Part shown: positions 1 through 64,000 of the stretch, piece after piece
How the letters are laid out: each line of letters starts with the position of its first letter
Numbering within the stretch: position 1 is the first letter of the stretch
Virus record (IMG/VR): IMGVR_UViG_3300028804_000003
Location: 16,859 to 80,858 of that record
DNA length: 64,000 nucleotides
Strand: one strand, 5' to 3'
DNA from: a virus
Taxonomy: Duplodnaviria > Caudoviricetes
Program-made: the position numbers and the translations under genes
Notes under the pieces: generated by a model
Seen by the model: only the letters and a program-made list of their open reading frames with translations
What the model was told of the DNA's origin: nothing
Database searches by the model: none

Positions 1-5
1 TGGAG

Positions 6-1016
6 ATGGAGTGGGATCAGATGGTGCTCGATGAGGCGCACTATCTCAAGAGCATGGATGCCGAGCGCACACGTAGCATCTTCGGTGGTGGTGACTTCAA
101 GAAGAAGTATCTGGCACAGAATGCAGCGAGCATCGTGGCGCTGACCGGCACTCCGCTTCCGAACCGTCCGCGCGAGTGCTTCACACTGGCCAAGGCCCTG
201 TGTCCTGAGTCCATCGACTGGATGAACTATGATGACTTCGTCTTCCGCTTCAATCCATCGCAGCGCATGCAGACGAAGGACGACAAGATTTTCAACGTCG
301 AGAAGCGTGGCCGTCTGCCTGAACTGAACGCGCGTCTGCGTACTAACTTCATGGTGCGCCGTCTGAAGAAGGACGTGCTCAAGGACCTGCCTGACAAGGT
401 CTATGAACTGACCTACCTTGAGCCCACGGGCGCGATCCAAGATGTGCTGAAACGTGAGAGCCTGCTGAAGTACACCGTCATGGACCTGAAGAATCCATTC
501 GGTGACATGTTCGGTATGATTTCCACGATCCGCAAGGAGATGGGCATTGCCAAGGTGCCGCGCGTGGTTGAGCACATGAAGTACCTGCTCGACGTGTTGG
601 AGATTCCGAAGGTTGTGCTGTTCGCTCATCACGTCGAGGTGATGAACATGCTGACGCAAGCGCTCGAAAGGTTCGGCGTGGTGGCCGTGCGTGGTGGCAT
701 GTCTTCGAAGGCCAAGGACAGTTCCGTCCAGACATTCCAGACCGATCCGAAGAAGCGCATCTTCCTCGGCCAGATGGACTCTGCTGGCTTCGGCATCGAC
801 GGGCTTCAGAACGTGTGCAGCCATGTGGTCTTCGCTGAACCTGCATGGGTGCCGGGAACCAACGAACAGGCAGTGGATAGATGCCACCGCATCGGACAGC
901 ATGACAACGTCATCGCCCAGTTCTTGGTGGCCGAGGGTTCCCTTGATGAGAAGGTGCTGGCCACCGTGTTCGAGAAGAACGAAACCATTTACAACGTGCT
1001 GGACAAGGTGCAATAG
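6..1016 (+). CDS. SNF2/SF2-like DNA helicase (5'-truncated by window edge)
   Basis: Walker B 'VLDEAH', motif III 'LTGTP', C-terminal 'QAVDRCHRIGQ' (motif VI); the frame is open to the window start. Confidence 0.9.
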   Translation: MEWDQMVLDEAHYLKSMDAERTRSIFGGGDFKKKYLAQNAASIVALTGTPLPNRPRECFTLAKALCPESIDWMNYDDFVFRFNPSQRMQTKDDKIFNVEKRGRLPELNARLRTNFMVRRLKKDVLKDLPDKVYELTYLEPTGAIQDVLKRESLLKYTVMDLKNPFGDMFGMISTIRKEMGIAKVPRVVEHMKYLLDVLEIPKVVLFAHHVEVMNMLTQALERFGVVAVRGGMSSKAKDSSVQTFQTDPKKRIFLGQMDSAGFGIDGLQNVCSHVVFAEPAWVPGTNEQAVDRCHRIGQHDNVIAQFLVAEGSLDEKVLATVFEKNETIYNVLDKVQ

Positions 1017-1171
1017 TGGGCGACAAGACGAGCTACCGCAGACTCAATCTGAAGCAACGCGATCCGATGGCGCAAGACCTTGCGGACGACAAGTACCATC
1101 AGCGTGTTATACCCAAAAAGCGAAAAGGGGATAACAAGTTTCGTGAAGACGAATGGGAGGATGACACTTGA
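1016..1171 (+). CDS. small hypothetical protein (51 aa)
   Basis: GTG overlaps the helicase TAG; hand-translated open frame (MGDKTSYRRLNLKQRDPMAQDLADDKYHQRVIPKKR...); not in the ORF track. Confidence 0.5.
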   Translation: MGDKTSYRRLNLKQRDPMAQDLADDKYHQRVIPKKRKGDNKFREDEWEDDT

Positions 1172-1192
1172 CAGAAACCTAGAACTAGGCTA
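1168..1192 (+). promoter_or_regulatory. sigma70-type promoter
   Basis: TTGACA-N15-GCTA, the same geometry as the promoter at 14037; resembles the alphaproteobacterial housekeeping consensus. Confidence 0.6.
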
Positions 1193-1227
1193 CCCGTTTA
1201 CCAACAATCCAACAAGGAGATGACAAC

Positions 1228-1797
1228 ATGGAAGTTTACGAAATCAGTGCTCGCTTCATGCGCCGCATTCAGGCCAAGGAATACGAGCCCGCCGAGGCCG
1301 AAGTCACGCTGAAGGCCAATCTGGCTGACGGTGAAGACTATATGGCCGCTGCCACGACCCTCATGACCTCGGCCAAGACCACCGTTATCGAGTCCGGCCT
1401 GAAGTCCGGCAAGACCACGGCTGAAGCCACGGTCGTCAGCGAGGCTGCCAAGAATGTCGGCGGTCGCCCGAAGAAGGAGACCCTGACTCCACCGGCTGCC
1501 AAGACTGAAGCCGCCAAGCCCGCCGATCCCAAGCCCGAGCCGACCCCGGCCCCGGTCGCCGCACCGGCTGCCGAGCCCGATGAGTTCGGTGAGTTCGAGA
1601 CGGCTGCCGAGCCCGAGAAGCCGATGACCGGCAAGGAGCTTCAGGAGTGGATCACCGCTCACTTGCAGGCCAAGAAGATCGACACGGCCAGCGTCAAGGC
1701 GATCCTTGCGAAGTATGGTGCCGCTCGCACCATGGATACCAAGGACGAAGATCGCCCGAAGATCAAGGCCGACATCGAGGCCGCGCTGAAGAAGTGA
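1228..1797 (+). CDS. hypothetical replication-module protein with Ala/Pro/Glu linker
   Basis: Strong RBS (AAGGAG), typical codon usage, two folded ends joined by a PAPE-rich linker. Confidence 0.75.
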   Translation: MEVYEISARFMRRIQAKEYEPAEAEVTLKANLADGEDYMAAATTLMTSAKTTVIESGLKSGKTTAEATVVSEAAKNVGGRPKKETLTPPAAKTEAAKPADPKPEPTPAPVAAPAAEPDEFGEFETAAEPEKPMTGKELQEWITAHLQAKKIDTASVKAILAKYGAARTMDTKDEDRPKIKADIEAALKK

Positions 1798-1813
1798 GCA
1801 AGAACGACTGACC

Positions 1814-2275
1814 ATGCCGAGCACTCGTGAATATAGGTCGCGTCCCGAAGTCGTACTGAAAGCCCGTGAATACGGTAGAAGGTACAAGGATAAACATCGG
1901 AACGCGATAAACACGAGGGCTCGGGCAAGGAAAGCATCGAAGAAGGAACAGGTAGGGTTGAGCCCCGCCTGTTCCAAAGCCACCCTGACTGATGCTGAAG
2001 AGCGTAATAACATCAGGACATATGCTCTGAAGAAGAAGTATGGGTTGACCATTGACCAATGGGAATCCTTATTTGAGGACCAAGGTAGATGTTGTGCTAT
2101 ATGCCATACACTTGAGCCCAGAGGTAGGTACGGATGGCAAACGGACCACTGCCATTCTTCAGGAAAAGTCCGAGGTATTCTATGTGCCCATTGCAATATG
2201 GTCCTCGGGCTTGTAAAAGAAAATGTCGGCACAATGCAGACCATGATTGAGTATATCAGGAGCCACAATGGGTGA
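1814..2275 (+). CDS. endonuclease VII-like (HNH) homing endonuclease
   Basis: 'KKKYGLT...CCAIC...DHCHSSGKVRGILCAHCN' matches the Endonuclease_7 pattern; lower GC than its flanks. Confidence 0.85.
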   Translation: MPSTREYRSRPEVVLKAREYGRRYKDKHRNAINTRARARKASKKEQVGLSPACSKATLTDAEERNNIRTYALKKKYGLTIDQWESLFEDQGRCCAICHTLEPRGRYGWQTDHCHSSGKVRGILCAHCNMVLGLVKENVGTMQTMIEYIRSHNG

Positions 2276-3512
2276 CATCTCGGTTGTAGCAATATCACAT
2301 AGTCCCCTCGGCGCGTCCGGTTCCGGTAGGTGGATGCACTGCCCCGGTTCCATTCAGCTTGGCAAGAAGCTCGGCATCGGGTTCACCGAGTCGGGACTGG
2401 CCGCCAAGGAAGGCACCGCTGCGCATGAGGTGCTTGCCCGTTGCCTTGAGGGTGACTGGCCCGAGCCATGGGAGTTCATGGGAACACAGGTGACCGTCGA
2501 GGGAACCAAGTTCGATGTGGACCAAGGCATGGTCAATGCGTTGAGCATCTGCTACTCGCACATCATGGAGAACATCGCTGAGGCCAAGGCCTACGGTGAG
2601 GTGACGCTGTTCATCGAAACATCCATGAAGCATTCCAAGCATGACCTCATGTACGGGACAACTGATTGCGGCATCGTGGCGGTAAATCATGCCATGCGCA
2701 GTGTCCGCATATGGGTGAACGATCTGAAGTTTGGAGCCGGTATCACCGTTGAGCCAACCAGTTCGCAGATCAAATACTACGCCGAGCTTTTGGTGGACCG
2801 ACTCATTCAGGATGGTCTCATCGACAGCCACGCCGATGTGGAAGAAATCATTCTGACCATCATGCAGCCGCGCATCCCTCATCATGAAGGGCTCATCCGC
2901 AGCATCAGCATGACAGGCATCGAGCTTGAGACTTGGTATCTGAATGAGCTTGTCCCTGCGATGGCAGAGACCGAGAACCCGGACGCTCGATTGGAGATGG
3001 GTGACCACTGCACCTTCTGCCCGGTGAAGAGTCATTGCCCTGCCATGGCTCAGGCGATCATCGACCTATCCAAGCTGACCAATCCTGAGAAGATGAGCGG
3101 CGAAGAAATCGGTGAGGCCATCAACAAGATCAAGGCCATCACGAAGATGGGTGAAAGGCTTGAGCAGATCGCCTTTGACCGCGCCATGAAGGGCGACCGC
3201 ATCAAGGGCTTCAAGCTCGTCAAGAAGAAAGCCAATAGGCAGTGGCGAGACTATATCAAGGTCGATAAGCAGGACGTTCCCGTCGAGGAATACCTGAAAG
3301 CAAAGTTCGGTGAGGCCGCATACACGAAGCCGGTCCTGCTGACGCCGCCGCAGATTGAAAAGCTGCCGGGTGGCAAGACGTTCGTCACGCAGTGCGCGTT
3401 CACCCCGCAAAATACCGGGTTGACACTTGCTCCGTTGTCGGATAATCGTGTGGAAGCAAAGTCACTGATGGACCTGATGGACGAACAAGAAGCCCAAAGG
3501 GACGATCTGTGA
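2268..3512 (+). CDS. Cas4-like PD-(D/E)XK exonuclease (DUF2800 type)
   Basis: 'HSPLGASGSGRWMHCPGS', 'GTAAH', 'GTTD...VNDLKFG', C-terminal 'HCTFCP...C'; start chosen at AGGAG-N5-ATG 2268. Confidence 0.85.
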   Translation: MGDISVVAISHSPLGASGSGRWMHCPGSIQLGKKLGIGFTESGLAAKEGTAAHEVLARCLEGDWPEPWEFMGTQVTVEGTKFDVDQGMVNALSICYSHIMENIAEAKAYGEVTLFIETSMKHSKHDLMYGTTDCGIVAVNHAMRSVRIWVNDLKFGAGITVEPTSSQIKYYAELLVDRLIQDGLIDSHADVEEIILTIMQPRIPHHEGLIRSISMTGIELETWYLNELVPAMAETENPDARLEMGDHCTFCPVKSHCPAMAQAIIDLSKLTNPEKMSGEEIGEAINKIKAITKMGERLEQIAFDRAMKGDRIKGFKLVKKKANRQWRDYIKVDKQDVPVEEYLKAKFGEAAYTKPVLLTPPQIEKLPGGKTFVTQCAFTPQNTGLTLAPLSDNRVEAKSLMDLMDEQEAQRDDL

Positions 3513-3520
3513 TAGAGCAG

Positions 3521-3560
3521 CAAGCAGTAGTAAGCAGTAGCAAACAGTAGCAAACAGGAG
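3521..3560 (+). repeat. 4 x 10-bp tandem repeat upstream of ssb RBS
   Basis: CAAGCAGTAG TAAGCAGTAG CAAACAGTAG CAAACAGGAG read directly; the last unit contains the RBS. Confidence 0.85.
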
Positions 3561-3566
3561 AAAACA

Positions 3567-4295
3567 ATGAGCAATGAACTTCGCCTTAACCTCATGTCCC
3601 CGCTGGTTCGCATCAGTCAGGTTTATGTGGAAAAGGCCCGCCTCTACAAGGACCCGAAGACCGGCATCGAGGCCAAGGAACCCAAGTACAGCGTCAGCAT
3701 GATCGTTGAACCGGGCGACATGACCAAGTTCAAGCGCGAGGTCGATGAAAAGCTCATCGACGTTGACTTGATTGCCGAGTGCAAGGCCATCGTCAAGCAG
3801 AAGTGGCCGGAGCTGGACCTGAAGGAGATGTTCCCGAAGAAGCCTGACGGCACGAACGACTGGCCGCTGAAGAAGGGTGACGACATCATCGCCCTCTCTG
3901 CCAAGAAGGGGAAGAAGAGCAATCTCGATTTCCTTGCTGGCAAGTACCAGATCGGAACCACGGCCAGCGTGAAAGTCCCGCCGCGCCTCTCCTACTTCGA
4001 CCCCAAGGTCGGCAAGTGGGCGACTCTCGACCGCGACAATCCCGAGGATCTGAAGATCATCAAGAAGCTGTTTCTGCCGGGGAACTATGCGATGCTGGAA
4101 CTCAGCATCGTCCCGAATGAAGTCAACGGCAAGTGCTATCTCACCTTCTACGTGAACCATGTTCGCTTCAAGAAGGTCGGTGATCGCATCGGCGGCGGCA
4201 ACTCGATGATGGATCGCTTCGACGGCATCGACGGTGGCGAGGGTGACGTGGACCCGACCGCTGGTGACGACGACTTCGGCGCAGACGACATCTAA
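3567..4295 (+). CDS. single-stranded DNA-binding protein (DUF2815-like)
   Basis: 'EPKYSVSMI', acidic C-terminal tail (GDDDFGADDI), located between the DUF2800 nuclease and polA as in related phages. Confidence 0.8.
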   Translation: MSNELRLNLMSPLVRISQVYVEKARLYKDPKTGIEAKEPKYSVSMIVEPGDMTKFKREVDEKLIDVDLIAECKAIVKQKWPELDLKEMFPKKPDGTNDWPLKKGDDIIALSAKKGKKSNLDFLAGKYQIGTTASVKVPPRLSYFDPKVGKWATLDRDNPEDLKIIKKLFLPGNYAMLELSIVPNEVNGKCYLTFYVNHVRFKKVGDRIGGGNSMMDRFDGIDGGEGDVDPTAGDDDFGADDI

Positions 4296-4353
4296 GGAAC
4301 CCCGCTCCCCCCGAGGGTCGTGCTGTAAAAATATCGGGGAATGAACGACGCAC

Positions 4354-4388
4354 CGGGGCGGGACTCATAATCTCGCCCTGTCCTTTTC
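4354..4388 (+). terminator. possible intrinsic terminator
   Basis: GGGGCGGGA/TCTCGCCCT stem followed by a short T-run. Confidence 0.4.
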
Positions 4389-4400
4389 AACGAGGTCACA

Positions 4401-6437
4401 TTGCACATCCTTCAGCGCCCACGTATGATCTGCGATTTCGAAACGTACTCCGAAGTGGACGTGCGTGATTGCGGTGCATGGCGCTATGCTGAGGACCCCT
4501 CCACTGAAGTCCTCTGCCTGTCATACGGTCGTCCCGGTGAGCGCAAGAAGCTCTGGACTCCTGACAAACCATTCCCGCAAGAAATCATCGACCACATCAA
4601 CGCCGGTCATCCTATCGAAGCGCACAACTGTCAGTTCGAGCGCGCGATCTGGTTCTGGCAACTGAGTGCCAAGCTCGGTATCCCGAACCCGCAGTGCTGG
4701 ATCGACACGCTCGCATCGTGTGCCTACCGTGGCCTGCCGCTCGGCCTTGATGAAGTGGGCGCGGTATTGGACCTGCCTATCAAGAAGGACAAGGAAGGCA
4801 AGACCCTTATCCAGAAGCTCTGCAAGCCGAGGAAGCCCACGAAGAAAGACCCGAGCACACGCAACCGCGATGCCGCTCTGTTGCAGAAGCTATATGACTA
4901 CTGTGTGCAAGACGGTGAGGCTGAAGACAAACTCGGTGAGACCATTGGAGACCTGTCTGCCGATGAGTTCTCGACGTGGGTGATGGATCAGCGAATCAAT
5001 CGCCGTGGCGTGTACGTGGATATGGAAGCGGTGCTCGCTGCGCTCCACATCGTCACCACCATCACGGACAATTTGGAAAAGGAACTCGTCACTCTAACGG
5101 ATGGGGCTGTCACTGGTGGCAGTGAGGTTGCCAAGATCGGCGCATGGTGCGCGACACAAGGAGTCAAACTTCCGAACCTGCAAGCGGGCACCGTCGAAGA
5201 CTTCATCAAGGGCCTATATGTTCCGCTGCCCGACAACGTGAAACGAGTCCTTGAGATTCGTCAACAGCTATCCCGTGCCAGCGCCAAGAAGCTCATCAAG
5301 TTCCGCGATTGCTGCTGCAAGAATGGCCGCATCCACGGCCTGCTTCAGTACCACGGTGCGGGCACAGGTCGATGGGCTGGCCGTCTCGTGCAGCCGCAGA
5401 ACTTCCCGCGTGGATCAGTCAAGGACATCGACCTTCTGATCGCCACCATCAAGACCCGTGACGCCGATATACTGGCCTTCCACTACGGCGACCCCATGGA
5501 AGCCATTGCGAGCAGCCTACGCGGCATGTTCACTGCCACGCCGGGTAAGACCTTCTATGTGGCCGACTTCGCCGCTATCGAGGCCCGTGTGGTCATGTGG
5601 CTGGCAGGCCAGATGGACGCGCTGGAAGCCTTTGCCAAGTTCGACAAGGGTGAAGGCCCGGACATCTATTGCGTGACGGCCAGCAAGATTTACAAGCGCC
5701 CTATCGACAAGAAGAAAGACCCGGACGAACGTCAGCTTGGCAAGATCACCGTGCTCGGTTGCGGATACCAGATGTCCGGCCCGAAACTTCAGATGCAGGC
5801 GCTCGACTCCTATGGTGTGGAAATCACATTGGAGATGGCGAACCTCATGGTCAGCACATTCCGCACAGACTATGGTGAGGTGCCGAAGCTATGGAAGGCC
5901 CTTGAAGAGGGAGCCGCCAAGGCCATTCGCTTCAAGCGCGCCGAAGAGGTCGTCAGTCAGAACGGTGTTCGAATCATCTTCCGCTATGAGAAGGACGCGG
6001 CTGGCTCGTGGCTGTCCATGGAGCTTCCGAACGGTCGCAAGCTATGGTACTTTGAGCCGGGACTGGAAGAGCGAGAGGTCCAGTATACGGACAAGGAAAC
6101 GGGTGAACTGAAGTCCTTCTGGAAGGACAGCATCTACTACCAAGGCCGCAACAACAAGAAGGGTGGTGCTTGGGGCCGTGTTTACACATACGGTGGAATG
6201 TTGACAGAGAACGCGGTCCAAGCTATAGCTCGTGACTTGATGGTCGCGGCCATGCGCCGTGTCGAGAAGGCAGGATTTGAAATCGTGATGTCCGTCCATG
6301 ACGAAGTGGTTGCTGAAGCAGAGCCCGGTCTGGATGTGAAGGCATTCGAGAAACTGGTGGCCGGACCAAACCCGGCGTGGGCACGTGGATGTCCGGTGGC
6401 CGCTGAAGCGTGGTCAGGGAGACGCTATAAAAAATGA
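4401..6437 (+). CDS. family A DNA polymerase with 3'-5' exonuclease domain
   Basis: ExoI 'CDFET', motif A 'VADFAAIEARV', motif B 'RQLGKITVLGCGY' (Leu at the F762-equivalent position), motif C 'SVHDE'; TTG start. Confidence 0.95.
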   Translation: MHILQRPRMICDFETYSEVDVRDCGAWRYAEDPSTEVLCLSYGRPGERKKLWTPDKPFPQEIIDHINAGHPIEAHNCQFERAIWFWQLSAKLGIPNPQCWIDTLASCAYRGLPLGLDEVGAVLDLPIKKDKEGKTLIQKLCKPRKPTKKDPSTRNRDAALLQKLYDYCVQDGEAEDKLGETIGDLSADEFSTWVMDQRINRRGVYVDMEAVLAALHIVTTITDNLEKELVTLTDGAVTGGSEVAKIGAWCATQGVKLPNLQAGTVEDFIKGLYVPLPDNVKRVLEIRQQLSRASAKKLIKFRDCCCKNGRIHGLLQYHGAGTGRWAGRLVQPQNFPRGSVKDIDLLIATIKTRDADILAFHYGDPMEAIASSLRGMFTATPGKTFYVADFAAIEARVVMWLAGQMDALEAFAKFDKGEGPDIYCVTASKIYKRPIDKKKDPDERQLGKITVLGCGYQMSGPKLQMQALDSYGVEITLEMANLMVSTFRTDYGEVPKLWKALEEGAAKAIRFKRAEEVVSQNGVRIIFRYEKDAAGSWLSMELPNGRKLWYFEPGLEEREVQYTDKETGELKSFWKDSIYYQGRNNKKGGAWGRVYTYGGMLTENAVQAIARDLMVAAMRRVEKAGFEIVMSVHDEVVAEAEPGLDVKAFEKLVAGPNPAWARGCPVAAEAWSGRRYKK

Positions 6438-6934
6438 GAGTCATTGGAATCGACCCCGGCATCTCTGGCGCAATCGCTGCCTACGATGGAACCAGTCTTC
6501 ACGTCGAGGATGTGCCTACTATTGCCATCAAGAAGACCAAGGGCAAGGGCGAGAAGAACATCATCAACATGCAAGGGCTGGCCGACCTGTTCAACTTCAT
6601 GTTCGCGGGCGCGGACCACGCATACATCGAGCGAGTCGGTGCGATGCCGGGGCAGGGCGTCACATCAATGTTCAACTTCGGCAAAGCCGCTGGCACCCTT
6701 GAGATGGGGCTGGCCATGATGCAGACGCCGTATACTGTCATCTCGCCGGTCGAGTGGAAGGCAAAGATGGGGCTCAACAATGACGGCGAGAAGTCCCGCA
6801 GTCGAGCCCTGCAACTGTTCCCAAGGTTCGCCTCATACTTCCAGCGCAAGATGGATCACAACCGAGCCGAGGCCGCGCTGCTCGCATGGTACGGCTATCA
6901 ATTCATCACTACAGGAAAGGTCCCACGCCCATGA
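6434..6934 (+). CDS. RuvC-like Holliday junction resolvase
   Basis: 'IGIDPG', 'YIERVGAMPGQGVTSMFNFG', 'AEAALLA'. Confidence 0.9.
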   Translation: MRVIGIDPGISGAIAAYDGTSLHVEDVPTIAIKKTKGKGEKNIINMQGLADLFNFMFAGADHAYIERVGAMPGQGVTSMFNFGKAAGTLEMGLAMMQTPYTVISPVEWKAKMGLNNDGEKSRSRALQLFPRFASYFQRKMDHNRAEAALLAWYGYQFITTGKVPRP

Positions 6935-8613
6935 CACTGACGCCCAAGAAACTCGTGAAGAGCTATGCGAAGCATGGCAGTCTAAAGAAGGTCTGGAAGG
7001 CCCATCCGGGCACGTCATGGAAGACCGTGCTGAATGTATATGCCGTGGCCGTGGCTGAGGGTTTGATGCAGCCGTTGCGTCCGGGCGCGAAGACCAAGAA
7101 TCAACTGGCAAACCCGAGCGAAGTTCTCGATGTGCCGACCGGCAAGGTGCGCGCACTCGAAACCGTCGAGGCCAAGATGCCGAAGCGCGGCGTGAAGCGC
7201 TACCTGTTCACCTCAGCACAGAACAACACGCATGCGTTCGCGCCTTTCTGGCGCAATCTGCTGGTGCTCCGTGAGCACTACAAGGCCGAACTTCATGTCA
7301 GCCGCTTCGTCTATCTGACAACCAGTGTCGCATCTGTGCTTGACAAGCACGTGGCATTCGACGGGCTCAAGACGGTGGAGAAGGAAGACATCTGGTGGGC
7401 ACCCGAGTTCAAGCCGTATCTGTCCGACTACCGCATGGAGGTGGCACCGGGACTCGTGTGGTGCGGCGAGATGAACATCCTGCCCACGGCTGAAAACCCG
7501 CTTGGTGGGCTGGAAGTCTACACCGGGCGCAAGTCCGCGATCTTCCCGCATGCCAAGGTAGCCATGCAATCCATCGCATCGAGCAAGCATGCGCCTACCA
7601 AGTTCAACTACACCACCGGCACTGCCACGTTGCGCAACTACATCCAGCGCAAGGCCGGTCTCAAGGCTGAGTTCCATCACGTCTACGGCGCGCTGCTGGT
7701 GGAGGTCGATGCCGAGGGCGATTGGTTCTGCCGTCAGATCATCGCGGACTCCGAGGGCGTCATCAACGACCTTGATGTGAACGTGGATGCCAACGGTGTG
7801 CTGACCACCGGCAACAATGTCGAGTCCATCACGTGGGCTGACATCCACTCGGACGATCTGGTGCCATGGGTGCGCGAGCTTGCATGGGGACCGGGCGGCA
7901 TGCTCGATATTCTGCAACCGAACTCGCAATTCTTCCATGACGTGCTCGGCTTCCGCGCCAAGAGCCATCACGAACTGAAGCATCCGCACCGCTTGTTCCG
8001 CCGATACCTTCTCGGCCAGACGAACGTGAAGAAGGAGTGCGAGGATGTCTGCACCTTCCTGACCGTGGCCTTCCGTGATTGGTGTGACAACGTCATCGTG
8101 GACTCGAACCATCATGACCACCTTGGCCGCTGGCTTGAAGAGCAGGACGGTCGTCTCGATCCGAAGAATGCCGAGTTCTGGACGGACATGCAGGCCCGCG
8201 TGTGGGCCGACTTGCGCGCCGGGGCTCAGACACCCAACTACTTCCGACTCATGGTGCAGGCCGTGCAGCCGGGGCTTCAGGGTGTGCTCACGATCCTTGA
8301 CCGCGATACGAGCTATATCATCTGCCCGGATCGCAATGGTGGCATCGAGTGTGGCATGCACGGCCATGCAGGACCGAATGGTGGGCGCGGCAACCCTCGT
8401 GCTTTCGCCAAGCTCGGGCGCAAGGCCAACCTCGGCCACTATCATGCGGCTGGCATCCTTGACGGCATCTACTTCGGCGGCACGTGCTCTTCGCTCGACC
8501 CCGATTGGACCACAGGCCCCGGCGCGTGGTCTCACTCCCATATCGTGACGTACCCGAACGGGAAACGCACCATCGTGACTATGTGGAACAACAAGTGGAA
8601 GGCGGGTAAATAG
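6931..8613 (+). CDS. large calcineurin-like metallophosphoesterase-fold protein
   Basis: Ordered motifs 'WADIH', 'HDVL', 'DSNHHDH', 'MHGH', 'GHYH'; ATGA coupling to the resolvase gene. Confidence 0.65.
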   Translation: MTLTPKKLVKSYAKHGSLKKVWKAHPGTSWKTVLNVYAVAVAEGLMQPLRPGAKTKNQLANPSEVLDVPTGKVRALETVEAKMPKRGVKRYLFTSAQNNTHAFAPFWRNLLVLREHYKAELHVSRFVYLTTSVASVLDKHVAFDGLKTVEKEDIWWAPEFKPYLSDYRMEVAPGLVWCGEMNILPTAENPLGGLEVYTGRKSAIFPHAKVAMQSIASSKHAPTKFNYTTGTATLRNYIQRKAGLKAEFHHVYGALLVEVDAEGDWFCRQIIADSEGVINDLDVNVDANGVLTTGNNVESITWADIHSDDLVPWVRELAWGPGGMLDILQPNSQFFHDVLGFRAKSHHELKHPHRLFRRYLLGQTNVKKECEDVCTFLTVAFRDWCDNVIVDSNHHDHLGRWLEEQDGRLDPKNAEFWTDMQARVWADLRAGAQTPNYFRLMVQAVQPGLQGVLTILDRDTSYIICPDRNGGIECGMHGHAGPNGGRGNPRAFAKLGRKANLGHYHAAGILDGIYFGGTCSSLDPDWTTGPGAWSHSHIVTYPNGKRTIVTMWNNKWKAGK

Positions 8614-8615
8614 CT

Positions 8616-9353
8616 ATGCGATATATGGGTTCGAAAAGTAGACACGCGGAGTCTTTAATAAGCATCATGCAACCGAGTAGGTATCCAGCATATGTAGAGC
8701 CCTTTGTAGGTGGGGCCAATTTGATAGATAAAGTAGAATGCCCCACACGAATCGGATGCGATGTAGACGCTGATTTAATTTGTTTATGGAAAGAAGTGTC
8801 CAAAGGATGGATGCCTCCCCTTTCTATTACAGAAGAGGAGTACAGGGTTCTTAAACTCGCTAAAGAACCTAGCCCTTTGCGGGGATATGCCGCCTTCGCA
8901 CTATCCTTTGGGGGTAAGAAATTCGGAGGATGGAGCCGAGATAAACAACAAAGCGACTACTCAAAAAGGGGATATACATCTGCTACTAAACAATTCCCGA
9001 AATTACTGGGCGTTCAATTTTTTAATTGTTCATATGAATTTTCTCCTTTACCAGAGGGGGCTTTAGTGTACTGTGATCCCCCATATATTGGCACTACCAA
9101 ATACTCGTCAAAGTTCGATCACGAAGCTTTTTGGGGGTGGGTACGTAAAACGTCACAAAGGCATCACGTATATGTTTCGGAGTACTTAGCGCCAAATGAT
9201 TTTACGTGCGTTTGGGAAAAACAGACTAAGTCCGGTATCAGATGTAAAAATACATCAGAAAAAAACGGAGAAACTCTTCACGTTCATATAGGAGAAGACG
9301 ATGACAACAAAGAGACTCTATCTGGCTGGCCCTATTGCGGGGCTGACCTATGA
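8616..9353 (+). CDS. Dam/D12-class N6-adenine DNA methyltransferase
   Basis: 'RYMGSK', 'YVEPFVGG' SAM-binding motif, 'YCDPPY' catalytic motif; AT-rich. Confidence 0.9.
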   Translation: MRYMGSKSRHAESLISIMQPSRYPAYVEPFVGGANLIDKVECPTRIGCDVDADLICLWKEVSKGWMPPLSITEEEYRVLKLAKEPSPLRGYAAFALSFGGKKFGGWSRDKQQSDYSKRGYTSATKQFPKLLGVQFFNCSYEFSPLPEGALVYCDPPYIGTTKYSSKFDHEAFWGWVRKTSQRHHVYVSEYLAPNDFTCVWEKQTKSGIRCKNTSEKNGETLHVHIGEDDDNKETLSGWPYCGADL

Positions 9354-9783
9354 AGAAGCTGCGCTCGATTGGCGTGAGCTTGTGATCCAGCATCTCCATG
9401 GTAGCCACCACTGGGTGGACATCCACTGCCACTCGCCCATGCGTGGCAAGGTGTTCCTGAAGGGCTCTGGCCAGATCATCGGCAAGCAGGGCTACGAGAG
9501 CCACCCGATGTCATCCATGCAGGGTATCATAGGTCGTGACCGCAATGACGTGATGATGGCTGACGCCGTCTTCATGAACGTGCAGGGTGCCAAGAGCGTC
9601 AGCATCGGAACCACAGTGGAGCTTGGGTGGGCCGATGCATTCCGCAAGCCGGTGATCCTTGTGTTGGACAAGGGCGGCTTCCATGACCATGCCTTCTATA
9701 AGGGCATAGCAACCTACGTTTGCGACTCAGTCCAACAAGGCATCGAGTGCGCCAAGGCGTTGCTCGTTCCGAACCCAGTCTAG
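9301..9783 (+). CDS. nucleoside 2-deoxyribosyltransferase / dNMP N-glycosidase family
   Basis: 'LYLAGPI', 'RDRNDVMMADAV', 'SIGTTVELGWA...KPVI'. Confidence 0.85.
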   Translation: MTTKRLYLAGPIAGLTYEEAALDWRELVIQHLHGSHHWVDIHCHSPMRGKVFLKGSGQIIGKQGYESHPMSSMQGIIGRDRNDVMMADAVFMNVQGAKSVSIGTTVELGWADAFRKPVILVLDKGGFHDHAFYKGIATYVCDSVQQGIECAKALLVPNPV

Positions 9784-9792
9784 GAGGACCCC

Positions 9793-10701
9793 ATGAACGG
9801 AGAAGATGCTGACACTCTGCGTGGCCGTCGCATGGACAAATGCGATGAGCACGACTTCAACGTGCCTCAGAACCAGAGGGAGACCGTGAAGGACCGTTAC
9901 AAGGGCATGGTGCGCGACCGCATCGTGGAGGCCAGCATGTGGCTGGTCAACCGTGCGCCTGCAATCGAGGGCGAGGGCGGACATGAGCACACGATGTTGA
10001 CTGCTCAAACCCTGCTCAGCTACGACCTTGACGTGGGCATCGTCATGTCCCTGATGAGCGAGTGGAACAAGAAGTGCTTGCCTCAGTGGGACGAAGACGA
10101 ACTGCTGGAGCTTATCAGGAAAGTGGACAAGTACAAGACCGGCAAGAGGCATACCTTCACCGGCCTCTCTGACTTGGCCAGCAAAATCCAACGGCAGAAC
10201 ATCATCGACTCGGAGAAGATGGCTGCGTCGGTGCAGGGTGCTAACGCATTGGTGGGTGCTGCCAGCACCCCCTTGCCGGAGAAGAAGGACGATACCATCC
10301 TCGCCTACCTAGCGGGTGTGTTGGATGGGGAAGGTTGTGTAGGCACCTATAACAACAAAACCAATGGACATTTTCAACTGAGGATAACGGTTGAGATGGT
10401 TGAATCGGAGTGCCTTGATTTATTTGAATCTGAGTTTGGTGGCAAAAGGTACTACAAGGAGGCTAAATCACCTAGGAAAGCACGTAGTCTCTGGATGGTG
10501 TTCGGGTCGGAAGCTGAGTCATGTTTGAAACAATTGAGGCCTTTCTTGAGAATAAAATCAAGACAAGCAGATTTTGCATTTATGGCGGATTGGTCTTCAT
10601 TCAAAAACAAACCATTGACGGATAAAGAAAAGCACATTCGTCAATACGTTAACTCTAAAATAAAAGAGCTAAACAAAAGAGGGCACTATGAATCAGAATA
10701 A
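9793..10701 (+). CDS. PriCT-like helical domain fused to LAGLIDADG endonuclease
   Basis: N-terminal half 'APAIEGEGGHEHT...EWNKKCLPQWDEDEL' (PriCT-like); C-terminal half 'YLAGVLDGEG...LRPFLRIK' (single LAGLIDADG) with a drop in GC. Confidence 0.7.
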   Translation: MNGEDADTLRGRRMDKCDEHDFNVPQNQRETVKDRYKGMVRDRIVEASMWLVNRAPAIEGEGGHEHTMLTAQTLLSYDLDVGIVMSLMSEWNKKCLPQWDEDELLELIRKVDKYKTGKRHTFTGLSDLASKIQRQNIIDSEKMAASVQGANALVGAASTPLPEKKDDTILAYLAGVLDGEGCVGTYNNKTNGHFQLRITVEMVESECLDLFESEFGGKRYYKEAKSPRKARSLWMVFGSEAESCLKQLRPFLRIKSRQADFAFMADWSSFKNKPLTDKEKHIRQYVNSKIKELNKRGHYESE

Positions 10702-11158
10702 CACTAAACCGACCAATCCAAAGGATTCCATTGGAATCCGTAAGCCTCGTTGTTACCATGCTATGTCTGCTCATGTGCGTCGTCTCGTGAGCATCGGCAT
10801 GATGGAGGGTGCCATGAAGTACGGGGCTTTCAACTATCGCCCGGCTGCCGTGCGTGGCTCGGTCTACTACGATGCCACCAACGAGCACATGGACTGCTGG
10901 TGGGAGGGCGAGGACACGGACCCGGACAGCGGGCTCCCTCACGTCATCAAGGCCATCTGCTCCCTCTACGTGCTGGCCGACGCTATCATCACCGGCAACC
11001 TCGTGGATGATCGCCCGCCGCGCACCGTGAGCCCGCGCGACATGGTCAACAAGTACCAGCCGCTCATCGACAAGCTGTTCGAACGCTACCCGAATCCCGA
11101 GGAAGCGTTCACTCATCTGAACTCAGCCGTCGATTCTCTTGTCAAGCCCGCAGAATAA
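10688..11158 (+). CDS. dATP/dGTP diphosphohydrolase (DUF5664-like)
   Basis: 'NPKD.IG..K', 'EGAMKYGAFNY', 'GEDTDPDSGLPH' pattern. Confidence 0.8.
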   Translation: MNQNNTKPTNPKDSIGIRKPRCYHAMSAHVRRLVSIGMMEGAMKYGAFNYRPAAVRGSVYYDATNEHMDCWWEGEDTDPDSGLPHVIKAICSLYVLADAIITGNLVDDRPPRTVSPRDMVNKYQPLIDKLFERYPNPEEAFTHLNSAVDSLVKPAE

Positions 11159-11249
11159 AAATAATACGGCTTGACCACGCTTCACGAGCGGATTAACCAT
11201 GTCCGCTCGTTCGCACCACATCAACATCAACATCAACATGGAGAATACC

Positions 11250-13955
11250 ATGACTGGACCCTCGCTGCCTTTCTGTGACCATCTGCACTATGTGAAGTAC
11301 CGCTCTGAAGGTGAGTCATATGACGGGTATGCCAAGCGCATCTCCGTGGCGCTGTCCGACGACTACCAGCATGAACAGGTTCTCTACGACATCACCCGCA
11401 ACATGCGCTTCATGCCTGCTGGCCGCATTCAGGCGTGGGCTGGATCGCCCAAAGTCGTCACGCCGTACAACTGTCTCGGGCGTGATACCCTAATCCTGAC
11501 CCGTGAGTTCGGCATGTTCCCAATTGGAGAGCTTGAAGACCAATTCGTGACGGTCATGGACGGTGCTGGCTCTTGGGTGAAAACTAAAGTAGAGTCTTTC
11601 GGTGAGCAGAACCTGTTCAACATTAGGTTCACCAACGGTCGCAAGTCCAAGAGCATCATGGCCACCATGGAGCATGGTTGGATTTCGGATGGAAAGAGGA
11701 CCACTACTGGCTCCGTTAAGTCGGTAGACTTTATGACTGCGCTGAAAAATGAGAGTGCGGACTATCGTCTTGGAGTGGTTCACGGTATAGTTTACGGGGA
11801 CGGCTCTGCCACAAGTGATGGTGGGTTTAATCTTCGTGTATGTTCTGACCATGAAGACATCTGTCCTTGGTTTGAAGGGTACCCCACAAGCAACCCACCC
11901 TCGGCTAATGGCGATCCCTACTTTTATTTCTATGGCAAGAATGCTCATTGTGACATGAAGGCTTTGCCGTCTATTGGGTCATCTGACCAGTACCTTCTTG
12001 GGTTCATTCGTGGGTGGCTTGCGGCTGACGGATGTGTGAGCATTCAACCCGAAGTGACCATTTGCGGAGACGCCCAAGAGAAATCATGGCTTGAACAGTT
12101 TGGACCTATTGCTGGTTTTTATATTACGGGTAGCTCGACTCTAGCGGTGGAAACGAATTACGGTGTTCGCAACAAGCGTTCGTTGAACATCCGTTTCGAT
12201 CTTCGCTCTATCTCGTCGGCAGACATTCTCATTAAGAGGAAGGCAGATAGGCTGAAGGCTATTACGGATACATCTTGGCGCGTGGCTGAGCTATCTTCTG
12301 AGAAAGCCATGCTTGACAAGGTGTTCTGCGTTCAAGTCCCCACTACCAACAGCTTTGTAATTGAAGGCGGTCTATTGAGTGGCAACTGCTTCGTCTCTCC
12401 CACGATCCATGACTCGTTTGTCGATGGCCCCAAGCTGGCCGGTGAGGACATGCGCTCGGTCTCCATCATGGATGCTGCAAGGCTGGCCGCACAGACCATG
12501 CGACAGGGCGGTGGAATCGGTTACGACTTCTCGACTCTGCGTCCGGCTGGTGACATGATTTGGGGCGTCCGCGCCAAGACCGATGGCCCGATTGCATTCA
12601 TGCCGATCTTCGATGCCGTCTGTCAGGCCACGTCCTCTGCCGGTGATCGCCGTGGTGCCGAGATGGGCGTCATGCGCTGCGATCACCCGGACATCATGAA
12701 GTTCATCGTCATGAAGAAGAACAACAAGTTCCTGACCGGCTTCAATGTCTCGGTCGGTGTGACCGATGAACTCATGGAGGCTGTTGCTCGCAACGGGACG
12801 TTCGATTTGCGTTTCAACGGGCGTGTCTACGAGACGGTCGATGCCCGTGAGCTTTGGGCTCTCATCATGGACACCACGTGGCAGTGGGCCGAGCCGGGTG
12901 TGCTCTTCCTTGACACCATCAACCGTCAGAATAACCTCTGGTATTGCGAGACCATCGCGGCTACCAACCCGTGCGGTGAGCAACCCCTGCCGCCCTATGG
13001 TGCCTGCCTGCTCGGCAGCTTCGCTGTTCCGAAGTACCTGAAGCGCGATCTGGCTGGCTGGTATTTCGACTGGGATCAGTTCATCGCTGACATCCCACAG
13101 GTCGTCCGCATGATGGACAACGTCATCGACAAGGCGAACTACCCGCTGCCGCAACAGCGCGAAGAGGCTACAAGCAAGCGCCGCATGGGTTTGGGCGTCA
13201 CGGGCCTTGCGAACGCGCTGGAAGCCATGGGAATGCCCTACGGCTCTATCCAGTTCGTCACCTTCGAAACCAAGCTCCTGAACGTCCTGCGTGACGAGGC
13301 GTACCGCGCCAGCATCGAGCTTGCCAAGGAGAAGGGCGCGTTCAAGCTGTTCGATGCCGACAAGTATCTCGCCAGCGGCCACAACAAGAACCTGCCGGAC
13401 GACATCCGCGATGGCATCCGCATGTACGGCATCCGCAATTCGCACCTGACCTCCATCGCGCCGACCGGCACCATCAGCTTCACGGCTGACAACATGTCGG
13501 GCGGCATCGAGCCGGTGTTCGCGTGGGAGACCGAGCGCCCTGTAGACATGCCGGGTGGCAAGCAGATCGTCACGGTGCAGGACTACGCCGTCTCGCAGCT
13601 TGGCGTTTACGGGAAGACCACGGCCAGCGTCACCATCGAAGAGCACATGTCTGTGTTCCTGACCGCTGCGAACCGAGTCGACTCAGCCGTCAGCAAGACC
13701 GTCAATGTGGACAAGCATGTGAAGTTCGAAGACTTCATGGGCATCTACCAGACGGCCTACGAGGGCGGTGCCAAGGGCCTCACAACGTTCAACAAGGACG
13801 GCAAGCGCTTCGCCCTGCTCAAGGACAAGGATGGGGACGACAGAGCCACTGTAGCCGCTCCTGAGTGCCCTGCCGACATCCCCCTCATGCCTGCCATCAT
13901 GGAGGGCTCGACCTGCACCTTCGATCCGGTGACCGGCAATCGCAACTGCGAGTGA
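11250..13955 (+). CDS. nrdJ: class II (B12-dependent) ribonucleotide reductase, intein-containing
   Basis: 'FMPAGRI', 'GGGIGYDFSTLRP', 'TNPCGEQPL' thiyl Cys, 'IAPTGTIS', C-terminal 'TCT...NCE' Cys pair; no nrdB gene nearby. Confidence 0.92.
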   Translation: MTGPSLPFCDHLHYVKYRSEGESYDGYAKRISVALSDDYQHEQVLYDITRNMRFMPAGRIQAWAGSPKVVTPYNCLGRDTLILTREFGMFPIGELEDQFVTVMDGAGSWVKTKVESFGEQNLFNIRFTNGRKSKSIMATMEHGWISDGKRTTTGSVKSVDFMTALKNESADYRLGVVHGIVYGDGSATSDGGFNLRVCSDHEDICPWFEGYPTSNPPSANGDPYFYFYGKNAHCDMKALPSIGSSDQYLLGFIRGWLAADGCVSIQPEVTICGDAQEKSWLEQFGPIAGFYITGSSTLAVETNYGVRNKRSLNIRFDLRSISSADILIKRKADRLKAITDTSWRVAELSSEKAMLDKVFCVQVPTTNSFVIEGGLLSGNCFVSPTIHDSFVDGPKLAGEDMRSVSIMDAARLAAQTMRQGGGIGYDFSTLRPAGDMIWGVRAKTDGPIAFMPIFDAVCQATSSAGDRRGAEMGVMRCDHPDIMKFIVMKKNNKFLTGFNVSVGVTDELMEAVARNGTFDLRFNGRVYETVDARELWALIMDTTWQWAEPGVLFLDTINRQNNLWYCETIAATNPCGEQPLPPYGACLLGSFAVPKYLKRDLAGWYFDWDQFIADIPQVVRMMDNVIDKANYPLPQQREEATSKRRMGLGVTGLANALEAMGMPYGSIQFVTFETKLLNVLRDEAYRASIELAKEKGAFKLFDADKYLASGHNKNLPDDIRDGIRMYGIRNSHLTSIAPTGTISFTADNMSGGIEPVFAWETERPVDMPGGKQIVTVQDYAVSQLGVYGKTTASVTIEEHMSVFLTAANRVDSAVSKTVNVDKHVKFEDFMGIYQTAYEGGAKGLTTFNKDGKRFALLKDKDGDDRATVAAPECPADIPLMPAIMEGSTCTFDPVTGNRNCE
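11472..12386 (+). mobile_element. intein with LAGLIDADG homing endonuclease (305 aa)
   Basis: Begins YN|CLGRDTLILT (block A), two LAGLIDADG helices (GIVYGDG; GWLAADG), block F 'VFCVQVPTTNSFVI', ends SGN|CFVS; lower GC than the exteins. Confidence 0.92.
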
Positions 13956-13980
13956 CGTTCGCGGTTCGCAAATAGCGAAT

Positions 13981-14023
13981 ATACGCGATCACGTATATCC
14001 CGGCGTTATACGTGATCGCGTAT
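13981..14023. repeat. perfect 17-bp inverted repeat with 9-nt loop
   Basis: ATACGCGATCACGTATA (13981-13997) / TATACGTGATCGCGTAT (14007-14023). Confidence 0.9.
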
Positions 14024-14036
14024 GGTAGATCACCTG

Positions 14037-14061
14037 TTGACAGATGATCTGCTATAGGCTA
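14037..14061 (+). promoter_or_regulatory. sigma70-type promoter for tRNA cluster
   Basis: TTGACA-N15-GCTA; the -35 sits inside a nested palindrome (AGATCA..CTGTTGACAG..TGATCT). Confidence 0.6.
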
Positions 14062-14067
14062 TCAAAC

Positions 14068-14203
14068 TCAAAGGACGCAGCACATCCTATGGAGCTAAGG
14101 TCTTCTATAGACTGACAATCTGGATAGAAGTTCTTCCGGTAAGACGGATCAAGAATGATTTAGAAGACCGAGGGCAGGACTGCTACCCCTCGGTCTTTGA
14201 CTT
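14068..14203 (+). ncRNA. candidate structured leader RNA with alternative terminator
   Basis: Several complementary segments; 11-bp hairpin 14164-14197 followed by a weak U-run. Confidence 0.35.
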
Positions 14204-14279
14204 TGACAGGTAGCTCAGTTGGTAGAGCGCTCGACCGATAATCGAGTGGTCGTAGGTTCAAACCCTGCCCTGTCAACCA
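14204..14279 (+). tRNA. tRNA-Ile(GAU)
   Basis: Full cloverleaf with encoded CCA; anticodon stem CTCGA/TCGAG, loop CC-GAT-AA (C33). Confidence 0.9.
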
Positions 14280-14282
14280 ATT

Positions 14283-14357
14283 TGGTAGGTAGCATAACGG
14301 TAATGCTCCTGACTGTTAATCAGGATGATGCAGGTTCGATGCCTGCCCTGCCAGCCA
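14283..14357 (+). tRNA. tRNA-Asn(GUU)
   Basis: Cloverleaf; CCTGA-CTGTTAA-TCAGG; TTCG T-loop; CCA. Confidence 0.92.
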
Positions 14358-14358
14358 C

Positions 14359-14433
14359 TCCGGGTTCGTCTAACGGTAGGACCCCTGTCTCTGAAACAGG
14401 TAGTCGCAGGTTCGAATCCTCGACCCGGAACCA
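14359..14433 (+). tRNA. tRNA-Gln(CUG)
   Basis: Cloverleaf; CCTGT-CTCTGAA-ACAGG; CCA; T-stem imperfect or bulged. Confidence 0.88.
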
Positions 14434-14434
14434 A

Positions 14435-14539
14435 TCACTTATCCGGCTGATCGTCCTTCCACATGGCGATCACGAAGTCCCACAACTGCTCACGGAAAGC
14501 ATAGATGGCAAGGCCGATGATGATGGCAGCTACAAGCAT
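14435..14539 (-). CDS. 34-aa membrane peptide
   Basis: AGGAGG RBS; MLVAAIIIGLAIYAFREQLWDFVIAMWKDDQPDK; below the ORF-track cutoff. Confidence 0.6.
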   Translation of the reverse strand: MLVAAIIIGLAIYAFREQLWDFVIAMWKDDQPDK

Positions 14540-14548
14540 GTCGTCCTC

Positions 14549-15058
14549 CTATTTCAATTCCATTTCACGAACGCTGAAGGTGTTGCTGTTGGCACACATG
14601 CGCGCCGGGATCGCATCGAGTCGTTCGATGGTCCAGCAAATCTGCACACGGTAGGTGCCCACTGGCGGCTGGCAGTCCGGCAGCGGCTCACGGTACATCA
14701 GCCAGCTAAGTGTCGGCCCATCCTTGGGCAGGTCCTTGTCCGGCGAGTAATTCACGGTTTTCGTGCTGGTGCATACCGCCTGCAAGGTGGACGCATCTTG
14801 AATCTCAGCCGTGAACGTGGCGCTGAAATCTTGGAGCACGACTCGGTCATAGAGAATCTTGGGGTTCTCGCCAACGGTGAAGTTGGGGATGCCGATCTGG
14901 TTGACCACGAAGTAGTCACTGGCCGGTGCAGTGTCGCGGATGTATTGCTTCACCTGTGTGGTGCCCCACATAAGCATCGCGCCGATCACGAGGATGTACG
15001 CGACATCCTTCCAGTGGAGGTTCGCACTCTTGGCAACGGCAGTCATCTTCTCGAACAT
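14549..15058 (-). CDS. single-pass membrane protein in lysis module (spanin-like position)
   Basis: GGAGG RBS at ATG 15058, N-terminal TM helix, C-terminal domain with 4 Cys. Confidence 0.6.
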   Translation of the reverse strand: MFEKMTAVAKSANLHWKDVAYILVIGAMLMWGTTQVKQYIRDTAPASDYFVVNQIGIPNFTVGENPKILYDRVVLQDFSATFTAEIQDASTLQAVCTSTKTVNYSPDKDLPKDGPTLSWLMYREPLPDCQPPVGTYRVQICWTIERLDAIPARMCANSNTFSVREMELK

Positions 15059-15069
15059 GTTGTCCTCCA

Positions 15070-15381
15070 TTACTTCAAGTTGACCAGCCACATGTGCAGG
15101 CCATCCTTCAGCGCGTCCCACAGGAAATATACGAGCCCGAGCAGCGCCGTGCCCGAGACGTACAGCATCGACTTCTTGATGTTCTGCTTGAGGGCAATCG
15201 AGCCCTGACGTTGGTCGTCAAGGAAGCTCAGATTGTCACGGAAATTGCGGACAGACTCCTTATCAGTCACGTCGATGTCGAGCTTTTCGAATAGCGCAGC
15301 GAGAGCGCGGTCAGCCGCACTCTCAGCAATGGCTTCCACCTCTGCTTTCGTAAAGACATTGTTCTCATCCGCGCCCATCAT
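15070..15381 (-). CDS. holin/antiholin-like protein with C-terminal TM helix
   Basis: GAGG RBS, MM dual start, charged N-terminus and a single TM helix near the C-terminus. Confidence 0.55.
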   Translation of the reverse strand: MMGADENNVFTKAEVEAIAESAADRALAALFEKLDIDVTDKESVRNFRDNLSFLDDQRQGSIALKQNIKKSMLYVSGTALLGLVYFLWDALKDGLHMWLVNLK

Positions 15382-15388
15382 GCACCTC

Positions 15389-15820
15389 TCACTTATCTTT
15401 ACGGCCAAAAGCCTTGCCGACGATGTCAGCGATTGTTCCCGCCGTGCTGAATGCTGTGACCGAACTGGCCACCATCTCTGCACCGCGCACGATGAAGAAG
15501 CTCAGGATAATCTCACCGGACCACGAGTAGATCGGCTCGGGCGGCGGCGGAATATCCAGTTGGATACTCGTCAACATAGTGTCCATCCAGACCATCCACC
15601 ACCATGCGATGACCGGGTATGCAATAAGCGGGACGATCCAGCGGGTTGCCCACCAACCCATATTGATCTGGTGCATCTCCTTCTTGATCTGCGAAAGCTG
15701 GACGTTCGCACGGATCGACTCTTTGGCGACCTCACCCTTGACGATGGCCACCTGTGAACGGTAGTCCATCCACTTCGTGAAGAAGCGAAAGGGCCACGCA
15801 AGAAGGCTGAGTATCCACAT
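15389..15820 (-). CDS. holin (3TM GTA-holin-like)
   Basis: Multiple hydrophobic helices ('WWATRWIVP...', 'IILSFFIVRG'); directly downstream of the endolysin. Confidence 0.6.
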   Translation of the reverse strand: MWILSLLAWPFRFFTKWMDYRSQVAIVKGEVAKESIRANVQLSQIKKEMHQINMGWWATRWIVPLIAYPVIAWWWMVWMDTMLTSIQLDIPPPPEPIYSWSGEIILSFFIVRGAEMVASSVTAFSTAGTIADIVGKAFGRKDK

Positions 15821-15822
15821 GG

Positions 15823-16863
15823 TTACACCGTCCCTTCCGAGGCCATGCCTGCCTTGTACTTCTTCCAGAGGCCGTAGACGGTCAGGCCCACACCGGCCAC
15901 CACGAAGGCGATCACGGCATAGGTGATGAGGTGCGAATACTGCGCAACGGACTGAAGTTGATCGGTCTGCTCCTTGATGATGTCCACGACCGCACCCGTG
16001 CCGGTGACTCCGGTGCCGGTCTTTACCGCCGTGTCACCGCCAGAGCGGTCAAGGGCGGCAATCGCGCGATCCACGGCCTCATCGGTCATCTTCCCGTACT
16101 TGCCGTCTGCAACGAGCCCGTTGGCCTTCTGGAAGGCCTTAACAGCGGCAATGGTCTGGCGTCCTGCAATGCCATCCACCGCTCCTGCATAGAAGCCGAG
16201 GCGCTTGAGGTCCTTCTGGTACTGTTTGACCGTGGCATTGCCGCCGTCCGGCACACCATTGTCGGTGACAGCACCGGCCAGCACCTTGACGTAGTTCTTG
16301 TAGGCTGCCGCGATCTTCTCGCCGTAGCGGTTCTTGCGGCTGGCCGGACCATTGTACTGATCGGCAAACGACTGCCACCCCTTGGTCTGAAGCTCATCCA
16401 CGAGGCCGAACTTCTGGATGTACTTGGCCATGATGGCGATCTGGCCGTCCACGGTGTTCGCGGTGTTGACCATCTCATCGACCGAGCGATAGCCGAGCTT
16501 CTTCCAATGGGCACCCATGACCTGACCGAGGCCCCACGAGGTGGACTCGTAGGCGGCAGCGTGGTCGATCTTGGCAGCACGTTCCAGAAGCCCGTAGCGG
16601 GCGCTATAGGACGCCGGGTTCTTGACCCCGCCCACGTTCGGGTTCGCCAGTCCAGCCGCCACAGCGGCCTTCAGCTTGTCTCCCTTGAGCTTGCGATAGA
16701 AGTAGTGGCCCTCAAAGCGGATCGGCGGGCGGTTCTTGCCCGAGACCTTCCATTCGGAGACACCAGCAGACTCAACCTCGGCCACAGCCAGAAGAGCCGC
16801 AGCCTCCACACCGAGGTCATCGGCAATCGCCTTCACCTTCGTGATTGTTGCAGTATTGAACAT
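15823..16863 (-). CDS. endolysin: N-acetylmuramidase (DUF3380) + PG_binding_1 + C-terminal TM
   Basis: 'LLAVAEVESAG..FEGHYF', 'STSWGLGQVMG', 'FADQYNG'; 'VDGIAGRQT..AVKAFQKANGLVADG' PG-binding motif. Confidence 0.9.
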   Translation of the reverse strand: MFNTATITKVKAIADDLGVEAAALLAVAEVESAGVSEWKVSGKNRPPIRFEGHYFYRKLKGDKLKAAVAAGLANPNVGGVKNPASYSARYGLLERAAKIDHAAAYESTSWGLGQVMGAHWKKLGYRSVDEMVNTANTVDGQIAIMAKYIQKFGLVDELQTKGWQSFADQYNGPASRKNRYGEKIAAAYKNYVKVLAGAVTDNGVPDGGNATVKQYQKDLKRLGFYAGAVDGIAGRQTIAAVKAFQKANGLVADGKYGKMTDEAVDRAIAALDRSGGDTAVKTGTGVTGTGAVVDIIKEQTDQLQSVAQYSHLITYAVIAFVVAGVGLTVYGLWKKYKAGMASEGTV

Positions 16864-16932
16864 TCGGAGAACTCCTGTTGGGAACTTCTCTCCGTTGTAG
16901 GCCGTTCTATACGCCCACGTCAACCCGGCCCG

Positions 16933-18150
16933 TTAAGATGTCACAGCTTGGACTTCTTCGATCCAGATGAAGCTACCCGCCGCCACGGACATGGAGCCCG
17001 CAGCAGTACGGGCGCGGAAATCGAATGTGTCACCAGCCGTGACCTCGATGATTCCAGACGCACCGTGCAGACATTCCACGCTGGCGTTTGTCTGAGCGTT
17101 GTAAGGCATCTGCTGGAACTCAGCACCATTCTTGAAGATGCCGAAGCCCCACGCGGAGCCGAGAGTGTTGGTGCTTTTGATGAAGAAGCCGAGTCGAATT
17201 TTCGTAACACCGGAAGGCACCGTGAAGTGGTCCTGACCAGCGGTGTACCATCCGCCCACGTCTGCGAACTCCGTGCTCGGAGACACCGACTGGAATGTAG
17301 AGCCGGACGCCACGGCCACGCTGCTGCCGAACTCGGCTATGGCGTACTGGATACCAGACGGAAGCTCTTCGATAGAGTACCACGTATTGGCATCCACCTT
17401 CATTGTAGTAGCTGACTGGGTGCGTACAGACAGGGACGCCGTGTCGCTAGTGGTCAGCGACAGCGGAGGACTGAAGATGCTGAGGGCACCACCGGCTGAG
17501 TTATCACACTCCATGTTGCCGGGGTCAGCCGAGGTGGACAGTGTCAGGCCCATTTCCGTGCCGGGAGCAGTGCACTCCAGACCAGCTTGGATTCGGAACT
17601 TGCCACTGCGACCAGACGGGATAGTGAACACCGTGGGCGATCCCGTGGTGAAGTATCCGTCAGTGTCATATACCTCGTTGTTCCACTCGCATGTGGTATA
17701 CGCGGTGCCAACACTGAATGTGCTGGTGCGGTTAGCCATGGCTCCACTGAAGCTGGAGGACAGCACCTCCATGTACTTCCAGCTTCCGTTCGTATTGTTG
17801 ACCGGGCCGGACATAGTGAATGCGTCACCAGTGGTCACTACGGTGGGAGCAGAGTGACCTGTCGCACCGCCGGGATTGTTGGTTACGCCCGATCCAAAAT
17901 ACTCAGCAGCACCATCGAACTGCGCCCCACCCTTATTCATCGTTACCTTGAGCGAAGTAGAGTTGGAGGACGTGCGCCCGCCCGCCCCGACACGGACATA
18001 CCGACCGTTCCAAGCCGCAGGCACGGTGAAGGTGCCCGCAGAGTGGAGCCCACCTGCATCCGAAATATCCGCATCCGCACCATCTGCTGTGGCGTACTGA
18101 TAGAAGGACGCCCCGGCAGCATAGCGATAGGGGTTGATGATGAAACTCAT
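16933..18150 (-). CDS. tail fiber / receptor-binding protein with C1q-like beta modules
   Basis: Repeated 'F/W..E.YD...YF...FTI/VP..G.Y/F.I' modules; position follows the long fiber gene. Confidence 0.6.
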   Translation of the reverse strand: MSFIINPYRYAAGASFYQYATADGADADISDAGGLHSAGTFTVPAAWNGRYVRVGAGGRTSSNSTSLKVTMNKGGAQFDGAAEYFGSGVTNNPGGATGHSAPTVVTTGDAFTMSGPVNNTNGSWKYMEVLSSSFSGAMANRTSTFSVGTAYTTCEWNNEVYDTDGYFTTGSPTVFTIPSGRSGKFRIQAGLECTAPGTEMGLTLSTSADPGNMECDNSAGGALSIFSPPLSLTTSDTASLSVRTQSATTMKVDANTWYSIEELPSGIQYAIAEFGSSVAVASGSTFQSVSPSTEFADVGGWYTAGQDHFTVPSGVTKIRLGFFIKSTNTLGSAWGFGIFKNGAEFQQMPYNAQTNASVECLHGASGIIEVTAGDTFDFRARTAAGSMSVAAGSFIWIEEVQAVTS

Positions 18151-18156
18151 GTGTCG

Positions 18157-21100
18157 TCACCCATTCGTCGGATAGCCAATCAGGTACACCTTCAGACCAG
18201 CGCCCGCAATGGTGGAGCCCACTGCGTCGATGTCGATGGTGATTTCCGCATCGTCGGCCAGCGAGGAGTCCGAGATGACACGCGGCGTGGCTGCCGTGGT
18301 CGTGGTTTTCTCGGAAGCATCGAAGGTCAGCTTGGTCGAGAGGATCGTAGAGCCCGACTCGTTCACGTCCACGGTGAGCAAAGTGCCGCCCGTGGGAGCC
18401 GTGGTGACCGAAGCGCGAATGTCCGTCAGCGTGAAGGCGAACGGCATGCGGAAGGTCGTCTTGGCCGTGCCCGTGGTCAGGGACGTGGTCTCATCCGAAA
18501 CTGCGATGGCGATGACCTGAGTCGTCGGAACGACAGGCTTGCCATTCGCACGGAAGTATCGGACATAGACGTTGTCACCGTTGTCCTGAGTCACATAGGC
18601 CATGTCACCGGCAGCCGTGGTGATGTTCGCGCCACCCGGCAACACGAGGGTCGTGGCATTGTGCGTCAGCGTGAGCGCACCATCGAAGATGAGCCATGCA
18701 CCACGACCATCCTTGGCCGTACCGAAGTCGATGTCCGTGATCGTGGTCGTGCCGGTGATGTGGAACAGACCACCCTCACCGAGGCTCACCGTGGCCGCAG
18801 AGGCTACGTTGGAGCCCTTCTCCCACAGCGCGGCCAGTGCATCCGGCGTGACACCCTTGGTCGTGTTGGTGCCAGCCAGCGCTTCCGTGGTGGACGCAGC
18901 AAGGAACGAACCACCACCGTCAATAGCAGTGCCATCGGCGCGCTGGTAGACCACGCAGTAGACATTGTCTGCGTTGTCCTGAATGAAGAGCGCGCGGTCG
19001 TTCGCGGCGGTCGTGATGTTGGCCGCACCCGGCAGAAGCAAGGTCGTAGCATTGTGAGTCAGAGTCAGGATGTCGTCAAAGACAACCCAAGCCCAACGAC
19101 CATTCTTCGCGGTCGCCCAGTCGATGTCCGTGATCGTGGTCGTGCCGGTGATGTGGAAGTATCCACCTTCAGCGAACGTGACGGTAGCCGCCGAGGCGAC
19201 ATCTGCACCCTTCTCCCACAGAGCCGCAATCGCGTCAGCCGTGGCAGCCTTGGCCGTGTCGGTGCCGGTCAGGATTTCGGTCGTGCTGGTGAGTGAGATG
19301 CTGGACGACACAACAGCCGTGCCGTCCGCGCGCTGATACCAGACGCAGATGACATTGTCGGAAGCATCCTGCACGAACATTGCACGATCACCGGCAGCGG
19401 TCGTGATGTTCGCATTACCCGGCAGCTTGAGGGTCGTGGCATTGTGAGTCAGGGTCAGAATACCGTCGAAAATCACGATGGCTGGACGACCGTTCTTGGC
19501 GGTAGCCCAGTCGATGTCCGTGATGGTCGTGGTGCCGGTGATGTGGAAGTACCCACCTTCACCAAGGCTTACAGTCGCGGCAGAGGCCACGTCAGAGCCC
19601 TTCTCCCACAGGGCAGCCAAGGAGTCCGGGGTGACCGCCACGGCCACGGAAGTGCCCGTCAAGGTCTGCGTGGTGGACGCGGCGGTGAACGAAGAGTTCA
19701 CGAGAGGTGTACCATCGGCGCGCTGATACCAGACGCAGATGACATTGTCTGACGCATCTTGCACGAAGCAAGCCGTGTCACCGGCAGCCGTGGTGATGCT
19801 GGCCGCACCCGGCAGCTTGAGAGTCGTAGCATTGTAGGTGAGGGTGAGTGCGCCGTCGAAAGTGACCATGGCCCAACGACCATTCTTCGCGGTGGCCCAG
19901 TCAATGTCCGTGATCGTGGTCGTGCCGGTGATGTGGAAGAAACCACCCTCGGCAAAGGATACGGTGGCCGCAGAAGCCACGTCAGAGCCCTTCTCCCAAA
20001 GAGCAGCCAGTGCATCTGGAGTCACATAAGCCGCCGTGTCGGTGCCCTGCAAAGCCTCAGTAGTGGTGGCCGCAGTCAGTCCGGCAGATGCCACAATCGC
20101 AGTACCGTCCGCGCGCTGATACCAGACGCAATAGACATTGTCCGAGGAGTCCTGAATGAATGCAGCGCGGTCACCGGCAGCCGTGGTGATGTTCGCGCCA
20201 CCCGGAAGGATCAAGCTCGTGGCATTATGAGTCAGTGTCAGGATGCCATCGAATACGAGGATGGCTTCACGGCCATCAGTAGCCGTGGACCAATCAATAT
20301 CCGTGATCGTGGTCGTGCCCGTCACATGGAAGTATCGGCCATTGCCGATGGTGATGGTGGACGCGGACGCGATGTCAGAGCCCTTCTTCCACAGACTGGC
20401 GAGCTTGGCCGGATCGACCGCCTTGCTGGCCACAGTGCCCGTAAGAACTTGGGTGTTGGATGCGAAGGCAGTGGCGTTCTGGTTCAGCTTCTTGAAGACG
20501 AGCGCCGTGGAGCCAACCGTGATCGGGTTGTTCGTGGTGAGCATCCACAGGGTATCCGGGTTCGCGGTGCCTTCCGTGACTGTGATGAGCACACCAGCAT
20601 ACACCTCGGTCGTGCCATCATCGAAATCGAGCGCACGATAGGGAGAAGCATCGACCACATACAGGCCGTTCTCTGACGGCGTGGTCTGATCTTTCAGGAA
20701 CACCACATCATCCTGCGCAAGGGTCACACCATTGATAACATCACCGGGATTGAGGGCGGTGGCAATCGTGACATTGGCCGTGGAACAGACGCGAGCCGTG
20801 ATGGAAGTGTCACCGGGGATGATGACGGAGTCGGATTCGAACACGCGGCGAACGCCGGTCGCGGTCACGTAGATCGCGGCCAGCACACCATTCTTGACAA
20901 CCACTTCTTCCGCCAGCGCATTGTCGGTGACAGTCAGGTCAGCGCCGAGGTCGTTGTCCACCATGACTACGCCGCGCTGGACGGCAGCCATCTTGAGCAC
21001 GGGCGATCCACCCGAGGTGCCTGACATGATGAAGGTCTGGTTCTGACGAAGCTGTGCTGTAGTGAGAACCTTGAGGTTTTCACCAGACCAAGTGATGGTC

Positions 21101-21207
21101 AGTTCGGACGTGATCGCAGCATCGAGCACACCATCACTGTTGTTGATGGCAGTCTCTTTCTGCGTCTGCGACGAACTGACTTCCGTGCGACCAAGGTTGT
21201 TCGACAT
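18157..21207 (-). CDS. long tail fiber protein with five ~130-aa repeats
   Basis: Thr/Ala-rich; DUF2793-like N-terminus; five copies of 'TPDALAALWEKGSDVASA...FHITGTTTITDI...TAAGD...YQRADG'. Confidence 0.8.
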   Translation of the reverse strand: MSNNLGRTEVSSSQTQKETAINNSDGVLDAAITSELTITWSGENLKVLTTAQLRQNQTFIMSGTSGGSPVLKMAAVQRGVVMVDNDLGADLTVTDNALAEEVVVKNGVLAAIYVTATGVRRVFESDSVIIPGDTSITARVCSTANVTIATALNPGDVINGVTLAQDDVVFLKDQTTPSENGLYVVDASPYRALDFDDGTTEVYAGVLITVTEGTANPDTLWMLTTNNPITVGSTALVFKKLNQNATAFASNTQVLTGTVASKAVDPAKLASLWKKGSDIASASTITIGNGRYFHVTGTTTITDIDWSTATDGREAILVFDGILTLTHNATSLILPGGANITTAAGDRAAFIQDSSDNVYCVWYQRADGTAIVASAGLTAATTTEALQGTDTAAYVTPDALAALWEKGSDVASAATVSFAEGGFFHITGTTTITDIDWATAKNGRWAMVTFDGALTLTYNATTLKLPGAASITTAAGDTACFVQDASDNVICVWYQRADGTPLVNSSFTAASTTQTLTGTSVAVAVTPDSLAALWEKGSDVASAATVSLGEGGYFHITGTTTITDIDWATAKNGRPAIVIFDGILTLTHNATTLKLPGNANITTAAGDRAMFVQDASDNVICVWYQRADGTAVVSSSISLTSTTEILTGTDTAKAATADAIAALWEKGADVASAATVTFAEGGYFHITGTTTITDIDWATAKNGRWAWVVFDDILTLTHNATTLLLPGAANITTAANDRALFIQDNADNVYCVVYQRADGTAIDGGGSFLAASTTEALAGTNTTKGVTPDALAALWEKGSNVASAATVSLGEGGLFHITGTTTITDIDFGTAKDGRGAWLIFDGALTLTHNATTLVLPGGANITTAAGDMAYVTQDNGDNVYVRYFRANGKPVVPTTQVIAIAVSDETTSLTTGTAKTTFRMPFAFTLTDIRASVTTAPTGGTLLTVDVNESGSTILSTKLTFDASEKTTTTAATPRVISDSSLADDAEITIDIDAVGSTIAGAGLKVYLIGYPTNG
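18530..20466 (-). repeat. five ~390-bp imperfect tandem coding repeats
   Basis: Near-identical DNA segments, e.g. GATGTCCGTGATCGTGGTCGTGCCGGTGATGTGGAA recurring at about 18731, 19123, 19513, 19903 and 20297; boundaries approximate. Confidence 0.85.
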
Positions 21208-21216
21208 AGCTTCTCC

Positions 21217-24200
21217 TTACGTGTCCTCAATCAGAACTCGGGTCATGCGACCCGGCCCGTATCCGCTGCTTGCCCCTGACAAGCTCGTGGCCTGTTGTAC
21301 CATGATGTCAAGGTGCTTGAAAGCCACAAAATCTGAGTAGCCCAGTTCGGCCACAATCTCATTATCCGTGGCGTTTGCCGTGATATAAGACCCCGGCTGC
21401 GTGGTGAAAGTGGAGCCTGAACTGGACAGGTTATCCGGCACGTCAAACTCATAGAGCAGAGCCGTGCGGATTTCCGAGGCCGTCAGAGTCAGACTGGTTG
21501 CCCCAGTAACCTCAAAGGTCACATCCGTGTTCGATATGAGAGTCGGACGCCACAGGCCACCGCTGAATGCCCACGTGTAATACGGCCAGCGGCGGATCGT
21601 GACGAGGTAGTTGTTCAGGTCATTGGCTGACAGAGTGTTCACTTCAGTGCCATCACTGAGTTTGACTATCTTGCGATTGCGGCGAGACCAAGTGATCGTC
21701 AGGTCACCAGTACCCGCACCGATGTCTCGGGTAATAGTCGGCACGGTAGGAGTCCACGGCAGTGCTGCATACCCCTGAATAGTGACGGACTTGGAACCGA
21801 TGGATGCTTCCGCTTGTGAGGGACCAACTGCCTTATAGTTGAGCAAGGTTTCAATACGAGCATCGCTGACACCTGAAGCATCGGTGAAAAGCTCCCCGAT
21901 GAGCACGAGCTTGTCACCTTCCTTGTGCAGGTCCACTGCATAGTCGGTGCTGTTACGAGCGCGCAACAGATTAGAAAGAGTGAAACTGCCATCGCTGTTT
22001 TCAGTGACCGTCATGAACTGGATGAGTTCCCACCTACCGTTCTTACCGAAGGCAGCCGTGTTTGATCCACGCAGCAAGTCATCCTCTGTGCAGCTTGCGA
22101 GCAGAGTGGCATCACCCGCAGTCACGATTACGGTCATGGTATTCACAGTATCCGTTTGCAACAGGGAGTCCGGCGTGTCCGGCAGACTGGTTACGATGCA
22201 TACGACACCTTCGTTAGTGTTAGCGGCCACTTCAGCATATGAAGTAGAGTCAACGAAAGAGAAGTAGGCGGCAGAACCGAGCCAAGAGGTCGTCTTGTTG
22301 ATCGGACTGATGTGCATATACAACGGGAACTTACCCGTAGAGGTCATATCATGGCCAGCGTCAAGCAGAGGCACATCAAGAATGTAAAGCTCCCCACCAA
22401 GGTCATACGGGATCGCCTGAGTGTAACCGCCACCGGCATAGGCATTGAAGGACACTGCTTCGTCCGACTGGAAGCTAGTACCACGGACACCAATCGAGAA
22501 GTCGTTGTTGTAGGTGACCTCGGAAGCCTTCACGGTGTAAGTCAACTGGCCGATGATGACGGAGCCCACATCACCCGGTTCGACCTTGAAGAACTTCTGA
22601 GGCAGACGGAAGTCATAGGACACGCGCGAAGACCACGCCATCCAGAGCGCGCGGTTGGCGAGCGTCTTGGCTTCGGTCGCAGTCATAGCGATTGGAACTT
22701 CATAGGTGATCTGTTCGTTGGACCCGTTGGTCTCAATGAACTGCGAACGGGTGGCGATCTGCATGGACCACTGGTAGGACAGGGCCTTGTCCAGATAGCG
22801 CAGAAGCACACGCTGAGGCACAGCAATCTCTTCTTCACGGCGGAAGGTGAAGCTCACGGACTCCGGCTGCTGTGCGGATGCCAGCAATGTCTCACCATCG
22901 GCCACGTCGAAATCGGTACTGCTGTAGCCCACCGGCTTGCGCAAGAACTTCACCATACCATCAGACTCGATCACGTCGATACGATAGATGGCAGAGATGG
23001 CATTGATGACAGAGCGATAGGACGTGATCTGCGAGATGACCGCGCCGTCAATTTCATCATCAATCTCAGGGTCCACATAGATTTCCGAGATGAGGTAGCC
23101 AGCATAGAGTGCCATGCCTGTGATAAAGTCAGCCAGCGGCATGCGGGCATCACTGAGGCGGTCGTAGTAGAACAGTGACAAGGCATTAGCCATGCTATCC
23201 GACTGACCCGTACCCGCTGCGCCGCCACCGCTGAACCCGATAGCAGCAAACATACGAATCTTGGAAGAGAACATGCGGGTGCTGCTGTCCACGTAGTATT
23301 GGCCGAAGGTATCCGTGAACGTGTTGATAGTCATGAAAGTCAGGTCAAGCTCATGTGTGCTGCCGTCATTGGTCGTCTGCCAAGACAGGTAGCCATTCGA
23401 CATGTCATGCAAGAAGTTATACTTGTCATAAGCTGGCGGCAACTTACCAGTCAGGTCCACGCTTCCACGTTCATCACCGGAGACATGGTACTTGTAGCAC
23501 ATGCCATTCGTCAGCATGACGATGTAGACCTCTTCCTCTTTGTAGTAGTAGAGGTTGTTAATGGTCGTCGGCATGGTCTTGAAAATGGACTTAGTGAACT
23601 TGCCGGGAAACTCACGGCTTGCACCCGGCTCAATCACGTACTCATAGATGATGTTGCCGTCCACACATGCCATGGTGGCGCTCGCAATCGGCGGCGGCAA
23701 AACTCTACCGGGACAAAACTGATCGTACTCGACACCTGATTCTACAAGCTCGATTTCGAAAACATCCGTACCTCCTTCGAGTCGCATTACAGCGAGGCCA
23801 GTGCCCGTATAGAAGGACTGCGCAAAGACGTAGGTATCAACCCCCTTCAATCCATAACTATACTGCGCTCCATAGAACTTCGGATAGTTCACGTAGCCCT
23901 GAGAATAGGGGATGAGGTCAGATGAAAGGGTATCACTGAATGGCAACACATGTGATCCCGTGAATCCGGTCCTTGCGCCAAGCCAGTTTACGACAGTGCC
24001 GCTGAGGGGATCAACCATGACAATAGGTTGCCTACCCAACCCACCGCGAGCCATACCGAGAATCACATTGAGCCACGGGATGTAAGTCAGACCGTAGTCA
24101 GAGACGCTGGTAAACTGAAAACCCTTGGTATGAGTCAGGTCCGCAGTCGTCTTGTCTCCCACGTTGTTATCCCAACCAACACCGTCCCCAGTGTTCGCGT

Positions 24201-25083
24201 AGCTGGTGTTGATGAGAGTGCCTTCGATCATATCATACGTGCGAACAGTGCAGTCCGCATTGGTGGCACCATTAGTGACCGAGTAGTACATCATGCGGTC
24301 CCAGTCGGCAAATCCGAACGACTGCGAACGCGAACCAACATGGTCTGCCGAGGGATAGATATTGGTGACAGAGTACACGGATGCAGTAGCATCACCAATC
24401 TCAACAGAGATAGAGGGCGGGCGGTTACCCCATAGCGCTACGGGCAGGTCCTTGATGACCATATACATGAAGTCGCGGAATGCAGGCACCATGCCCGCTC
24501 CCATCTTGGCCTCAATGGTCGGGTCCGGCTCTTGCAACGGGTCAGCCGGATAGAAGGTGAAGTTGAAGCCTTGGATTTTCGTCTGGCCAGTTCCACGACG
24601 ATCATAGATGAGGGAGCCATCGGCCCACACACGCAGAATATCACGCTTGGTGGAGTCCGTGTTACCCGGCACACCAAAGGACACCGCATACGTTGCGAAA
24701 TACTGGTACTCGGTAGTGGTCTGGTTAGGACCACCGGAGCCGCCCGACTTGGACTTCTTGATATTCTCACGCAGAGGAACCGCCCACAGAATGTTGCCGT
24801 ACAGACGGCGCACACCGAACGTGATGGGGATCGGCATGCCGTACAGGGAGAACGGGATGTTCAGGTCCTTCAGGCGCGGGCCGACAGTTTTCTTGTCGCC
24901 GTCAGCTTCCACGATGGAGTAGCCGGGAACGTAGCGGTCGTCTGGCGGGTCAATGACCTTGAAGTCGATGACATCATTGCCCCTTGGAACCCACCCGGTA
25001 TAGGACGTGTCCATCTGAAGATCGAACAGGTCCCACCTATCGAACGTACTGCTATCATCAAAGATGGATGTCGAAATCGGCAT
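21217..25083 (-). CDS. central tail tip / host-specificity protein (GTA megatron-like, Phage-tail_3)
   Basis: 'SLYGMPIPITFGVRRLYGNILWA', 'PAFRDFMYMVIKDLPVALWGNRPPSISVEI', 'FTLSNLLRAR'. Confidence 0.85.
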   Translation of the reverse strand: MPISTSIFDDSSTFDRWDLFDLQMDTSYTGWVPRGNDVIDFKVIDPPDDRYVPGYSIVEADGDKKTVGPRLKDLNIPFSLYGMPIPITFGVRRLYGNILWAVPLRENIKKSKSGGSGGPNQTTTEYQYFATYAVSFGVPGNTDSTKRDILRVWADGSLIYDRRGTGQTKIQGFNFTFYPADPLQEPDPTIEAKMGAGMVPAFRDFMYMVIKDLPVALWGNRPPSISVEIGDATASVYSVTNIYPSADHVGSRSQSFGFADWDRMMYYSVTNGATNADCTVRTYDMIEGTLINTSYANTGDGVGWDNNVGDKTTADLTHTKGFQFTSVSDYGLTYIPWLNVILGMARGGLGRQPIVMVDPLSGTVVNWLGARTGFTGSHVLPFSDTLSSDLIPYSQGYVNYPKFYGAQYSYGLKGVDTYVFAQSFYTGTGLAVMRLEGGTDVFEIELVESGVEYDQFCPGRVLPPPIASATMACVDGNIIYEYVIEPGASREFPGKFTKSIFKTMPTTINNLYYYKEEEVYIVMLTNGMCYKYHVSGDERGSVDLTGKLPPAYDKYNFLHDMSNGYLSWQTTNDGSTHELDLTFMTINTFTDTFGQYYVDSSTRMFSSKIRMFAAIGFSGGGAAGTGQSDSMANALSLFYYDRLSDARMPLADFITGMALYAGYLISEIYVDPEIDDEIDGAVISQITSYRSVINAISAIYRIDVIESDGMVKFLRKPVGYSSTDFDVADGETLLASAQQPESVSFTFRREEEIAVPQRVLLRYLDKALSYQWSMQIATRSQFIETNGSNEQITYEVPIAMTATEAKTLANRALWMAWSSRVSYDFRLPQKFFKVEPGDVGSVIIGQLTYTVKASEVTYNNDFSIGVRGTSFQSDEAVSFNAYAGGGYTQAIPYDLGGELYILDVPLLDAGHDMTSTGKFPLYMHISPINKTTSWLGSAAYFSFVDSTSYAEVAANTNEGVVCIVTSLPDTPDSLLQTDTVNTMTVIVTAGDATLLASCTEDDLLRGSNTAAFGKNGRWELIQFMTVTENSDGSFTLSNLLRARNSTDYAVDLHKEGDKLVLIGELFTDASGVSDARIETLLNYKAVGPSQAEASIGSKSVTIQGYAALPWTPTVPTITRDIGAGTGDLTITWSRRNRKIVKLSDGTEVNTLSANDLNNYLVTIRRWPYYTWAFSGGLWRPTLISNTDVTFEVTGATSLTLTASEIRTALLYEFDVPDNLSSSGSTFTTQPGSYITANATDNEIVAELGYSDFVAFKHLDIMVQQATSLSGASSGYGPGRMTRVLIEDT

Positions 25084-25085
25084 GG

Positions 25086-25562
25086 CTATGAAAGTCCTTT
25101 GTACCTGAAGGCGGCGATCAACAACCTCTTTACCTCATCTGATAGGTGTTCTTCAACCACCTTTCTAGCATCGACGCTGGCATGGATTATGGTCGGTCTG
25201 TTACCGATATGGCTGGCCATGACCACATGCTGAGGAAATATAGGGATTCGCATGACCAAGATGTCTGCGTCTCGAATATCCTTCATGTCCTTCAATCGGG
25301 TGCCGAAAGGTTCCAGTGCATCCATAAAATCGAAGTTCTTGGCCTGCCTACCATAGTCGAGAGAATCGTCATACTCGTGCAGTCCGAGTTCCCACCCGAC
25401 CACCATTGGAAGGCCGAGGCAATCTATGCCATTCCTAGACCTACCCTTATGCTTCCAAGGGGTGCCGATATAGGAACGGGCAAGCTGAAGGCACTGCTGC
25501 CGGATGTCGTCATGACTGGCCAGTTTGGAGGAAGTCGCTGATGTAATCGGGTCCGGGGACAA
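25086..25562 (-). CDS. NlpC/P60 tail-associated peptidase
   Basis: 'ARSYIGTPWKHKGR...GIDCLGL', 'QHV', 'IIHAS'; the start is uncertain (TTG 25562 with GAGGTG SD chosen). Confidence 0.85.
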   Translation of the reverse strand: MSPDPITSATSSKLASHDDIRQQCLQLARSYIGTPWKHKGRSRNGIDCLGLPMVVGWELGLHEYDDSLDYGRQAKNFDFMDALEPFGTRLKDMKDIRDADILVMRIPIFPQHVVMASHIGNRPTIIHASVDARKVVEEHLSDEVKRLLIAAFRYKGLS

Positions 25563-26382
25563 AGGGCTCACCTCTGAAATTCTTGATGTTGCTGAACTTG
25601 ACTCGGCATGTGTCCGGCGTCTTATCACAACCAGCCACCAAGTCAAATGTGTCCCCCACTTGAATATCATATGGCATCCTCAGTGCCAAGAACATAGAGT
25701 CCTCAACCACATCATATGCAAACTGGTTCAGGATTTCCATGGAGATACCAGTATTGTCCCCGCTCGTAAAGGTCATAACCCCGTGGGTGAAGAACCCATT
25801 GGCAAAGTCCGCGCCAAGTGTGGCTCTGATCTTACCCTGTGTCTCAACGGTCGTCACGGTTCCCGTGGTAGTGAATGCCGCCAGTGACACGGTGCATCGG
25901 GCATCCCCAAGGTCCGCACGGCACTGCGCAGAATAATACTCACCTATGCGAGTGTCACCGCGCGTGAGCAGGCCACGGATTTCGAACTGGCCAGATCGGC
26001 GGTTGGTCACCGTCATGGTCGAGAGCAGGCCGGTGAGCAGGATGATCTTGCCGTACTCGGGATGCTCGTAGTCCACCACGGCAAACTCCATGATGGCCTT
26101 GTCGTAGACACCGCGCGCAACATCCACTTCCGAGATTCCATTGTCGCTGAAGATCACATTGCAGTTGGTGGCCTGAATGCCGTTGTTGGCCGAGGACGTG
26201 ATGGCCGCGACCGCGACCGAGTTGTCACGCACATAGGTGTTCCCACTGACCACCACATCCGTGTCGTGATCGGTAAGGCGCAAGATGGTGCCGTCCGTGC
26301 GTGTGATCGTCACGATGTGACACAGATTGGTGGTGCCGCTGCTGAGGCGGGTCTGAAGGCTTGAGTTTATCGTGCGGCTCAT
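25510..26382 (-). CDS. tail hub protein DUF2163/BR0599 family
   Basis: 'ITRTDGTILRLTDHD', 'YSAQCRADLGDARC', 'GCDKTPDTC..KFSNIKNFRGEPFVPG'. Confidence 0.9.
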   Translation of the reverse strand: MSRTINSSLQTRLSSGTTNLCHIVTITRTDGTILRLTDHDTDVVVSGNTYVRDNSVAVAAITSSANNGIQATNCNVIFSDNGISEVDVARGVYDKAIMEFAVVDYEHPEYGKIILLTGLLSTMTVTNRRSGQFEIRGLLTRGDTRIGEYYSAQCRADLGDARCTVSLAAFTTTGTVTTVETQGKIRATLGADFANGFFTHGVMTFTSGDNTGISMEILNQFAYDVVEDSMFLALRMPYDIQVGDTFDLVAGCDKTPDTCRVKFSNIKNFRGEPFVPGPDYISDFLQTGQS

Positions 26383-26984
26383 TCACGTACCTCTTCGATA
26401 GGAATGTTCGGGATCGAGCCCGCATTCCAGATTTCCATCTCGACCTCCAATGCGTCAGAGGCGAAGTGACAAGGCACGTCGAAGGTGCCGGTCACAATGC
26501 GGATCGCATGGCCATTCGGTGGCGGGGACGTGAAGGTAATGATCCCACCCGTGGTGATGGACCACGTCGAGTTCGAGACCACTGATCCATTCACGCTGAT
26601 GGTCATGTCGGCGTCATCCACCGGGCGCGTGATCGGACGCGAGAAAGGCAGGATGTCGTCGTCATACTTGCGGATAGCTTGGAACGTGGTATCCGCCCCA
26701 TCGCCGGTCCCGATGAGGTCGTTGTCGAACTGGTAGTCCGACCAATCACGGAAGAGGAAGCCACGCAGACGACCGCGACGTGCATAGAAGAACTTGATGA
26801 CATCGCGCAAATTATCCTTGGTCTGGATGCCATATCCGACCTGACCACGATAGAGCGGGTAGCTCCAATTCTGATTGGTCACGAGGCTGCCGCCGTCAGT
26901 ACGATTCACAATCGTGCTGAACTGAGGACCGCCGCGCACACCGCGCTCGACATCAATTGGAAGCCTTACTGCATCAACGATCAT
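26379..26984 (-). CDS. distal tail protein DUF2460 (TIGR02217-like)
   Basis: 'GGPQFST', 'FFYARRGRLRGFLFRDWSD', 'FDVPCHF'. Confidence 0.9.
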   Translation of the reverse strand: MIVDAVRLPIDVERGVRGGPQFSTIVNRTDGGSLVTNQNWSYPLYRGQVGYGIQTKDNLRDVIKFFYARRGRLRGFLFRDWSDYQFDNDLIGTGDGADTTFQAIRKYDDDILPFSRPITRPVDDADMTISVNGSVVSNSTWSITTGGIITFTSPPPNGHAIRIVTGTFDVPCHFASDALEVEMEIWNAGSIPNIPIEEVRE

Positions 26985-29900
26985 CGCCTACCTGCCCTTC
27001 GATTTGCGCGATCAACCATACTGGCCAACTGCGACTCGATCTGTGCCTTGTTCTGACGGAACGTCTCGGCGCTCGGCGTGTTCACCGTCATCTGCACCTG
27101 AACACGGTTATCCTGCGCACCAGCCGTCTTGTTGCTGGACATGGCTTCCTGTGCCTTCGGGTCCGGGCGAGGGGCATTGGCGAGCCCATACGGGTCGCTG
27201 GTGCCATACATTGGACCGCCCTGTGCAGGAGTCAAAGTCTGGAAATCCTGCACCTTGGACGCGACCGCAGCCAGTCCCGGAAGAGCTTCTTGGAATTGCT
27301 TGAAGTTCTCGCCAGCATCGCGGTACTGCTTGAGCGCAGCCGTAGCCGTCTCGGACTTCGCCGCGATGAACTGGACGATACGCTCCTGCTCCTTAATCAT
27401 GCCAATGATGTCGATGCCGCTGTAAGCGAATGCGTCCACACCGTAGCGTTCAAGGGATGCCTTCAGCATGGCGAGCTTGGCAGACTCTTCAAGGTTCTGC
27501 GAGTCATACGGCTTGTTCGCATCATACTGGCCCGAGTATCCACCGGACATAGTCCAGTTGCTCTGATCCTTCATGTTGGCACGATATGCTTCATCACCAC
27601 CGAGAACCTTCTGAGTCTTGGCCCAGTCGGAATAGGTCTGAGGATCAATGTACTTCTGGCCAAACGCATCGGAGCCCGCAAAATAGTTCTGCCCCTGCTG
27701 AAGCATACCCTCTCCATATGCCAGCCAGTTGTACTTGGGATCATTCTCAAACGCACGACCATCTGCACTGTATCCACTACCCTTGAAGGACTGAGACTCC
27801 GACAGGGGCACTGCCGCGCGCTGAAGAGCCTTGGCCGTGTTCTCAGTCTGAACGGCGACCTCATTGACCATGGCCTGATTGGCAGCCGCCGCAACCTTGT
27901 TGCTGGCCACGACTGCATTGGCCATGCGATTTATGGCACGAACGATAAGAGTCGTGTTGTCGTTGGCAGCGGTCGTGCCATTGCTCTGAAGCGCATGGTT
28001 CGGAATGATATTGCCGGTCGTGTTCGGCGTGAAGAGTTCGGGACCCTTCTCACCCACGAGGTAGGTGTTGCCTGACAGCACCGGGCCACCGCTCGCACGG
28101 GCACCATCCGTCCCGCCCGAGCTACCAGAAGAGCCACCACCCGATCCTGCCGCTGCCTTGGCTGCTGCAAGCTCACGATAAGCCGCTGCAAGATTACGGA
28201 TGCCCGGAGCCGCACCGTTGGCGGCATCACCCGCTGCATTGAAGCCAGAAGCCGCAGCCTCACCGGCAGTCTTGGCAGCCGTCATGAGCGGGTTCAACTG
28301 TGCCACCAGATCAGCGAACGCCTTGACCTGCTTGGCAGCCGTGGTCGAGCTTTCAGCACTGGATGCCAAAGAGGTAGCCATCACCTGCGAAGCCTTGGCC
28401 GCGCCGGACGCCTGAAGGTTTACACCCTTCATCGAGCCCGCAAGCGAATCAGTCGGAGCCTTGGCAGCCGTGGACGCAGTTGCAGTTTCAGTCACCGCAG
28501 TACCGGCAGCCTTGGTGTACCCTTCCCAGTCCTTGGTGACACGAGCAAGGTTGTTGAACCCGTCGATAGAGGATGGCATGGACGCGATGGTGTTGGTCAG
28601 GCGTCCGCCCACCATACGATAGCCTTCATCAACCTTCTTGACCTCGGCAGCCAACGCGGCCTGCGAAGCCTTGAGCGCGTCCGTGCCGCCCTTGGCACCA
28701 AGCAGAGGACTAAGCAGGTTGGTGGTGGACTGCTTCAAGGTCTCGGTGGCCTGACCGGCATCAACCGTGGCCTGCTTGCCCTGAAGGAGTCCCTGTGCAT
28801 AGCTGAAGAGTTCAGCACGTGCATTCGCCACGGCATTGACCGACTCGTTGGAAGCGAGGCCGAGCGCGTTCAGCGCGCGCACCACACCCTCAGCCGCGAG
28901 CACGAAGGGCACCATGGCGAACGTGATGATGTTGCCGAACGCGGCCACCAACAGCGCGACCGTGTTGGCCACAACCTTCATCGTGCCATCCATGGTCACC
29001 CAAGACGGAAGCGACTGACCGATGGAAGCCACGATCTGGTATAGGACATCCACGATCTTTGCCATGGAGCCAAAGAAGCCATCGACTGCCGCCTTCACTT
29101 GCGGGAAGTAGTTGTAGAACGCAGTGAGTGCGATGACCGCTGCCGCGATAGCCGCGATCCAGATGGTGATCGGGTTGACCATCAACAGCGCGTTGAACGA
29201 AGCCATGACGCCGTTGCCCTGTGCCATAAGCTGGAACATGGCTACGAGGTTGCGACCGAACGCGGCAGTAGCACCACCCCACGCGGCAATGGTGCCTGCA
29301 TAACGGATGGCAATGAATGCCGCGAACAATTCGATCACGATGTTCAGGTTGTCACCCACGAGCACGAGGCCGCGCGAGAAGGCACCAAAGATGCCAGTGC
29401 CGCGATTGATGTCACCAAGCATCGTCACGACCGCATTGTGGATCGCAATGAAGCCCTCGGTGATCGTCGGGGACATCTTCTTCGCTTCTTCGGTGAGCTT
29501 CGGCACCGCATCAGCCACCGCCTTGATGACGCGCGAAGTCTCAAGGATGCCGGGGTTTGCCTTGGCGAAAGCGATAAGCTGGCCACCCGAGACTCCGAAC
29601 TCCTTACCGATAGCAGTGGCAAGAGCGGGCAACTGCTCGGACACGGAACGAAGTTCGTCACCACGCAGCGCGCCGGACGCGAGCGACTGGGAGAACTGGA
29701 TCATCGCATTGCGCGCTTCCATGCTCGTTGCACCACCGACCTTCACGGACAGGGCGAGACCCGTCATGACCTTTTCCAGATAACCACTGGACAGGCCGAG
29801 GGACTCCGTGGACTTCAGCAAGCGCCCATAGGTGACCGCGTTCGACTCAAGCTCGGTGCGGGTGCTACGGGAAATCTGTGCGACGAACTGCTGTGCGCGA

Positions 29901-30139
29901 GCGAACTCCTGCGAAGAGTTGGTAGCCACACGCAGACGGTTGTCGATGCGAGTCGCTGCGTCAATGAGGTCCACGAACCCGGCAGCGGCACGAACGGTTG
30001 ACGCCACGACGAGGGCCTGACGGAAGAATGCGAGAGCGCTGGCCGACTTCTGCGCAGCCGCACCGACCTGACCAATCGCAGCCGCCGTGGCTTGCGCCCC
30101 GGACTGTGTGACTACAATCTGGAAGGTATGTGTGGCCAC
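26981..30139 (-). CDS. tape measure protein
   Basis: 'AMIQFSQSLASGALRGDELRSVSEQLP' tape-measure N-terminal motif, Ala-rich, late 'ASGGPV...YLVGEKGPELF'. Confidence 0.93.
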   Translation of the reverse strand: MATHTFQIVVTQSGAQATAAAIGQVGAAAQKSASALAFFRQALVVASTVRAAAGFVDLIDAATRIDNRLRVATNSSQEFARAQQFVAQISRSTRTELESNAVTYGRLLKSTESLGLSSGYLEKVMTGLALSVKVGGATSMEARNAMIQFSQSLASGALRGDELRSVSEQLPALATAIGKEFGVSGGQLIAFAKANPGILETSRVIKAVADAVPKLTEEAKKMSPTITEGFIAIHNAVVTMLGDINRGTGIFGAFSRGLVLVGDNLNIVIELFAAFIAIRYAGTIAAWGGATAAFGRNLVAMFQLMAQGNGVMASFNALLMVNPITIWIAAIAAAVIALTAFYNYFPQVKAAVDGFFGSMAKIVDVLYQIVASIGQSLPSWVTMDGTMKVVANTVALLVAAFGNIITFAMVPFVLAAEGVVRALNALGLASNESVNAVANARAELFSYAQGLLQGKQATVDAGQATETLKQSTTNLLSPLLGAKGGTDALKASQAALAAEVKKVDEGYRMVGGRLTNTIASMPSSIDGFNNLARVTKDWEGYTKAAGTAVTETATASTAAKAPTDSLAGSMKGVNLQASGAAKASQVMATSLASSAESSTTAAKQVKAFADLVAQLNPLMTAAKTAGEAAASGFNAAGDAANGAAPGIRNLAAAYRELAAAKAAAGSGGGSSGSSGGTDGARASGGPVLSGNTYLVGEKGPELFTPNTTGNIIPNHALQSNGTTAANDNTTLIVRAINRMANAVVASNKVAAAANQAMVNEVAVQTENTAKALQRAAVPLSESQSFKGSGYSADGRAFENDPKYNWLAYGEGMLQQGQNYFAGSDAFGQKYIDPQTYSDWAKTQKVLGGDEAYRANMKDQSNWTMSGGYSGQYDANKPYDSQNLEESAKLAMLKASLERYGVDAFAYSGIDIIGMIKEQERIVQFIAAKSETATAALKQYRDAGENFKQFQEALPGLAAVASKVQDFQTLTPAQGGPMYGTSDPYGLANAPRPDPKAQEAMSSNKTAGAQDNRVQVQMTVNTPSAETFRQNKAQIESQLASMVDRANRRAGRR

Positions 30140-30150
30140 TGGTTGCTCCT

Positions 30151-30600
30151 TCAGGTCTTAACGATCTGGATAGAACTAGCACGTACACCCATGGCCTGCA
30201 ATCCCTTGGAAACCATACCGCTCGGTCGATGTTTTGCGTCCCCGTATTCGAGGACGCCGATATAGGGGACGTTGTTGGTGATGTATACCGCCTTGGCCCC
30301 GCGTAGACCGCTCACAGCGGCCTTGGCGCGGCCCTTGGTGGCCGCTCGGGCTGCCGGGGCACCTGTGCCGCCCTTGGAGCCGGGAACGTGCGGTGGCACC
30401 TCTCCTGACGCCGGGGAGCCTATCGTGACCACCCAGTTCGAAACGGCCCTCGTGGTATCCACGGGAGTTGAGTCGGCCATCTTGTTCACGCCGTCTTCAA
30501 CGATCAGCTTGACGGCCTCATCCAGACCCTCTTCCACGTCCTTGACGAGCTTCGCCACGACAGTCGGCATCTGACTGAAGAGATAGGTGCCCACGATCAT
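30151..30600 (-). CDS. tail completion / HK97 gp10-like neck protein
   Basis: 'TPVDTTRAVSNW', 'YITNNVPYIGVLEYG'. Confidence 0.8.
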   Translation of the reverse strand: MIVGTYLFSQMPTVVAKLVKDVEEGLDEAVKLIVEDGVNKMADSTPVDTTRAVSNWVVTIGSPASGEVPPHVPGSKGGTGAPAARAATKGRAKAAVSGLRGAKAVYITNNVPYIGVLEYGDAKHRPSGMVSKGLQAMGVRASSIQIVKT

Positions 30601-30962
30601 TTCCCCCTTGCGTTATGCGGTGCCTTCGGTGACGGCTGGATTTTGGTCTCAGCCTTCTTCTCGATATACACCTTGTCCATGGCTCGCATCAACCACGTGA
30701 ATCGCTGTAGCTCATCAGGGTTGTCAGCGTAGCCATGGGCATTCGCATAGTGGTGAATAGCGGTCCATGGGAGCACCCCATCGGTGCGGCAGGTGTTCAG
30801 TTCGAAGAAAGCCTCGTACTCACCCTGAAGCCAAGGCAACAGGTCCGGTGCATCATTGATGCGGGCCGGAACCGGCTGCTTGGCTCTATAGGCTTGAAGG
30901 GTTATCTCTTCGTCCTTACCCCCATGGTCGAGGTAGTAGGTAAGGACCTCGGTCAGTTTCCC
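30597..30962 (-). CDS. -1 frameshift extension of tail assembly chaperone (gpGT-like)
   Basis: Slippery G GGA AAC at 30962-30956, immediately before the TGA; the -1 frame stays open (KLTEVLTYY...LLPWLQGEYEAFF) to 30597. Confidence 0.85.
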   Translation of the reverse strand, partial: GKLTEVLTYYLDHGGKDEEITLQAYRAKQPVPARINDAPDLLPWLQGEYEAFFELNTCRTDGVLPWTAIHHYANAHGYADNPDELQRFTWLMRAMDKVYIEKKAETKIQPSPKAPHNARGK

Positions 30963-31396
30963 GCGTCGTCCTCGGTCGATCCCGGATTGAACGTCGAGAG
31001 GTTCTGCGCTTCGCCCATCAGGAAGTCATAGAGGGCCGGAAGCTGCTTCATCATATCCTCGGCGTTCGCGCGGCTGAACGGAATGATTTCGCCCTTGGAG
31101 TTCGGCACGTCCTTCCAGTCGAGCAGGATGGATTCGAAGAAGCACTTCTTGGCAATCTCGTTGATCGTGTCCAGCTTCTCGGGCGAGATTTCGGCGCTAC
31201 GGAAGAGCGCACGATGCGGCTTCATGAGAGCGGCCTGCACCTTGACGTACTTCTTGTTGGCACCACCGGCACGGGCGATCTTGAACGCGGGCGGGTTGGG
31301 ATTGGACTCGGTCGGCTCACCTGCCGGGTATACCCACTTGCCAGCGGTCTCCATCTCGGCATCGGTCTTGAAAGTGTCGAACAGCACGTTGCTCAT
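30953..31396 (-). CDS. tail assembly chaperone (gpG-like)
   Basis: Lies between tail tube and TMP; 'FKIARAGGANKKY', 'LLDWKDV...IPFSRANA'. Confidence 0.85.
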   Translation of the reverse strand: MSNVLFDTFKTDAEMETAGKWVYPAGEPTESNPNPPAFKIARAGGANKKYVKVQAALMKPHRALFRSAEISPEKLDTINEIAKKCFFESILLDWKDVPNSKGEIIPFSRANAEDMMKQLPALYDFLMGEAQNLSTFNPGSTEDDAGN

Positions 31397-31477
31397 TGTC
31401 ATCTCCATTATTGTTGAGGCCGAGGTTTACACCCCGGCCCCATCTGTATACTCAAAGGTTAACTCGAATGCAAGCCC

Positions 31478-33013
31478 TTACGAAGAGGCGGCAGTCGGCA
31501 GGTAGTCGTAGAACACCATGAGCAAGGTGTGATCGAAGACCTCGTCGGCAGCCGCAGGCATCTCAAGGTTCAGCATGATCGGCTTGTCCTGCTCGACCTT
31601 CAGGCGTCCATCGCCAAGGGCAATGAGCGGAATGTCGATGGCGATACCCGCGTTGTCCTTGATGACGATGCCGTGGATCGTGACATCGCTGTTGTTGCGA
31701 ACCGCCGAGACCGCAGTGACATTCGAGAAGTATGCCATGGCGCTGCCATCCACGATGAACTGGCCAGCGGTCATGTCAAACGACCCGAGGTAGGACACTG
31801 CCTTGTTCGCGGACACGTTGTTGTTCACACCGATGGTGAACTCCGACAGGAAGGCGAACAGTGCCGAGGGGTTGGCACCGGCAGAGCGGTCGAGGATGGA
31901 CATCTTCAACACCGCGAAGTCATTGCTGGTGTTATAGGCGTCCTCGGCCACGATGCTCGGGCGCGTACCGGCCTTCACACCCGTGACACCCGTGCGCTGC
32001 TCGTGGTCCGTGCCCATGAAGGTCATCTTCACGGTCGCCTTGTCGGCGGTCGAGAAGGCGAACTCGGCCTCGTTGGGCACCGCGCCGACCACGTACTCGC
32101 TCTGGATTTGCGAGAGGTTCGAGTCGTCCGATGCACCAAGGGTGCGCTCAAGCTGGAACGTGCGGCGAACCTGAAGGCTGCCGGACGATTCGTTCTTGAG
32201 GACGCGACCGAACCACAGGCGGATGGTCTTCGTGGTGTTGGCTTCGGTGACCATGGTCGTGTTGGTCTTGTCGAAGGTCAGGCGGTTCGCGGCCACGGTG
32301 TAGATACGAGCCCACGTGTTGTTCGCGGCAGTCGTGAACTGCATGGGCGAAGTGTCACCACCCATGTAAATCCACTCACCCGGAATAAGGCCGAGGGTCG
32401 TGAAGTCCAGCGAGGTCGAGGTCAGCGCCGGGAGGGTGCCCGAAGCGTCCACGTCGATGTCGCCAGCCGCCGACTGGTATCCCACGACAGTGATCTTCGA
32501 ACCCGAGGGCGGGGAGGCCTCAGCCGTCAACTGGCCGGTGGCGACTTCGACGGAAACGTTCGAGGTGATCGCAGTGACCACGTTCACGGCATTGTTGCCG
32601 GTGTTCGTGAAGCCATGGCCCTTGATGATGGAGCCCACGAGGAAGCCGGAAGTGGAGGCCACTTCGTATTCGTCCGGGTTGCCGCCATCGATGTCAACCG
32701 CCGTCACGACCTCTTCGCCCTTGCGGCGGAAGTCCGCGAAGAAGAAGCCCTGAAGCAAATCCTGAAGGCTGTTCTGAAGCAGGTCCGAGGTGAAGCCGCC
32801 GTTGGAGTCGAGGTCAACAATGACGCCCTTCTTGCGCTGGCGACCCTGATTGATGGGGTTGCGCGCCACGAGCTTGTACTGACCACCGAAGTCGTCATAC
32901 TCGTTGGGCTCCAGCGGATACCAAACAGCCGAGCCATCTGCCACGCCGATGCTGGTCTCCAGCGAATAGCGAAGGCCAGTGCCGTTCGAGTCAATCTTGT
33001 TTACAGCGGCCAT
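31478..33013 (-). CDS. major tail tube protein with inserted beta-domain
   Basis: 'RNPINQGRQRKKGVIVDLD', 'TIGVNNNVS..KAV', position upstream of the chaperone. Confidence 0.85.
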   Translation of the reverse strand: MAAVNKIDSNGTGLRYSLETSIGVADGSAVWYPLEPNEYDDFGGQYKLVARNPINQGRQRKKGVIVDLDSNGGFTSDLLQNSLQDLLQGFFFADFRRKGEEVVTAVDIDGGNPDEYEVASTSGFLVGSIIKGHGFTNTGNNAVNVVTAITSNVSVEVATGQLTAEASPPSGSKITVVGYQSAAGDIDVDASGTLPALTSTSLDFTTLGLIPGEWIYMGGDTSPMQFTTAANNTWARIYTVAANRLTFDKTNTTMVTEANTTKTIRLWFGRVLKNESSGSLQVRRTFQLERTLGASDDSNLSQIQSEYVVGAVPNEAEFAFSTADKATVKMTFMGTDHEQRTGVTGVKAGTRPSIVAEDAYNTSNDFAVLKMSILDRSAGANPSALFAFLSEFTIGVNNNVSANKAVSYLGSFDMTAGQFIVDGSAMAYFSNVTAVSAVRNNSDVTIHGIVIKDNAGIAIDIPLIALGDGRLKVEQDKPIMLNLEMPAAADEVFDHTLLMVFYDYLPTAASS

Positions 33014-33028
33014 TTGTGTCTCCTTTGG

Positions 33029-33460
33029 TTAGGCGATTTCATCGTAGTCGAAGTCTGCGAACACGTTGGTCTGGAGGTACGGACCCGAATGGCCCACATC
33101 AATGACCCGCGCATTGCGGAAAGTGATTGCGTCAGAACCGGTATTTACACCGCGAAAAGCACCCTTGACAACCCCCGAAATTAAATCGGCGTTTACCTGC
33201 CCCTGACCATACCGGGTGAATATCTGGACCATGACCAATCCGTAGACCCTGAAGCGCCGGTTTCCGGTCTCCCCGAGGGTGACCTGCATTTCATTGGTGA
33301 GGTCCACGAATACCCGGATGAACTCGTCTTCACCGTCCGGCGTATCCTTGACCACGTCCGGGTAGTAGATGGGCAGTGTAGAGTACGCAGAAGCGGCTAT
33401 GGCTGCTTTGAGGCAGCCGTAGATGGCGTCACGCGCGGCAGTGGTACTGGCAATTGGCAC
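33029..33460 (-). CDS. tail terminator / minor tail protein
   Basis: 'RRFRVYGLVMVQIFT..GQG', position in the head-tail module. Confidence 0.7.
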   Translation of the reverse strand: MPIASTTAARDAIYGCLKAAIAASAYSTLPIYYPDVVKDTPDGEDEFIRVFVDLTNEMQVTLGETGNRRFRVYGLVMVQIFTRYGQGQVNADLISGVVKGAFRGVNTGSDAITFRNARVIDVGHSGPYLQTNVFADFDYDEIA

Positions 33461-33465
33461 TTGCG

Positions 33466-33873
33466 TTACCTCTTCACAATAAACTCGTAGGCAATCCGTA
33501 CACTACCCGGACCTATCGGACAAGCCTTCACGACCTTGTAGAGCTTGCCGTTGTCCGTGATGTGGTCGATGTCTTCAAGGCCGTCCGGCACCGCGAGTGA
33601 GTCATGTGCAATCATCATCTTCTCTTCGCCGCGCCGGAGAAGCCCGCCCTTCTCATCCTCTTCGTCAATCGGATAGAACACGGCCAGCACCGTGCCCACA
33701 ATGGCCGGGTCCGGCGTCTGAGGGTCAGCGTCCGGGTCCGAAGAAGGGTTGGGTCCGCGCCAAGGCTTGTTGCTGTCCAGCGCCGTGCGGACCTTTCGAT
33801 AGAGCACGACTGTCCGACCGTTCTCTTCAATGAGACGCTTGGCAGTCGCAGCCGCTCGCACATAGTTGACCAT
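33466..33873 (-). CDS. head closure protein
   Basis: 'ATAKRLIEENGRTVVL'; TAATG coupling to the adaptor gene. Confidence 0.7.
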   Translation of the reverse strand: MVNYVRAAATAKRLIEENGRTVVLYRKVRTALDSNKPWRGPNPSSDPDADPQTPDPAIVGTVLAVFYPIDEEDEKGGLLRRGEEKMMIAHDSLAVPDGLEDIDHITDNGKLYKVVKACPIGPGSVRIAYEFIVKR

Positions 33874-34508
33874 TATCCCCTCGACAACCTCATTGCCATG
33901 CCAGTCTTCACGATGGGCTTGAGCCATTCATCGGCCACCGGGTACTCCGGCAGATTGACAAGGGAGACCATGTCCGACCGGCCACCGGGTGCGCGGCCTT
34001 CCAGCACGAGCCTCCACTGTTCCTGATTGTACCAAGTCTCTTCCTCGATGGGACCGACCTTCTGACTCTCACGCTGGACAAGCCCGCCCTTGGCTACGGT
34101 TGTCTCTCCAGTGTCAGGGTCCACGGTGTTGAAGCTGTTCGCCGGAAGCGGCAGGAGGTCCCCGAGCTTGAGCGCGATGAGGGAGTATTCCACGACCGCG
34201 CGCTTCAGTTCCTTCGGGATGGTGGTCGTCTGTATGTAGTCGCCCTGATTCGTCCAAGCATCCGAGCGCGGCCACATCAGGCTCTGGTCACTGTCACGAA
34301 GCTCTCCGACAAACTTGGTGCCAAAGCGCTTGTCAACATAGTCCGTGGCCTTCACGATAGCGGCTTCAATGAGGGCAGTGGTGTATGACCCGGCATCAGT
34401 GGCGGCAGCGGCAATACCACGAGCCGCATGCCATTCGCGGAAAAACTGCACCGTGATATAGGCGTTCGCATCCGTTACCAATGTGCCGTCTTCAACTACG
34501 ATAGCCAT
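33873..34508 (-). CDS. head-tail adaptor (DnaT-like domain family)
   Basis: 'MAIVVEDGT..ANAY', 'KATDYVD..F.G...DQSLMWPR', 'ELKRAVVEY'. Confidence 0.8.
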   Translation of the reverse strand: MAIVVEDGTLVTDANAYITVQFFREWHAARGIAAAATDAGSYTTALIEAAIVKATDYVDKRFGTKFVGELRDSDQSLMWPRSDAWTNQGDYIQTTTIPKELKRAVVEYSLIALKLGDLLPLPANSFNTVDPDTGETTVAKGGLVQRESQKVGPIEEETWYNQEQWRLVLEGRAPGGRSDMVSLVNLPEYPVADEWLKPIVKTGMAMRLSRG

Positions 34509-34567
34509 CTTTCTCTCCTTCGATCATGTGTGGACCTTATCCCAGTGGCGACCCGATGTCTACCCAG

Positions 34568-35272
34568 TTAGAAATTCGACGGGGTGGTATAGAACAACAT
34601 GGCTTCATCTGACAAAGCGCCTTCATACGCAACCATGTATGAGAATATGAAGTCCCCGTTGAACCCCACTGTGTTTATCGCCCCGAGCCCTTGGGTCCTA
34701 TCCTTTATGCGGACTAGGTTCCCACCATCAACGGCGAAGCTCATGATGTAAGGCCCTTCGACTCGGATAGCCGCGTAGTGAGTCCCCGTGGTGATGTCTG
34801 GAACCGGGTCTGCCGCCGCAGTGCTATTCCATGTGTCGATGTGTGACTCATCCCCCGCTAGAACTACACCCCAGTAAGTGTCCAATGCGAAAGCAGTAGG
34901 GTATCTTTCAAACACAAAGGAGTTGCCGGTCAATTCAAAGGCAACGATAAGAGTGTAGGCCGGAAGACTCTCAAGCCTTGTCACGATGGCCGGATCAAAT
35001 CCGGGGTATTGCGGTGTGAGTGAGTCAATCAAAAGCCCGTTCTCATCGAGCACGGGAGTGAAATCACCGTAGTCGGTGTTGCCGGGAAAAATATCTGTCA
35101 ACGCCACGGGGTCCGCTCCGATGTAATACTCGTTTGCCACGAAGCTCATTTCGAAATAGAGTCTCGGAAGCTCCGGGCCATAACCACCCTTTACCCGACC
35201 ACCACTACCTCCAACACCCGCCAAGGCCTTTGACTGTGCCGTCCACTTGTCTACCGTCTGCTGCAATCCCAT
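34568..35272 (-). CDS. hypothetical (possible head fiber / lectin-like) protein
   Basis: GGAG RBS, lower GC, aromatic beta-rich sequence; function inferred from position only. Confidence 0.55.
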   Translation of the reverse strand: MGLQQTVDKWTAQSKALAGVGGSGGRVKGGYGPELPRLYFEMSFVANEYYIGADPVALTDIFPGNTDYGDFTPVLDENGLLIDSLTPQYPGFDPAIVTRLESLPAYTLIVAFELTGNSFVFERYPTAFALDTYWGVVLAGDESHIDTWNSTAAADPVPDITTGTHYAAIRVEGPYIMSFAVDGGNLVRIKDRTQGLGAINTVGFNGDFIFSYMVAYEGALSDEAMLFYTTPSNF

Positions 35273-35288
35273 GATGTTCTCCCAAATG

Positions 35289-35314
35289 AAAAGGGCCGCT
35301 GTTACGCGACCCTT
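35289..35314 (-). terminator. intrinsic terminator
   Basis: GGGTCGC/GCGGCCC stem with a T-run on the minus strand. Confidence 0.6.
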
Positions 35315-35341
35315 AGCACATTCGATATGGCTAGAACAGCC

Positions 35342-35938
35342 TTAGACGTTGGCCAGTGCCATCTCACGATTCCAACCCGGCAAAGCCGCCGAGATGTCCT
35401 TGCGGGTGACATTGACGATGCCAGAGGCCGTGGCGATGATGCCGACGAGCGGCAGGCCTGCGTCAGTCCAGTGATCGTCATTGGTCGGGTCGAGCGACTT
35501 GAGCGCGTCGATGATCTTCAGCACATTCGGGTCGGATGCGGCCTGTGCCTTTGCATCGGCTTCACGTCCTGCCTGTACTCCGTCCCCTTCGGCACCACTC
35601 CCGGAGCCATCGGTCGAAGTTCCAGTTGCTCCATCCCCGCTGCCGGTGCCGGGGCTGGACTCGTTGGCTTGTGCTCCACCCTCGCTCGCCCCTCCCTGTC
35701 CATCCAGAATCGCGTCTGTCCCATCGGAACCTCCCTTGGTTGCTGCATCGCGGGCCTGCGCTTCAGCAAGCTCTTCCGAGCCCTGAAGGAAAGCGCCGTA
35801 GGTCTTCATGTAGGCGATCAGACCATCCAGCTTGGCCAGTTCACCCTTGAGCACGAGTTCGCCCTTGACGAAGTCGTAGCCGTTGATGGTTTTCGTCTTC
35901 CCGGCGTAGAAGCCGGTGAGGATCAGTTTCATTGTCAT
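35342..35938 (-). CDS. virion-associated hypothetical protein with low-complexity linker
   Basis: C-terminal 'LDPTNDDHWTDAGLP...VTRKDI' module seen after capsid genes; AGGAG RBS. Confidence 0.65.
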   Translation of the reverse strand: MTMKLILTGFYAGKTKTINGYDFVKGELVLKGELAKLDGLIAYMKTYGAFLQGSEELAEAQARDAATKGGSDGTDAILDGQGGASEGGAQANESSPGTGSGDGATGTSTDGSGSGAEGDGVQAGREADAKAQAASDPNVLKIIDALKSLDPTNDDHWTDAGLPLVGIIATASGIVNVTRKDISAALPGWNREMALANV

Positions 35939-35979
35939 GTCTCCTTGTTGACGTTGTTCAGGCACCTATAGCACGAATC

Positions 35980-36002
35980 AAAAAGGGAGCACAAGTGCTC
36001 CC
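35980..36002 (-). terminator. intrinsic terminator
   Basis: GGGAGCAC-TT-GTGCTCCC followed by TTTTT. Confidence 0.75.
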
Positions 36003-36026
36003 TCCATGATGGGCCTGTAGGAGATG

Positions 36027-36623
36027 TTATCGCAGGACCTTGCAGCGCGCGTAGAGCGCCGGAAGTGCCGCCACGAGGGTCGAAGTGCGGGCAATGCCAG
36101 AAGCACCAGCCGCCGTGACCGCACCGAAGATGCCGGACACTGAAGCGCCGGTATCACCGAACGCGATGCCCGTACCGTAGGCCGAGCCCGGTGGGTAGGC
36201 GTACACGTTGATGATCCAGTCGCCCATGCCGTCCGTGGTCTCCACGATGGTCAGGACGTTGGTGGACGTGTTGTAGACCGCGCCGTTGATGACGGTGGCA
36301 TTGAGCGCGGTCGCCAGCGCCGTGCCGATGTCGTCAATGACCTGACCGTTCGTGCCCGTCACCGAGACGGAGAGGGACGTGAACGGAGTCACTGGGTCAT
36401 CGAGAGTGATGGTGAAGGTCCAGCCTTCAAGCTCGGTATTGACCACGAGCGCGGTAGCGGTCGCGGCAGACCAAGCAGCGGCGGGAACATCTTGCTGCAT
36501 TGCAGCGGCAGCAAGCGACTTGGCCTGCGTGGCGTCTTCGGCCCACACGACGACTGAGTCACAGCCTTCGTAGAGGTTCATGCCGCCCTTGAGGGCAAGC
36601 GAAACGAGAAATGCGGAAGCCAT
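36027..36623 (-). CDS. putative capsid decoration / structural protein
   Basis: Ala/Thr/Gly-rich, strong RBS, immediately after the MCP gene. Confidence 0.6.
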   Translation of the reverse strand: MASAFLVSLALKGGMNLYEGCDSVVVWAEDATQAKSLAAAAMQQDVPAAAWSAATATALVVNTELEGWTFTITLDDPVTPFTSLSVSVTGTNGQVIDDIGTALATALNATVINGAVYNTSTNVLTIVETTDGMGDWIINVYAYPPGSAYGTGIAFGDTGASVSGIFGAVTAAGASGIARTSTLVAALPALYARCKVLR

Positions 36624-36649
36624 GATGGTTCTCCTTCAGAGGGGTTCAA

Positions 36650-36678
36650 GAAAGGAAGGGCCGGTGTTACCCGGCCCC
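36650..36678 (-). terminator. intrinsic terminator/attenuator after MCP
   Basis: GGGCCGG/CCGGCCC stem followed by TTCCTTTC. Confidence 0.6.
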
Positions 36679-36684
36679 GCCGAC

Positions 36685-37605
36685 TTAGTTGGTGATGCCT
36701 TCGGCAGCCGCCAGACCCTTCTTGGAGAACATGGCCAGACCACAGTACCACTTGACGCGGTAGATGTGCTCGTCCTTGGTCTCGCTCTCACCCACGTCCA
36801 CGACGCTGAGGCCAGCGGCGTTTGCGGCGGTCAGACCGGCGATGCCGTGCGAGCGGCTGCCGTCATCGAGAGTGCCTGCGAAGATCGTGGTCTGCGCAGA
36901 GCCCGAGCCCTTGACTTGGTCGATGGGCACCCAGTCATTGCGGAACATCGGAATGCCGCGATAGCCGGGGACCTGCGCACCAGACGGAAGCTGCACGACC
37001 TCGGAGATGTTCGCACCGCCAAGAGCACGAAGCAGGCTCATGTAGGAGCGGATCGGGCGGGCATGCAGGGTGATGAAGTCAACCTGACCGTCCTTGTCCA
37101 CGACGAGGTCGATAAGCTCGTCAAGGAAGGCGAAGGACAGGGCACCGCCGTTGTTGCCGGTGGCGACCTTCTGCGCCGAGTCAACCAGCGAGACGAGGCC
37201 GGTGAACTGGTCAGCCGAACCCGTGCCGTTGATGAGCATGTCCTGATACTTGCGGCCAGCGGACTTCGCCTTGGACGCGATCTGGATTGCCGTCTGGTTG
37301 TTGCCGTCACCCGAGCGAGTCGCGGCGATGAGACCGTTGACCTCGGCATCACCGATGATCGTGGTCAGGCTCGACGTGACCTGCGTGAAGGTGGCAGCGG
37401 CCTTGGAGCCGATGGTATCACCCACGCCTTCCACGTCAACGTCACCGAGGACGTTTTCGCGGTTGTAGGCAAGGGCGTTGCCTTCGATGCCGTCGAACGG
37501 CAGCATCTCGTAGAAGCGGTTGACGGTGATGACGTTCTCGATCAAGCCAGCGACGAGTTCGTCCTGAGCCAGCTTGGCGCTTTCAGCAAGGGTTACGGAA
37601 GCCAT
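36685..37605 (-). CDS. major capsid protein (HK97 fold)
   Basis: 'MASVTLAESAKL..LPFDGIEGNALAYNRE', 'RVKWYCGLAMFS'; highly biased codons; strong RBS. Confidence 0.9.
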   Translation of the reverse strand: MASVTLAESAKLAQDELVAGLIENVITVNRFYEMLPFDGIEGNALAYNRENVLGDVDVEGVGDTIGSKAAATFTQVTSSLTTIIGDAEVNGLIAATRSGDGNNQTAIQIASKAKSAGRKYQDMLINGTGSADQFTGLVSLVDSAQKVATGNNGGALSFAFLDELIDLVVDKDGQVDFITLHARPIRSYMSLLRALGGANISEVVQLPSGAQVPGYRGIPMFRNDWVPIDQVKGSGSAQTTIFAGTLDDGSRSHGIAGLTAANAAGLSVVDVGESETKDEHIYRVKWYCGLAMFSKKGLAAAEGITN

Positions 37606-37754
37606 GGTGTTTCTCCTTCTTGGGTTCAAAAGTTCATTACGGTCATGAGGCTCGATTGCTCGATTTTCATAACCCTCATTGGCTCTCCCTCAGAAGGTCC
37701 GTCCCCTTCCCGCAAGACGCGGTAAGAAACCGTTGTCAAGGAAATACAGGAATT

Positions 37755-37762
37755 ATGGTTAA
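37755..37762 (-). promoter_or_regulatory. CtrA half-site TTAACCAT next to TTGACA upstream of MCP
   Basis: Minus strand reads TTGACACATTAACCATAATT. Confidence 0.45.
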
Positions 37763-37775
37763 TGTGTCAACCCCC

Positions 37776-37810
37776 AAAAAACTAGGGCCACGGATTTCTC
37801 CATGGCCCTG
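37776..37810 (-). terminator. intrinsic terminator after scaffold gene
   Basis: AGGGCCATGG/CCGTGGCCCT stem followed by AGTTTTT. Confidence 0.65.
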
Positions 37811-37840
37811 TAACTTTCGCGTATCTCAGGTGCGAGATAG

Positions 37841-38671
37841 TTAGCGGCGACCGATGTTCGCCAGACCCGAACTGATCTTGTCCACCGAAGACTTCTCGAC
37901 TTCGCGGCGCTGCATCTGCTGGCCGACCGGCTGCTTGCCGGTGCCCGGAGGCTTGCCGCCACCGCTCGGCGCGGCAGACTTGAAGACGATGGGATGCGAG
38001 AGCTTCAGTTCACCGATGAGGTCCTTGATGCCCATGGGCTCGCCGCGATTGTTCAGGCGCACGTTGTTGTCGCTGTCCACGACCTTCACGACATACTCGC
38101 CGTCTTCCTGCACGACCTTCACGGCCTTGCTGATGATGGGCATCAGAAGCTCCGCGCCCTTCTCGACGGTCCCTGCTTCAGCAAGCGCGGTGGCTGCCGA
38201 GGCGTTGACCATATACTTCTCCAAGGAGCCGCGCATGGCCGTGATGTCGTTTTCCTTCTTGGCAATCTCGGCAGCAAGGCGCTTGTTGAAGTCGGCCTTG
38301 ATGGCTTCCAGATTGACCTTGGCTTCCTTGCCGCCCTTGACCTGACCAAGGAGTTCATTGAACTTCTCGGAAATCACGTCCGGCAGCTTGGTGACATCAT
38401 CACCCACTTCGATGCCAGCCTCAGCCAGCTTCGCGGCAATGCCTTCGATGACGACACGACGCGCTGCGTCCTTGGCGTTATCGTCCTTCTTCTGCTTGCC
38501 GAATGTGGAGAGCTTCTTGTTCGCCCCGGTGAAGGCCTCAGCCAGCGGCTTGATGTCGGCCTTGACGACATACTTGCCTGCCGCCTTGTCCTCTTCGTAG
38601 TAGCCTCGGAAGGCCTCGGGCACAATGTCGATCACGTCAACACTGCCGTTCGCAATAAAGTCCCAGTCCAT
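37841..38671 (-). CDS. capsid scaffolding protein
   Basis: Coiled-coil, 'FKSAAPSGGG' C-terminus, upstream of MCP. Confidence 0.8.
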   Translation of the reverse strand: MDWDFIANGSVDVIDIVPEAFRGYYEEDKAAGKYVVKADIKPLAEAFTGANKKLSTFGKQKKDDNAKDAARRVVIEGIAAKLAEAGIEVGDDVTKLPDVISEKFNELLGQVKGGKEAKVNLEAIKADFNKRLAAEIAKKENDITAMRGSLEKYMVNASAATALAEAGTVEKGAELLMPIISKAVKVVQEDGEYVVKVVDSDNNVRLNNRGEPMGIKDLIGELKLSHPIVFKSAAPSGGGKPPGTGKQPVGQQMQRREVEKSSVDKISSGLANIGRR

Positions 38672-38698
38672 GTCATCATCTCCGTTTTTATGGTTAGC

Positions 38699-38714
38699 GT
38701 TAACCACGTTCTAA
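38699..38714 (-). promoter_or_regulatory. near-consensus CtrA box in scaffold/MCP promoter
   Basis: Minus strand TTAG-AACGTGG-TTAAC, downstream of a TTGACA at about 38736. Confidence 0.5.
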
Positions 38715-38741
38715 CGGAGATGATGAGTTCTTGTCAAGCCC

Positions 38742-39278
38742 TTAGTCGTTTCCGTTTCCGGGAGCCAGCTTCATGCCAGCCGTGGGGTTGCCCGCTTCCT
38801 TCTCGGGCATCTTCATTTCGGTCGGGTCGATCAGCACCTCGGGCTCGGGAATATCCCACGGCCAATCGAAGTCGAAGATACCTTCACGGGTCTTCTTGGT
38901 GCGATGGAATCGCAAGCTGGCCGTGCCCTTACCTTCCTTCAGGGCCTCTTCGATTTTCTCGGCAGTCTTGGAATCCCAAGGCATCAGATAGTAGACCGGC
39001 GCACCATCCAGATTGTCGAGCAGGATGTAGATGTTCTTGCCGGTATCAGGCTTGTAGCCAAGGATGACTCCACCCTCGGGAACGTTGAAGAGCATCGCAG
39101 GCTTGGGGCTGCCGGTCGATACCGCCAAGGCGAAGTAGACCATCGGGAATCCGATGAAGAAGGCCACCATGGCGATAGGCCTATATACCGTTTCCGTGCG
39201 GGCATGGGCGATGAGCCAAGCCATCACACCGAACATCGAGAGCAGGGTGAGCCCTGTGATTGCATGTTGCCAAGTCAT
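38742..39278 (-). CDS. membrane protein (2 TM + soluble domain), third gene of MotA/ExbB-like cassette
   Basis: Two N-terminal hydrophobic helices; ATGA coupling to the upstream gene. Confidence 0.75.
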   Translation of the reverse strand: MTWQHAITGLTLLSMFGVMAWLIAHARTETVYRPIAMVAFFIGFPMVYFALAVSTGSPKPAMLFNVPEGGVILGYKPDTGKNIYILLDNLDGAPVYYLMPWDSKTAEKIEEALKEGKGTASLRFHRTKKTREGIFDFDWPWDIPEPEVLIDPTEMKMPEKEAGNPTAGMKLAPGNGND

Positions 39279-39919
39279 CGTCCGTTTCCTCCATTGATGT
39301 AACGGTCGGGCACGGTCAGTGCCCCGTTCTTTTCGAGGTCCTTGTTGCCCACCAGCTTGCGGTAGACGTTGTTGATGCTGGCCATGTCCACAGTGCCATC
39401 TTCCTTGACGATGAAGCGGACGCCGGTCTTCTCCTGTCCGTCAGCCTTGATGACGATCTTGGTCACGACGATGTTGTTGATCGTGTCATTGCTGTAGCGG
39501 TCGCGCATAGACACTCCCATGTCAACCGTCATAGGGAACTTAGCAAATGCGCAGCGGAAGCACTGCACATTGATGATGTACTCACCGGGCACGACGCCAC
39601 GGGTGAAGGCGTCCTCATAGTTGATCGGCGTGGCATCCGGCAGGACTCCGCGATCATCACGCAGAAGGTTCCAGATGATGCCAGCCTTGTTGCTATAGCC
39701 CACGGGACCGGGCTCATCGGGACCTATCATCCAAATATCCACGTCCGTATCGCCGTTCGGCCAGACGATGTGGGCGATGATGTCCCCGGCAGCCTTGGCC
39801 TCACCCTTGCCAGAGTCGGCCTTGGGGTTGAGGTTGGCGATCATGATGGCCACGAGGATCGCAAACATGGCCACCACGATCAGCGAGTAGGCGCGGAAGA
39901 GAAGGTAGGTGCTCTTCAC
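39275..39919 (-). CDS. single-pass MotB/ExbD-position partner with YfaP/DUF2135-like periplasmic domain
   Basis: N-terminal TM ending 'NP'; 'WP...DVDIW..GP', 'LRDDRG...NYED...PGEYIINV'; GTGA coupling. Confidence 0.65.
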   Translation of the reverse strand: MKSTYLLFRAYSLIVVAMFAILVAIMIANLNPKADSGKGEAKAAGDIIAHIVWPNGDTDVDIWMIGPDEPGPVGYSNKAGIIWNLLRDDRGVLPDATPINYEDAFTRGVVPGEYIINVQCFRCAFAKFPMTVDMGVSMRDRYSNDTINNIVVTKIVIKADGQEKTGVRFIVKEDGTVDMASINNVYRKLVGNKDLEKNGALTVPDRYINGGNGR

Positions 39920-40482
39920 AGGCCTTCCTCCATGATGGAGCGGGCCAGAGCCTCTTCCTCGGTAGCCGCCACGAAGTCAGCCGTGTGCTTCATGACCGAG
40001 TAGTTCACCTCTGTCCACAGGGCGCACATCGCACCGACGAGCGTAGTGCTGATTTCGACACGCAGGCCAGTGATAAGCTGTACGCCGATGGTCTTCAGAC
40101 CATCCACGCTGTTGATGTTGCCGGTGTTCACGCCGGACAGGGAAATCATCAGGCCATATAGGGTGCCGATGAGTCCGAGAAACAGCATCCAGCCAGCCGC
40201 GCGTTCGATCCATTCCATCTGCTTGATGCGAAGCTCGCCCACCCAGTCATCGAGATAGACATGATTGCCGGTGAGGTTGTTGAACGCCTTGTTCAGTTCC
40301 TTGGCCTTGAACCATGTGCCAATCCAGACCAACCCGAACAGGCTGACGGTGGCATAGTTCAGGCCGGTCGTGTCGGAATGAAACAGCTTCAGGAACCAGC
40401 CGGACTGGTAGTTGGTGACGGCCAGCCAAGCGATGGCCAGTGCATTGAGCAGCACCATCTTGTAGATCAGGATGTTCTTCAC
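39916..40482 (-). CDS. MotA/TolQ/ExbB proton-channel family protein
   Basis: 'LFLGLIGTLYG' and 'GLRVEISTTLVG' match the ExbB TM2/TM3 Thr-containing motifs. Confidence 0.8.
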   Translation of the reverse strand: MKNILIYKMVLLNALAIAWLAVTNYQSGWFLKLFHSDTTGLNYATVSLFGLVWIGTWFKAKELNKAFNNLTGNHVYLDDWVGELRIKQMEWIERAAGWMLFLGLIGTLYGLMISLSGVNTGNINSVDGLKTIGVQLITGLRVEISTTLVGAMCALWTEVNYSVMKHTADFVAATEEEALARSIMEEGL

Positions 40483-40497
40483 GTGGTTCTCCTATGG

Positions 40498-40689
40498 TTA
40501 CCAGCGGGGAGGTGGCGGGGCATTGCGCGCCGCTTCCTCATACCTTTCCTTGAAAGCAAGGTCTGTGCCAAGCTCACGTTGAAGCTGTGCCAGACTGACG
40601 TTCGCGCTCTGCGCACAAGTGATGTCAGGGAACCCCCTGCCCTTGGCGATGATGACCTGCTCTTTCCAAGCCTTGATGACGGTGACCAT
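40498..40689 (-). CDS. small hypothetical protein
   Basis: TAATG coupling to terS. Confidence 0.6.
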   Translation of the reverse strand: MVTVIKAWKEQVIIAKGRGFPDITCAQSANVSLAQLQRELGTDLAFKERYEEAARNAPPPPRW

Positions 40690-41417
40690 TATCGCTCTAC
40701 CTTGATTTGTCCACTTGTTTGTACGTTAACCGGCTTAGTGTCCACTACAGTAGGCGTTATGTCAATCATATTCTCCTTCTGGCGAGCAAGTGTATCCGAC
40801 GCGCGCTTCTCCCAAGCACTGACATCTCGGGCGCGCGGCGGCAGCATGGCCACGCCGTGCGTGATGTTGCCGCTGATCTTGACCTCGGTCTGCTCGCCGT
40901 ACTTCTCACGCATGTTGGCCTTGTACCAGAACTGAGTGAGCCCTGAGTCATAGACGCGCTTGTAGCCGAACACCGCGCCCTGATAGGTCATGGGCTCAAG
41001 GGTGCCGTCGAGGACACGATGACGAATCTTTTCTTCAGCTTCAAACATGAAGAAGATGTCGAGAGCCATCTGCCAGTTGCGCTCAAAGTCAGGGAACTTA
41101 TCCTTGGCCATATAGAGCGCGCGCATACCGAGACCGCAATTGATCTGTGCTTTCTTCACACTGCCGGTCTTTGACAGAACGGCCAAGAACTTGCGATGGC
41201 TTTCTTCCATGCGCAAATCCACCTGATTGATCGGGCGGTTCTTCTCAGGATAAACGACAACCCACTCATCCTTAGCGGAAGCCATCTGTGCTTCCTCATC
41301 CGGCTTAAACCTCGGCGTGAGGCGAGCAGGAGTCTTCGGAGCCGTTACGGGCTCTTCGACTTCCTCAATCTCCCACGGATCGAGTTCAACTGGTTCCGGC
41401 TTCTGCTTTCTTGCCAT
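40689..41417 (-). CDS. terS: terminase small subunit
   Basis: 'KFLAVLSKTGSVKKA..CG...LY..KDKFPDFERNW..AL...RVLDGT.EP..YQG....YKRVYD' HTH pattern of alphaproteobacterial phage TerS. Confidence 0.75.
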   Translation of the reverse strand: MARKQKPEPVELDPWEIEEVEEPVTAPKTPARLTPRFKPDEEAQMASAKDEWVVVYPEKNRPINQVDLRMEESHRKFLAVLSKTGSVKKAQINCGLGMRALYMAKDKFPDFERNWQMALDIFFMFEAEEKIRHRVLDGTLEPMTYQGAVFGYKRVYDSGLTQFWYKANMREKYGEQTEVKISGNITHGVAMLPPRARDVSAWEKRASDTLARQKENMIDITPTVVDTKPVNVQTSGQIKVER

Positions 41418-42921
41418 TCGTCTTCGCCTTCTTCGCGGGCTTTGCGCCCTTCTTTGCTGAGTTGTCCACGTTTGCGCCAGCGCTACCATCCACATTCATC
41501 CCCGTTGCAAACGGAGACTCGATGGTCGGTTCTTTCTCAAGCTCACTGACGTTCTCTTCGTTGTCGAAGTCGTCAGCCAGAGCACCACGGCGCTTCATCT
41601 CATCGGTGAAGTGCTTGCGCGAGAGGTCGCGGTTGCGGCGGGCTTCAGCCAGAACGCGCATGTCGGCATCCTTGACTTCTTCCGGCCCGAAGTCAGTGGT
41701 GATGAGCACCTTGCCTTCGAACTTCTTGCCAAGCCAATCTGCCGTGATCTTCAGCGCGGTCTCGACACAGTCGATGAAGCGGATGGTCATATCCTGAAGC
41801 GGCGAAGTTGCTTCAGCGGAGTCGAGTGCGCGCGCCGTGGCAGTGGTGCCGCCCGGACGCTTGCGCAAGAACTCCGCACCATATGCGGCCATGTCCTGTT
41901 CGAGCTTGTCGAGGTCCTTGGCACCCTCTTGGATAGCCTTGCCCTCGTGCTCGACGTAGTAGAACTTTCCGTTCTCGGCGCGAGTGGCGAGAAGCTGACG
42001 CGGACCAATAACCATCACATCGTTGTTGGGCGTGTCGTGCGCGCCGCTGACGGCGAGCATCGGAAAGCGCGCGACTGTGAGGATGTTCCTTTGATCGGAC
42101 ATCGACTGCCAGTGCGCAATGTTCAAATAGGCGAGGTCTTCCAGCGGCGGCTTGCCGGTCATCGGACCATCCTGATTGGCATAGAAGGTCACCCACGGGA
42201 TGTAGTCCAAGCCGGTTTCACCCTGAGAGATGGTCACCCAAATTGACTTCTTCGTCTTGGGGTCCTGCCTTTCCTCCATGAGCCACCACCAACCGGGTTC
42301 AAGCACACGGATGCGATTGACGATACGCTCGGTGTATCCATCCATCTCGACTTCGGTTTCCCAAATGCGGATGTGGACCGGCTGAACCTCACCAGCGATC
42401 TTGGCGAACGACATGAACAACACGTTCTCGGGAGCGATGAGGGTCCAGTAGGGACGATTCTTTTCGGCCAAATCATCGGCCAATGTGCGGGGCACCGAAT
42501 AGTCGATGACCGGCATATCAATCAGGATGTGAGCGAAGCTCTTGGCGATACCTTCACGGAACCACTGACGGCAAAAGATGCCGATGCTGTTGGACTGAAG
42601 GTCCACGTCATCAAGGAAGTTATCACCCTCAAGCTCGGGCAGAACGTCTTCAACCTTGACCGGGTCCGAGAACGGCTTACCGACCAAGGACTCCAAGGTC
42701 AGTTCCGTCATGTTCAGAAGGGTCGTGGTATTCAGGCGGTCGCGGTAGTTCTCATCTGACTCGTGGGGATGCTGAGGCAAGTAGGTTTTGCCTGCCGCGC
42801 GCATGGCCGAGGTCCCGCCGAGAAGGGTGTTAATCATCCTCCACTTCGGGTACATGTAGTCATAGGCCGCACTCGTGGTGCTCGGACTCTTCCTCTTCTC
42901 ATCAATGCTGGCCACGCTCAT
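41386..42921 (-). CDS. portal protein (DUF4055-like)
   Basis: 'LLGGTSAMRAAGKTYLPQHPHESDENYRDRL', 'PPLEDLAYLNIAHWQSMSDQRNIL'. Confidence 0.88.
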   Translation of the reverse strand: MSVASIDEKRKSPSTTSAAYDYMYPKWRMINTLLGGTSAMRAAGKTYLPQHPHESDENYRDRLNTTTLLNMTELTLESLVGKPFSDPVKVEDVLPELEGDNFLDDVDLQSNSIGIFCRQWFREGIAKSFAHILIDMPVIDYSVPRTLADDLAEKNRPYWTLIAPENVLFMSFAKIAGEVQPVHIRIWETEVEMDGYTERIVNRIRVLEPGWWWLMEERQDPKTKKSIWVTISQGETGLDYIPWVTFYANQDGPMTGKPPLEDLAYLNIAHWQSMSDQRNILTVARFPMLAVSGAHDTPNNDVMVIGPRQLLATRAENGKFYYVEHEGKAIQEGAKDLDKLEQDMAAYGAEFLRKRPGGTTATARALDSAEATSPLQDMTIRFIDCVETALKITADWLGKKFEGKVLITTDFGPEEVKDADMRVLAEARRNRDLSRKHFTDEMKRRGALADDFDNEENVSELEKEPTIESPFATGMNVDGSAGANVDNSAKKGAKPAKKAKTNGKKAEAGTS

Positions 42922-42975
42922 CTCCTTCGGTCATAATCCGCCTGTTTACCACTCCGTCCGTCCGGCTTCAAGCCC

Positions 42976-43572
42976 TCAGAAAGATTTGCGCCTTGGTCGT
43001 GTTTCTTTCACTCCGGGCGGTCGTCCGATACCATTCTTGACCTTCTTCTCAATCTCTGAACATATCCACCCCGGAAAGTTGGAAGACCCAAACCTTTGAC
43101 GAGAACAAGACCTAGACTGACCATGTGCTTCACCTGCCGCCTTCACAGAAGGATACGCCACGCCGTCCACGAAAACCTCTTTCCTGTTCTGGCCGAGCTT
43201 CGCCCTCCACTCAGGGCTCATCTTCCTACCCTTCAGTGCGGCGCTGATTTTCTTTGCCGAGGATGCCGCCACGAGTGTCCCACCCGGAGAGGTGTTTCTA
43301 CCCCTTGGCGCGAGCGTCCCGTATGCCTTGATGAACTCGGTCTCCAAAACTCTGAGGGTGTGAGGGTCCTTGCACGAGACAAGCATCTTGAATTTCGCAG
43401 CATCACCATGTACCCGCAAACCCTCGGCAACCAAAGTGTCCTTACCCCAACGAGCGTGTCCATAATGGTCACGACGCCTTTTGTTCAAAGGCTTCTGCGT
43501 CAGACCCACATAGTTCAGTCCGTCAGGAAACTCGATTAGATACACACCAGACATTTCAAATAGGTTTATCAT
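42976..43572 (-). CDS. free-standing GIY-YIG homing endonuclease with NUMOD3-like motif
   Basis: 'GVYLI....NYVGLT...RRRDH', 'KISAALKGRKMSPEWRAKL'. Confidence 0.85.
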   Translation of the reverse strand: MINLFEMSGVYLIEFPDGLNYVGLTQKPLNKRRRDHYGHARWGKDTLVAEGLRVHGDAAKFKMLVSCKDPHTLRVLETEFIKAYGTLAPRGRNTSPGGTLVAASSAKKISAALKGRKMSPEWRAKLGQNRKEVFVDGVAYPSVKAAGEAHGQSRSCSRQRFGSSNFPGWICSEIEKKVKNGIGRPPGVKETRPRRKSF

Positions 43573-43573
43573 C

Positions 43574-45136
43574 CTAAAAAGTCCTGCGCCACATTCCGGG
43601 GATCACCCAGTTCAGGCGGTATCGCGTCATATCTCCCAAGTGGTCCTCGTACTTCTCGGGCACGTCATCGGGATCGGCCTTGTCGCGCGGCATGGTAGGC
43701 ACATAGGTGAGCCACCACTTGCATCGCTCGCAGACGAACAGTCCCGGCTTCTCACGTGTGCCGTCACGACCCGGCTTGGCCTGAGTGAGGCGCGAGCGGA
43801 TCATCTGCCATCCGCGCTTGCGCGAGCCCGGAGTCTTGTCGGCGCGTTCCCAGTATACGCCCTTGTCCATCATGTCATCTATCGGCGCGCGCCCGGTGCC
43901 GCGAGAATCCTTGGACCAAATTTCCGTGTCAGCCGGACCCGGCAACACTCGACCTCGTAGCCCCATGTCTTCTTCGCGGTCGAGGATACCCTGTGCGATG
44001 TTGCCCGCTTCCATGCGGACGCCGGTCTGCTCTTCGCCGGTCGTGCCGTACCACTCGTTGAACAGGATCAGATCGCCGCGAATGCGACCGTACTCTTCAC
44101 CCTTCCACTTGATGGGCTCGCCGGAAGACTCCAGCCACCAACCGACAGCGAAAGGATGCGACTGGCCGTGGTCGTAGGCGCGGGTGATGCGCCACGACCT
44201 CGGAATGAGCTTGGCCGGGAAGTCCGGTAGCACGTGGTACTTCGCATCCCACAGGTCATCGACCATGCCGCCCGCGTTCACATCCCATGAGCCTTCGATC
44301 CACGCGGCAGCCTGTGCCGGATTGGTCGCGGCCTGCATGATCTGCTGAGGATAGTTCGGCGCGGTGTGCAGGAGCAGGAAGTTCTCGGACAAGTGACCAC
44401 GGATGGCCACGCGCTGCACCTCACCCGGATTGTGGATGATCTTCGAACGGAAGTGCGGCAGCTTGAAGCGCTTCTTCACCCAAGAGTGGCCCACACCATA
44501 CGGGTTCGTGGTTGCGCGAATGCGGCAGGGCACACCCGGCGCGGTCGGGCGACAGCACGAGAACATCAGCTTGTAGGCCTTATCATTGTCCCACTGTGTA
44601 AGCTCTTCGAATGCGATCCATGGGTACTCATGCCCGTGGTATCCTTCGTAGTCGTTCTCATCGAGCATGTGACGGAGCAATAGCTGCTCGCCGTCCGGCC
44701 ACACGCAGGCATAGTCGGCCTTGGACTTCTTGAACATGAAGCCGGGGAACACCTTGGGATAGACCTCTTCCACCTTGCGCACCACGTCATCGAGGTCGCC
44801 GTAGGTTCGACGGAACAGGATGCCACGCCAAGCCTTGCCGTAGCCTTTGCCGACATCCGCCGCGAAGTCCATGAGCAGGGTCATGGTTTTGCCGGGGCCG
44901 CGCGTCCCTTCGTATAGGGTCTCGAAGGCAGGGGATTCCAAGAAGTCGTACTGCGAGCCGGGAAGCGGCATCCATGCAGGAGTCGCAATAACATCCCCGT
45001 TGGCATTCACATGGCACGGCTTCCAGATGCCGAGGCCATCGGGTGTGGACATGAGTCTCCAAACGGCTCTGGTGCCGTCTTCAACTTGCCACACTTCCTT
45101 TTCGTCTAGCACAACGGGGATGAATTCTTGCGTCAT
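43574..45136 (-). CDS. terL: terminase large subunit
   Basis: Walker A 'EGTRGPGKT', Walker B 'IAFEELT', 'RATTNPYG', nuclease 'AYDHG', 'EDHLGDMTRY'. Confidence 0.93.
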   Translation of the reverse strand: MTQEFIPVVLDEKEVWQVEDGTRAVWRLMSTPDGLGIWKPCHVNANGDVIATPAWMPLPGSQYDFLESPAFETLYEGTRGPGKTMTLLMDFAADVGKGYGKAWRGILFRRTYGDLDDVVRKVEEVYPKVFPGFMFKKSKADYACVWPDGEQLLLRHMLDENDYEGYHGHEYPWIAFEELTQWDNDKAYKLMFSCCRPTAPGVPCRIRATTNPYGVGHSWVKKRFKLPHFRSKIIHNPGEVQRVAIRGHLSENFLLLHTAPNYPQQIMQAATNPAQAAAWIEGSWDVNAGGMVDDLWDAKYHVLPDFPAKLIPRSWRITRAYDHGQSHPFAVGWWLESSGEPIKWKGEEYGRIRGDLILFNEWYGTTGEEQTGVRMEAGNIAQGILDREEDMGLRGRVLPGPADTEIWSKDSRGTGRAPIDDMMDKGVYWERADKTPGSRKRGWQMIRSRLTQAKPGRDGTREKPGLFVCERCKWWLTYVPTMPRDKADPDDVPEKYEDHLGDMTRYRLNWVIPGMWRRTF

Positions 45137-45312
45137 CGTTATAACTCCTTCTTATCACAGGAGTATCGGTCATGACGTACCGTGTTGTCAACCCTGACTT
45201 CTCCGGGAGAGAAAAAAGTCGGGGCGATTATTGGCTCACCCTCAAATCAACCCCGAAGGAGTTGGACGATGACAACGTCCGAAATCTACCACATGTTTCG
45301 GACATGTCAACC

Positions 45313-45675
45313 CTAAATATCGAAAGGGTTATCGTCTTCAGCTTTGAAGGTCCCGATGTCCTTCAGATACCAATAGAGGCTCTTCACTCGATCCAGTTCA
45401 GGGTGATCGTGTATCCACTGGCCGGTCGATGGATTGAAGGATTCCATGAAGAAGAAGTCCAGATCGGGCGCACCCGTGTCTATGGATGTGTCCACCATGA
45501 GGCTCATTGCGTCGAAGTCGGCGTCACTCAGGATCGAGTCGTTCTCGAACTCATAGGCATACGCGGCCAGCGCCAAGCGGATGCGAAGCTGGCGCTGGAA
45601 ACATGCCTCGGGCGTGTAGACATCATTTCGTATCGGGCGGCTTACCCGCGTAGTTTTCGTTTTGCCACTCATCAT
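45313..45675 (-). CDS. stand-alone NAD-dependent ligase domain Ia-like protein
   Basis: 'LALAAYAYE...SILSDADFDAM' resembles LigA Ia (Y-Y...P.ISD.EYD). Confidence 0.65.
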   Translation of the reverse strand: MMSGKTKTTRVSRPIRNDVYTPEACFQRQLRIRLALAAYAYEFENDSILSDADFDAMSLMVDTSIDTGAPDLDFFFMESFNPSTGQWIHDHPELDRVKSLYWYLKDIGTFKAEDDNPFDI

Positions 45676-46030
45676 CGCTCCTGTAATTCATGTGCCACAG
45701 CACCTTGGCAAGGTACTTGGCCGCATATCCCACGACCGATTCCGGCAGGCCGGGGACTGCAAGGTGCAGGCTCTCATGCACGATCAATTCCAGACGGCGC
45801 ATACCCTTGGATCGAACATCAATCTCGATGAAGGGGTGCTTGACCGGCGTCACTTCCGCGAAGTGTGGATGACTGGCGAGCCCATGCGCGCGGCGTCTCC
45901 ACAGCTTGTATATGAAGATGTGCGGCAGCTTACGCAGGTCAATCCCACCCGGCTCTTTCCTTGCTCTTGGCACGACGCTCGACCCTCCTTGGCTTCTCTT
46001 TCGGGAAGACTGGTTTGTCAGGCTTGGCAT
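45623..46030 (-). CDS. hypothetical protein with HExxH motif
   Basis: 'LELIVHESLH'; start uncertain. Confidence 0.55.
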   Translation of the reverse strand: MPSLTNQSSRKRSQGGSSVVPRARKEPGGIDLRKLPHIFIYKLWRRRAHGLASHPHFAEVTPVKHPFIEIDVRSKGMRRLELIVHESLHLAVPGLPESVVGYAAKYLAKVLWHMNYRSDDEWQNENYAGKPPDTK

Positions 46031-46132
46031 TACGCCGATGCTTTTTCGCGGGCGGGGTCCACATGTTCGGGGACTTGTTTTTGCGGGGCATCGGCACCTC
46101 CAAGCACTTGATGCCTGAAGGCTACCCGATGT

Positions 46133-46471
46133 CTAGCTGTTGCGCAAGTCGTGATAGTTTGCGTAGTCTTCTGCCATCATTCGGACACAGTCGAGCGGCG
46201 TCCAGTCCTTGTCTGCCGGAATCCAGAAATTCAGGACATCCTCGGACCACTCGCCCTTGACCTTGTGCCTGAAGCCAACAATCCACTTGTAGGTGTGGGT
46301 CTTCACAGTCACGGTGGAGATGTCAGTCGGGCGATCCATGATGTCGAAGGGCTCACGCTCGACGCAGCGGTAGTGAGGGGCCTCGTGCGTCACCCACGAG
46401 CCCGCCAGAGGCCCACCGATGCAGAGGCCTCTCCACTTAGGCTTGGGCTGCCAATCCTCGTCAGCGGTCAT
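46133..46471 (-). CDS. hypothetical protein
   Basis: 'CIGGPLAG' motif common in phage ORFans; gene tiling. Confidence 0.65.
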   Translation of the reverse strand: MTADEDWQPKPKWRGLCIGGPLAGSWVTHEAPHYRCVEREPFDIMDRPTDISTVTVKTHTYKWIVGFRHKVKGEWSEDVLNFWIPADKDWTPLDCVRMMAEDYANYHDLRNS

Positions 46472-46958
46472 CTGCGCTGCCGCCCTTCATGCCGCGCTTC
46501 TGACGGCGCTTCTCGATCTTGATCTTCTTGATGTCGGCCAGAGCCTCGGCATCCGTCTTCTGGACCGGCGCTGCGTATTCCGGCATGTCGCCCTTGGCCG
46601 CAAGCTCGGCATCCGTGCGGACGTGCTCGATGGCCTTGTTCGGATCAGCCGTCTTCCAGTCCGGCCAGTCGCGGCCAGCGTTCTTGGCCTGCTTCTTGAG
46701 CAGCATGGGTAGGACCATGGTCAGCTTGCCGCCTGCACGAAGGAACCCGTCGATGCTGAGGATGACGGCGTCGATCCATTCCTCAAGGTCGTAGGGATCG
46801 TCCGTGATTTCCTTGACCTCCTTCTTCAGGTGGTCGAGGGGACCGAGCGGGCCGCGACCGTCTGCCGGTGTGCCAAACGTGGCATGGCCCCATTCGAGAT
46901 GACGACGCAGATAGTCTTCGAACGAGTCTGTCTTCGTGTGATTGAACTCATACGGCAT
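46461..46958 (-). CDS. dATP/dGTP pyrophosphohydrolase (DUF550, MazG-like)
   Basis: 'EWGHATFG...GPLDHLKKEVKE...DLEEWID..ILSIDG...KQAKN..RDWPDWK...KAIEHVR'. Confidence 0.85.
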   Translation of the reverse strand: MPYEFNHTKTDSFEDYLRRHLEWGHATFGTPADGRGPLGPLDHLKKEVKEITDDPYDLEEWIDAVILSIDGFLRAGGKLTMVLPMLLKKQAKNAGRDWPDWKTADPNKAIEHVRTDAELAAKGDMPEYAAPVQKTDAEALADIKKIKIEKRRQKRGMKGGSADDR

Positions 46959-46983
46959 GAGCTATCCTTTCAAGTTGATGATA

Positions 46984-47340
46984 TTAGACGCGGTCATGAA
47001 CGAAATATTCCACTGTCTGGTACTCGCCGGTACGCAGGAACATCTCGATGATGTGGTTGTAATTCCAGTTGCCTTCAGAGACAGCTTCGAACCATGCCTT
47101 CGGCACCTTGCCTATCCCTGCAAGTCGCATGCCGGGAACCATCTGCTTCGTGGCGACCACCGTCATCATGCGGGACACGGGATCATACTTCATCTGCCAA
47201 TTGCCGTTCTCGACATCGGCATAGAATGGCTTCTTGGTGTCGATCTTGCCATTGACCTCACACCACAACCATGTCCCGGTCGCATCATCGCCGGAACAGA
47301 ATGCGGCGTAGCTGCTGGTGCTCTTCGGTTCGTCTGTCAT
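46984..47340 (-). CDS. hypothetical protein
   Basis: GGAG RBS, gene tiling. Confidence 0.65.
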   Translation of the reverse strand: MTDEPKSTSSYAAFCSGDDATGTWLWCEVNGKIDTKKPFYADVENGNWQMKYDPVSRMMTVVATKQMVPGMRLAGIGKVPKAWFEAVSEGNWNYNHIIEMFLRTGEYQTVEYFVHDRV

Positions 47341-47435
47341 TGTCTTCTCCAAAAATATCGCGGGCCTCAGCACAGAGCAACGTGTGCCGTGTTTGGTTTA
47401 TTCCCACTGCGTATCCTTCGTGGGAGCCCTCTCAG

Positions 47436-47696
47436 TCAGGCGTAAGCGTCAACCAGACCGACAGTGGTCTTGGCCTTCCTCTTCGCCTTGTAGCGACGAT
47501 CACGTTCACGCTTCAGACGGCGCGAGCGCTCTTCAGGGGTCTCGGTTATGCCGGTCTGCTCGGTGAACACCGTGCCGCCGTCCGGTGCGAAGCGGGTTGC
47601 AGCGTGTGCCGCGATCAGTGTATTGCGCGGGCCGCTGGTGAGGAAGGTTCCGCTACGGAGCCACGTGAAGAAGTTCTTGATACGGATCATTGTCAT
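47436..47696 (-). CDS. hypothetical basic protein
   Basis: AGGAG RBS. Confidence 0.65.
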   Translation of the reverse strand: MTMIRIKNFFTWLRSGTFLTSGPRNTLIAAHAATRFAPDGGTVFTEQTGITETPEERSRRLKRERDRRYKAKRKAKTTVGLVDAYA

Positions 47697-47720
47697 CTCC
47701 TTTTCTTTGTTTCGAATTGG

Positions 47721-48053
47721 TCACACGTCAATCAGTCCTGCATGAAACTTTCTATGGCAATTAGCGCAAAGACAAACACACTTTGCGACCTCTTCCATTA
47801 TCAGTTTCCACCCTTTGTTAACCAAAAGCCGAGCGACATTCATATCTTTCTGCTTCGGGTCAACATGGTGCCAATCGAGACAAGCCTTCTCAGACTCGCC
47901 GCACTTGATGCAGTGCTTATCGGACATGAAAGCTGCATACCTATCCTTCCGAGTTTGACGCGAGCGTCTTGTGTACTCAAGGTATCTCTCCTTGTTGTCC
48001 ACATAATGCTTGGCGGCATACTCCTTTGGGTTCTTTGCAGGCACTTCTTTCAT
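47721..48053 (-). CDS. HNH endonuclease
   Basis: 'CIKCG...LDWHHVDP..K...KCVCLCANCHRKFH'. Confidence 0.85.
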   Translation of the reverse strand: MKEVPAKNPKEYAAKHYVDNKERYLEYTRRSRQTRKDRYAAFMSDKHCIKCGESEKACLDWHHVDPKQKDMNVARLLVNKGWKLIMEEVAKCVCLCANCHRKFHAGLIDV

Positions 48054-48063
48054 ATCTCCAATG

Positions 48064-48138
48064 TCAGCGTGGCAGGATTTGAACCTGCGACCCTCCGGTT
48101 CCGGGCCGGATGCTCTAACCAGACTGAGCTACACGCGG
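48064..48138 (-). tRNA. tRNA-Pro(CGG)
   Basis: Reverse complement folds as a cloverleaf: TCCGG-CCCGGAA-CCGGA, GGTTCAAATCC T-arm; no encoded CCA; C2:U71 mismatch; C33. Confidence 0.85.
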
Positions 48139-48145
48139 AAAGTCG

Positions 48146-48346
48146 TTACGCCGAGGGCGGTGTAGACCACGGCTCTTGAGTTGCGCCGAAGACGCGAATT
48201 TCGAGATTGTCAACTTGCGTTTCCAGAATGCGGATGCGCTCGTTGTTTTCGGCGTTCTGGCGAATGGACTCTGCCGCAAGTGACTGAATGCCGATGATGA
48301 AAGATGCAAAACTCTCCACCAATTTCTGCTCTTGTGATTTGGCCAT
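48146..48346 (-). CDS. small coiled-coil hypothetical protein
   Basis: AGGAG RBS. Confidence 0.6.
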   Translation of the reverse strand: MAKSQEQKLVESFASFIIGIQSLAAESIRQNAENNERIRILETQVDNLEIRVFGATQEPWSTPPSA

Positions 48347-48361
48347 GTGTACGTCTCCTTG

Positions 48362-48790
48362 TTAGAATTTATTCTTGTCGGTCGCCCCAAGAACCACCCC
48401 GAGGTCGATGTCAGGTTCCAACACGGTGCCGAATATGCAGAGCTTCTTGCCCTGTTTATCCGAACGCACGAAGTTGATGGAGCCGTCTTCGTACTTGAAC
48501 ACCATGACAAGTGTTTTGTCAAGTGCGTCAGTGCCGAGGATCATCCCCTTGGCCTTCAATCGCTTGGCCGTGGCGCTGAACGTGGGCGCGTCAGTGCAGC
48601 GCAGATAGAACGGCGAGTCATGAGGATCGGTTTCTTGACCGAGGGAACTGGTGTCACTGTCCGGCAGCACGAGCGGCTGCTGGATGAAGAGCTTGGACAG
48701 ATCGTCCTCGGCATGCGCGAGTCCATGCACCCACGCCGGGGCGATCAGAAAGGCTGCCGCCAGAGCGGCGCTGCGAAGAAGTCGGTTCAT
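48362..48790 (-). CDS. exported hypothetical protein
   Basis: Signal-peptide-like N-terminus ending AHA. Confidence 0.7.
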   Translation of the reverse strand: MNRLLRSAALAAAFLIAPAWVHGLAHAEDDLSKLFIQQPLVLPDSDTSSLGQETDPHDSPFYLRCTDAPTFSATAKRLKAKGMILGTDALDKTLVMVFKYEDGSINFVRSDKQGKKLCIFGTVLEPDIDLGVVLGATDKNKF

Positions 48791-48972
48791 GATGTTACAC
48801 CTCCATGTTCTGTTCCCATCTCTGCAAGCACCGTGCCAAGATTGACGGCCTCAGCCGGTGTCAAAGTGAGAAGGGTCTGTTCACCTTTGCCATTGTCTGC
48901 ATCGGTGCTGATGACGATAAGCCCGAGGTTCGGGCGATGACGAACGTAGATAGGCGCTTTGGCAGTCTTCAT
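48787..48972 (-). CDS. small hypothetical protein
   Basis: ATGA coupling at both ends. Confidence 0.6.
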   Translation of the reverse strand: MKTAKAPIYVRHRPNLGLIVISTDADNGKGEQTLLTLTPAEAVNLGTVLAEMGTEHGGVTS

Positions 48973-49214
48973 TTCATAATCCCTGTTGGCTTTCGAACTG
49001 GTGGGGCCTTGAAGGTGTAGAGTGGCTTCGAAGGCTCGTGCTTGACCCTAGCCCGCGCTTCTCGCTCTTGCAATTCCAATTGACGGAACTCCTTGAGCAA
49101 GGCTGACATGTCATTCTGAAGGTCGGCCTGCTTCAGCGCATTCAGGTCCATAGCGGCCTGTAGCTCGGCGCGGCGTTTCGCAAAATCGAATCCCATGTCT
49201 GTCTCCTGTTTCAA
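48969..49214 (-). CDS. small coiled-coil hypothetical protein
   Basis: AGGAG RBS before the internal ATG; gene tiling. Confidence 0.6.
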   Translation of the reverse strand: MKQETDMGFDFAKRRAELQAAMDLNALKQADLQNDMSALLKEFRQLELQEREARARVKHEPSKPLYTFKAPPVRKPTGIMK

Positions 49215-49253
49215 AAAGGGACTGGTGGGGTGCTGTCAAGACCACCCCACCAG
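49213..49253 (-). terminator. intrinsic terminator
   Basis: CTGGTGGGGTG/CACCCCACCAG 11-bp stem followed by TCCCTTTTT. Confidence 0.65.
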
Positions 49254-49294
49254 CAAGCCTCTGACCGTGGACCTCCGAGTCCGGCCAGAGTGGT

Positions 49295-50212
49295 TTAGAG
49301 TTTGACGACCTTCACGTCAAAGCCGAGCTTCTTCAGCGAGTCCACGAACCCGTCGAGCATGGCATCGCCGGTCTCGGGCTTCTTGGGCTCGGCGGGCTTG
49401 GGCGGCAGACCGCCGTAACATGCCGCCAGAAGCTCGGACTTGCCGACCGTGCGGGCTTCCTTGTGCGCCGGACCCTTGCCGAACAGAACGTCATAGAGGC
49501 TGTTCGGCTCGGCCACCTTCTGGACCAGCTTCGACCAATTGGTGTTGCCGTACTTATCCATAGCGATGTCCTTCAGGGTCTTGTTCTGGCGGCGAGTGGC
49601 CAGCTTGGCGTAATCGACCGCGACCGCAGCGCCGTAGGCACCGACGAGGTGAGCCGCGATCATGCGGGTGGTGGCCTGCATGAGGGCGACAGACTCGTTC
49701 GAGCATTCAGCCGAGCCGGACTCGACCGGGAAGCCACGAGCGCCGTTGCCCTGAATGAAGTCCGGGCGCACGGTGGTGTGGTAGACGATCTGGCCGGACT
49801 TGGACGTGCCGGTGGTGGTCTGGATCACGATCTTCGGGAAAGCATGCTTGATGATGAGCTTCAGGTTCTCGACATCGACCATGTTGACCGCAGGGCCGCT
49901 GAGGGGTCCGAGCAGCGGGAAGGTGGCAATCTCGCCGTTGTCCAGTTCGTAGTCCACGAGGTAGAACTTGTCCATGACCGAGCGCAGACCCTTCGCCACG
50001 ACCGAGAGCGTCTTGCCCTTGTCCTCAATGAACATCGGCAGGTAGCCGATCAGTTCGAGGAACAGGAAGGTCGCCTCGGCGCGCTGATCCCCGGTGCCCT
50101 GAAGGCCAGCTTCCAACTGCTGGATGGCCTCGTGGGTGTCACCGATCATGTCCATGAGGGTGTGGCACTGCTCACGATTGAGCAGGTCGTAGGTCTGGTT
50201 GAACTTTTTCAC
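49295..50212 (-). CDS. highly expressed-looking hypothetical protein (305 aa)
   Basis: AGGAG RBS with GTG start, very biased codons; no family recognised. Confidence 0.75.
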   Translation of the reverse strand: MKKFNQTYDLLNREQCHTLMDMIGDTHEAIQQLEAGLQGTGDQRAEATFLFLELIGYLPMFIEDKGKTLSVVAKGLRSVMDKFYLVDYELDNGEIATFPLLGPLSGPAVNMVDVENLKLIIKHAFPKIVIQTTTGTSKSGQIVYHTTVRPDFIQGNGARGFPVESGSAECSNESVALMQATTRMIAAHLVGAYGAAVAVDYAKLATRRQNKTLKDIAMDKYGNTNWSKLVQKVAEPNSLYDVLFGKGPAHKEARTVGKSELLAACYGGLPPKPAEPKKPETGDAMLDGFVDSLKKLGFDVKVVKL

Positions 50213-50244
50213 TGTGTTTTCTCCTTTCAGCGATTGTTGAAATA

Positions 50245-50421
50245 TCAGAGCTTGGTGAACTTGACCGGGGGTGCTTCCACCTTGGCCATCATGTTGATGA
50301 AGCCATAGGCGTATTGCTTCTCGGGACAGACCTTCAGAAGGCCACGAATGGCCTCTTCGGCTGCCTCTTCCTGAAGCATGTCGAGCAATTCGATTTGATC
50401 GGGTGTAAGATTATGAACCAT
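50245..50421 (-). CDS. 58-aa hypothetical protein
   Basis: GGAGGT RBS; MVHNLTPDQIELLDMLQEEAAEEAIRGLL... translated by hand. Confidence 0.55.
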   Translation of the reverse strand: MVHNLTPDQIELLDMLQEEAAEEAIRGLLKVCPEKQYAYGFINMMAKVEAPPVKFTKL

Positions 50422-50845
50422 GTTTCACCTCCAAAACCATCGGCGCGTATTTACGCCAAATCTCGACACTGCGTGGATCGTCTTCGAACACCAAGTCCAC
50501 GCCGCCGTAGTCACGGGCGATGATCTTGGCCATGTCTTCCTTGACCTCGGGGTTCGGGCGGAAGTCGCCGTCCGCGCGCATGAACATGCGATAGACATCC
50601 TCCCACATGTCGTTCTTGTCGAACCACGACTTGGTTGCCGCGCGGTACTTCGTCGGCCTGCCGGTGCAGAGGAAGATGCTGTTCATGCGACCGACCTCAA
50701 AGAAGATGGCAGCCATCTCGGAATGGACAGGGTCCAGACTCATGCGGTTGTAGTACCCCTCCCAGTCCTTGGGAGCCTGCTCGATGAGCTTGAAGCGATG
50801 ACGGTTATCCGCCAGCACTCCGTCGATGTCAAATACGATGTTCAT
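50411..50845 (-). CDS. HAD-family phosphatase (PNKP 3'-phosphatase-like)
   Basis: 'FDIDGVLAD', 'CTGRP', 'MRADGDFRPNPEVK', 'FEDD'. Confidence 0.85.
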   Translation of the reverse strand: MNIVFDIDGVLADNRHRFKLIEQAPKDWEGYYNRMSLDPVHSEMAAIFFEVGRMNSIFLCTGRPTKYRAATKSWFDKNDMWEDVYRMFMRADGDFRPNPEVKEDMAKIIARDYGGVDLVFEDDPRSVEIWRKYAPMVLEVKHGS

Positions 50846-51291
50846 ACGTAACCTCTTGCGCCCCATTGAGCCTTCTTCAACTTGCTGCCGGACGTGAGCA
50901 GCAGATTGCCGTAGTCATGGCAGACTACGTTGCCCTTGTACCATCCCCAGTTCTCGCACTTGAGGTCGGTAAAGAATGCGGGCACCTTCTTGGGCAGGTC
51001 CCTCGGTGAGCACGGAGTGGTCTTCGCTTGGATGAGGACTTGTCCGCTCGGTGATATGCTGAGGCAAGGCGCGAACCACTTCTTTAGCGGGCCGTACATG
51101 CACTGGTTCCACATCTCCCACTCTTTGATGTTGGAGAATTGAGCGGAGTCCTCTTCGATCTTGATGACGGACTTCGCATCAATGCGATTGCGATAGACTT
51201 TACGATATGCACCGCTGCCGATGTAGGAGCCGCAGATCAGGTAACAGCACTCGGCTTTCGTCATCTCGGTAAGAGCAGAGACCGCAGTCAT
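50842..51291 (-). CDS. minimal protein-kinase-fold protein
   Basis: 'IGSGAYRKVY', 'VIK', 'NIKEW', 'DLKCEN', 'HDYG'. Confidence 0.75.
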   Translation of the reverse strand: MTAVSALTEMTKAECCYLICGSYIGSGAYRKVYRNRIDAKSVIKIEEDSAQFSNIKEWEMWNQCMYGPLKKWFAPCLSISPSGQVLIQAKTTPCSPRDLPKKVPAFFTDLKCENWGWYKGNVVCHDYGNLLLTSGSKLKKAQWGARGYV

Positions 51292-54200
51292 GACCGGGTC
51301 TCACGCTTGCCGCAGTTGGAGCACTGCTTCCACTCGTACCATTCGTGGCCGGTGTCATCATAGGTCAGGTGCCAGCGGGTCCACCAGTGGAACCCGAACA
51401 GGCACTTCAGCCAGTCTGTCCAGTTCATGCCCGCCTCCAATGCACCTTGGAAAGCTCGATAGCCGGACCATTGTCGAACCGGATTCTCCAAATGTTGTCG
51501 AAGCCGAGCGAGAGCATCCCTTCCCGGGTAAGCTCTTCGGTCACGAACATCTCAACCTTGATGCCGTTGCATCCCGAGTTGAGCCCCGTCAGACCTTTGT
51601 TCCATTCATTTGGCAAGGAATTCATCCTTCAGCGTGAGTGACTCTTCTTCCGCCGTATGCGGACAATTGATGCACGAATAGTAGCGCACGATCTTCGAAT
51701 TGTAAATAGGATCGTTGACGAGCGCTACTTCTTCCTCGGTCTTGTAGCACATGATGTGCCCGTGGATGGTGCAGCCGAACACCTTGGCAGCCTTCTTGAG
51801 AGACGGAGTCATCGTGTGTTTCCTTTTGAACTGATATAGATGATGCCTGCGATGAGGATGAACCAGCCAAGCACGATCTGTGCCAAGTCGGCAGCCGTCA
51901 AAAGCTGGAAGATGTCCTGCCTCACTTGATACCCTTCTCCTTGAGGGCTCGGGCGAGCATATCGAGCGCACGTTTCTCCGGGTCTGGATGTGGAAAATTG
52001 CTTCTGACAATTTCCTTCAATTGTGCCTTGACCGTTTTTGGCACACGCACAGTGACGGGCTCATTGCCGAGGTCGATCAGGCGTTCTGGTACGCGAACCT
52101 CAATAGGTCCTCCACATCCGGCGACATGGGCGGGTGACCACGATCCTTGAGCATCTGGTTCACCACGATCACCACCGTGTTCTCGGGCATAGGTGCCGAA
52201 CCCTTCAGACGACGCAAACGCTTCAAGAGTCGATCCGTCAGCGAGGTTGGCTCCGGGAGAGGCTTCTGCTTCTCCTTCAAACTGTCCACCTCTGCCGCTG
52301 TGATAGTGCGGCGTGTCGTAGAACTCTTCATACCACGTGATAGCCGGGACTTGGCTGACTTTCTCGGGACTGCCGCCGATCCAGTACGAGCCTTGCGATG
52401 CGGCCCTCTCTGCTTCTTCATCCCAACACGCTTGGTGGACGACTTCCTTGTTGCCACTCGAATACTCCCCTATGCGCCAGCGCTCGGTTCCGATCTTCTC
52501 TTCGCAGAGATAGCATCTGGCGGTCTCGCTGAACACCCTGAAAGTGTTCGTCACGAGCTTCAGGTTCTCTTCCGCTGTGTCAGCGCGGTCCATCTCGTAT
52601 ATGTAGTCACTCAGGTTGATGGTCATGCTGCTGCCATTGGCTCGGGTTTGAAGGGGGTTGGTGCGTTGTATGCCAGCAAAGTGCCAAGGATCAGGGCTTG
52701 CCTGTCCGTGGCCATCCAGAGGCCATCGTAGGCCACCCACACAAGCTCCTTGTCGCGCATGAGCTTGGTCCTCATGGGCATCGACTTGACCTCTGTCTTC
52801 CAGTGGTGCTCGATCCAGACATCCTTGCCGTCACGGGTCTTGTCGGTATCCTTCGTGATGATCGTGACCTCATCGCAGAACAGACGGAGCAGGGCATGCG
52901 CCGCACTATCCGCGAACTCGTGGGCCAGTGCGATTTCAGATGTGAGACCCTGCCCGTAGGCCTTCCAGAACATCTTGGTCTCTTTGTCGATGATGTATGC
53001 CATGCACTTCCTCTAAAGCAGTTCCAAGGGTGGGAATTTTACCTACACCGACGCAGCAATGCTGCCTGTTCTGACGTTAAACTACCTTGGTGATCCGCCT
53101 GCTACAAGCAGGGCGGCTGGTTCAATACCTCTTTCCCCATCGCATCGTCAAGGCGAGATTTGGTCTCCCAGTAGTCTTCCTCCTTGGCACAGTATTCGCT
53201 CCATGCCTCGGGCTCGGACAGGCGCACAAGCTCGTAGAGGTCCGTGGCCAGAAGATCATATCCGTTGATGTGCGAGACCACATTGGTGAGCCCACGAGCC
53301 CCGGCGCGCGCCAGAAGGAACTCGGCTGCGCGCATGGATATGGCCCACTTCAGCTTGTCGTTCTTCATGGCCCATTGCAGGAACTCGAAATCATCAGAAT
53401 GAGTACCCATCAGCGTTGCTTCTCCTTGGTGATTTGATCCGTGAGCATTTCTGCAAGCTCCATGCCAACCTCGGCATGCTTTATGGCGCGCTGGCCGTGG
53501 TGCTCTTGCCATCCCTTCCTGCACTTGTAAGAATGGATGGCATCCTCCAATTTCTCGTAGGCATAGCGCTTGTTGTATTTGTTCGCGCCGGTCAGCACGA
53601 AGCGCTCCTTGTAGTCCTCACCGCACACCCACACACCCTTCTTCGTGGTCCGAAGGATTGGCAGCCGGTTGATGATGATGGTCGCGTAGGGGTCGTCTGA
53701 GCCTTCCTCGTAGCGGATATAATCCCCGACCCGGATGAGGTGGGGCACGTGGCTGTGTCTATCCCATATCGTCCTCTTCTTGGACACTATGGACTCGGTG
53801 GTGTTCAGAATTGAGATGAGGTCATCGCTCACGATGTCTTGCTCCTGCACATGTTGGCCCACCAATCTTCAGGCACCATGCCGATTGCGTGATGGACCTT
53901 GCCCGCTTCGTTGGTGATGATTGAGACATACTGTCCCGTTATGATACGAGACGTGACAGGTGGCAGCTTCTTGCGTTCGGCGTAGAACTGGTAGGGGTTC
54001 ATTCTGCATCCCTCTTCTTCTCGACGTGGTCAGTGATGATCTGGCATATTTTCACAGCATCATCCCAAATCTCATTCGTGGGAAGCTCCTTGAGGGTCTT
54101 CACCCCTCGGGTGGCCAGATAGTCGGTCACCAGCTTGAGCCCTTCGTAGACCGTCAGATCGCCGGTCACATAGAAGGTGAACAGGTGATTGACGACGAGG

Positions 54201-56223
54201 TCGCGCGCTCGCTCGAACATGCGATCACCAAACGTAGTAGGTTGCGATGCCAGCGAGGGGAGACAGAAGCACGAGAAGAAAGAAGAGGGCATCCGAGCCC
54301 TTCTTCCCCTGTGTCTGTTCGACGGGCGTCTCATTGAAGTGCCTCGGTGCTCTCAACATGGTGTCCTCCTGTTTCAAGTTGAAACTTACGGATTAGCCCA
54401 TGCAAGCTCTGTGCCACACTCCATGATGTAAGGTCCACCATCTGCTCGCACCTGCTGATCCGGCAGATGGAACACAAGGTCTCCATCCTTCGTGATTTCT
54501 TCCGGGCGAACGCCGGTCCAACGATAGACCACCCCATCCTGCTCCTTCTCAAAGGTGTAGGAGTCGATGAGCGGATTGCCCGCAAGCTGACCGGCCTTCA
54601 CGGTGAAGCCGCCACCGATGAACATTCGGCTGATATAGCTCATCATTCACCCCACGTGACATAGGTGGTGGACTTCACTTCGGCGTCCTTCAATTGCTTC
54701 TCACACCAGTCTAGCGCGAAATCAAGTGACGAAGTCACATGTACCCTTGTGTCCACGAAGCCAATGCAGTTCTCGTAGATGTGGAAGTCGCCGTTGCCGT
54801 ATTCCTTGATGGTGTAAATACTGTTCCATCTTGTGACAATTCGGTCCCAAAGGGACATGAAGCTATTGTCGCGGCGAATGTAGACGCTCTTCATGATGCG
54901 TTGCCCCTGATGGCCTGTGCCGCGCGCTGGACGTGCTCCAGAGCCTTGCGGACCTCGGCGGGCATCGGAACGTCCTGCACCAGACGGATGCCGTTGGCGA
55001 TCACGCTGACGCGAAGGGTGCCCTTGTCCACGATTGAGACAGTCGGGTCCACCCCTGTACCACAATGACCGGCTGGCTTCTCGTCAAAACGGGACATCAT
55101 GGAACCGCCCGCATTGTTCGGCGGCGGACGGATGCCCATGTCGTAGGCGTCTTCAATTTGCTTCAGTGCCATATTGGGCTTCTCCTTCTTGGGAAATTCT
55201 CGTTCGTAGGCTTCGCGGTCGAGCCGGTCCTGAAGCGTGGCATTGCTGCAATCGCAGAACCTGCTCATTCCACAGGCGCACCCGCCGCCGTGATCATACT
55301 TGGCCATCTGGCACCTTCTTGGTCCACCAGCGCCGGATAGCCCGAATGATGTAGGCTGTGATGAAGATGTCGAAGATGGTGCATACCACCCACGCTGCGA
55401 TCCCAACCGCCCACCACATCAGGCGTACTTCGCAGCAATGAGACGGCGCACGTTCTGGCGGCGCGCGGCCTTGACCTTGGCTCGCTTGGCGGTAGGCACA
55501 CCCTGCATGGTCCTCTTGAGCACAGGAGTGGCCTTGATGAGTGCCCTGCCAGCTTCACTGGCCGCACCGCCGAGAACAGCCGCAGCGGCCATCGCCAAGG
55601 CCAAGCGATCCGATTTTCATCATGTGTCAGGGTCCTTCTGTTTCAAAGTGGAAGCGGCTCGCTGCCACTCACTGGTTAAAGCAAGAGCCGTGCCAACATC
55701 ACCTTCAGTGGTGAGGTCGGCAAGCATTTGCTCCTTGGTCTTGCCGGTGTAGCCGTAGCGGCGAGCGCGCGAGCGCAGTTCAGGAGAGACCATCAGTCAT
55801 CCCCCACGCACAGTGCGACCACACAGAGGACGACCGCTGCCGCGCAGAGCCCGAGGACGAGCCCGCTGCCCGGTGGCAGCCATTGCCAGTAGGACTGGAA
55901 CGTTTCCATCAGATGTCGCTCCAATCCTCTTCCGGTTCCGGCTCGGGTGCCGGGGCGGGCGCGGGCTCGGGTTCGCCGCCCTTGCGCTTGCGCGGGCCAG
56001 CCGTGTAGGTCTCTTCCTTGGTGCCGACGAACTTCTCCGTCTCGCCGTTGAACAGGGCGCACAGGAGTTCGCGGGTGCCGATCTTGGCCAGTTCGACCTT
56101 CAGCACACGCTTCGGCACATCATCGGCCTCGTAGGCTGCCTTGGCACCCTTCTTGGCCTCGGCCTCGGTCGGTGCCGCGAAGCGTTCACCGTCAATGCCT
56201 TCGTAGAAGTAGATCGTGGTCAT
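51288..56223 (-). other. tiled cluster of short hypothetical ORFs
   Basis: Includes 51288-51491, 51425-51625, 51622-51870, 51922-52626, 52623-53003, 53102-53410, 53410-53865, 53999-54334, 54386-54646, 54643-54894, 54891-55307, 55419-55604 and 55909-56223; many ATGA overlaps and GGAG RBSs; no families recognised. Confidence 0.6.
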
Positions 56224-56648
56224 CGTTTGTCCTTTCTCTTGGGTGGTTTCGGAATGTCCTGCATCTGCTTGAAGTAGTCCACAAACAGAGTTTGGGACAA
56301 GCTCTGCAAGCCGTATGCCATGAACTCATCGCTCGGATTCTTCTCTCCGATAGATTCAACGTGGTACTGCCAGATGTGTGCGGCCTCATGGACGAGCATC
56401 GCCAAGCGCTGCGCTTCGGTGTGGGTGCTCACCAGCCGCATGCACACGATGGCACACTGGTTGCCCCTCGGATCGCGGAACAGGTGCACCGTAGCGCCCT
56501 TGTGATCGGCAGTGATGTACGGCATCCTGTCCACCATGCCGAGCTTCTTCATGGCCGTGTCGAAGTCCTGCTGACACAGGCACAGGCACATGTAAGGACC
56601 CTCGGGATGGATGGTTCGATTGAGCCACTTGGGATTCTTTGTCGGCAT
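56220..56648 (-). CDS. hypothetical protein with HExxH motif
   Basis: 'AMLVHEAAHIWQ...EFMAY' zincin-like signature. Confidence 0.65.
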   Translation of the reverse strand: MPTKNPKWLNRTIHPEGPYMCLCLCQQDFDTAMKKLGMVDRMPYITADHKGATVHLFRDPRGNQCAIVCMRLVSTHTEAQRLAMLVHEAAHIWQYHVESIGEKNPSDEFMAYGLQSLSQTLFVDYFKQMQDIPKPPKRKDKR

Positions 56649-56649
56649 G

Positions 56650-58632
56650 TCACACCAGAATTGTTGATCTGAAGGTGGTTGCGTCCGCGACGAGACAGTC
56701 TACGACATCCTTGAGGTCTACTTGGTCCCTCAAGCGCCCGGTATCGGTCAGCAAAGGCTTGTGTGTCCTGAAATGGTTCATGATCCTGTTGCGTCGAGAC
56801 AATGATGCATCATAGGCAAGAGCGAGGTTGCGGTCAACAAAAAGTGTGCCGTCACCGGCTTGATACACAACCACGACAGCCATGACGCACCCTCCTTAGT
56901 ACGTGAAATGGTCTTCCATTCCGATCCAGTAGAACTCGCAGAAGAATTTGTCGTCACAGGCAGCCTCTTTGGCCACCCAAGTACGACACTTGAGGCACAA
57001 CACGAGCCCCATATCATACATCTCGGCCTCTGCCAAGTCGAAAGGCGGGGACTGAATGAACAGAGGCCGAGGATCGTAGACATCTCTCACTTCTTGCGCT
57101 CACCGAAGAGGCCGATGCGAATGAGAGCACCCGCCGCCCACACGTGAGGCGGAATTGGTGTGTTGTCGAGCGTCTTTGCTTTCTTACTCACTTCGCAGTC
57201 TCCTTTTGTTACAGGTTTCGTTTTGGTTCACTCACAGAGCGGCAATGCAGGAAGCGGGCCAACCCATCCGTAGACGTGGCCGCGATAGTTCATGGAGGAC
57301 ATGGGATAACCCCACACCTTGGCTTCGGCATCGTAGATGAGCAGAATGCGCGCGGCGTAGCGCGGCATGTGCGCGTCGTTGGTATAGACAACATACATGC
57401 CGGACTGCAAAGGCTTGCGGCCTTCGAAGCCATCGGAGTCAACGAACTCGGCGCTCATGGTCGATCCTCTTCAAATGGTTCATCACGACCTCCACGAGGT
57501 CGAACTGGTGGATTGTCGCCACGGGACTGAGGCGCTTGCCGGTGTGATCGACAGGGTGAATGTCCCACCACACCTTCCGGCCACCGCGCTTGGCCTGCCA
57601 CGTCTCGCAACGGACAGCATGGTACTTCATGCGTACCTCTTGTCCAGATAGTCCTTCAGCTTGGCGCTGCGAATCGCTTCGCATGCCTTCTTCAGGTGCT
57701 CTTCGCGCTCATCGTCTTCGAACATGCCATCACCCTTGGTATACGCATTATAGACGACATCACCACCGACATTCGGAAACTGCGCACGGAAGTAGCCGTG
57801 GCGAAGCCTGAGATAGCCGACCATCTCACCCTTGCCGTTGAAGGCATCATACTGCTCGGGGCAAGCGCCGCAGGTCATGACGAGCCCGATGCCCGCATGG
57901 CTGAAGATCACATCAAGTTCCCGGCTCATAGGCTTCCTCCTTCTGGTGAATGGTGACGTTGAAACCGGCCAGCAAACGCTCACGCGCGTGGCGCAAGGCA
58001 TCCTCGGCCTGCGTGGTCTCACGGTAGGATGCCCAAGGCCGATAGCCCTTGACCCATGGCTCTTGGGTCTTCACGTAGTAGACGATGCGGCTCATACCTT
58101 GGCCTCTGCGCTCGCTGCCCCGCCCATCCACTCCACCAGATAGGTCGAGTTGCGGGTCTGGACGATGTTGCCCTTGACCTCCACGACCTCTGACGTGCCG
58201 ACCTGCTTGCCATCCGGGAAGCGGCCCTTGGCATCCCTGTAGATGTTGCCGACGAGGATGGTCTGACCCCTGAAGGTCAGCGTCATCGCATTCCTCATGA
58301 GCGCATCAATTTTGCCTTCATCCGGGATCATGTCACTGCTCCAAGATGATGCGGCCATGGAACAGACGGAAGGCCTCGGTCGCCCAAAACCCCGGCATGT
58401 AGCCCGGATGACGCCCGTCCATCTCACTGCCCCACACGACAACGCCGTGGAAACTGGTGTTGCCGTTGCTCAGGCCGGTCATCAGCACCACGCAGTCTTC
58501 GCCGCCGTGATTGTAGCCGTCAGCCGTGCAGACGAGGTCACCAATCTTGAACTGCTCGTGCGGCTTCTCGGCGCGCTCTCTTGAACTATGAACCATCACT
58601 TGTCTCCTATTTTCCAGTAGCCGTAGACGCAT
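56650..58632 (-). other. tiled cluster of short hypothetical ORFs
   Basis: 56650-56883, 56896-57090, 57228-57458, 57439-57684, 57627-57929, 57913-58131, 58092-58442 and 58333-58632; starts uncertain. Confidence 0.55.
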
Positions 58633-59129
58633 CTCGTGCCGTCTCGGGAAGGATCGTGCGTATCATATATCAATCCGTCGATCATGCAAGTAAAATGCCT
58701 GCTAAGGTTAAGGATCAGCCTGCCGGACGGCAATTCGTCCGCGTTGACGTGCACCTTGCAGCCGCTCCCGATCTGCATGGTGGCCACCCACTCCCACTTG
58801 ATCCCATGGCGGTCCCTGAGCAACGCCATCACCCGCTTCGTGCCATCCTTGAACACCCCCGTGCGCGCGTTCGACTTGGACTTCTTCTTGCGCGTGATGC
58901 GCTCCTTGCTGCCGACCTCGTTGATGGTGTCGTACACCGTCTGATAGGGCAGGCCGGTCGCAATGGCTATCGCGCGGCAAACACAGTCGCCGGTCGTGCC
59001 CCGATAGCCCGCTGCCGCGCGCCCGCCGTCATCTTTCACGAAAAAGCTGAAGTCCACGCTGAAAACCTCCTTTTTGTCAGATTTGGTGTGAAAACGACAA
59101 CAGGATAGCAAATTTGACCAATTACGCAA
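58596..59129 (-). CDS. conserved phage hypothetical protein
   Basis: 'DGGRAAAGY.G..GDCVCRAIAIATG..Y' and 'SRH...IDG...DT.D' pattern recurrent in phages. Confidence 0.65.
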   Translation of the reverse strand: MRNWSNLLSCCRFHTKSDKKEVFSVDFSFFVKDDGGRAAAGYRGTTGDCVCRAIAIATGLPYQTVYDTINEVGSKERITRKKKSKSNARTGVFKDGTKRVMALLRDRHGIKWEWVATMQIGSGCKVHVNADELPSGRLILNLSRHFTCMIDGLIYDTHDPSRDGTRCVYGYWKIGDK

Positions 59130-59148
59130 GAAAAACCGAAAAACAGGG

Positions 59149-59768
59149 TTAATTTTGCATTTTTCGCTTCAAAAAAGCCAAAAGGGCCTCTAATTCAGCG
59201 ATAGAGGCATCATTTTTCAGTGTATTAGCCCTATGAGACATAACTTGCACGTTTCCGGGCTCATATCCCCTCCTACAGTCGATTCGGTCGATACTCGGCA
59301 TCATGGGGTTCGGCCCACACAGGCTTGGCGGCAGCAGCGGCTCACCGAACACAGGACAGTTCTCGGGGATCACTATGTCATCCACAGTGATCGTGAAGGC
59401 CAGACCCTTAAATGCCGCGCGTTTCTTGGCTGATTCATACAGTCGGCGGGCTTCATCTCTCTTGGCTCTCAATGCGGCCCTTTTCGCTCTGCTGGCCTCT
59501 CTTGAGTATCGACCGGCCTCTATCGCTGCATCGACACAGGACGGGCAGCGTTTTCTCGCCTTATGCTCCAAGGGGTCCATATCCGCAAAGCAATCCACAC
59601 AAAAACGAGGCTCCTGAGAACGCTTCTCCACCAAAGCCTTCTTCTTGCGACGGTTCTCCTTGGCTCGCCTACGCTTGCGATCACATTCATCACACCTGTC
59701 TTTAGATGACAGGTAAGAACGCACGGGTGGGGAAACTGAACCACCACAGTCTTTACACGGTTTGCTCA
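59149..59768 (-). CDS. HNH homing endonuclease with N-terminal Zn fingers
   Basis: 'CPVFG...PSIDRID..RGYEPGNVQVMSHRANTLK'; several CxxC; probably leaderless from the promoter at 59776-59804. Confidence 0.8.
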
Positions 59769-59775
59769 TAAAATA

Positions 59776-59804
59776 TAGGTTACACCCCCTCGGGGTGAAT
59801 GTCA
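59776..59804 (-). promoter_or_regulatory. sigma70 promoter
   Basis: TTGACA-N17-TAACCT, 7 nt before ATG 59768. Confidence 0.55.
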
Positions 59805-59940
59805 AACCAAATTTTGCGGAATTTTTCCAGAAAACCAAATTTTTAGGGCCATTTTCGAGCTAAAAATGGGGCACGGACAGGCCTACGGGGACCTGACCCA
59901 CCCCCCTCACTTTAAGAAACCGTTTACCCTACCGGGGAGG

Positions 59941-60545
59941 GTTACCCGTTAAGGTTAACGCGGGGTTACCGTTAACTCATTGATAACCTTACGAATTAAG
60001 GTTAATAACCCCCTAATGTGCACCCGAAATTAACCATGTCTGTTAACGTTAAGGCACATGGTTAACAAAAGGTGGCTATTAACAAAGGGTTAACCTTAAG
60101 AGTTAAGGTTAACGTTCCCTCTCCTGTTCACTCATCATTAACCTTATCTATTAACCTTAACACATTGATGTTGTTGACTCATCTATCATTGTGTGCATCA
60201 AAGATATTCCATAATAACTATTATGCGAATGACGAATGGCAGCGAGGGGTAGTATGGTTAACCCACTGGTATAGTAGAGTAAGAGGTTATTAACCCTATT
60301 TAATAAGGTTAACAAAGGGTTACTGTTCATACTCTGTTAACCCTAAGAATTAAGGTTAATGCCCTGTAAAGGGTAAGGCCTTGTTAACGTTAACAAACAT
60401 GGTTAATAACCCCTTAATGGTAAGGAATCGTTAACCTTACTGAACATAGTGAACAAGGGGTTAATCAGGGCACCGGCGTTAACCACGTTCCTTAATACCC
60501 TACTTATCAGGTAGACTATACAGACTCTCTAGGAATGGTTAACAA
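59941..60545. repeat. degenerate 47-bp-periodic TTAA/GTTAAC array
   Basis: 14 perfect GTTAAC in about 600 bp; TTAA anchors at 59949/59996/60043/60090/60138 and 60290/60337/60384/60431/60479. Confidence 0.85.
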
Positions 60546-60719
60546 GGCGTTGTGGGCAAGCGGCCTATACCCTAGCGCCACGGCGCTGCAATCACAGAAA
60601 GCCATTCCTGCAAATGCGCTCTACAGATTGAATCCTGAAATCATGATCTAGCACGCGAGTCCTTGTGTAATCATGGCAATCGTTTAGAATTGCCTGATTT
60701 ACACTCTTAAAGGGAATTC

Positions 60720-60957
60720 GGATTCATTCGGATTCATTCCAAAAACCTTGAATGATCCCATTGATTTTACAAATGAATCAATGAATCCGTGTTTTTTCTG
60801 GATTCATTCGGATTCATTCGATTTCAGCATGGGCACAATTTGCCTTATTTGCTCTAAATCATTGATATTAAACGGCAATCGAATGAATCCGACGAAAACA
60901 GGCTTTCCGAATGAATCCGTTGAAATCATTGAATGAATCCGATTCCCGAATGAATCC
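60720..60957. repeat. GGATTCATTC iteron-like cluster (4 forward + 4 reverse)
   Basis: Forward at 60720, 60730, 60800, 60810; reverse (GAATGAATCC) at 60881, 60909, 60931, 60948. Confidence 0.9.
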
Positions 60958-61163
60958 AAGCGCGCTTTCCATTCTAAATTCTTCCCGGCCTTCACAGATT
61001 GCCAGTTTTTCCGCTATTTGCGCCGCTCATGATTCCCGCGCTCGCAAGCTCTTGATATGTGGCCACAATAACCTTGAAAACCTATCTGATTCCGTGGCGC
61101 TATATAGAGCGCGATAAGCTCCCAAAGGGTCACGCAACGGCTGACTTGCCATGCTTGCCACAA

Positions 61164-61196
61164 TTAACGGTTTTTTAACACTTTGCCGTTATAGAT
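61164..61196 (+). promoter_or_regulatory. early promoter with perfect CtrA-type box
   Basis: TTAA-CGGTTTT-TTAAC-N10-TATAGAT. Confidence 0.7.
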
Positions 61197-61261
61197 CAAT
61201 GCCTGCACTCACATGCACGTGGGAGCAACGGCGCTCTTGCCGTCCAAACATGGAGTCTAAC

Positions 61262-61378
61262 ATGTCCCCTTTTTCCGCTTTCTTTTCCGCTGGACTCGCT
61301 CTTGCTATCGCCACGGGAATCCCGTTCGTGTCCGGCATGCTCGACACTTTCGCCGCTATCGTTTCGGCGTTGCAGTAG
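61262..61378 (+). CDS. 38-aa hydrophobic peptide (first early gene)
   Basis: GGAG RBS; MSPFSAFFSAGLALAIATGIPFVSGMLDTFAAIVSALQ. Confidence 0.6.
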   Translation: MSPFSAFFSAGLALAIATGIPFVSGMLDTFAAIVSALQ

Positions 61379-61389
61379 GAGTCGGGCTC

Positions 61390-61626
61390 ATGACCGCGTC
61401 AAGCTATACCATTTCACAGATTCGCGCCGTGCCGCTCTATTGCGAGCCGGGAAGGCTGGAGTCCGTGCTCGACTATATCGCCGGAATTGACAAGGCCATA
61501 GAGTCGGCCTTGCGCATGCGCTTGCACAATCCCTGCAAGGGGATTCGCTACACTCGCAACGGCGGAATCCGGTTTTTGAGAATCGGACGGCTGCAATTCT
61601 CATTCTGCATTTGCAAGAAAGGTTGA
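61390..61626 (+). CDS. early hypothetical protein
   Basis: AGGAG RBS. Confidence 0.65.
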   Translation: MTASSYTISQIRAVPLYCEPGRLESVLDYIAGIDKAIESALRMRLHNPCKGIRYTRNGGIRFLRIGRLQFSFCICKKG

Positions 61627-61630
61627 CATC

Positions 61631-62241
61631 ATGGAAACGGAAACAATCCCGGCATGGCGAGTCGAATATCTGGCAAAGCGCAAGGCTCTTGCCGAATTGA
61701 TGGAAGCTCACAAGGTGACCATTGCCGCGCGCCGAGTCGACACAAGGCCGGACGGCGACTCCGATTGGCACAAGAGCGCCGCGCATGCGGCCTTTGACGT
61801 GCTCCACAATGGGCGAGTCGTTTACAGCGGCCACTATAGCGCCGGAAGCCTTGCGGCCTTGCGGCCTTGCCTGACACGTTGCAGGCTTTCCGCGCGGCCT
61901 TCACGAAAGGGCGCAAGGGCTCGCATTGGATTTTCGCCACGGAGTCAGATGTGAAACACGCTTTCAGTGTTCGACAATCAAGCCGGTTGACACGTGATGA
62001 ATCGGACATTCTGGATTGTGTCCGGCGCGCATGGCTTCCCGAATCGGTTGACATAATTCAATCGCTGCTTTCCGATGCAACGGAAGAGTCCTTTTCCGAT
62101 TGGTGCGGCGATTTGGGAATGGACACGGACTCGCGCAAGGCTCTTGCCACATGGGAAGCATGCCGGGAATCTGATAGGGTTATGCGCCGGACATTTGGCG
62201 CGGACTTTGACTCGGCTGTAGACATCGCGCGGGAGTTTTGA
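61631..62241 (+). pseudogene. early gene split by an 8-bp tandem duplication
   Basis: ORFs 61631-61954 and 61867-62241 fuse in frame into one 200-aa protein if one GCCTTGCG unit (61848-61871) is removed. Confidence 0.65.
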
Positions 62242-62243
62242 GA

Positions 62244-62390
62244 ATGTTCTATATTGTATGCAAATCGGACTCCAGCCTGTTTTGGAGTAACCGGCACGGA
62301 TGGACTGATAAGGAATCGGCTGACATTTTCACGGCGCAAGAGTCCGTGCTCTTGAGCTTGCCGATTGACGGCAAATGGATGGAGTTTTGA
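62244..62390 (+). CDS. 48-aa early protein
   Basis: GGAG RBS; MFYIVCKSDSSLFWSNRHGW...; translated by hand. Confidence 0.6.
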   Translation: MFYIVCKSDSSLFWSNRHGWTDKESADIFTAQESVLLSLPIDGKWMEF

Positions 62391-62392
62391 GA

Positions 62393-62725
62393 ATGGAAAC
62401 GCCGCAATTCTTCAAGGCTAGTGACGTGGCCGAGTCTCTTGGTTACGTGCTTACACGTGGAGTCGGTGGTAGGTTGTTTGTCGTTTGGAGACGTGGCACG
62501 AATGGCCGCAAGAGCAACCGATTCGACTCCATCAAGGCCGCAATCGCCCATTGCCGGGAACATGCAATTCCGGCTGACTTTCCGGTCAAGCCTTTGATGC
62601 ACAGTGATTCCGCGATTGACCGTTGCCAATGCGGCGAATGTGGCCTGTCATGGGATGACGGCAAGGTGACCGGCTGGACTCCTAGTCCGGCTGGAAGGTG
62701 TCCGTTTGAGTATTTCCACAACTGA
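62393..62725 (+). CDS. early hypothetical protein with C-terminal Cys motif
   Basis: 'CQCGECGLSWDD...TPSPAGRCPFEYFH'. Confidence 0.65.
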   Translation: METPQFFKASDVAESLGYVLTRGVGGRLFVVWRRGTNGRKSNRFDSIKAAIAHCREHAIPADFPVKPLMHSDSAIDRCQCGECGLSWDDGKVTGWTPSPAGRCPFEYFHN

Positions 62726-62737
62726 GGAGTCCAGATC

Positions 62738-62932
62738 ATGAAAACCGTGTTTTTCTTGTTACTCATGGCAACGCCGGACGGCAACCTTTGGACCATGGAC
62801 TCCGGGCTTACGCAAGAGGATTGCGGCAAGGCCATTGCAGCCGGATTTTCCGGTTATGTGGATGAGCGCAACGGCTGGCATGATATCCCGGACGGCGCGG
62901 CCTATATCTGCAAACCGGAGGATGAGCGTTAA
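62738..62932 (+). CDS. small early protein
   Basis: AGGAG RBS, hydrophobic N-terminus. Confidence 0.65.
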   Translation: MKTVFFLLLMATPDGNLWTMDSGLTQEDCGKAIAAGFSGYVDERNGWHDIPDGAAYICKPEDER

Positions 62933-62961
62933 CCTTTTGTTAACACCTTCCCTGTATACCT
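62929..62961 (+). promoter_or_regulatory. early promoter with perfect CtrA-type box
   Basis: TTAA-CCTTTTG-TTAAC-N10-TATACCT. Confidence 0.7.
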
Positions 62962-63010
62962 CACATCACGGCGCGGCATGGTGCAGCGCTGCTAATCTCA
63001 GGAGTCTAAA

Positions 63011-64000
63011 ATGGAACTGATGCAGGCAAACAAGAATTGGCTTTCCCGTCCGGCAGATGAGCGCTTCACGTCATTGATTGACTTGCGCGATAAGGTGACG
63101 GATGAGCGCCGCAAGTCGCGCGCTGGAGTCGTGTCGAGCAAGTCTCTTGCCTTCCAGCCGGTTGACGGCGACTCGACGTTCAAGGGAATCGAAATTGTCA
63201 GCAAGAAAACCGGCAACGTCATTGCGCCGACTCATTGGGCCTTTGGCCAGATTGCCGCGCGACTCGGCGCACCTGCAAGCTACTTGCGCAACCTTCCCGC
63301 ACCTCTTGCAGCCGATTGCCTGAATTACTCGACAATCAAGGCCGACTCGGAAGATGTGGGACTCCTTATCGGCACGGATGACGCCGGGAAGCCTTCCACA
63401 TTGCGCGCGGCAACCGGCCCTAAATATGGGCGCGTTTGGAATCAGTCCATTGCCGACTCTCTTGTCAACCTGTTTGGCGATGGACAAACCGGCGCTTTCC
63501 GTGTTCCCGGCGCTTATGGTTCAACGGACATTGTCACCGACAAGATGGACTCGACTCTCTATGCAAGTGACCGTGACATGTTTGTGTTTTTGGCGGATCA
63601 AGAAAACCGAATCACAATCGAGAATCGCCGCAACGGCGAGTCCGGCTCACTTGCGCGCGGAATTTTCGTTTGGAACAGTGAAACCGGCGCAAGCTCTTTC
63701 GGAATGGCTGCTTTCTTGTTTGATTTTCGATGCAAGAATCATATCATTTGGGGCGCGTCCGAATATCGCGAGTCCCGCTTCCGTCATACGGCAAGCGCGC
63801 CGGACAAATGGCTTGACCATGTCGCGCCGGTCATCAAGGCCTATTCGGAATCATCGGCAAGGCCATATGAGGCTGCGCTTGCGGCTGCACAAGCCAAAAA
63901 GATTGATGACGTGCAAGCCTTCATGAATGACCGATTCAGCAAGCGCATGGCAACGGCAATTCTTGCCGCTCATGTCGATGAGGAATCAAGGCCGGTTGAA
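63011..64000 (+). CDS. DUF932-like protein (3'-truncated by window edge)
   Basis: AGGAG RBS; open frame to the window end; 'HWAFGQIAARLGAPASYL', 'LYASDRDMFVFL', 'RGIFVWNSETG...CKNHIIWG'; missing from the ORF track because there is no stop. Confidence 0.75.
   Translation, partial: MELMQANKNWLSRPADERFTSLIDLRDKVTDERRKSRAGVVSSKSLAFQPVDGDSTFKGIEIVSKKTGNVIAPTHWAFGQIAARLGAPASYLRNLPAPLAADCLNYSTIKADSEDVGLLIGTDDAGKPSTLRAATGPKYGRVWNQSIADSLVNLFGDGQTGAFRVPGAYGSTDIVTDKMDSTLYASDRDMFVFLADQENRITIENRRNGESGSLARGIFVWNSETGASSFGMAAFLFDFRCKNHIIWGASEYRESRFRHTASAPDKWLDHVAPVIKAYSESSARPYEAALAAAQAKKIDDVQAFMNDRFSKRMATAILAAHVDEESRPVE

Follow-up and report, generated by a model that had tools for sequence, protein, structure and literature searches.

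Clusters of methylase sites act in cis in several known systems, including GATC at E. coli oriC with SeqA, P1 pac, and IS10. GANTC likewise rises around alphaproteobacterial origins (PMC9836097); all of these clusters act through the methylation state of an orphan-methylase word, span hundreds of base pairs, and are noncoding. The GcrA/CcrM-dependent sigma-70 promoters of Caulobacter (Haakonsen et al. 2015, PMC4647560; Fioravanti et al. 2013, PMC3667746) carry one or a few GANTC sites, in the context YGAKTCK. CtrA-site-dense gap regions have been described in the pili- or flagellotropic alphaproteobacterial phages vB_BsubS-Delta, phiCbK, Cp1R7A-A1, and MMDA13 (Mascolo et al. 2022, PMC9437464). 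Gel-shift and reporter evidence supports CtrA binding to the gap regions of three phages other than MMDA13, in which the sites are predicted (PMC9437464). An earlier, sequence-only reading of the present DNA had stated that CtrA sites have been reported in such phages.

The DNA analyzed here (64,000 nucleotides, the window) forms the final 64 kb of the circular 80.7-kb contig of an uncultured siphophage from activated sludge (contig habitat, sludge and wastewater). Positions past the window end carry the prefix L001, as the motif block also covers the initial 3.1 kb of the contig. The stretch under study comprises the divergent control region of this phage and its block of immediate-early operons. 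Between a leftward and a rightward arm lies a 1.4-kb gap without a credible gene (59839-61261). It contains an array of phased TTAA repeats, an exchangeable cassette of iterons, and one promoter, the first of three that share a design. The sequence-only reading had seen four motif layers in order across a divergent control region and early genes; all four are present, far beyond chance, and the region does comprise the control region and first rightward operons of the phage. Its extent needed correction, since the GANTC block is cut by the window end and runs to L001 3118. The first gene of the leftward arm (59149..59838, minus strand) encodes an endonuclease VII/HNH-like protein with a zinc ribbon (phrog_3322, E 3e-28; phrog_1035, E 1.4e-18; weak Pfam DZR match) and is conserved in L180, a related contig used for the conservation comparison. 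L180 shares 93-99% identity with this phage in the left arm and 74% in the gap.

Like the gap regions of Mascolo et al., this one is gene-free over ~1-1.4 kb between divergent blocks, has tens of TTAA repeats and the words TTAACCAT and GTTAACCTTAAC, and places boxes ahead of small genes of unknown function. This kind of TTAA-dense gap region is thus already known (PMC9437464). The present locus differs in having few array repeats with N7 spacing and a dominant 47-bp phase, canonical boxes at three operon starts in one promoter design, and a GANTC lattice in transcribed DNA; the lattice is absent from that paper, in which GANTC occurs 0 times.

The host is probably an alphaproteobacterium from wastewater. 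Alphaproteobacteria are indicated by a tail protein and by the DUF932 subfamily, which is found mostly in alphaproteobacterial bins, including some megabase-size contigs. The gap region matches a single phage in the phage database, Sphingomonas phage MMDA13, with GTTAACCTTAAC in common. TerL and PolA point the other way, being closest to their counterparts in phages that infect Beta- or Gammaproteobacteria (Pseudomonas, Bordetella, Janthinobacterium, and Variovorax).

The window contains 69 TTAA sites, 33 of which fall within 0.6 kb (59949-60539). The array (59941..60545, unstranded) consists of GTTAACCTTAAC-like 12-mers with 47-bp phasing in two halves (59949-60160 and 60258-60545), together with several ATGGTTAAC and TTAACCAT words. 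It is kept in L180, and 60114-60372 is absent from some variants. The commonest distance within TTAA pairs is 47 bp (14 pairs), followed by 6, 13, and 19 bp; only 2 pairs have the canonical 11-bp distance. The array is TTAA dense and matches the published signature (PMC9437464), but it is mostly not TTAA-N7-TTAA, and the canonical sites lie outside it. At its end lies the word ATGGTTAAC-NN-GGCGTTGTGG-SCAAGC (60535..60570, plus strand), read from the sequence and identical in L180. A second copy of this word, at L001 3754, precedes six 21-bp GTTGTGGCCAAGCTGCCCGCC repeats, and a related form occurs at L001 9156-9290.

The iteron cassette GGATTCATTC(G) (60710..60960, unstranded) has 4 forward and ~5 reversed copies, making ~9 copies of GGATTCATTC in ~240 bp (60720-60957), in a kilobase with a GC content of 0.42. 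The cassette is swapped among variants, with GTGCAAAATTG repeats in L180 and GGATTCACTG in another variant, for three repeat sequences in total. Repeats of ~10 bp in both orientations, an AT-rich neighborhood, and an exchangeable specificity cassette are features of iteron-type origins or operators, and the iterons may serve a specificity protein as operator or origin repeats. The iterons contain GANTC, as first reported, with one site in each copy, but GANTC in the iterons is not conserved in L180.

Perfect TTAA-N7-TTAAC boxes occur at 61164 and 62929. The sequence-only reading counted these two promoters; a third box, TTAACCTTTTGTTAAG, lies just beyond the window end at L001 729, bringing the total to three. 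Early promoter candidate P1 (TTAACGGTTTTTTAAC; 61164..61196, plus strand) has TATAGA 11 nt after the second TTAA, and its box is identical in L180 (at 9255). Candidate P2 (TTAACCTTTTGTTAAC; 62929..62961, plus strand) has TATACC at the same distance, and the stop codon of the preceding gene sits in its first TTAA. In L180 (at 10903), the half-sites of P2 are kept with another spacer (TTAACTGACTGTTAAC versus TTAACCTTTTGTTAAC here), as would be expected for CtrA sites. P1 to P3 align on the single design TTAA-N7-TTAA, 11 nt, TATA. We infer that the TATA element is the -10 element; the box ends 11 nt before it and therefore overlaps the -35 position. With this overlap and a fixed distance to the predicted -10 element, the boxes appear to have the layout of CtrA-activated promoters. 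Six of the eight TTAA sites in the 6-kb block make up the three boxes, with an estimated chance expectation of ~0.01 pairs. The promoter assignment is drawn solely from conservation, because a consensus scan for sigma-70 promoters and terminators finds no more than shuffles give.

The TTAA array and the three boxes could instead be operators of a phage-encoded regulator, their likeness to CtrA sites being coincidental. The main array unit is spaced 6 and 47 bp rather than 11 bp, arrays recur at three module borders with phage-specific 21-bp repeats, and the alphaproteobacterial host is only probable. We nevertheless consider this unlikely: all three promoter boxes are perfect TTAA-N7-TTAA, the half-sites of P2 outlast a change of spacer, and neither a CtrA-type regulator nor a winged-helix response regulator was found among the encoded proteins of the phage. 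The word types also occur in MMDA13, for which CtrA sites are predicted, and CtrA binding is known in three other phages (PMC9437464).

Downstream of P1, early operon 1 (61262..62932, plus strand), read from open reading frames and ribosome-binding sites, comprises seven small genes (38 to 110 amino acids), most with the ribosome-binding site GGAGTC. It is partly replaced in variants, and its only matches, phrog_4273 and phrog_15177, are of unknown function. The next gene (63011..64000, continuing to L001 244, plus strand) encodes a 368-amino-acid DUF932-family protein (weak Pfam match) with 2,737 homologues. It carries 21 GANTC sites, or 19 per kb, compared with a median of 1.9 per kb in 140 orthologues.

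GANTC reaches 34 to 36 sites per 2 kb between 60 and 64 kb versus ~6 elsewhere. The lattice (61250..64000, then to L001 3118, unstranded) has 99 sites in 5,744 bp, with a mean spacing of 58 bp and a largest gap of 229 bp; dinucleotide shuffles give 24.3 ± 4.7 sites (maximum, 40). The claim of GANTC-saturated coding DNA therefore stands, and the excess is specific to GANTC: the word is 5.2× denser in the block than elsewhere in the genome, compared with 0.56 to 1.85× for seven N-centered palindromes of equal composition. The sites are obtained through the choice of synonymous codons, through additional Asp/Glu-Ser dipeptides, and through ribosome-binding sites of the form GGAGTC; almost all ribosome-binding sites in the block include the word. 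All three reading frames are used (42/30/16), and all 42 Asp/Glu-Ser dipeptides in the block are coded GAN-TCN, versus 73% outside the block. The sites are spaced more evenly than random placement would give (coefficient of variation, 0.72 versus 0.98; none of 3,000 simulations was as low). All four central bases occur, and no longer motif surrounds the sites, which matches the way CcrM/HinfI-type proteins recognize duplex DNA.

The block also differs from the remaining genome in many other words (GCGC, 3.75× over expectation; AACCGG, 12×), and its genes are mosaic among variants, as they would be if the island had no function and only reflected the composition of a module that was acquired horizontally and differs in codon or oligonucleotide usage. 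That explanation is already disfavored and seems highly improbable. The 16 coding sequences contain 87 GANTC sites, a count halved by synonymous shuffling (42.5 ± 3.9; z, about 11) and lowered to 22.8 by codon-order shuffling; GAGTC/GACTC is the top pentamer under a maximal-order Markov model; and the equal-composition palindromes are not enriched. The sites are also conserved above baseline and regained in replaced genes. L180, in which the iterons and several genes are replaced, yet keeps the array, boxes, and lattice, with 19.3 GANTC sites per kb in early DNA versus 1.5 per kb in the left arm and again with GGAGTC ribosome-binding sites; the conservation in a related phage that the sequence-only reading proposed checking is thus borne out. 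The two contigs share the DUF932 gene at 69% nucleotide identity; of 11 GANTC sites in it, 8 are kept, against a baseline of 0.31, and 5 are new in L180. GANTC in the block is under direct DNA-level selection.

As in restriction-site avoidance by phage DNA, other words are purged from the early block (GATC, 4 versus 22 expected; GTAC, 0 versus 22; GGNCC and CTAG likewise), more strongly than in the rest of the genome; unlike in such avoidance, GANTC is enriched in the same block. The island might reflect GANTC-specific restriction-modification of the HinfI type rather than the cell cycle, for example, as a block needing fast methylation or one that records the previous host in its methylation state. 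This phage population does face restriction at GANTC, because ~10 DUF932-bearing viral contigs carry zero GANTC in 9 to 21 kb, and the purge of other restriction words is strongest in this block. We regard this explanation as quite improbable, since extra targets in first-exposed DNA should be harmful, GATC and GTAC being removed from that very DNA, and GANTC depletion outside the block is only mild (255 sites versus 374 expected). The one DNA methylase family found among three scanned (PF01555, PF05869, and PF02086) is PF02086, in a Dam-family (D12 class) adenine methylase gene (8616..9353, plus strand) that scores above the PF02086 cutoff and, with TIGR00571, 53 bits, under the cutoff of 114.85. 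Scans of the phage genes found neither a CcrM-type methylase (PF01555) nor GcrA (PF07750).

The unrelated isolate S-ESS1 and contig G002 have independent GANTC islands with the same codon signature. S-ESS1, whose island is comparable, is recorded on Synechococcus, and its relatives are binned with Brevundimonas and Cereibacter metagenome-assembled genomes. MMDA13 has no GANTC island, and we found no published description of such phage islands in the literature. The S-ESS1 island speaks against a cell-cycle reading, as Synechococcus lacks the CtrA/CcrM/GcrA circuit. Also, the sites lie throughout coding DNA and not in promoters (a site falls between box and TATA element in P3 only), and the best GcrA context, YGAKTCK, surrounds 29 of the 99 block sites, which is about chance (29%, versus 26% of the remaining sites). 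GGAGTCT, a common form in the block, is among the worst-ranked sites in the published GcrA ranking.

A DNA-coating or -bridging protein (phage encoded, virion carried, or a host protein other than CcrM/GcrA) might instead read the lattice, docking over the full length of the early block, and protect, compact, silence, or help internalize the first-entering DNA, with CtrA, CcrM, and GcrA uninvolved at GANTC. Even spacing, selection on site number rather than position, the absent GcrA context preference, and islands in phages without common island proteins, one of them recorded on a cyanobacterium, would suit such a protein. We hold this to be a tentative possibility: the only protein family common to the island phages compared is DUF932, which also occurs in phages with zero GANTC, no periodicity is reproducible over the four islands, and no candidate reader protein was identified.

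The best explanation, to which we assign a probability of roughly 0.4, is that a probable alphaproteobacterial siphophage combines CtrA-box early promoters with a cis-acting GANTC lattice read by a host factor. Host CtrA~P would bind the boxes and switch on the early operons in the cell type that the phage enters. The lattice would act in cis, by density, as a docking field for a GANTC-recognizing host factor, most likely through CcrM methylation read by the RNA polymerase cofactor GcrA. It would thereby favor or time transcription from the one genome that enters the cell, and the methylation mark would be lost as unmethylated copies arise. As at the Caulobacter promoters, the word is the same five bases with four central bases allowed, and a host reader could couple methylation state to transcription; unlike there, ~100 sites run evenly through coding DNA without the YGAKTCK context. 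The lattice shares with the oriC, P1 pac, IS10, and alphaproteobacterial-origin clusters a local excess of an orphan-methylase word, but it occupies 5.7 kb of coding DNA and ~17 genes. Titration of CtrA, CcrM, or GcrA, also raised in the sequence-only reading, is unlikely, because the block adds only ~100 GANTC sites to the ~250 elsewhere in the genome; the concentration of sites in one operon block favors an effect in cis. The Caulobacter cell cycle has separate peaks of CtrA and GcrA, at different stages, so their joint use needs explaining. A broader version, which we consider doubtful, is that alphaproteobacterial phages pair CtrA-activated promoters with an evenly spaced GANTC "antenna" that acts in cis across immediate-early genes. 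On the one incoming genome, CtrA~P level would be sensed at the promoters and the state of CcrM methylation all along the template; early expression would then be limited to a single cell type and to methylated parental DNA, an epigenetic timer encoded in coding sequence.

GANTC density together with the GATC/GTAC purge marks the early block in uncultured phage contigs and may aid annotation. The system is tractable, given published CtrA assays, synonymous recoding of the lattice, and methylation readable from virion DNA. If the reader is not CcrM/GcrA, the lattice would still mark factor docking along immediate-early phage DNA. These features suggest that the phage reads the cell-cycle machinery of its host. 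If so, one phage would use two host cell-cycle signals at once, and an orphan-methylase word would be selected densely and evenly over kilobases of coding DNA as a regulatory layer hidden inside genes, for which codons and protein sequence pay a measurable price.

The contig is 80,858 bp long in IMG/VR, with the window covering bases 16859 to 80858, and its ends overlap by ~127 bp, so the genome closes at ~80.7 kb. The early-region signal crosses the window end and resumes at the contig start (coordinates there are prefixed L001). The phage is a siphophage encoding a large terminase, portal, tape measure, tail tube, a gene transfer agent (GTA)-like tail protein with Rcc01698_C, a family A DNA polymerase, ribonucleotide reductase, a prim-pol/helicase, and four tRNAs, which appear diverged. 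Several studies have yielded near-identical and related sequences, from metagenomes of activated sludge, wastewater, sludge, and rivers. A gene-free gap (59839-61261) separates the leftward arm, which begins with an endonuclease VII/HNH-like gene (59149-59838), from a rightward arm of ~17 small genes, all on the plus strand (61262 to L001 3118). Family searches with the small early proteins gave no informative match, nor did an Rfam search of 59-64 kb. A second noncoding border follows at L001 3119-4100, with a TTAA cluster and six 21-bp repeats, and a third of the same type lies at L001 9110-9290. The 21-bp repeat GTTGTGGCCAAGCTGCCCGCC forms arrays at L001 3768-3930 (6 copies) and 9205-9290 (4 copies) and occurs singly at 60548-60568, always directly after a TTAAC cluster at a module border; these copies are probably operators of a phage regulator. 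A pattern scan of viral contigs for this repeat returned one match, which was unrelated. The module between the second and third TTAAC borders (L001 4100-9100) has an intermediate GANTC density of 6.7/kb, twice the background.

In the early block from 61250 to L001 3118, 99 GANTC sites occur in 5,744 bp (17.2/kb), versus 24.3 ± 4.7 (maximum, 40) in dinucleotide shuffles of the block. This bears out the GANTC saturation of early coding DNA described in the sequence-only reading and carries it to L001 3118. The remaining genome holds ~3.3 GANTC/kb, under its own dinucleotide expectation (255 versus 374). The 16 coding sequences contain 87 sites, compared with 42.5 ± 3.9 after synonymous-codon shuffling and 22.8 ± 4.4 after codon-order shuffling; since both shuffles fall short, codon choice and amino acid order are both skewed toward GANTC. 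All three reading frames are used (42/30/16). Asp/Glu-Ser dipeptides are coded GAN-TCN in 42 of 42 cases in the block versus 73% elsewhere, and are four times more common in the block when longer open reading frames are compared. About 11 of the 16 or 17 ribosome-binding sites read GGAGTC. GAGTC/GACTC is the top pentamer of the block under a maximal-order Markov model, and GANTC is enriched 5.2-fold relative to the remaining genome, versus 0.56- to 1.85-fold for seven N-centered palindromes of the same composition. All four central bases occur, G/C is mildly preferred in the flanks, and no extended motif emerged around the block sites. The sites are spaced at a mean of 58 bp (largest gap, 229 bp) with a coefficient of variation of 0.72; random placement gives 0.98, and no value this low arose in 3,000 simulations. 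No period, ~13.5 nt included, was prominent in any GANTC island (z < 3). A nearest-neighbor excess at 40 to 46 bp (19 versus 5.8) was discarded as a spacing rule, being post hoc and missing in other islands.

Several other words are depleted in the block. GTAC is absent (22 expected; observed/expected ratio of 0.00, versus 0.56 in the remaining genome), GATC occurs 4 times (22 expected; 0.18 versus 1.17), GGNCC 8 times (31.5 expected; 0.25 versus 0.57), and CTAG 4 times (22 expected; 0.18 versus 0.09). Because these other restriction words are purged, the first-expressed DNA resembles DNA under restriction pressure, GANTC excepted, and this speaks against GANTC being a cleavage target for the phage. 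The block is also enriched in AACCGG (12-fold) and GCGC (~3.7-fold).

A related contig, L180, part of a 63.7-kb contig, was recovered by a metagenome pattern scan; eight other matches from that scan were rejected as chance or unrelated (for example, one in L176 inside a coding gene). L180 is 93 to 99% identical to this phage in the left arm and 74% in the gap. It retains the TTAA array, the boxes of the first two candidate promoters, and GGAGTC ribosome-binding sites, and it differs in the iterons and several early genes. Its early DNA contains 44 GANTC sites in 2.27 kb (19.3/kb), with one GATC and one GTAC, and its left arm has 1.5 GANTC/kb and 5.3 GATC/kb. In the shared DUF932 gene (63011-64000 and L001 1-244; 65% amino acid and 69% nucleotide identity), 8 of 11 GANTC sites coincide in position (baseline, 0.31), and 5 sites are found in L180 only, so sites have been both retained and newly created. 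Alignment of public contigs showed that close variants have exchanged early genes in a mosaic pattern (60714-62810, including the iteron cassette). Close relatives found through the large terminase were short fragments ending before the early region.

Within the control region, 33 of the window's 69 TTAA copies fall at 59949-60539. The repeat unit is a 12-mer resembling GTTAACCTTAAC, accompanied by several ATGGTTAAC/TTAACCAT words, in two halves phased at 47 bp. An array is therefore present as first described. Its TTAA-TTAA distances peak at 47, 6, 13, and 19 bp, and the 11-bp CtrA spacing occurs just twice, so the label of CtrA-type boxes suits a minority of the array. Regions of this type are already published: gaps of ~1 to 1.3 kb, full of TTAA repeats and CtrA sites, divide divergent gene blocks in pili- and flagellotropic phages of Alphaproteobacteria, with gel-shift and reporter support (Mascolo et al. 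2022, PMC9437464). The only phage database match of the gap region was Sphingomonas phage MMDA13, one of the phages of that study, in which GTTAACCTTAAC and GTTAACCAT words precede the first rightward gene, as they do here. A scan of viral contigs for the array-end word gave zero matches. The AT-rich middle between the array halves holds the palindrome CATAATAACTATTATG (60205-60232), almost conserved in L180, and some close metagenome variants lack half of the array (60114-60372).

The iteron GGATTCATTC(G) occurs in 4 forward and ~5 reversed copies at 60720-60957, with one GANTC per copy. These GANTC-containing iterons are present as claimed; in L180 the position is occupied by GTGCAAAATTG repeats without GANTC, so the iteron GANTC is not a conserved feature. 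Another variant carries GGATTCACTG there. The alignments indicate that the cassette is exchangeable, and it resembles a site conferring specificity on an origin-binding or repressor protein.

Outside the array, perfect TTAA-N7-TTAA boxes occur at 61164, 62929, and L001 729 (candidate promoters P1 to P3); the two originally reported are both there, and the third lies beyond the window. The four motif layers proposed for the control region and early genes were all found, and the pattern as a whole continues past the window end. The candidate promoters share the design TTAAC-N6-TTAA, 11 nt, TATA(G/C/A), and each box lies 45 to 65 nt upstream of the first start codon in a gene run; at P2 and P3, the stop codon of the preceding gene falls inside the first TTAA. 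Six of the eight TTAA copies in the 6-kb block belong to the three pairs, for which we estimate a chance expectation of ~0.01 pairs. Because a generic sigma-70 promoter scan, like a terminator scan, gave no excess over shuffles in the region, the three boxes are the sole promoter candidates. The TATA element would serve as the -10, and the box would cover the -35 position, by analogy with CtrA-activated promoters. The P1 box is unchanged in L180, where the P2 box keeps both half-sites around a different spacer, the pattern expected of a protein reading the half-sites. A scan of viral contigs for the P1 box pattern returned zero matches. Downstream of the P3 TATA element, the leader preceding the operon's first gene contains a hairpin and T run resembling a terminator (L001 768-785), possibly an attenuator.

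The closest DUF932 homologues are 95 to 73% identical. Across 140 orthologues the median is 1.9 GANTC/kb, versus 19/kb in the gene here. Clear islands were found in only two of ~85 viral contigs identified through DUF932: G002 (a 41-kb contig; 9 to 14 GANTC/kb over ~3.3 kb) and G001, the isolate Synechococcus virus S-ESS1 (NC_052968; 10 to 16/kb across the terminal ~5 kb of its right end, where the genes read inward, region 54000-60362). These islands have no proteins in common with the block here, DUF932 being shared but located elsewhere in their genomes, and they match it in codon signature: GANTC encodes 100% and 91% of their Asp/Glu-Ser dipeptides. Two further phages that were checked, Erythrobacter phage ZS04 and MMDA13, have no island. 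In the relative contig L003, AACCGGAA repeat arrays (8150-9600) adjoin that contig's own GANTC island. Ten or so DUF932-bearing viral contigs (L034, L038, L042, L044, L054, L062, L081, L083, L088, and L089) have zero GANTC over their whole loci of 9 to 21 kb, where ~30 to 70 are expected. Such total avoidance is the opposite of the island here, and the site counts indicate that selection on GANTC in this phage population is strong and can take either sign.

Genome scans of the phage revealed no CcrM-type methylase (PF01555), GcrA, winged-helix response regulator, or DpdA-type enzyme. A diverged Dam-family (D12) adenine methylase is encoded at 8616-9353 (plus strand); GATC matches its expected count over most of the genome and is depleted fivefold in the early block only. 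Neither methylase family was found in the other island phages, nor was any phage protein common to island phages and missing from others. Since no phage candidate unites the island phages, a host reader is the simplest assumption. The DUF932 protein model is confident (pLDDT, 83) and has no Foldseek match, with weak VIA matches (Z ≤ 5.9); N-terminal residues 35 to 138 have a weak OB-fold likeness (Z, ~5) below the tool's noise level.

The host is quite likely an alphaproteobacterium, although the clues are mixed. The gap region, as noted, matches only a Sphingomonas phage. Matches of the GTA-like tail protein are almost only to phages of Caulobacter, Rhodobacter, Brevundimonas, roseobacters, and sphingomonads, plus one Microcystis phage, and members of the DUF932 subfamily from bacterial genome bins belong mostly to Alphaproteobacteria, Mb-size contigs among them, a Brevundimonas bin giving the top match. 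The large terminase and PolA, however, have their closest relatives in phages infecting Beta- and Gammaproteobacteria. Synechococcus is the recorded host of S-ESS1, and S-ESS1-like contigs (L111 and L155) were binned with Brevundimonas and Cereibacter metagenome-assembled genomes; this is weak evidence either way, and the recorded cyanobacterial host deserves a recheck.

The GANTC half of the pattern is a robust and conserved sequence phenomenon, and no account of GANTC enrichment in phage genomes turned up in literature searches. The CtrA half of the interpretation is moderately likely and adds a case to the published phage-gap type. Titration of host proteins, as once suggested, fits poorly, as the block adds just ~100 sites to ~250 elsewhere; clustering the sites in a single operon block would be meaningful only if they act on that very DNA. 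A simple GcrA reading is also disfavored, because the GcrA context YGAKTCK (PMC4647560) fits 29 of 99 block sites, which is chance level, and the sites are not positioned in promoters. The main rival is that a coating factor of other identity reads the lattice. The best reading, to which we give a confidence of 0.4, is that the block would act in cis as a docking or methylation field for the GANTC machinery of the host, linked to promoters that carry CtrA boxes.

Follow-up and report, generated by a model that had tools for sequence, protein, structure and literature searches.

Selection for a high density of the CcrM target GANTC across the early genes of an uncultured siphophage

Why would a phage load a block of small early genes with GANTC, the target word of the methylase CcrM? 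Alphaproteobacteria use methylated GANTC, which CcrM writes and GcrA reads, as a central signal of the cell cycle, known to act at single promoter sites. We addressed this question in a 64,000-nucleotide stretch (the window; G000:C1:16859-80858) of an uncultured siphovirus from activated sludge. The source record is 80,858 bp long and its ends overlap by 130 bp, so that it represents a circularly assembled 80.7-kb siphophage; positions past the end of the window are given as L001 coordinates, which lie at the beginning of the same viral record. The host is very probably an alphaproteobacterium, as an earlier note on this DNA had implied, judging from CtrA-box promoters and from the tail host-specificity protein, whose relatives are almost all from phages of Alphaproteobacteria.

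We found 67 GANTC sites between 60630 and 64000 of the window (first site at 60630, last at 63983), or 19.9/kb compared with 3.3/kb elsewhere in the genome. Of these, 52 lie at or beyond 61250, and the first 1000 bases of the window have 4; all three counts exactly reproduce those of the earlier note. When the window was divided into 1-kb bins, the last four held 16, 18, 16 and 20 sites and all others 0-7. The island goes on from L001 131 to ~3670 through genes E9-E18, giving a total of ~119 sites in ~7 kb (17/kb; 60.5 kb of the window to L001 ~3670) and ~18 genes, about a third of the 380 sites in the genome. The density is then ~6-7/kb for the next 5.4 kb, where the enrichment is still significant (z 4.9), before it returns to 3.3/kb. 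The search past the window for the end of the enrichment, which the note had proposed, therefore placed the main drop at L001 ~3670 and the baseline after L001 ~9100. Each density step (17 to ~6 to 3.3/kb) coincides with GTTAAC and 21-bp repeat arrays. The upstream boundary array, R1 (59941..60545), consists of GTTAAC/TTAACC repeats in a 47-bp register, and contains 14 of the 33 GTTAAC words in the genome, two TTAA-N7-TTAA boxes and 3 GANTC; counterparts of R1 mark the end of the island (L001 ~3540-3760) and that of the weaker middle block (L001 ~9120-9185). As a correction to the note, the onset near 60.6 kb falls among non-coding iterons, ahead of the first gene, which begins at 61262.

The early genes of the window are all on the plus strand. 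E1 (61262..61378) encodes a 38-aa hydrophobic peptide and carries 2 GANTC, and E2 (61390..61626; 78 aa, no family match) carries 6 (25/kb). E3 and E4 (61631..62241; 107 and 96 aa, phrog_4273, 11 GANTC) are probably two frames of a single gene, because relatives have a single homologue of 207-222 aa. They are followed by E5 and E6 (62244..62725; 48 aa and 110 aa, the latter phrog_15177), with 9 sites together, by E7 (62738..62932; 64 aa, signal-peptide-like N-terminus) with 1, and by E8 (63011..64000 and on to L001 244), a 367-aa DUF932 protein with 21 (19/kb). E7, E11 and E12 have GANTC at 4-8/kb only, so the enrichment is not universal among early genes. The Shine-Dalgarno (SD) sequences of E1, E2 and E7 read GGAGTC, and this word was confirmed at the four positions reported before (61252, 61378, 62726 and 63001). 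No known DNA-binding families were detected among the early proteins, and a fold search with the structure model of E8 (pLDDT 81) gave no convincing match.

We found that GANTC is under selection in these genes, at a cost in codons and proteins, a conclusion that is strongly supported. In early coding DNA, 89 sites were observed, against 44.4 +/- 3.9 expected from synonymous-codon shuffles (z 11.5) and 23.8 +/- 4.4 from codon-order shuffles (z 15); control gene sets of the same genome gave z 1.1-1.9. The enrichment thus persists under amino-acid- and codon-preserving shuffles, the outcome that the earlier note had taken as decisive for its inference of selection. All reading frames are enriched (43/30/16 vs 33/5/6). 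Asp/Glu-Ser dipeptides number 43 vs 17 expected, and the serine codon in them is TCN in 43 of 43 cases, compared with AGY at 35 of the 105 other serines. In the DUF932 alignment, sites emerge at otherwise conserved positions, for example through EGR to ESR and NTT to DST. The enrichment is built by amino-acid changes, synonymous choice and GGAGTC ribosome-binding sites together.

The analysis was extended to five relatives from other samples (L021-L025), making a comparison of six phages. Early regions of the relatives contain 13.5-21.4 GANTC/kb, with z 9-12 in synonymous and 12-17 in codon-order shuffles, and early genes without a homologue in the other phages are likewise enriched. Had relatives lacked the enrichment, the case of the earlier note would have failed; its presence in all five indicates that the motif is selected. 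GGAGTC precedes the start codon in 57 of 84 early genes. A word scan identified GANTC as the sole word enriched in all six (minimum z 9.1), and the enrichment of GCGC, CCGG and AACCGG was inconsistent across them. The DUF932 gene, the sole early gene common to the six, has 16-23 GANTC per phage, distributed over 55 different alignment columns in total, of which 27 are used by a single phage and 1 by all. Judged by this alignment, site density is conserved and positions turn over, suggesting that the motif acts in cis by density across early DNA and not as a few operators.

These data bear on the view that the enrichment is a by-product, of a foreign DNA signature or of a preference at the level of RNA (GANUC in mRNA) or protein (Asp/Glu-Ser). 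The early block has a dinucleotide signature of its own, with AA/TT, CG and GC raised, and its GC3 is below that of the remaining genome. Many further words deviate in this phage, GCGC, CCGG and AACCGG being enriched in its early region, and around the DUF932 gene of G001, an unrelated phage contig, GANTC, GCGC and CCGG are all raised over a 4-kb island. However, Markov-1 and Markov-2 models of the block expect 24-25 sites where 100 are seen, and the enrichment is present in all three frames, in SD spacers and in non-coding DNA. GAGTC and GACTC are about equally frequent (33 vs 30), a symmetry that is not required of an mRNA motif and that fits recognition on double-stranded DNA. Furthermore, GANTC alone is common to the six phages, including genes they do not share, and its sites were gained independently at different positions. 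This reading is largely refuted, and we regard it as highly improbable.

A density that is kept while positions turn over would also fit a protein, other than a methylase, that forms a coat on the early DNA by binding GANTC, whether a phage early, virion-delivered or host product. Such a coat would protect, compact or activate the DNA, with methylation irrelevant or modulating, and would be nucleated with high affinity by iterons in the non-coding start of the island (60630..61100; 15 GANTC, mostly in iterons; ~40% G+C). These iterons, GGATTCATTC / GAATGAATCC in both orientations, occupy 60720-60960 (repeat families D3, D6 and D9; inverted pairs I5, I10, I12, I13 and I17), and ~12 copies with a GANTC core lie directly upstream of the genes. 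The core is preserved in a strain variant in run X3, which reads GGATTCACTGGATTCACTGG in this non-coding stretch. Plasmid TraM proteins, which read GANTC arrays at oriT, count in favour of such a coat. The spacing of sites can be read in the same direction: the mean gap is 59.6 bp with a CV of 0.73, compared with 0.98 +/- 0.09 for random placement, and, when gaps are pooled, distances of 15-19 bp (68 vs 38.8) and 40-44 bp (41 vs 25.5) are over-represented. However, the regularity is weak or absent in relatives (mean gaps 49-70 bp, CV 0.85-1.30), and no significant helical periodicity of GANTC spacing was found. No candidate protein was identified either, given the early proteins and the DUF932 model described above, and the use of the exact host methylase word, with any central base, next to CtrA boxes would have to be coincidence. 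We therefore consider a coating protein rather unlikely.

The position of the island raises the question of whether it marks the DNA that enters the cell first, in a two-step entry of the T5/T7 type, where the sites would be landing places for an abundant host protein such as CcrM or would help to draw in or hold the DNA. Several features would suit this. Density steps down with distance from R1, the bounding repeat arrays could be entry-stop or end signals, and close strains differ in a mosaic fashion in the early block, a pattern known from anti-defence early regions. Restriction-type palindromes are depleted in the early block, although this is only a hint: GATC occurs at 0.21x expectation (1.18x in the rest of the genome), GTAC not at all against 24 expected (0.56x in the rest), GGNCC at 0.23x (0.57x) and CTAG at 0.17x (0.09x), and the depletion of GATC is common to all relatives. 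On the other side, the record is a circular assembly, with the 130-bp overlap inside E8, and does not show the genome ends. Moreover, capsid pressure drives the first DNA in, where a pulling device is least needed, and CcrM is present only briefly in the cell cycle, as known from Caulobacter. A role in first entry appears improbable on balance.

Next, we considered the regulatory context. Candidate CtrA-box promoters lie upstream of E1 (P1, 61164..61198, plus strand; TTAACGGTTTTTTAAC, 10 nt, TATAGA), upstream of E8 (P2, 62929..62963, plus strand; TTAACCTTTTGTTAAC, 10 nt, TATACC) and upstream of E11 (L001 729), the third with the same box-N10-TATA architecture. The genome contains 6 TTAA-N7-TTAA boxes vs 0.4 expected, all within 7.5 kb (window 60079 to L001 3727), and each relative has 3-9. 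No canonical sigma-70 promoters above chance level were found. Only one of the three CtrA-box candidates has GANTC in its core (L001 729, in the spacer; none at 61164 and 62929), and most sites sit in gene bodies and SDs, outside promoter cores. GcrA acts at promoters and not in gene bodies, and prefers the flanks YGAKTCK in Caulobacter (PMC4647560). These flanks, scored on either strand, showed no bias at early sites (29 of 100 vs 57 of 220, or 26%, elsewhere in the genome), and 0 of 15 intergenic sites matched them.

The only DNA methylase gene found in the genome lies in the replication module and encodes a D12/Dam-family N6-adenine methylase (8616..9353, plus strand; 245 aa, FxGxG ... DPPY). 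The enzyme is a possible writer of GANTC marks; the proteins closest to it come from Vibrio, Cellulophaga and Enterococcus phages. A six-frame search of the genome for the CcrM family (N6_N4_Mtase, PF01555) gave no match, with control genomes matching, and MT-A70, C5 methylase, the phage Dam family PF05869 and GcrA were likewise not found in the genome. Genes for GcrA or CcrM-like enzymes occur in other alphaproteobacterial phages (PMC9437464, PMC5537653), which lends some weight to the idea that the sites act as a sink. By titrating the methylase or its reader, they would leave the host chromosome hemi-methylated and stall the cell cycle in a state favourable to the phage. This phage would read the host cell cycle via its CtrA boxes, and the island accounts for about a third of its sites. 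What matters for a sink, however, is how many sites a cell contains in all and not their location, which leaves their concentration in early genes at a protein cost unexplained; one genome adds ~120-380 sites to ~4,500 on the Caulobacter chromosome (PMC4647560); and the flanks lack a GcrA-type bias. We judge a sink very improbable.

Selection, conservation, limits at repeat arrays and a regulatory context of the host type are established here. For what they serve, we tentatively favour, at a little short of an even chance, a density-dependent, cis-acting methylation tag on first-expressed DNA. The first-expressed transcription units, ~18 small genes with CtrA-box promoters, would be loaded with the CcrM target and the next block more weakly. 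GANTC would be N6-adenine methylated by host CcrM or by the phage Dam-family enzyme. That the sites are methylated is suggested by the purging of GANTC from other alphaproteobacterial phages, as 380 sites would be a heavy liability for a phage without protection. The marks would make the state of early DNA readable: incoming DNA would arrive fully methylated from the previous host, and replication without CcrM would yield hemi-methylated and then unmethylated early DNA. On arrival, a density-sensitive reader might hold the early genes in an open, expressed state, and later allow their shut-off. This reader could be RNA polymerase with GcrA bound to it, or else a silencer or nuclease kept off by methylation; we know of no methyl-sensitive silencer that reads GANTC. 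Both the reader protein and the purpose of the island are what we infer from the pattern. Against a methylation tag stand the apparent lack of an encoded CcrM or GcrA, the absence of GcrA flank bias, the scarcity of sites in promoter cores, the Dam (D12) affiliation of the phage methylase with the relatives named above, the low density in E7, E11 and E12 and the further oddities of the early region.

The purging is evident in cultured phages. None of the five cultured alphaproteobacterial siphophages that we checked has a GANTC island, and three are nearly without sites (RDJL Phi 1, 1; Paracoccus R3, 0; RcRudolph, 14; ~160-230 expected), which bears out the statement of the earlier note that GANTC is normally under-represented. 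Restriction-site avoidance likewise acts on short palindromes and is visible under codon shuffles, as in the avoidance of GATC, GTAC, GGNCC and CTAG by the early block, but for GANTC the sign is reversed to enrichment, although phages of the same bacterial class purge the word.

GATC clusters at E. coli oriC (SeqA) and P1 pac span a few hundred bp of non-coding DNA. Alphaproteobacterial origins are surrounded by an excess of GANTC (PMC9836097). As in these clusters, which are read by methylation state, the island is a local excess of the site of a resident orphan methylase, and 60630-61100 alone could be a short methylation-site cluster of the oriC/pac kind. The whole differs from them as a 7-kb coding domain of ~18 genes in which density rather than position is conserved. 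The CcrM/GcrA system of promoter control (Fioravanti 2013, PMC3667746; Haakonsen 2015, PMC4647560) shares with it the word, the host group, the CtrA-box neighbourhood and host sigma-70 RNA polymerase. However, that system uses one or a few methylated sites at -35, -10 or +1, in contrast to ~120 sites over 7 kb of coding DNA without flank bias here. Phages with 'lytic deferment' (Mascolo 2022, PMC9437464) have TTAA-N7-TTAA clusters ahead of early genes, as does this phage. One of them, Mesorhizobium Cp1R7A-A1 (PMC9437464), likewise carries DUF932 in its early region, but GANTC there is at an ordinary 2-3/kb. A systematic search of alphaproteobacterial phages revealed no positional asymmetry of GcrA-type sites in any (PMC9437464). 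Phage GANTC methylases (Decewicz 2017, PMC5537653; PMC7139368) show that some alphaproteobacterial phages see to the methylation of GANTC themselves, and are encoded next to replication genes, as is the D12 enzyme; those reports describe enzymes and no site enrichment, and the D12 enzyme belongs to a different family.

About one site per 60 bp is held across the early genes of this phage lineage, even via protein changes. This points to a use of GANTC that is read by density and on the scale of a domain, be it as the methyl mark or as the word alone. We found no such use of GANTC, and no similar phage island, in the literature searched. The island might even be the phage counterpart of a CpG island, a suggestion that we hold to be doubtful though worth stating. 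It would be a kilobase chromatin-like domain with repeat arrays as its borders and nothing but the density of one methylatable word to define it; a reader would coat or clear this domain, so that incoming first-expressed genes are treated unlike the rest of the genome and the replicated copies. If true, such CpG-island-like reading would be a general level of epigenetic control over domains in alphaproteobacterial phages that has not been described so far. The system is directly testable, as many sites can be recoded synonymously and there is only a handful of writers and readers to consider (CcrM, the phage D12 enzyme, GcrA, MucR), and it could reveal how a phage distinguishes incoming from replicated DNA, or shields its first genes. 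GANTC is one of many compositional oddities in the early region, where short hairpins are also threefold over expectation, indicating that more than one force acts on this DNA.

We found that the phage carries a selected, conserved GANTC domain of the density type, which spans the CtrA-promoted early genes and is bounded by repeat arrays. The window is bases 16859-80858 of an 80,858-bp IMG/VR record that is rated complete. A 130-bp overlap between the ends of the record shows the assembly to be circular (~80,728 bp), and the GANTC island thus carries on at the record start (L001). The counts in the earlier note were exact, with 67 GANTC in window 60630-63983 (52 of them from 61250 on) and 4 in bases 1-1000. 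When the window was divided into 1-kb bins, the last four held 16, 18, 16 and 20 sites and all others 0-7. The whole island has ~119 GANTC over ~7 kb (17 per kb), followed by 5.4 kb with ~6-7 per kb; the remaining 67 kb has 3.3 per kb, 0.88 times the expectation from base composition.

The island consists of ~18 small plus-strand genes, E1-E18. Family matches are almost absent from them, the exceptions being E8, a DUF932 gene, and PHROG matches for E3, E4, E6 and E8, all to families of unknown function. The bounding arrays contain GTTAAC/TTAACC repeats, in 47-bp register in R1 (window 59941-60545) and R2 (L001 ~3540-3940) and also present in R3 (L001 ~9120-9290). GANTC density drops at R2 and then again at R3. 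Both of these arrays also have tandem 21-bp repeats, GTTGTGGCCAAGCTGCCCGC-like, located 3' of the second and third TTAAC arrays (six copies at L001 3767-3936 and four at L001 9203-9288). A 28-nt element with the 3' end TTTGCCGGGAGTCT has copies at L001 4373, 4401 and 9830. It is likely that the 21-bp repeats and the 28-nt element act as sets of operators or promoters that serve the middle and later blocks of genes. The middle block ends in a Sulfotransfer_2-family gene (L001 8105-8815), which is conserved in the relatives L021, L024 and L025.

The GANTC excess is selected, as several independent lines of evidence indicate. The 18 genes contain 89 GANTC, compared with 44.4 ± 3.9 under a synonymous-codon shuffle (z 11.5) and 23.8 ± 4.4 under a codon-order shuffle (z 15); with four doubtful ORFs excluded, z was 10.5 and 13.8, respectively. 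With Markov-1 and Markov-2 models fitted to the block itself, 24-25 sites were expected and 100 observed; in two sets of control genes drawn from this genome, GANTC z was 1.9 and 1.1. All three reading frames are enriched, with 43/30/16 sites observed where the synonymous shuffle gave 33/5/6. There are 43 Asp/Glu-Ser dipeptides versus 17 expected, and their serine is encoded by TCN in all 43, while AGY encodes 35 of the 105 remaining serines. When the phage gene was aligned with distant DUF932 genes, its GANTC sites were seen to fall on otherwise conserved positions, where they were created both by replacement (EGR to ESR, NTT to DST and QAG to ESG) and synonymously, for example by CGA-ATC in place of CGG-ATA. 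Given the shuffles and models above and the relatives below, an origin as a by-product, whether compositional, RNA-level or protein-level, is largely refuted, and we leave it next to no probability.

The ribosome-binding sites also carry the word. GGAGTC was confirmed at 61252, 61378, 62726 and 63001, where the earlier note had placed it, and it serves as the ribosome-binding site in 13 of the 18 early genes; in the rest of the genome TC seldom comes after GGAG. The two added bases do not lengthen the match to 16S rRNA. The GGAGTC ribosome-binding site looks like the cheapest spot to place a GANTC.

Next, we examined five relative contigs from other samples (L021-L025), which were found through DUF932 homologues of 60-80% identity and whose genes stand in the same order as far as the sulfotransferase. 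All five have the island, with 13.5-21.4 GANTC per kb in the early genes and z of 9-12 under the synonymous shuffle and 12-17 under the codon-order shuffle. The earlier note had proposed selection for the motif; survival under codon shuffles together with recurrence in five relatives bears this out. Gene content is mosaic, and the 40 of 84 early genes without a homologue among the six phages are also GANTC-enriched. The six DUF932 genes have 16-23 GANTC apiece, spread over 55 alignment columns, of which 27 are occupied in a single phage only and one is common to all six. Since the counts are similar and the positions mostly unshared, selection keeps the density rather than particular sites. 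When all 4- to 6-mers and gapped words were ranked by their lowest z over the six phages, GANTC came first (minimum 9.1, mean 11.2), followed only by its own sub-words and super-words. GCGC, CCGG, AACCGG and GCAAG are as striking as GANTC in the studied phage but inconsistent across the lineage. The view that GANTC is merely one of many odd words thus holds for the studied phage alone and is ruled out by the six-phage comparison. The five relatives also have GGAGTC ribosome-binding sites and CtrA boxes in common, and GATC and GTAC are depleted in them as well.

Other features of the early block (for word counts, window 60630-64000 plus L001 131-3530) were also unusual. GATC was found 5 times versus 24 expected (0.21-fold; 1.18-fold outside the block), GTAC 0 versus 24, GGNCC 8 versus 35 and CTAG 4 versus 24. 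This depletion of restriction-type palindromes, confined to the block, is the expected pattern for DNA exposed to restriction before counter-measures are expressed. That the GANTC excess serves a function of first-entering DNA seems to us improbable. In this phage's block, GCGC (3.7-fold), CCGG (2.4-fold) and AACCGG (~9-14-fold) are enriched, CGNAG, GGNNCC and CCNCC are strongly depleted, and the dinucleotides AA/TT, CG and GC are raised. This restricted vocabulary is mostly not common to the relatives. Short perfect hairpins are about three times as frequent as expected (44 versus 14). Strong RNA or DNA structure was rejected as a property of the block, the mean folding z being -0.6 versus -0.2 to -0.55 in controls.

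The stretch from R1 to E1 contains ~12 iterons, GGATTCATTC / GAATGAATCC, every one with a GANTC core, which is retained in the iteron variant of a close strain. The CtrA box TTAA-N7-TTAA occurs 6 times versus 0.4 expected, always within the early stretch, and three candidate promoters (TTAA-N7-TTAAC/G, 10-11 nt, TATA) lie immediately 5' of E1, E8 and E11. Scans for consensus sigma-70 promoters and for terminators gave nothing above shuffles. We infer that the early genes are driven by host RNA polymerase with CtrA. The iterons would be nucleation points if a GANTC-binding protein other than a methylase coated the block, an explanation that we regard as unlikely. Site spacing (CV 0.73) is somewhat more even than random in the studied phage and less so in the relatives, and pooled gaps are in excess at 15-19 bp and 40-44 bp; no helical or other periodicity was significant (best period 21 bp, z 2.9, below the 3.6 of the 95th percentile of shuffled maxima).

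To identify what could write or read the sites, we searched the genome in six frames and found no CcrM family, MT-A70, C5 methylase, phage Dam family PF05869 or GcrA. The only DNA methylase found, a candidate writer of the sites, is a D12/Dam-family adenine methylase in the replication module (window 8616-9353, plus strand; 245 aa, DPPY motif), and its closest relatives belong to phages of Vibrio, Cellulophaga and Enterococcus. GAGTC and GACTC are equally common among the sites, which points to recognition of double-stranded DNA. The flanks YGAKTCK, preferred by GcrA in Caulobacter (PMC4647560), surround 29% of early sites versus 26% in the background and are not enriched. A role of the island as a sink for CcrM or GcrA appears very improbable. 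DUF932 (E8; window 63011-64000) is the sole early gene conserved across the lineage and is very widespread, with over 2,700 homologues (E ≤ 1e-20). Its structural model, a confident one (pLDDT 81), had no Foldseek match at E ≤ 0.001, and the best VIA-align Z was 6.0, under the tool's stated noise level; modelled residues 35-138 weakly resemble an OB fold, from which no function follows.

We then turned to phages outside the lineage. No GANTC island is present in either of two phages with DUF932, Erythrobacter phage ZS04 and Mesorhizobium phage Cp1R7A-A1, the second of which is known to have CtrA-box promoters in its early region, and none was found in five cultured alphaproteobacterial siphophages of the same tail type. 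Three of these five, all from Rhodobacterales, avoid GANTC almost totally: RDJL Phi 1 (NC_015466.1) has 1 site in 62.7 kb, Paracoccus R3 (NC_026608.1) none in 42 kb and RcRudolph (OP009285.1) 14 in 65 kb, where ~160-230 would be expected (3.2-3.8 per kb). This purging indicates that the word is dangerous to many such phages, presumably through GANTC-specific restriction from which the host is shielded by CcrM. Against this background the local accumulation in the studied phage stands out all the more, which implies that the sites of the studied phage are protected, most simply by methylation. A general link between DUF932 and GANTC was ruled out, distant DUF932 genes having 0-11 sites per kb with no rule. 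An unrelated 41-kb viral contig (G001, IMGVR_UViG_3300032282_001937) has a 4-kb island around a DUF932 gene. There, at 19000-22400, GANTC reaches 9-14, GCGC 20-30 and CCGG 8-16 per kb, versus 2.5, 7 and 3.5 per kb elsewhere; the island has no CtrA boxes and almost no clear ORFs besides DUF932.

The reading we prefer is that GANTC would matter as a CcrM-type methylation site, that the phage DNA would enter the cell already methylated and that a density-sensitive reader would act on the marks in cis. Such a reader might hold the early genes of incoming DNA in an active or protected state, or might let them shut off as replication dilutes the marks. Taken as a whole, we hold this reading tentatively, at a little short of an even chance. 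Previous studies have described GANTC methylases of alphaproteobacterial phages (PMC5537653, PMC7139368), GANTC excess close to chromosomal origins (PMC9836097) and CtrA-box clusters in alphaproteobacterial phages, the last explicitly reporting no positional asymmetry of GcrA-type sites (PMC9437464). Full-text literature searches found no report of regional GANTC enrichment in a phage.

The phage is a siphovirus and encodes a family-A DNA polymerase, a ribonucleotide reductase, a large terminase of the T4 type, a tape-measure protein and a GTA-like tail protein for host specificity. Nearly all relatives of this tail protein come from phages of Alphaproteobacteria, among them Caulobacter, Rhodobacter, Brevundimonas and Roseobacter, and a host search of bacterial genomes gave a sole, distant match, a Rhodobacteraceae MAG (34% identity). 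The phage DNA comes from activated sludge, and further sludge, wastewater and river metagenomes contain near-identical DNA. A nucleotide search of a phage collection with the early region had no matches, and searching IMG/VR with E15 and with the sulfotransferase brought up no relatives of use. Contigs from four further runs represent strain variants with a mosaic early region, the early block of a close strain being swapped patchwise; they offered neither read ends nor a read depth from which termini could be located. E3 and E4 (window 61631-62241, plus strand; 107 aa with a junk-like C-terminus and 96 aa) each match single 207-222-aa proteins of L023, L024 and L025, and are probably one frameshifted gene, the frameshift being real, an assembly error or programmed. 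E9 and E18, the least protein-like ORFs of the island, are GANTC-poor. Within them lies an 85-nt direct repeat, 87% identical (L001 387-471 and L001 3445-3529), which might be a terminator, a small RNA or another kind of non-coding element, with copies at mid-block and block end.
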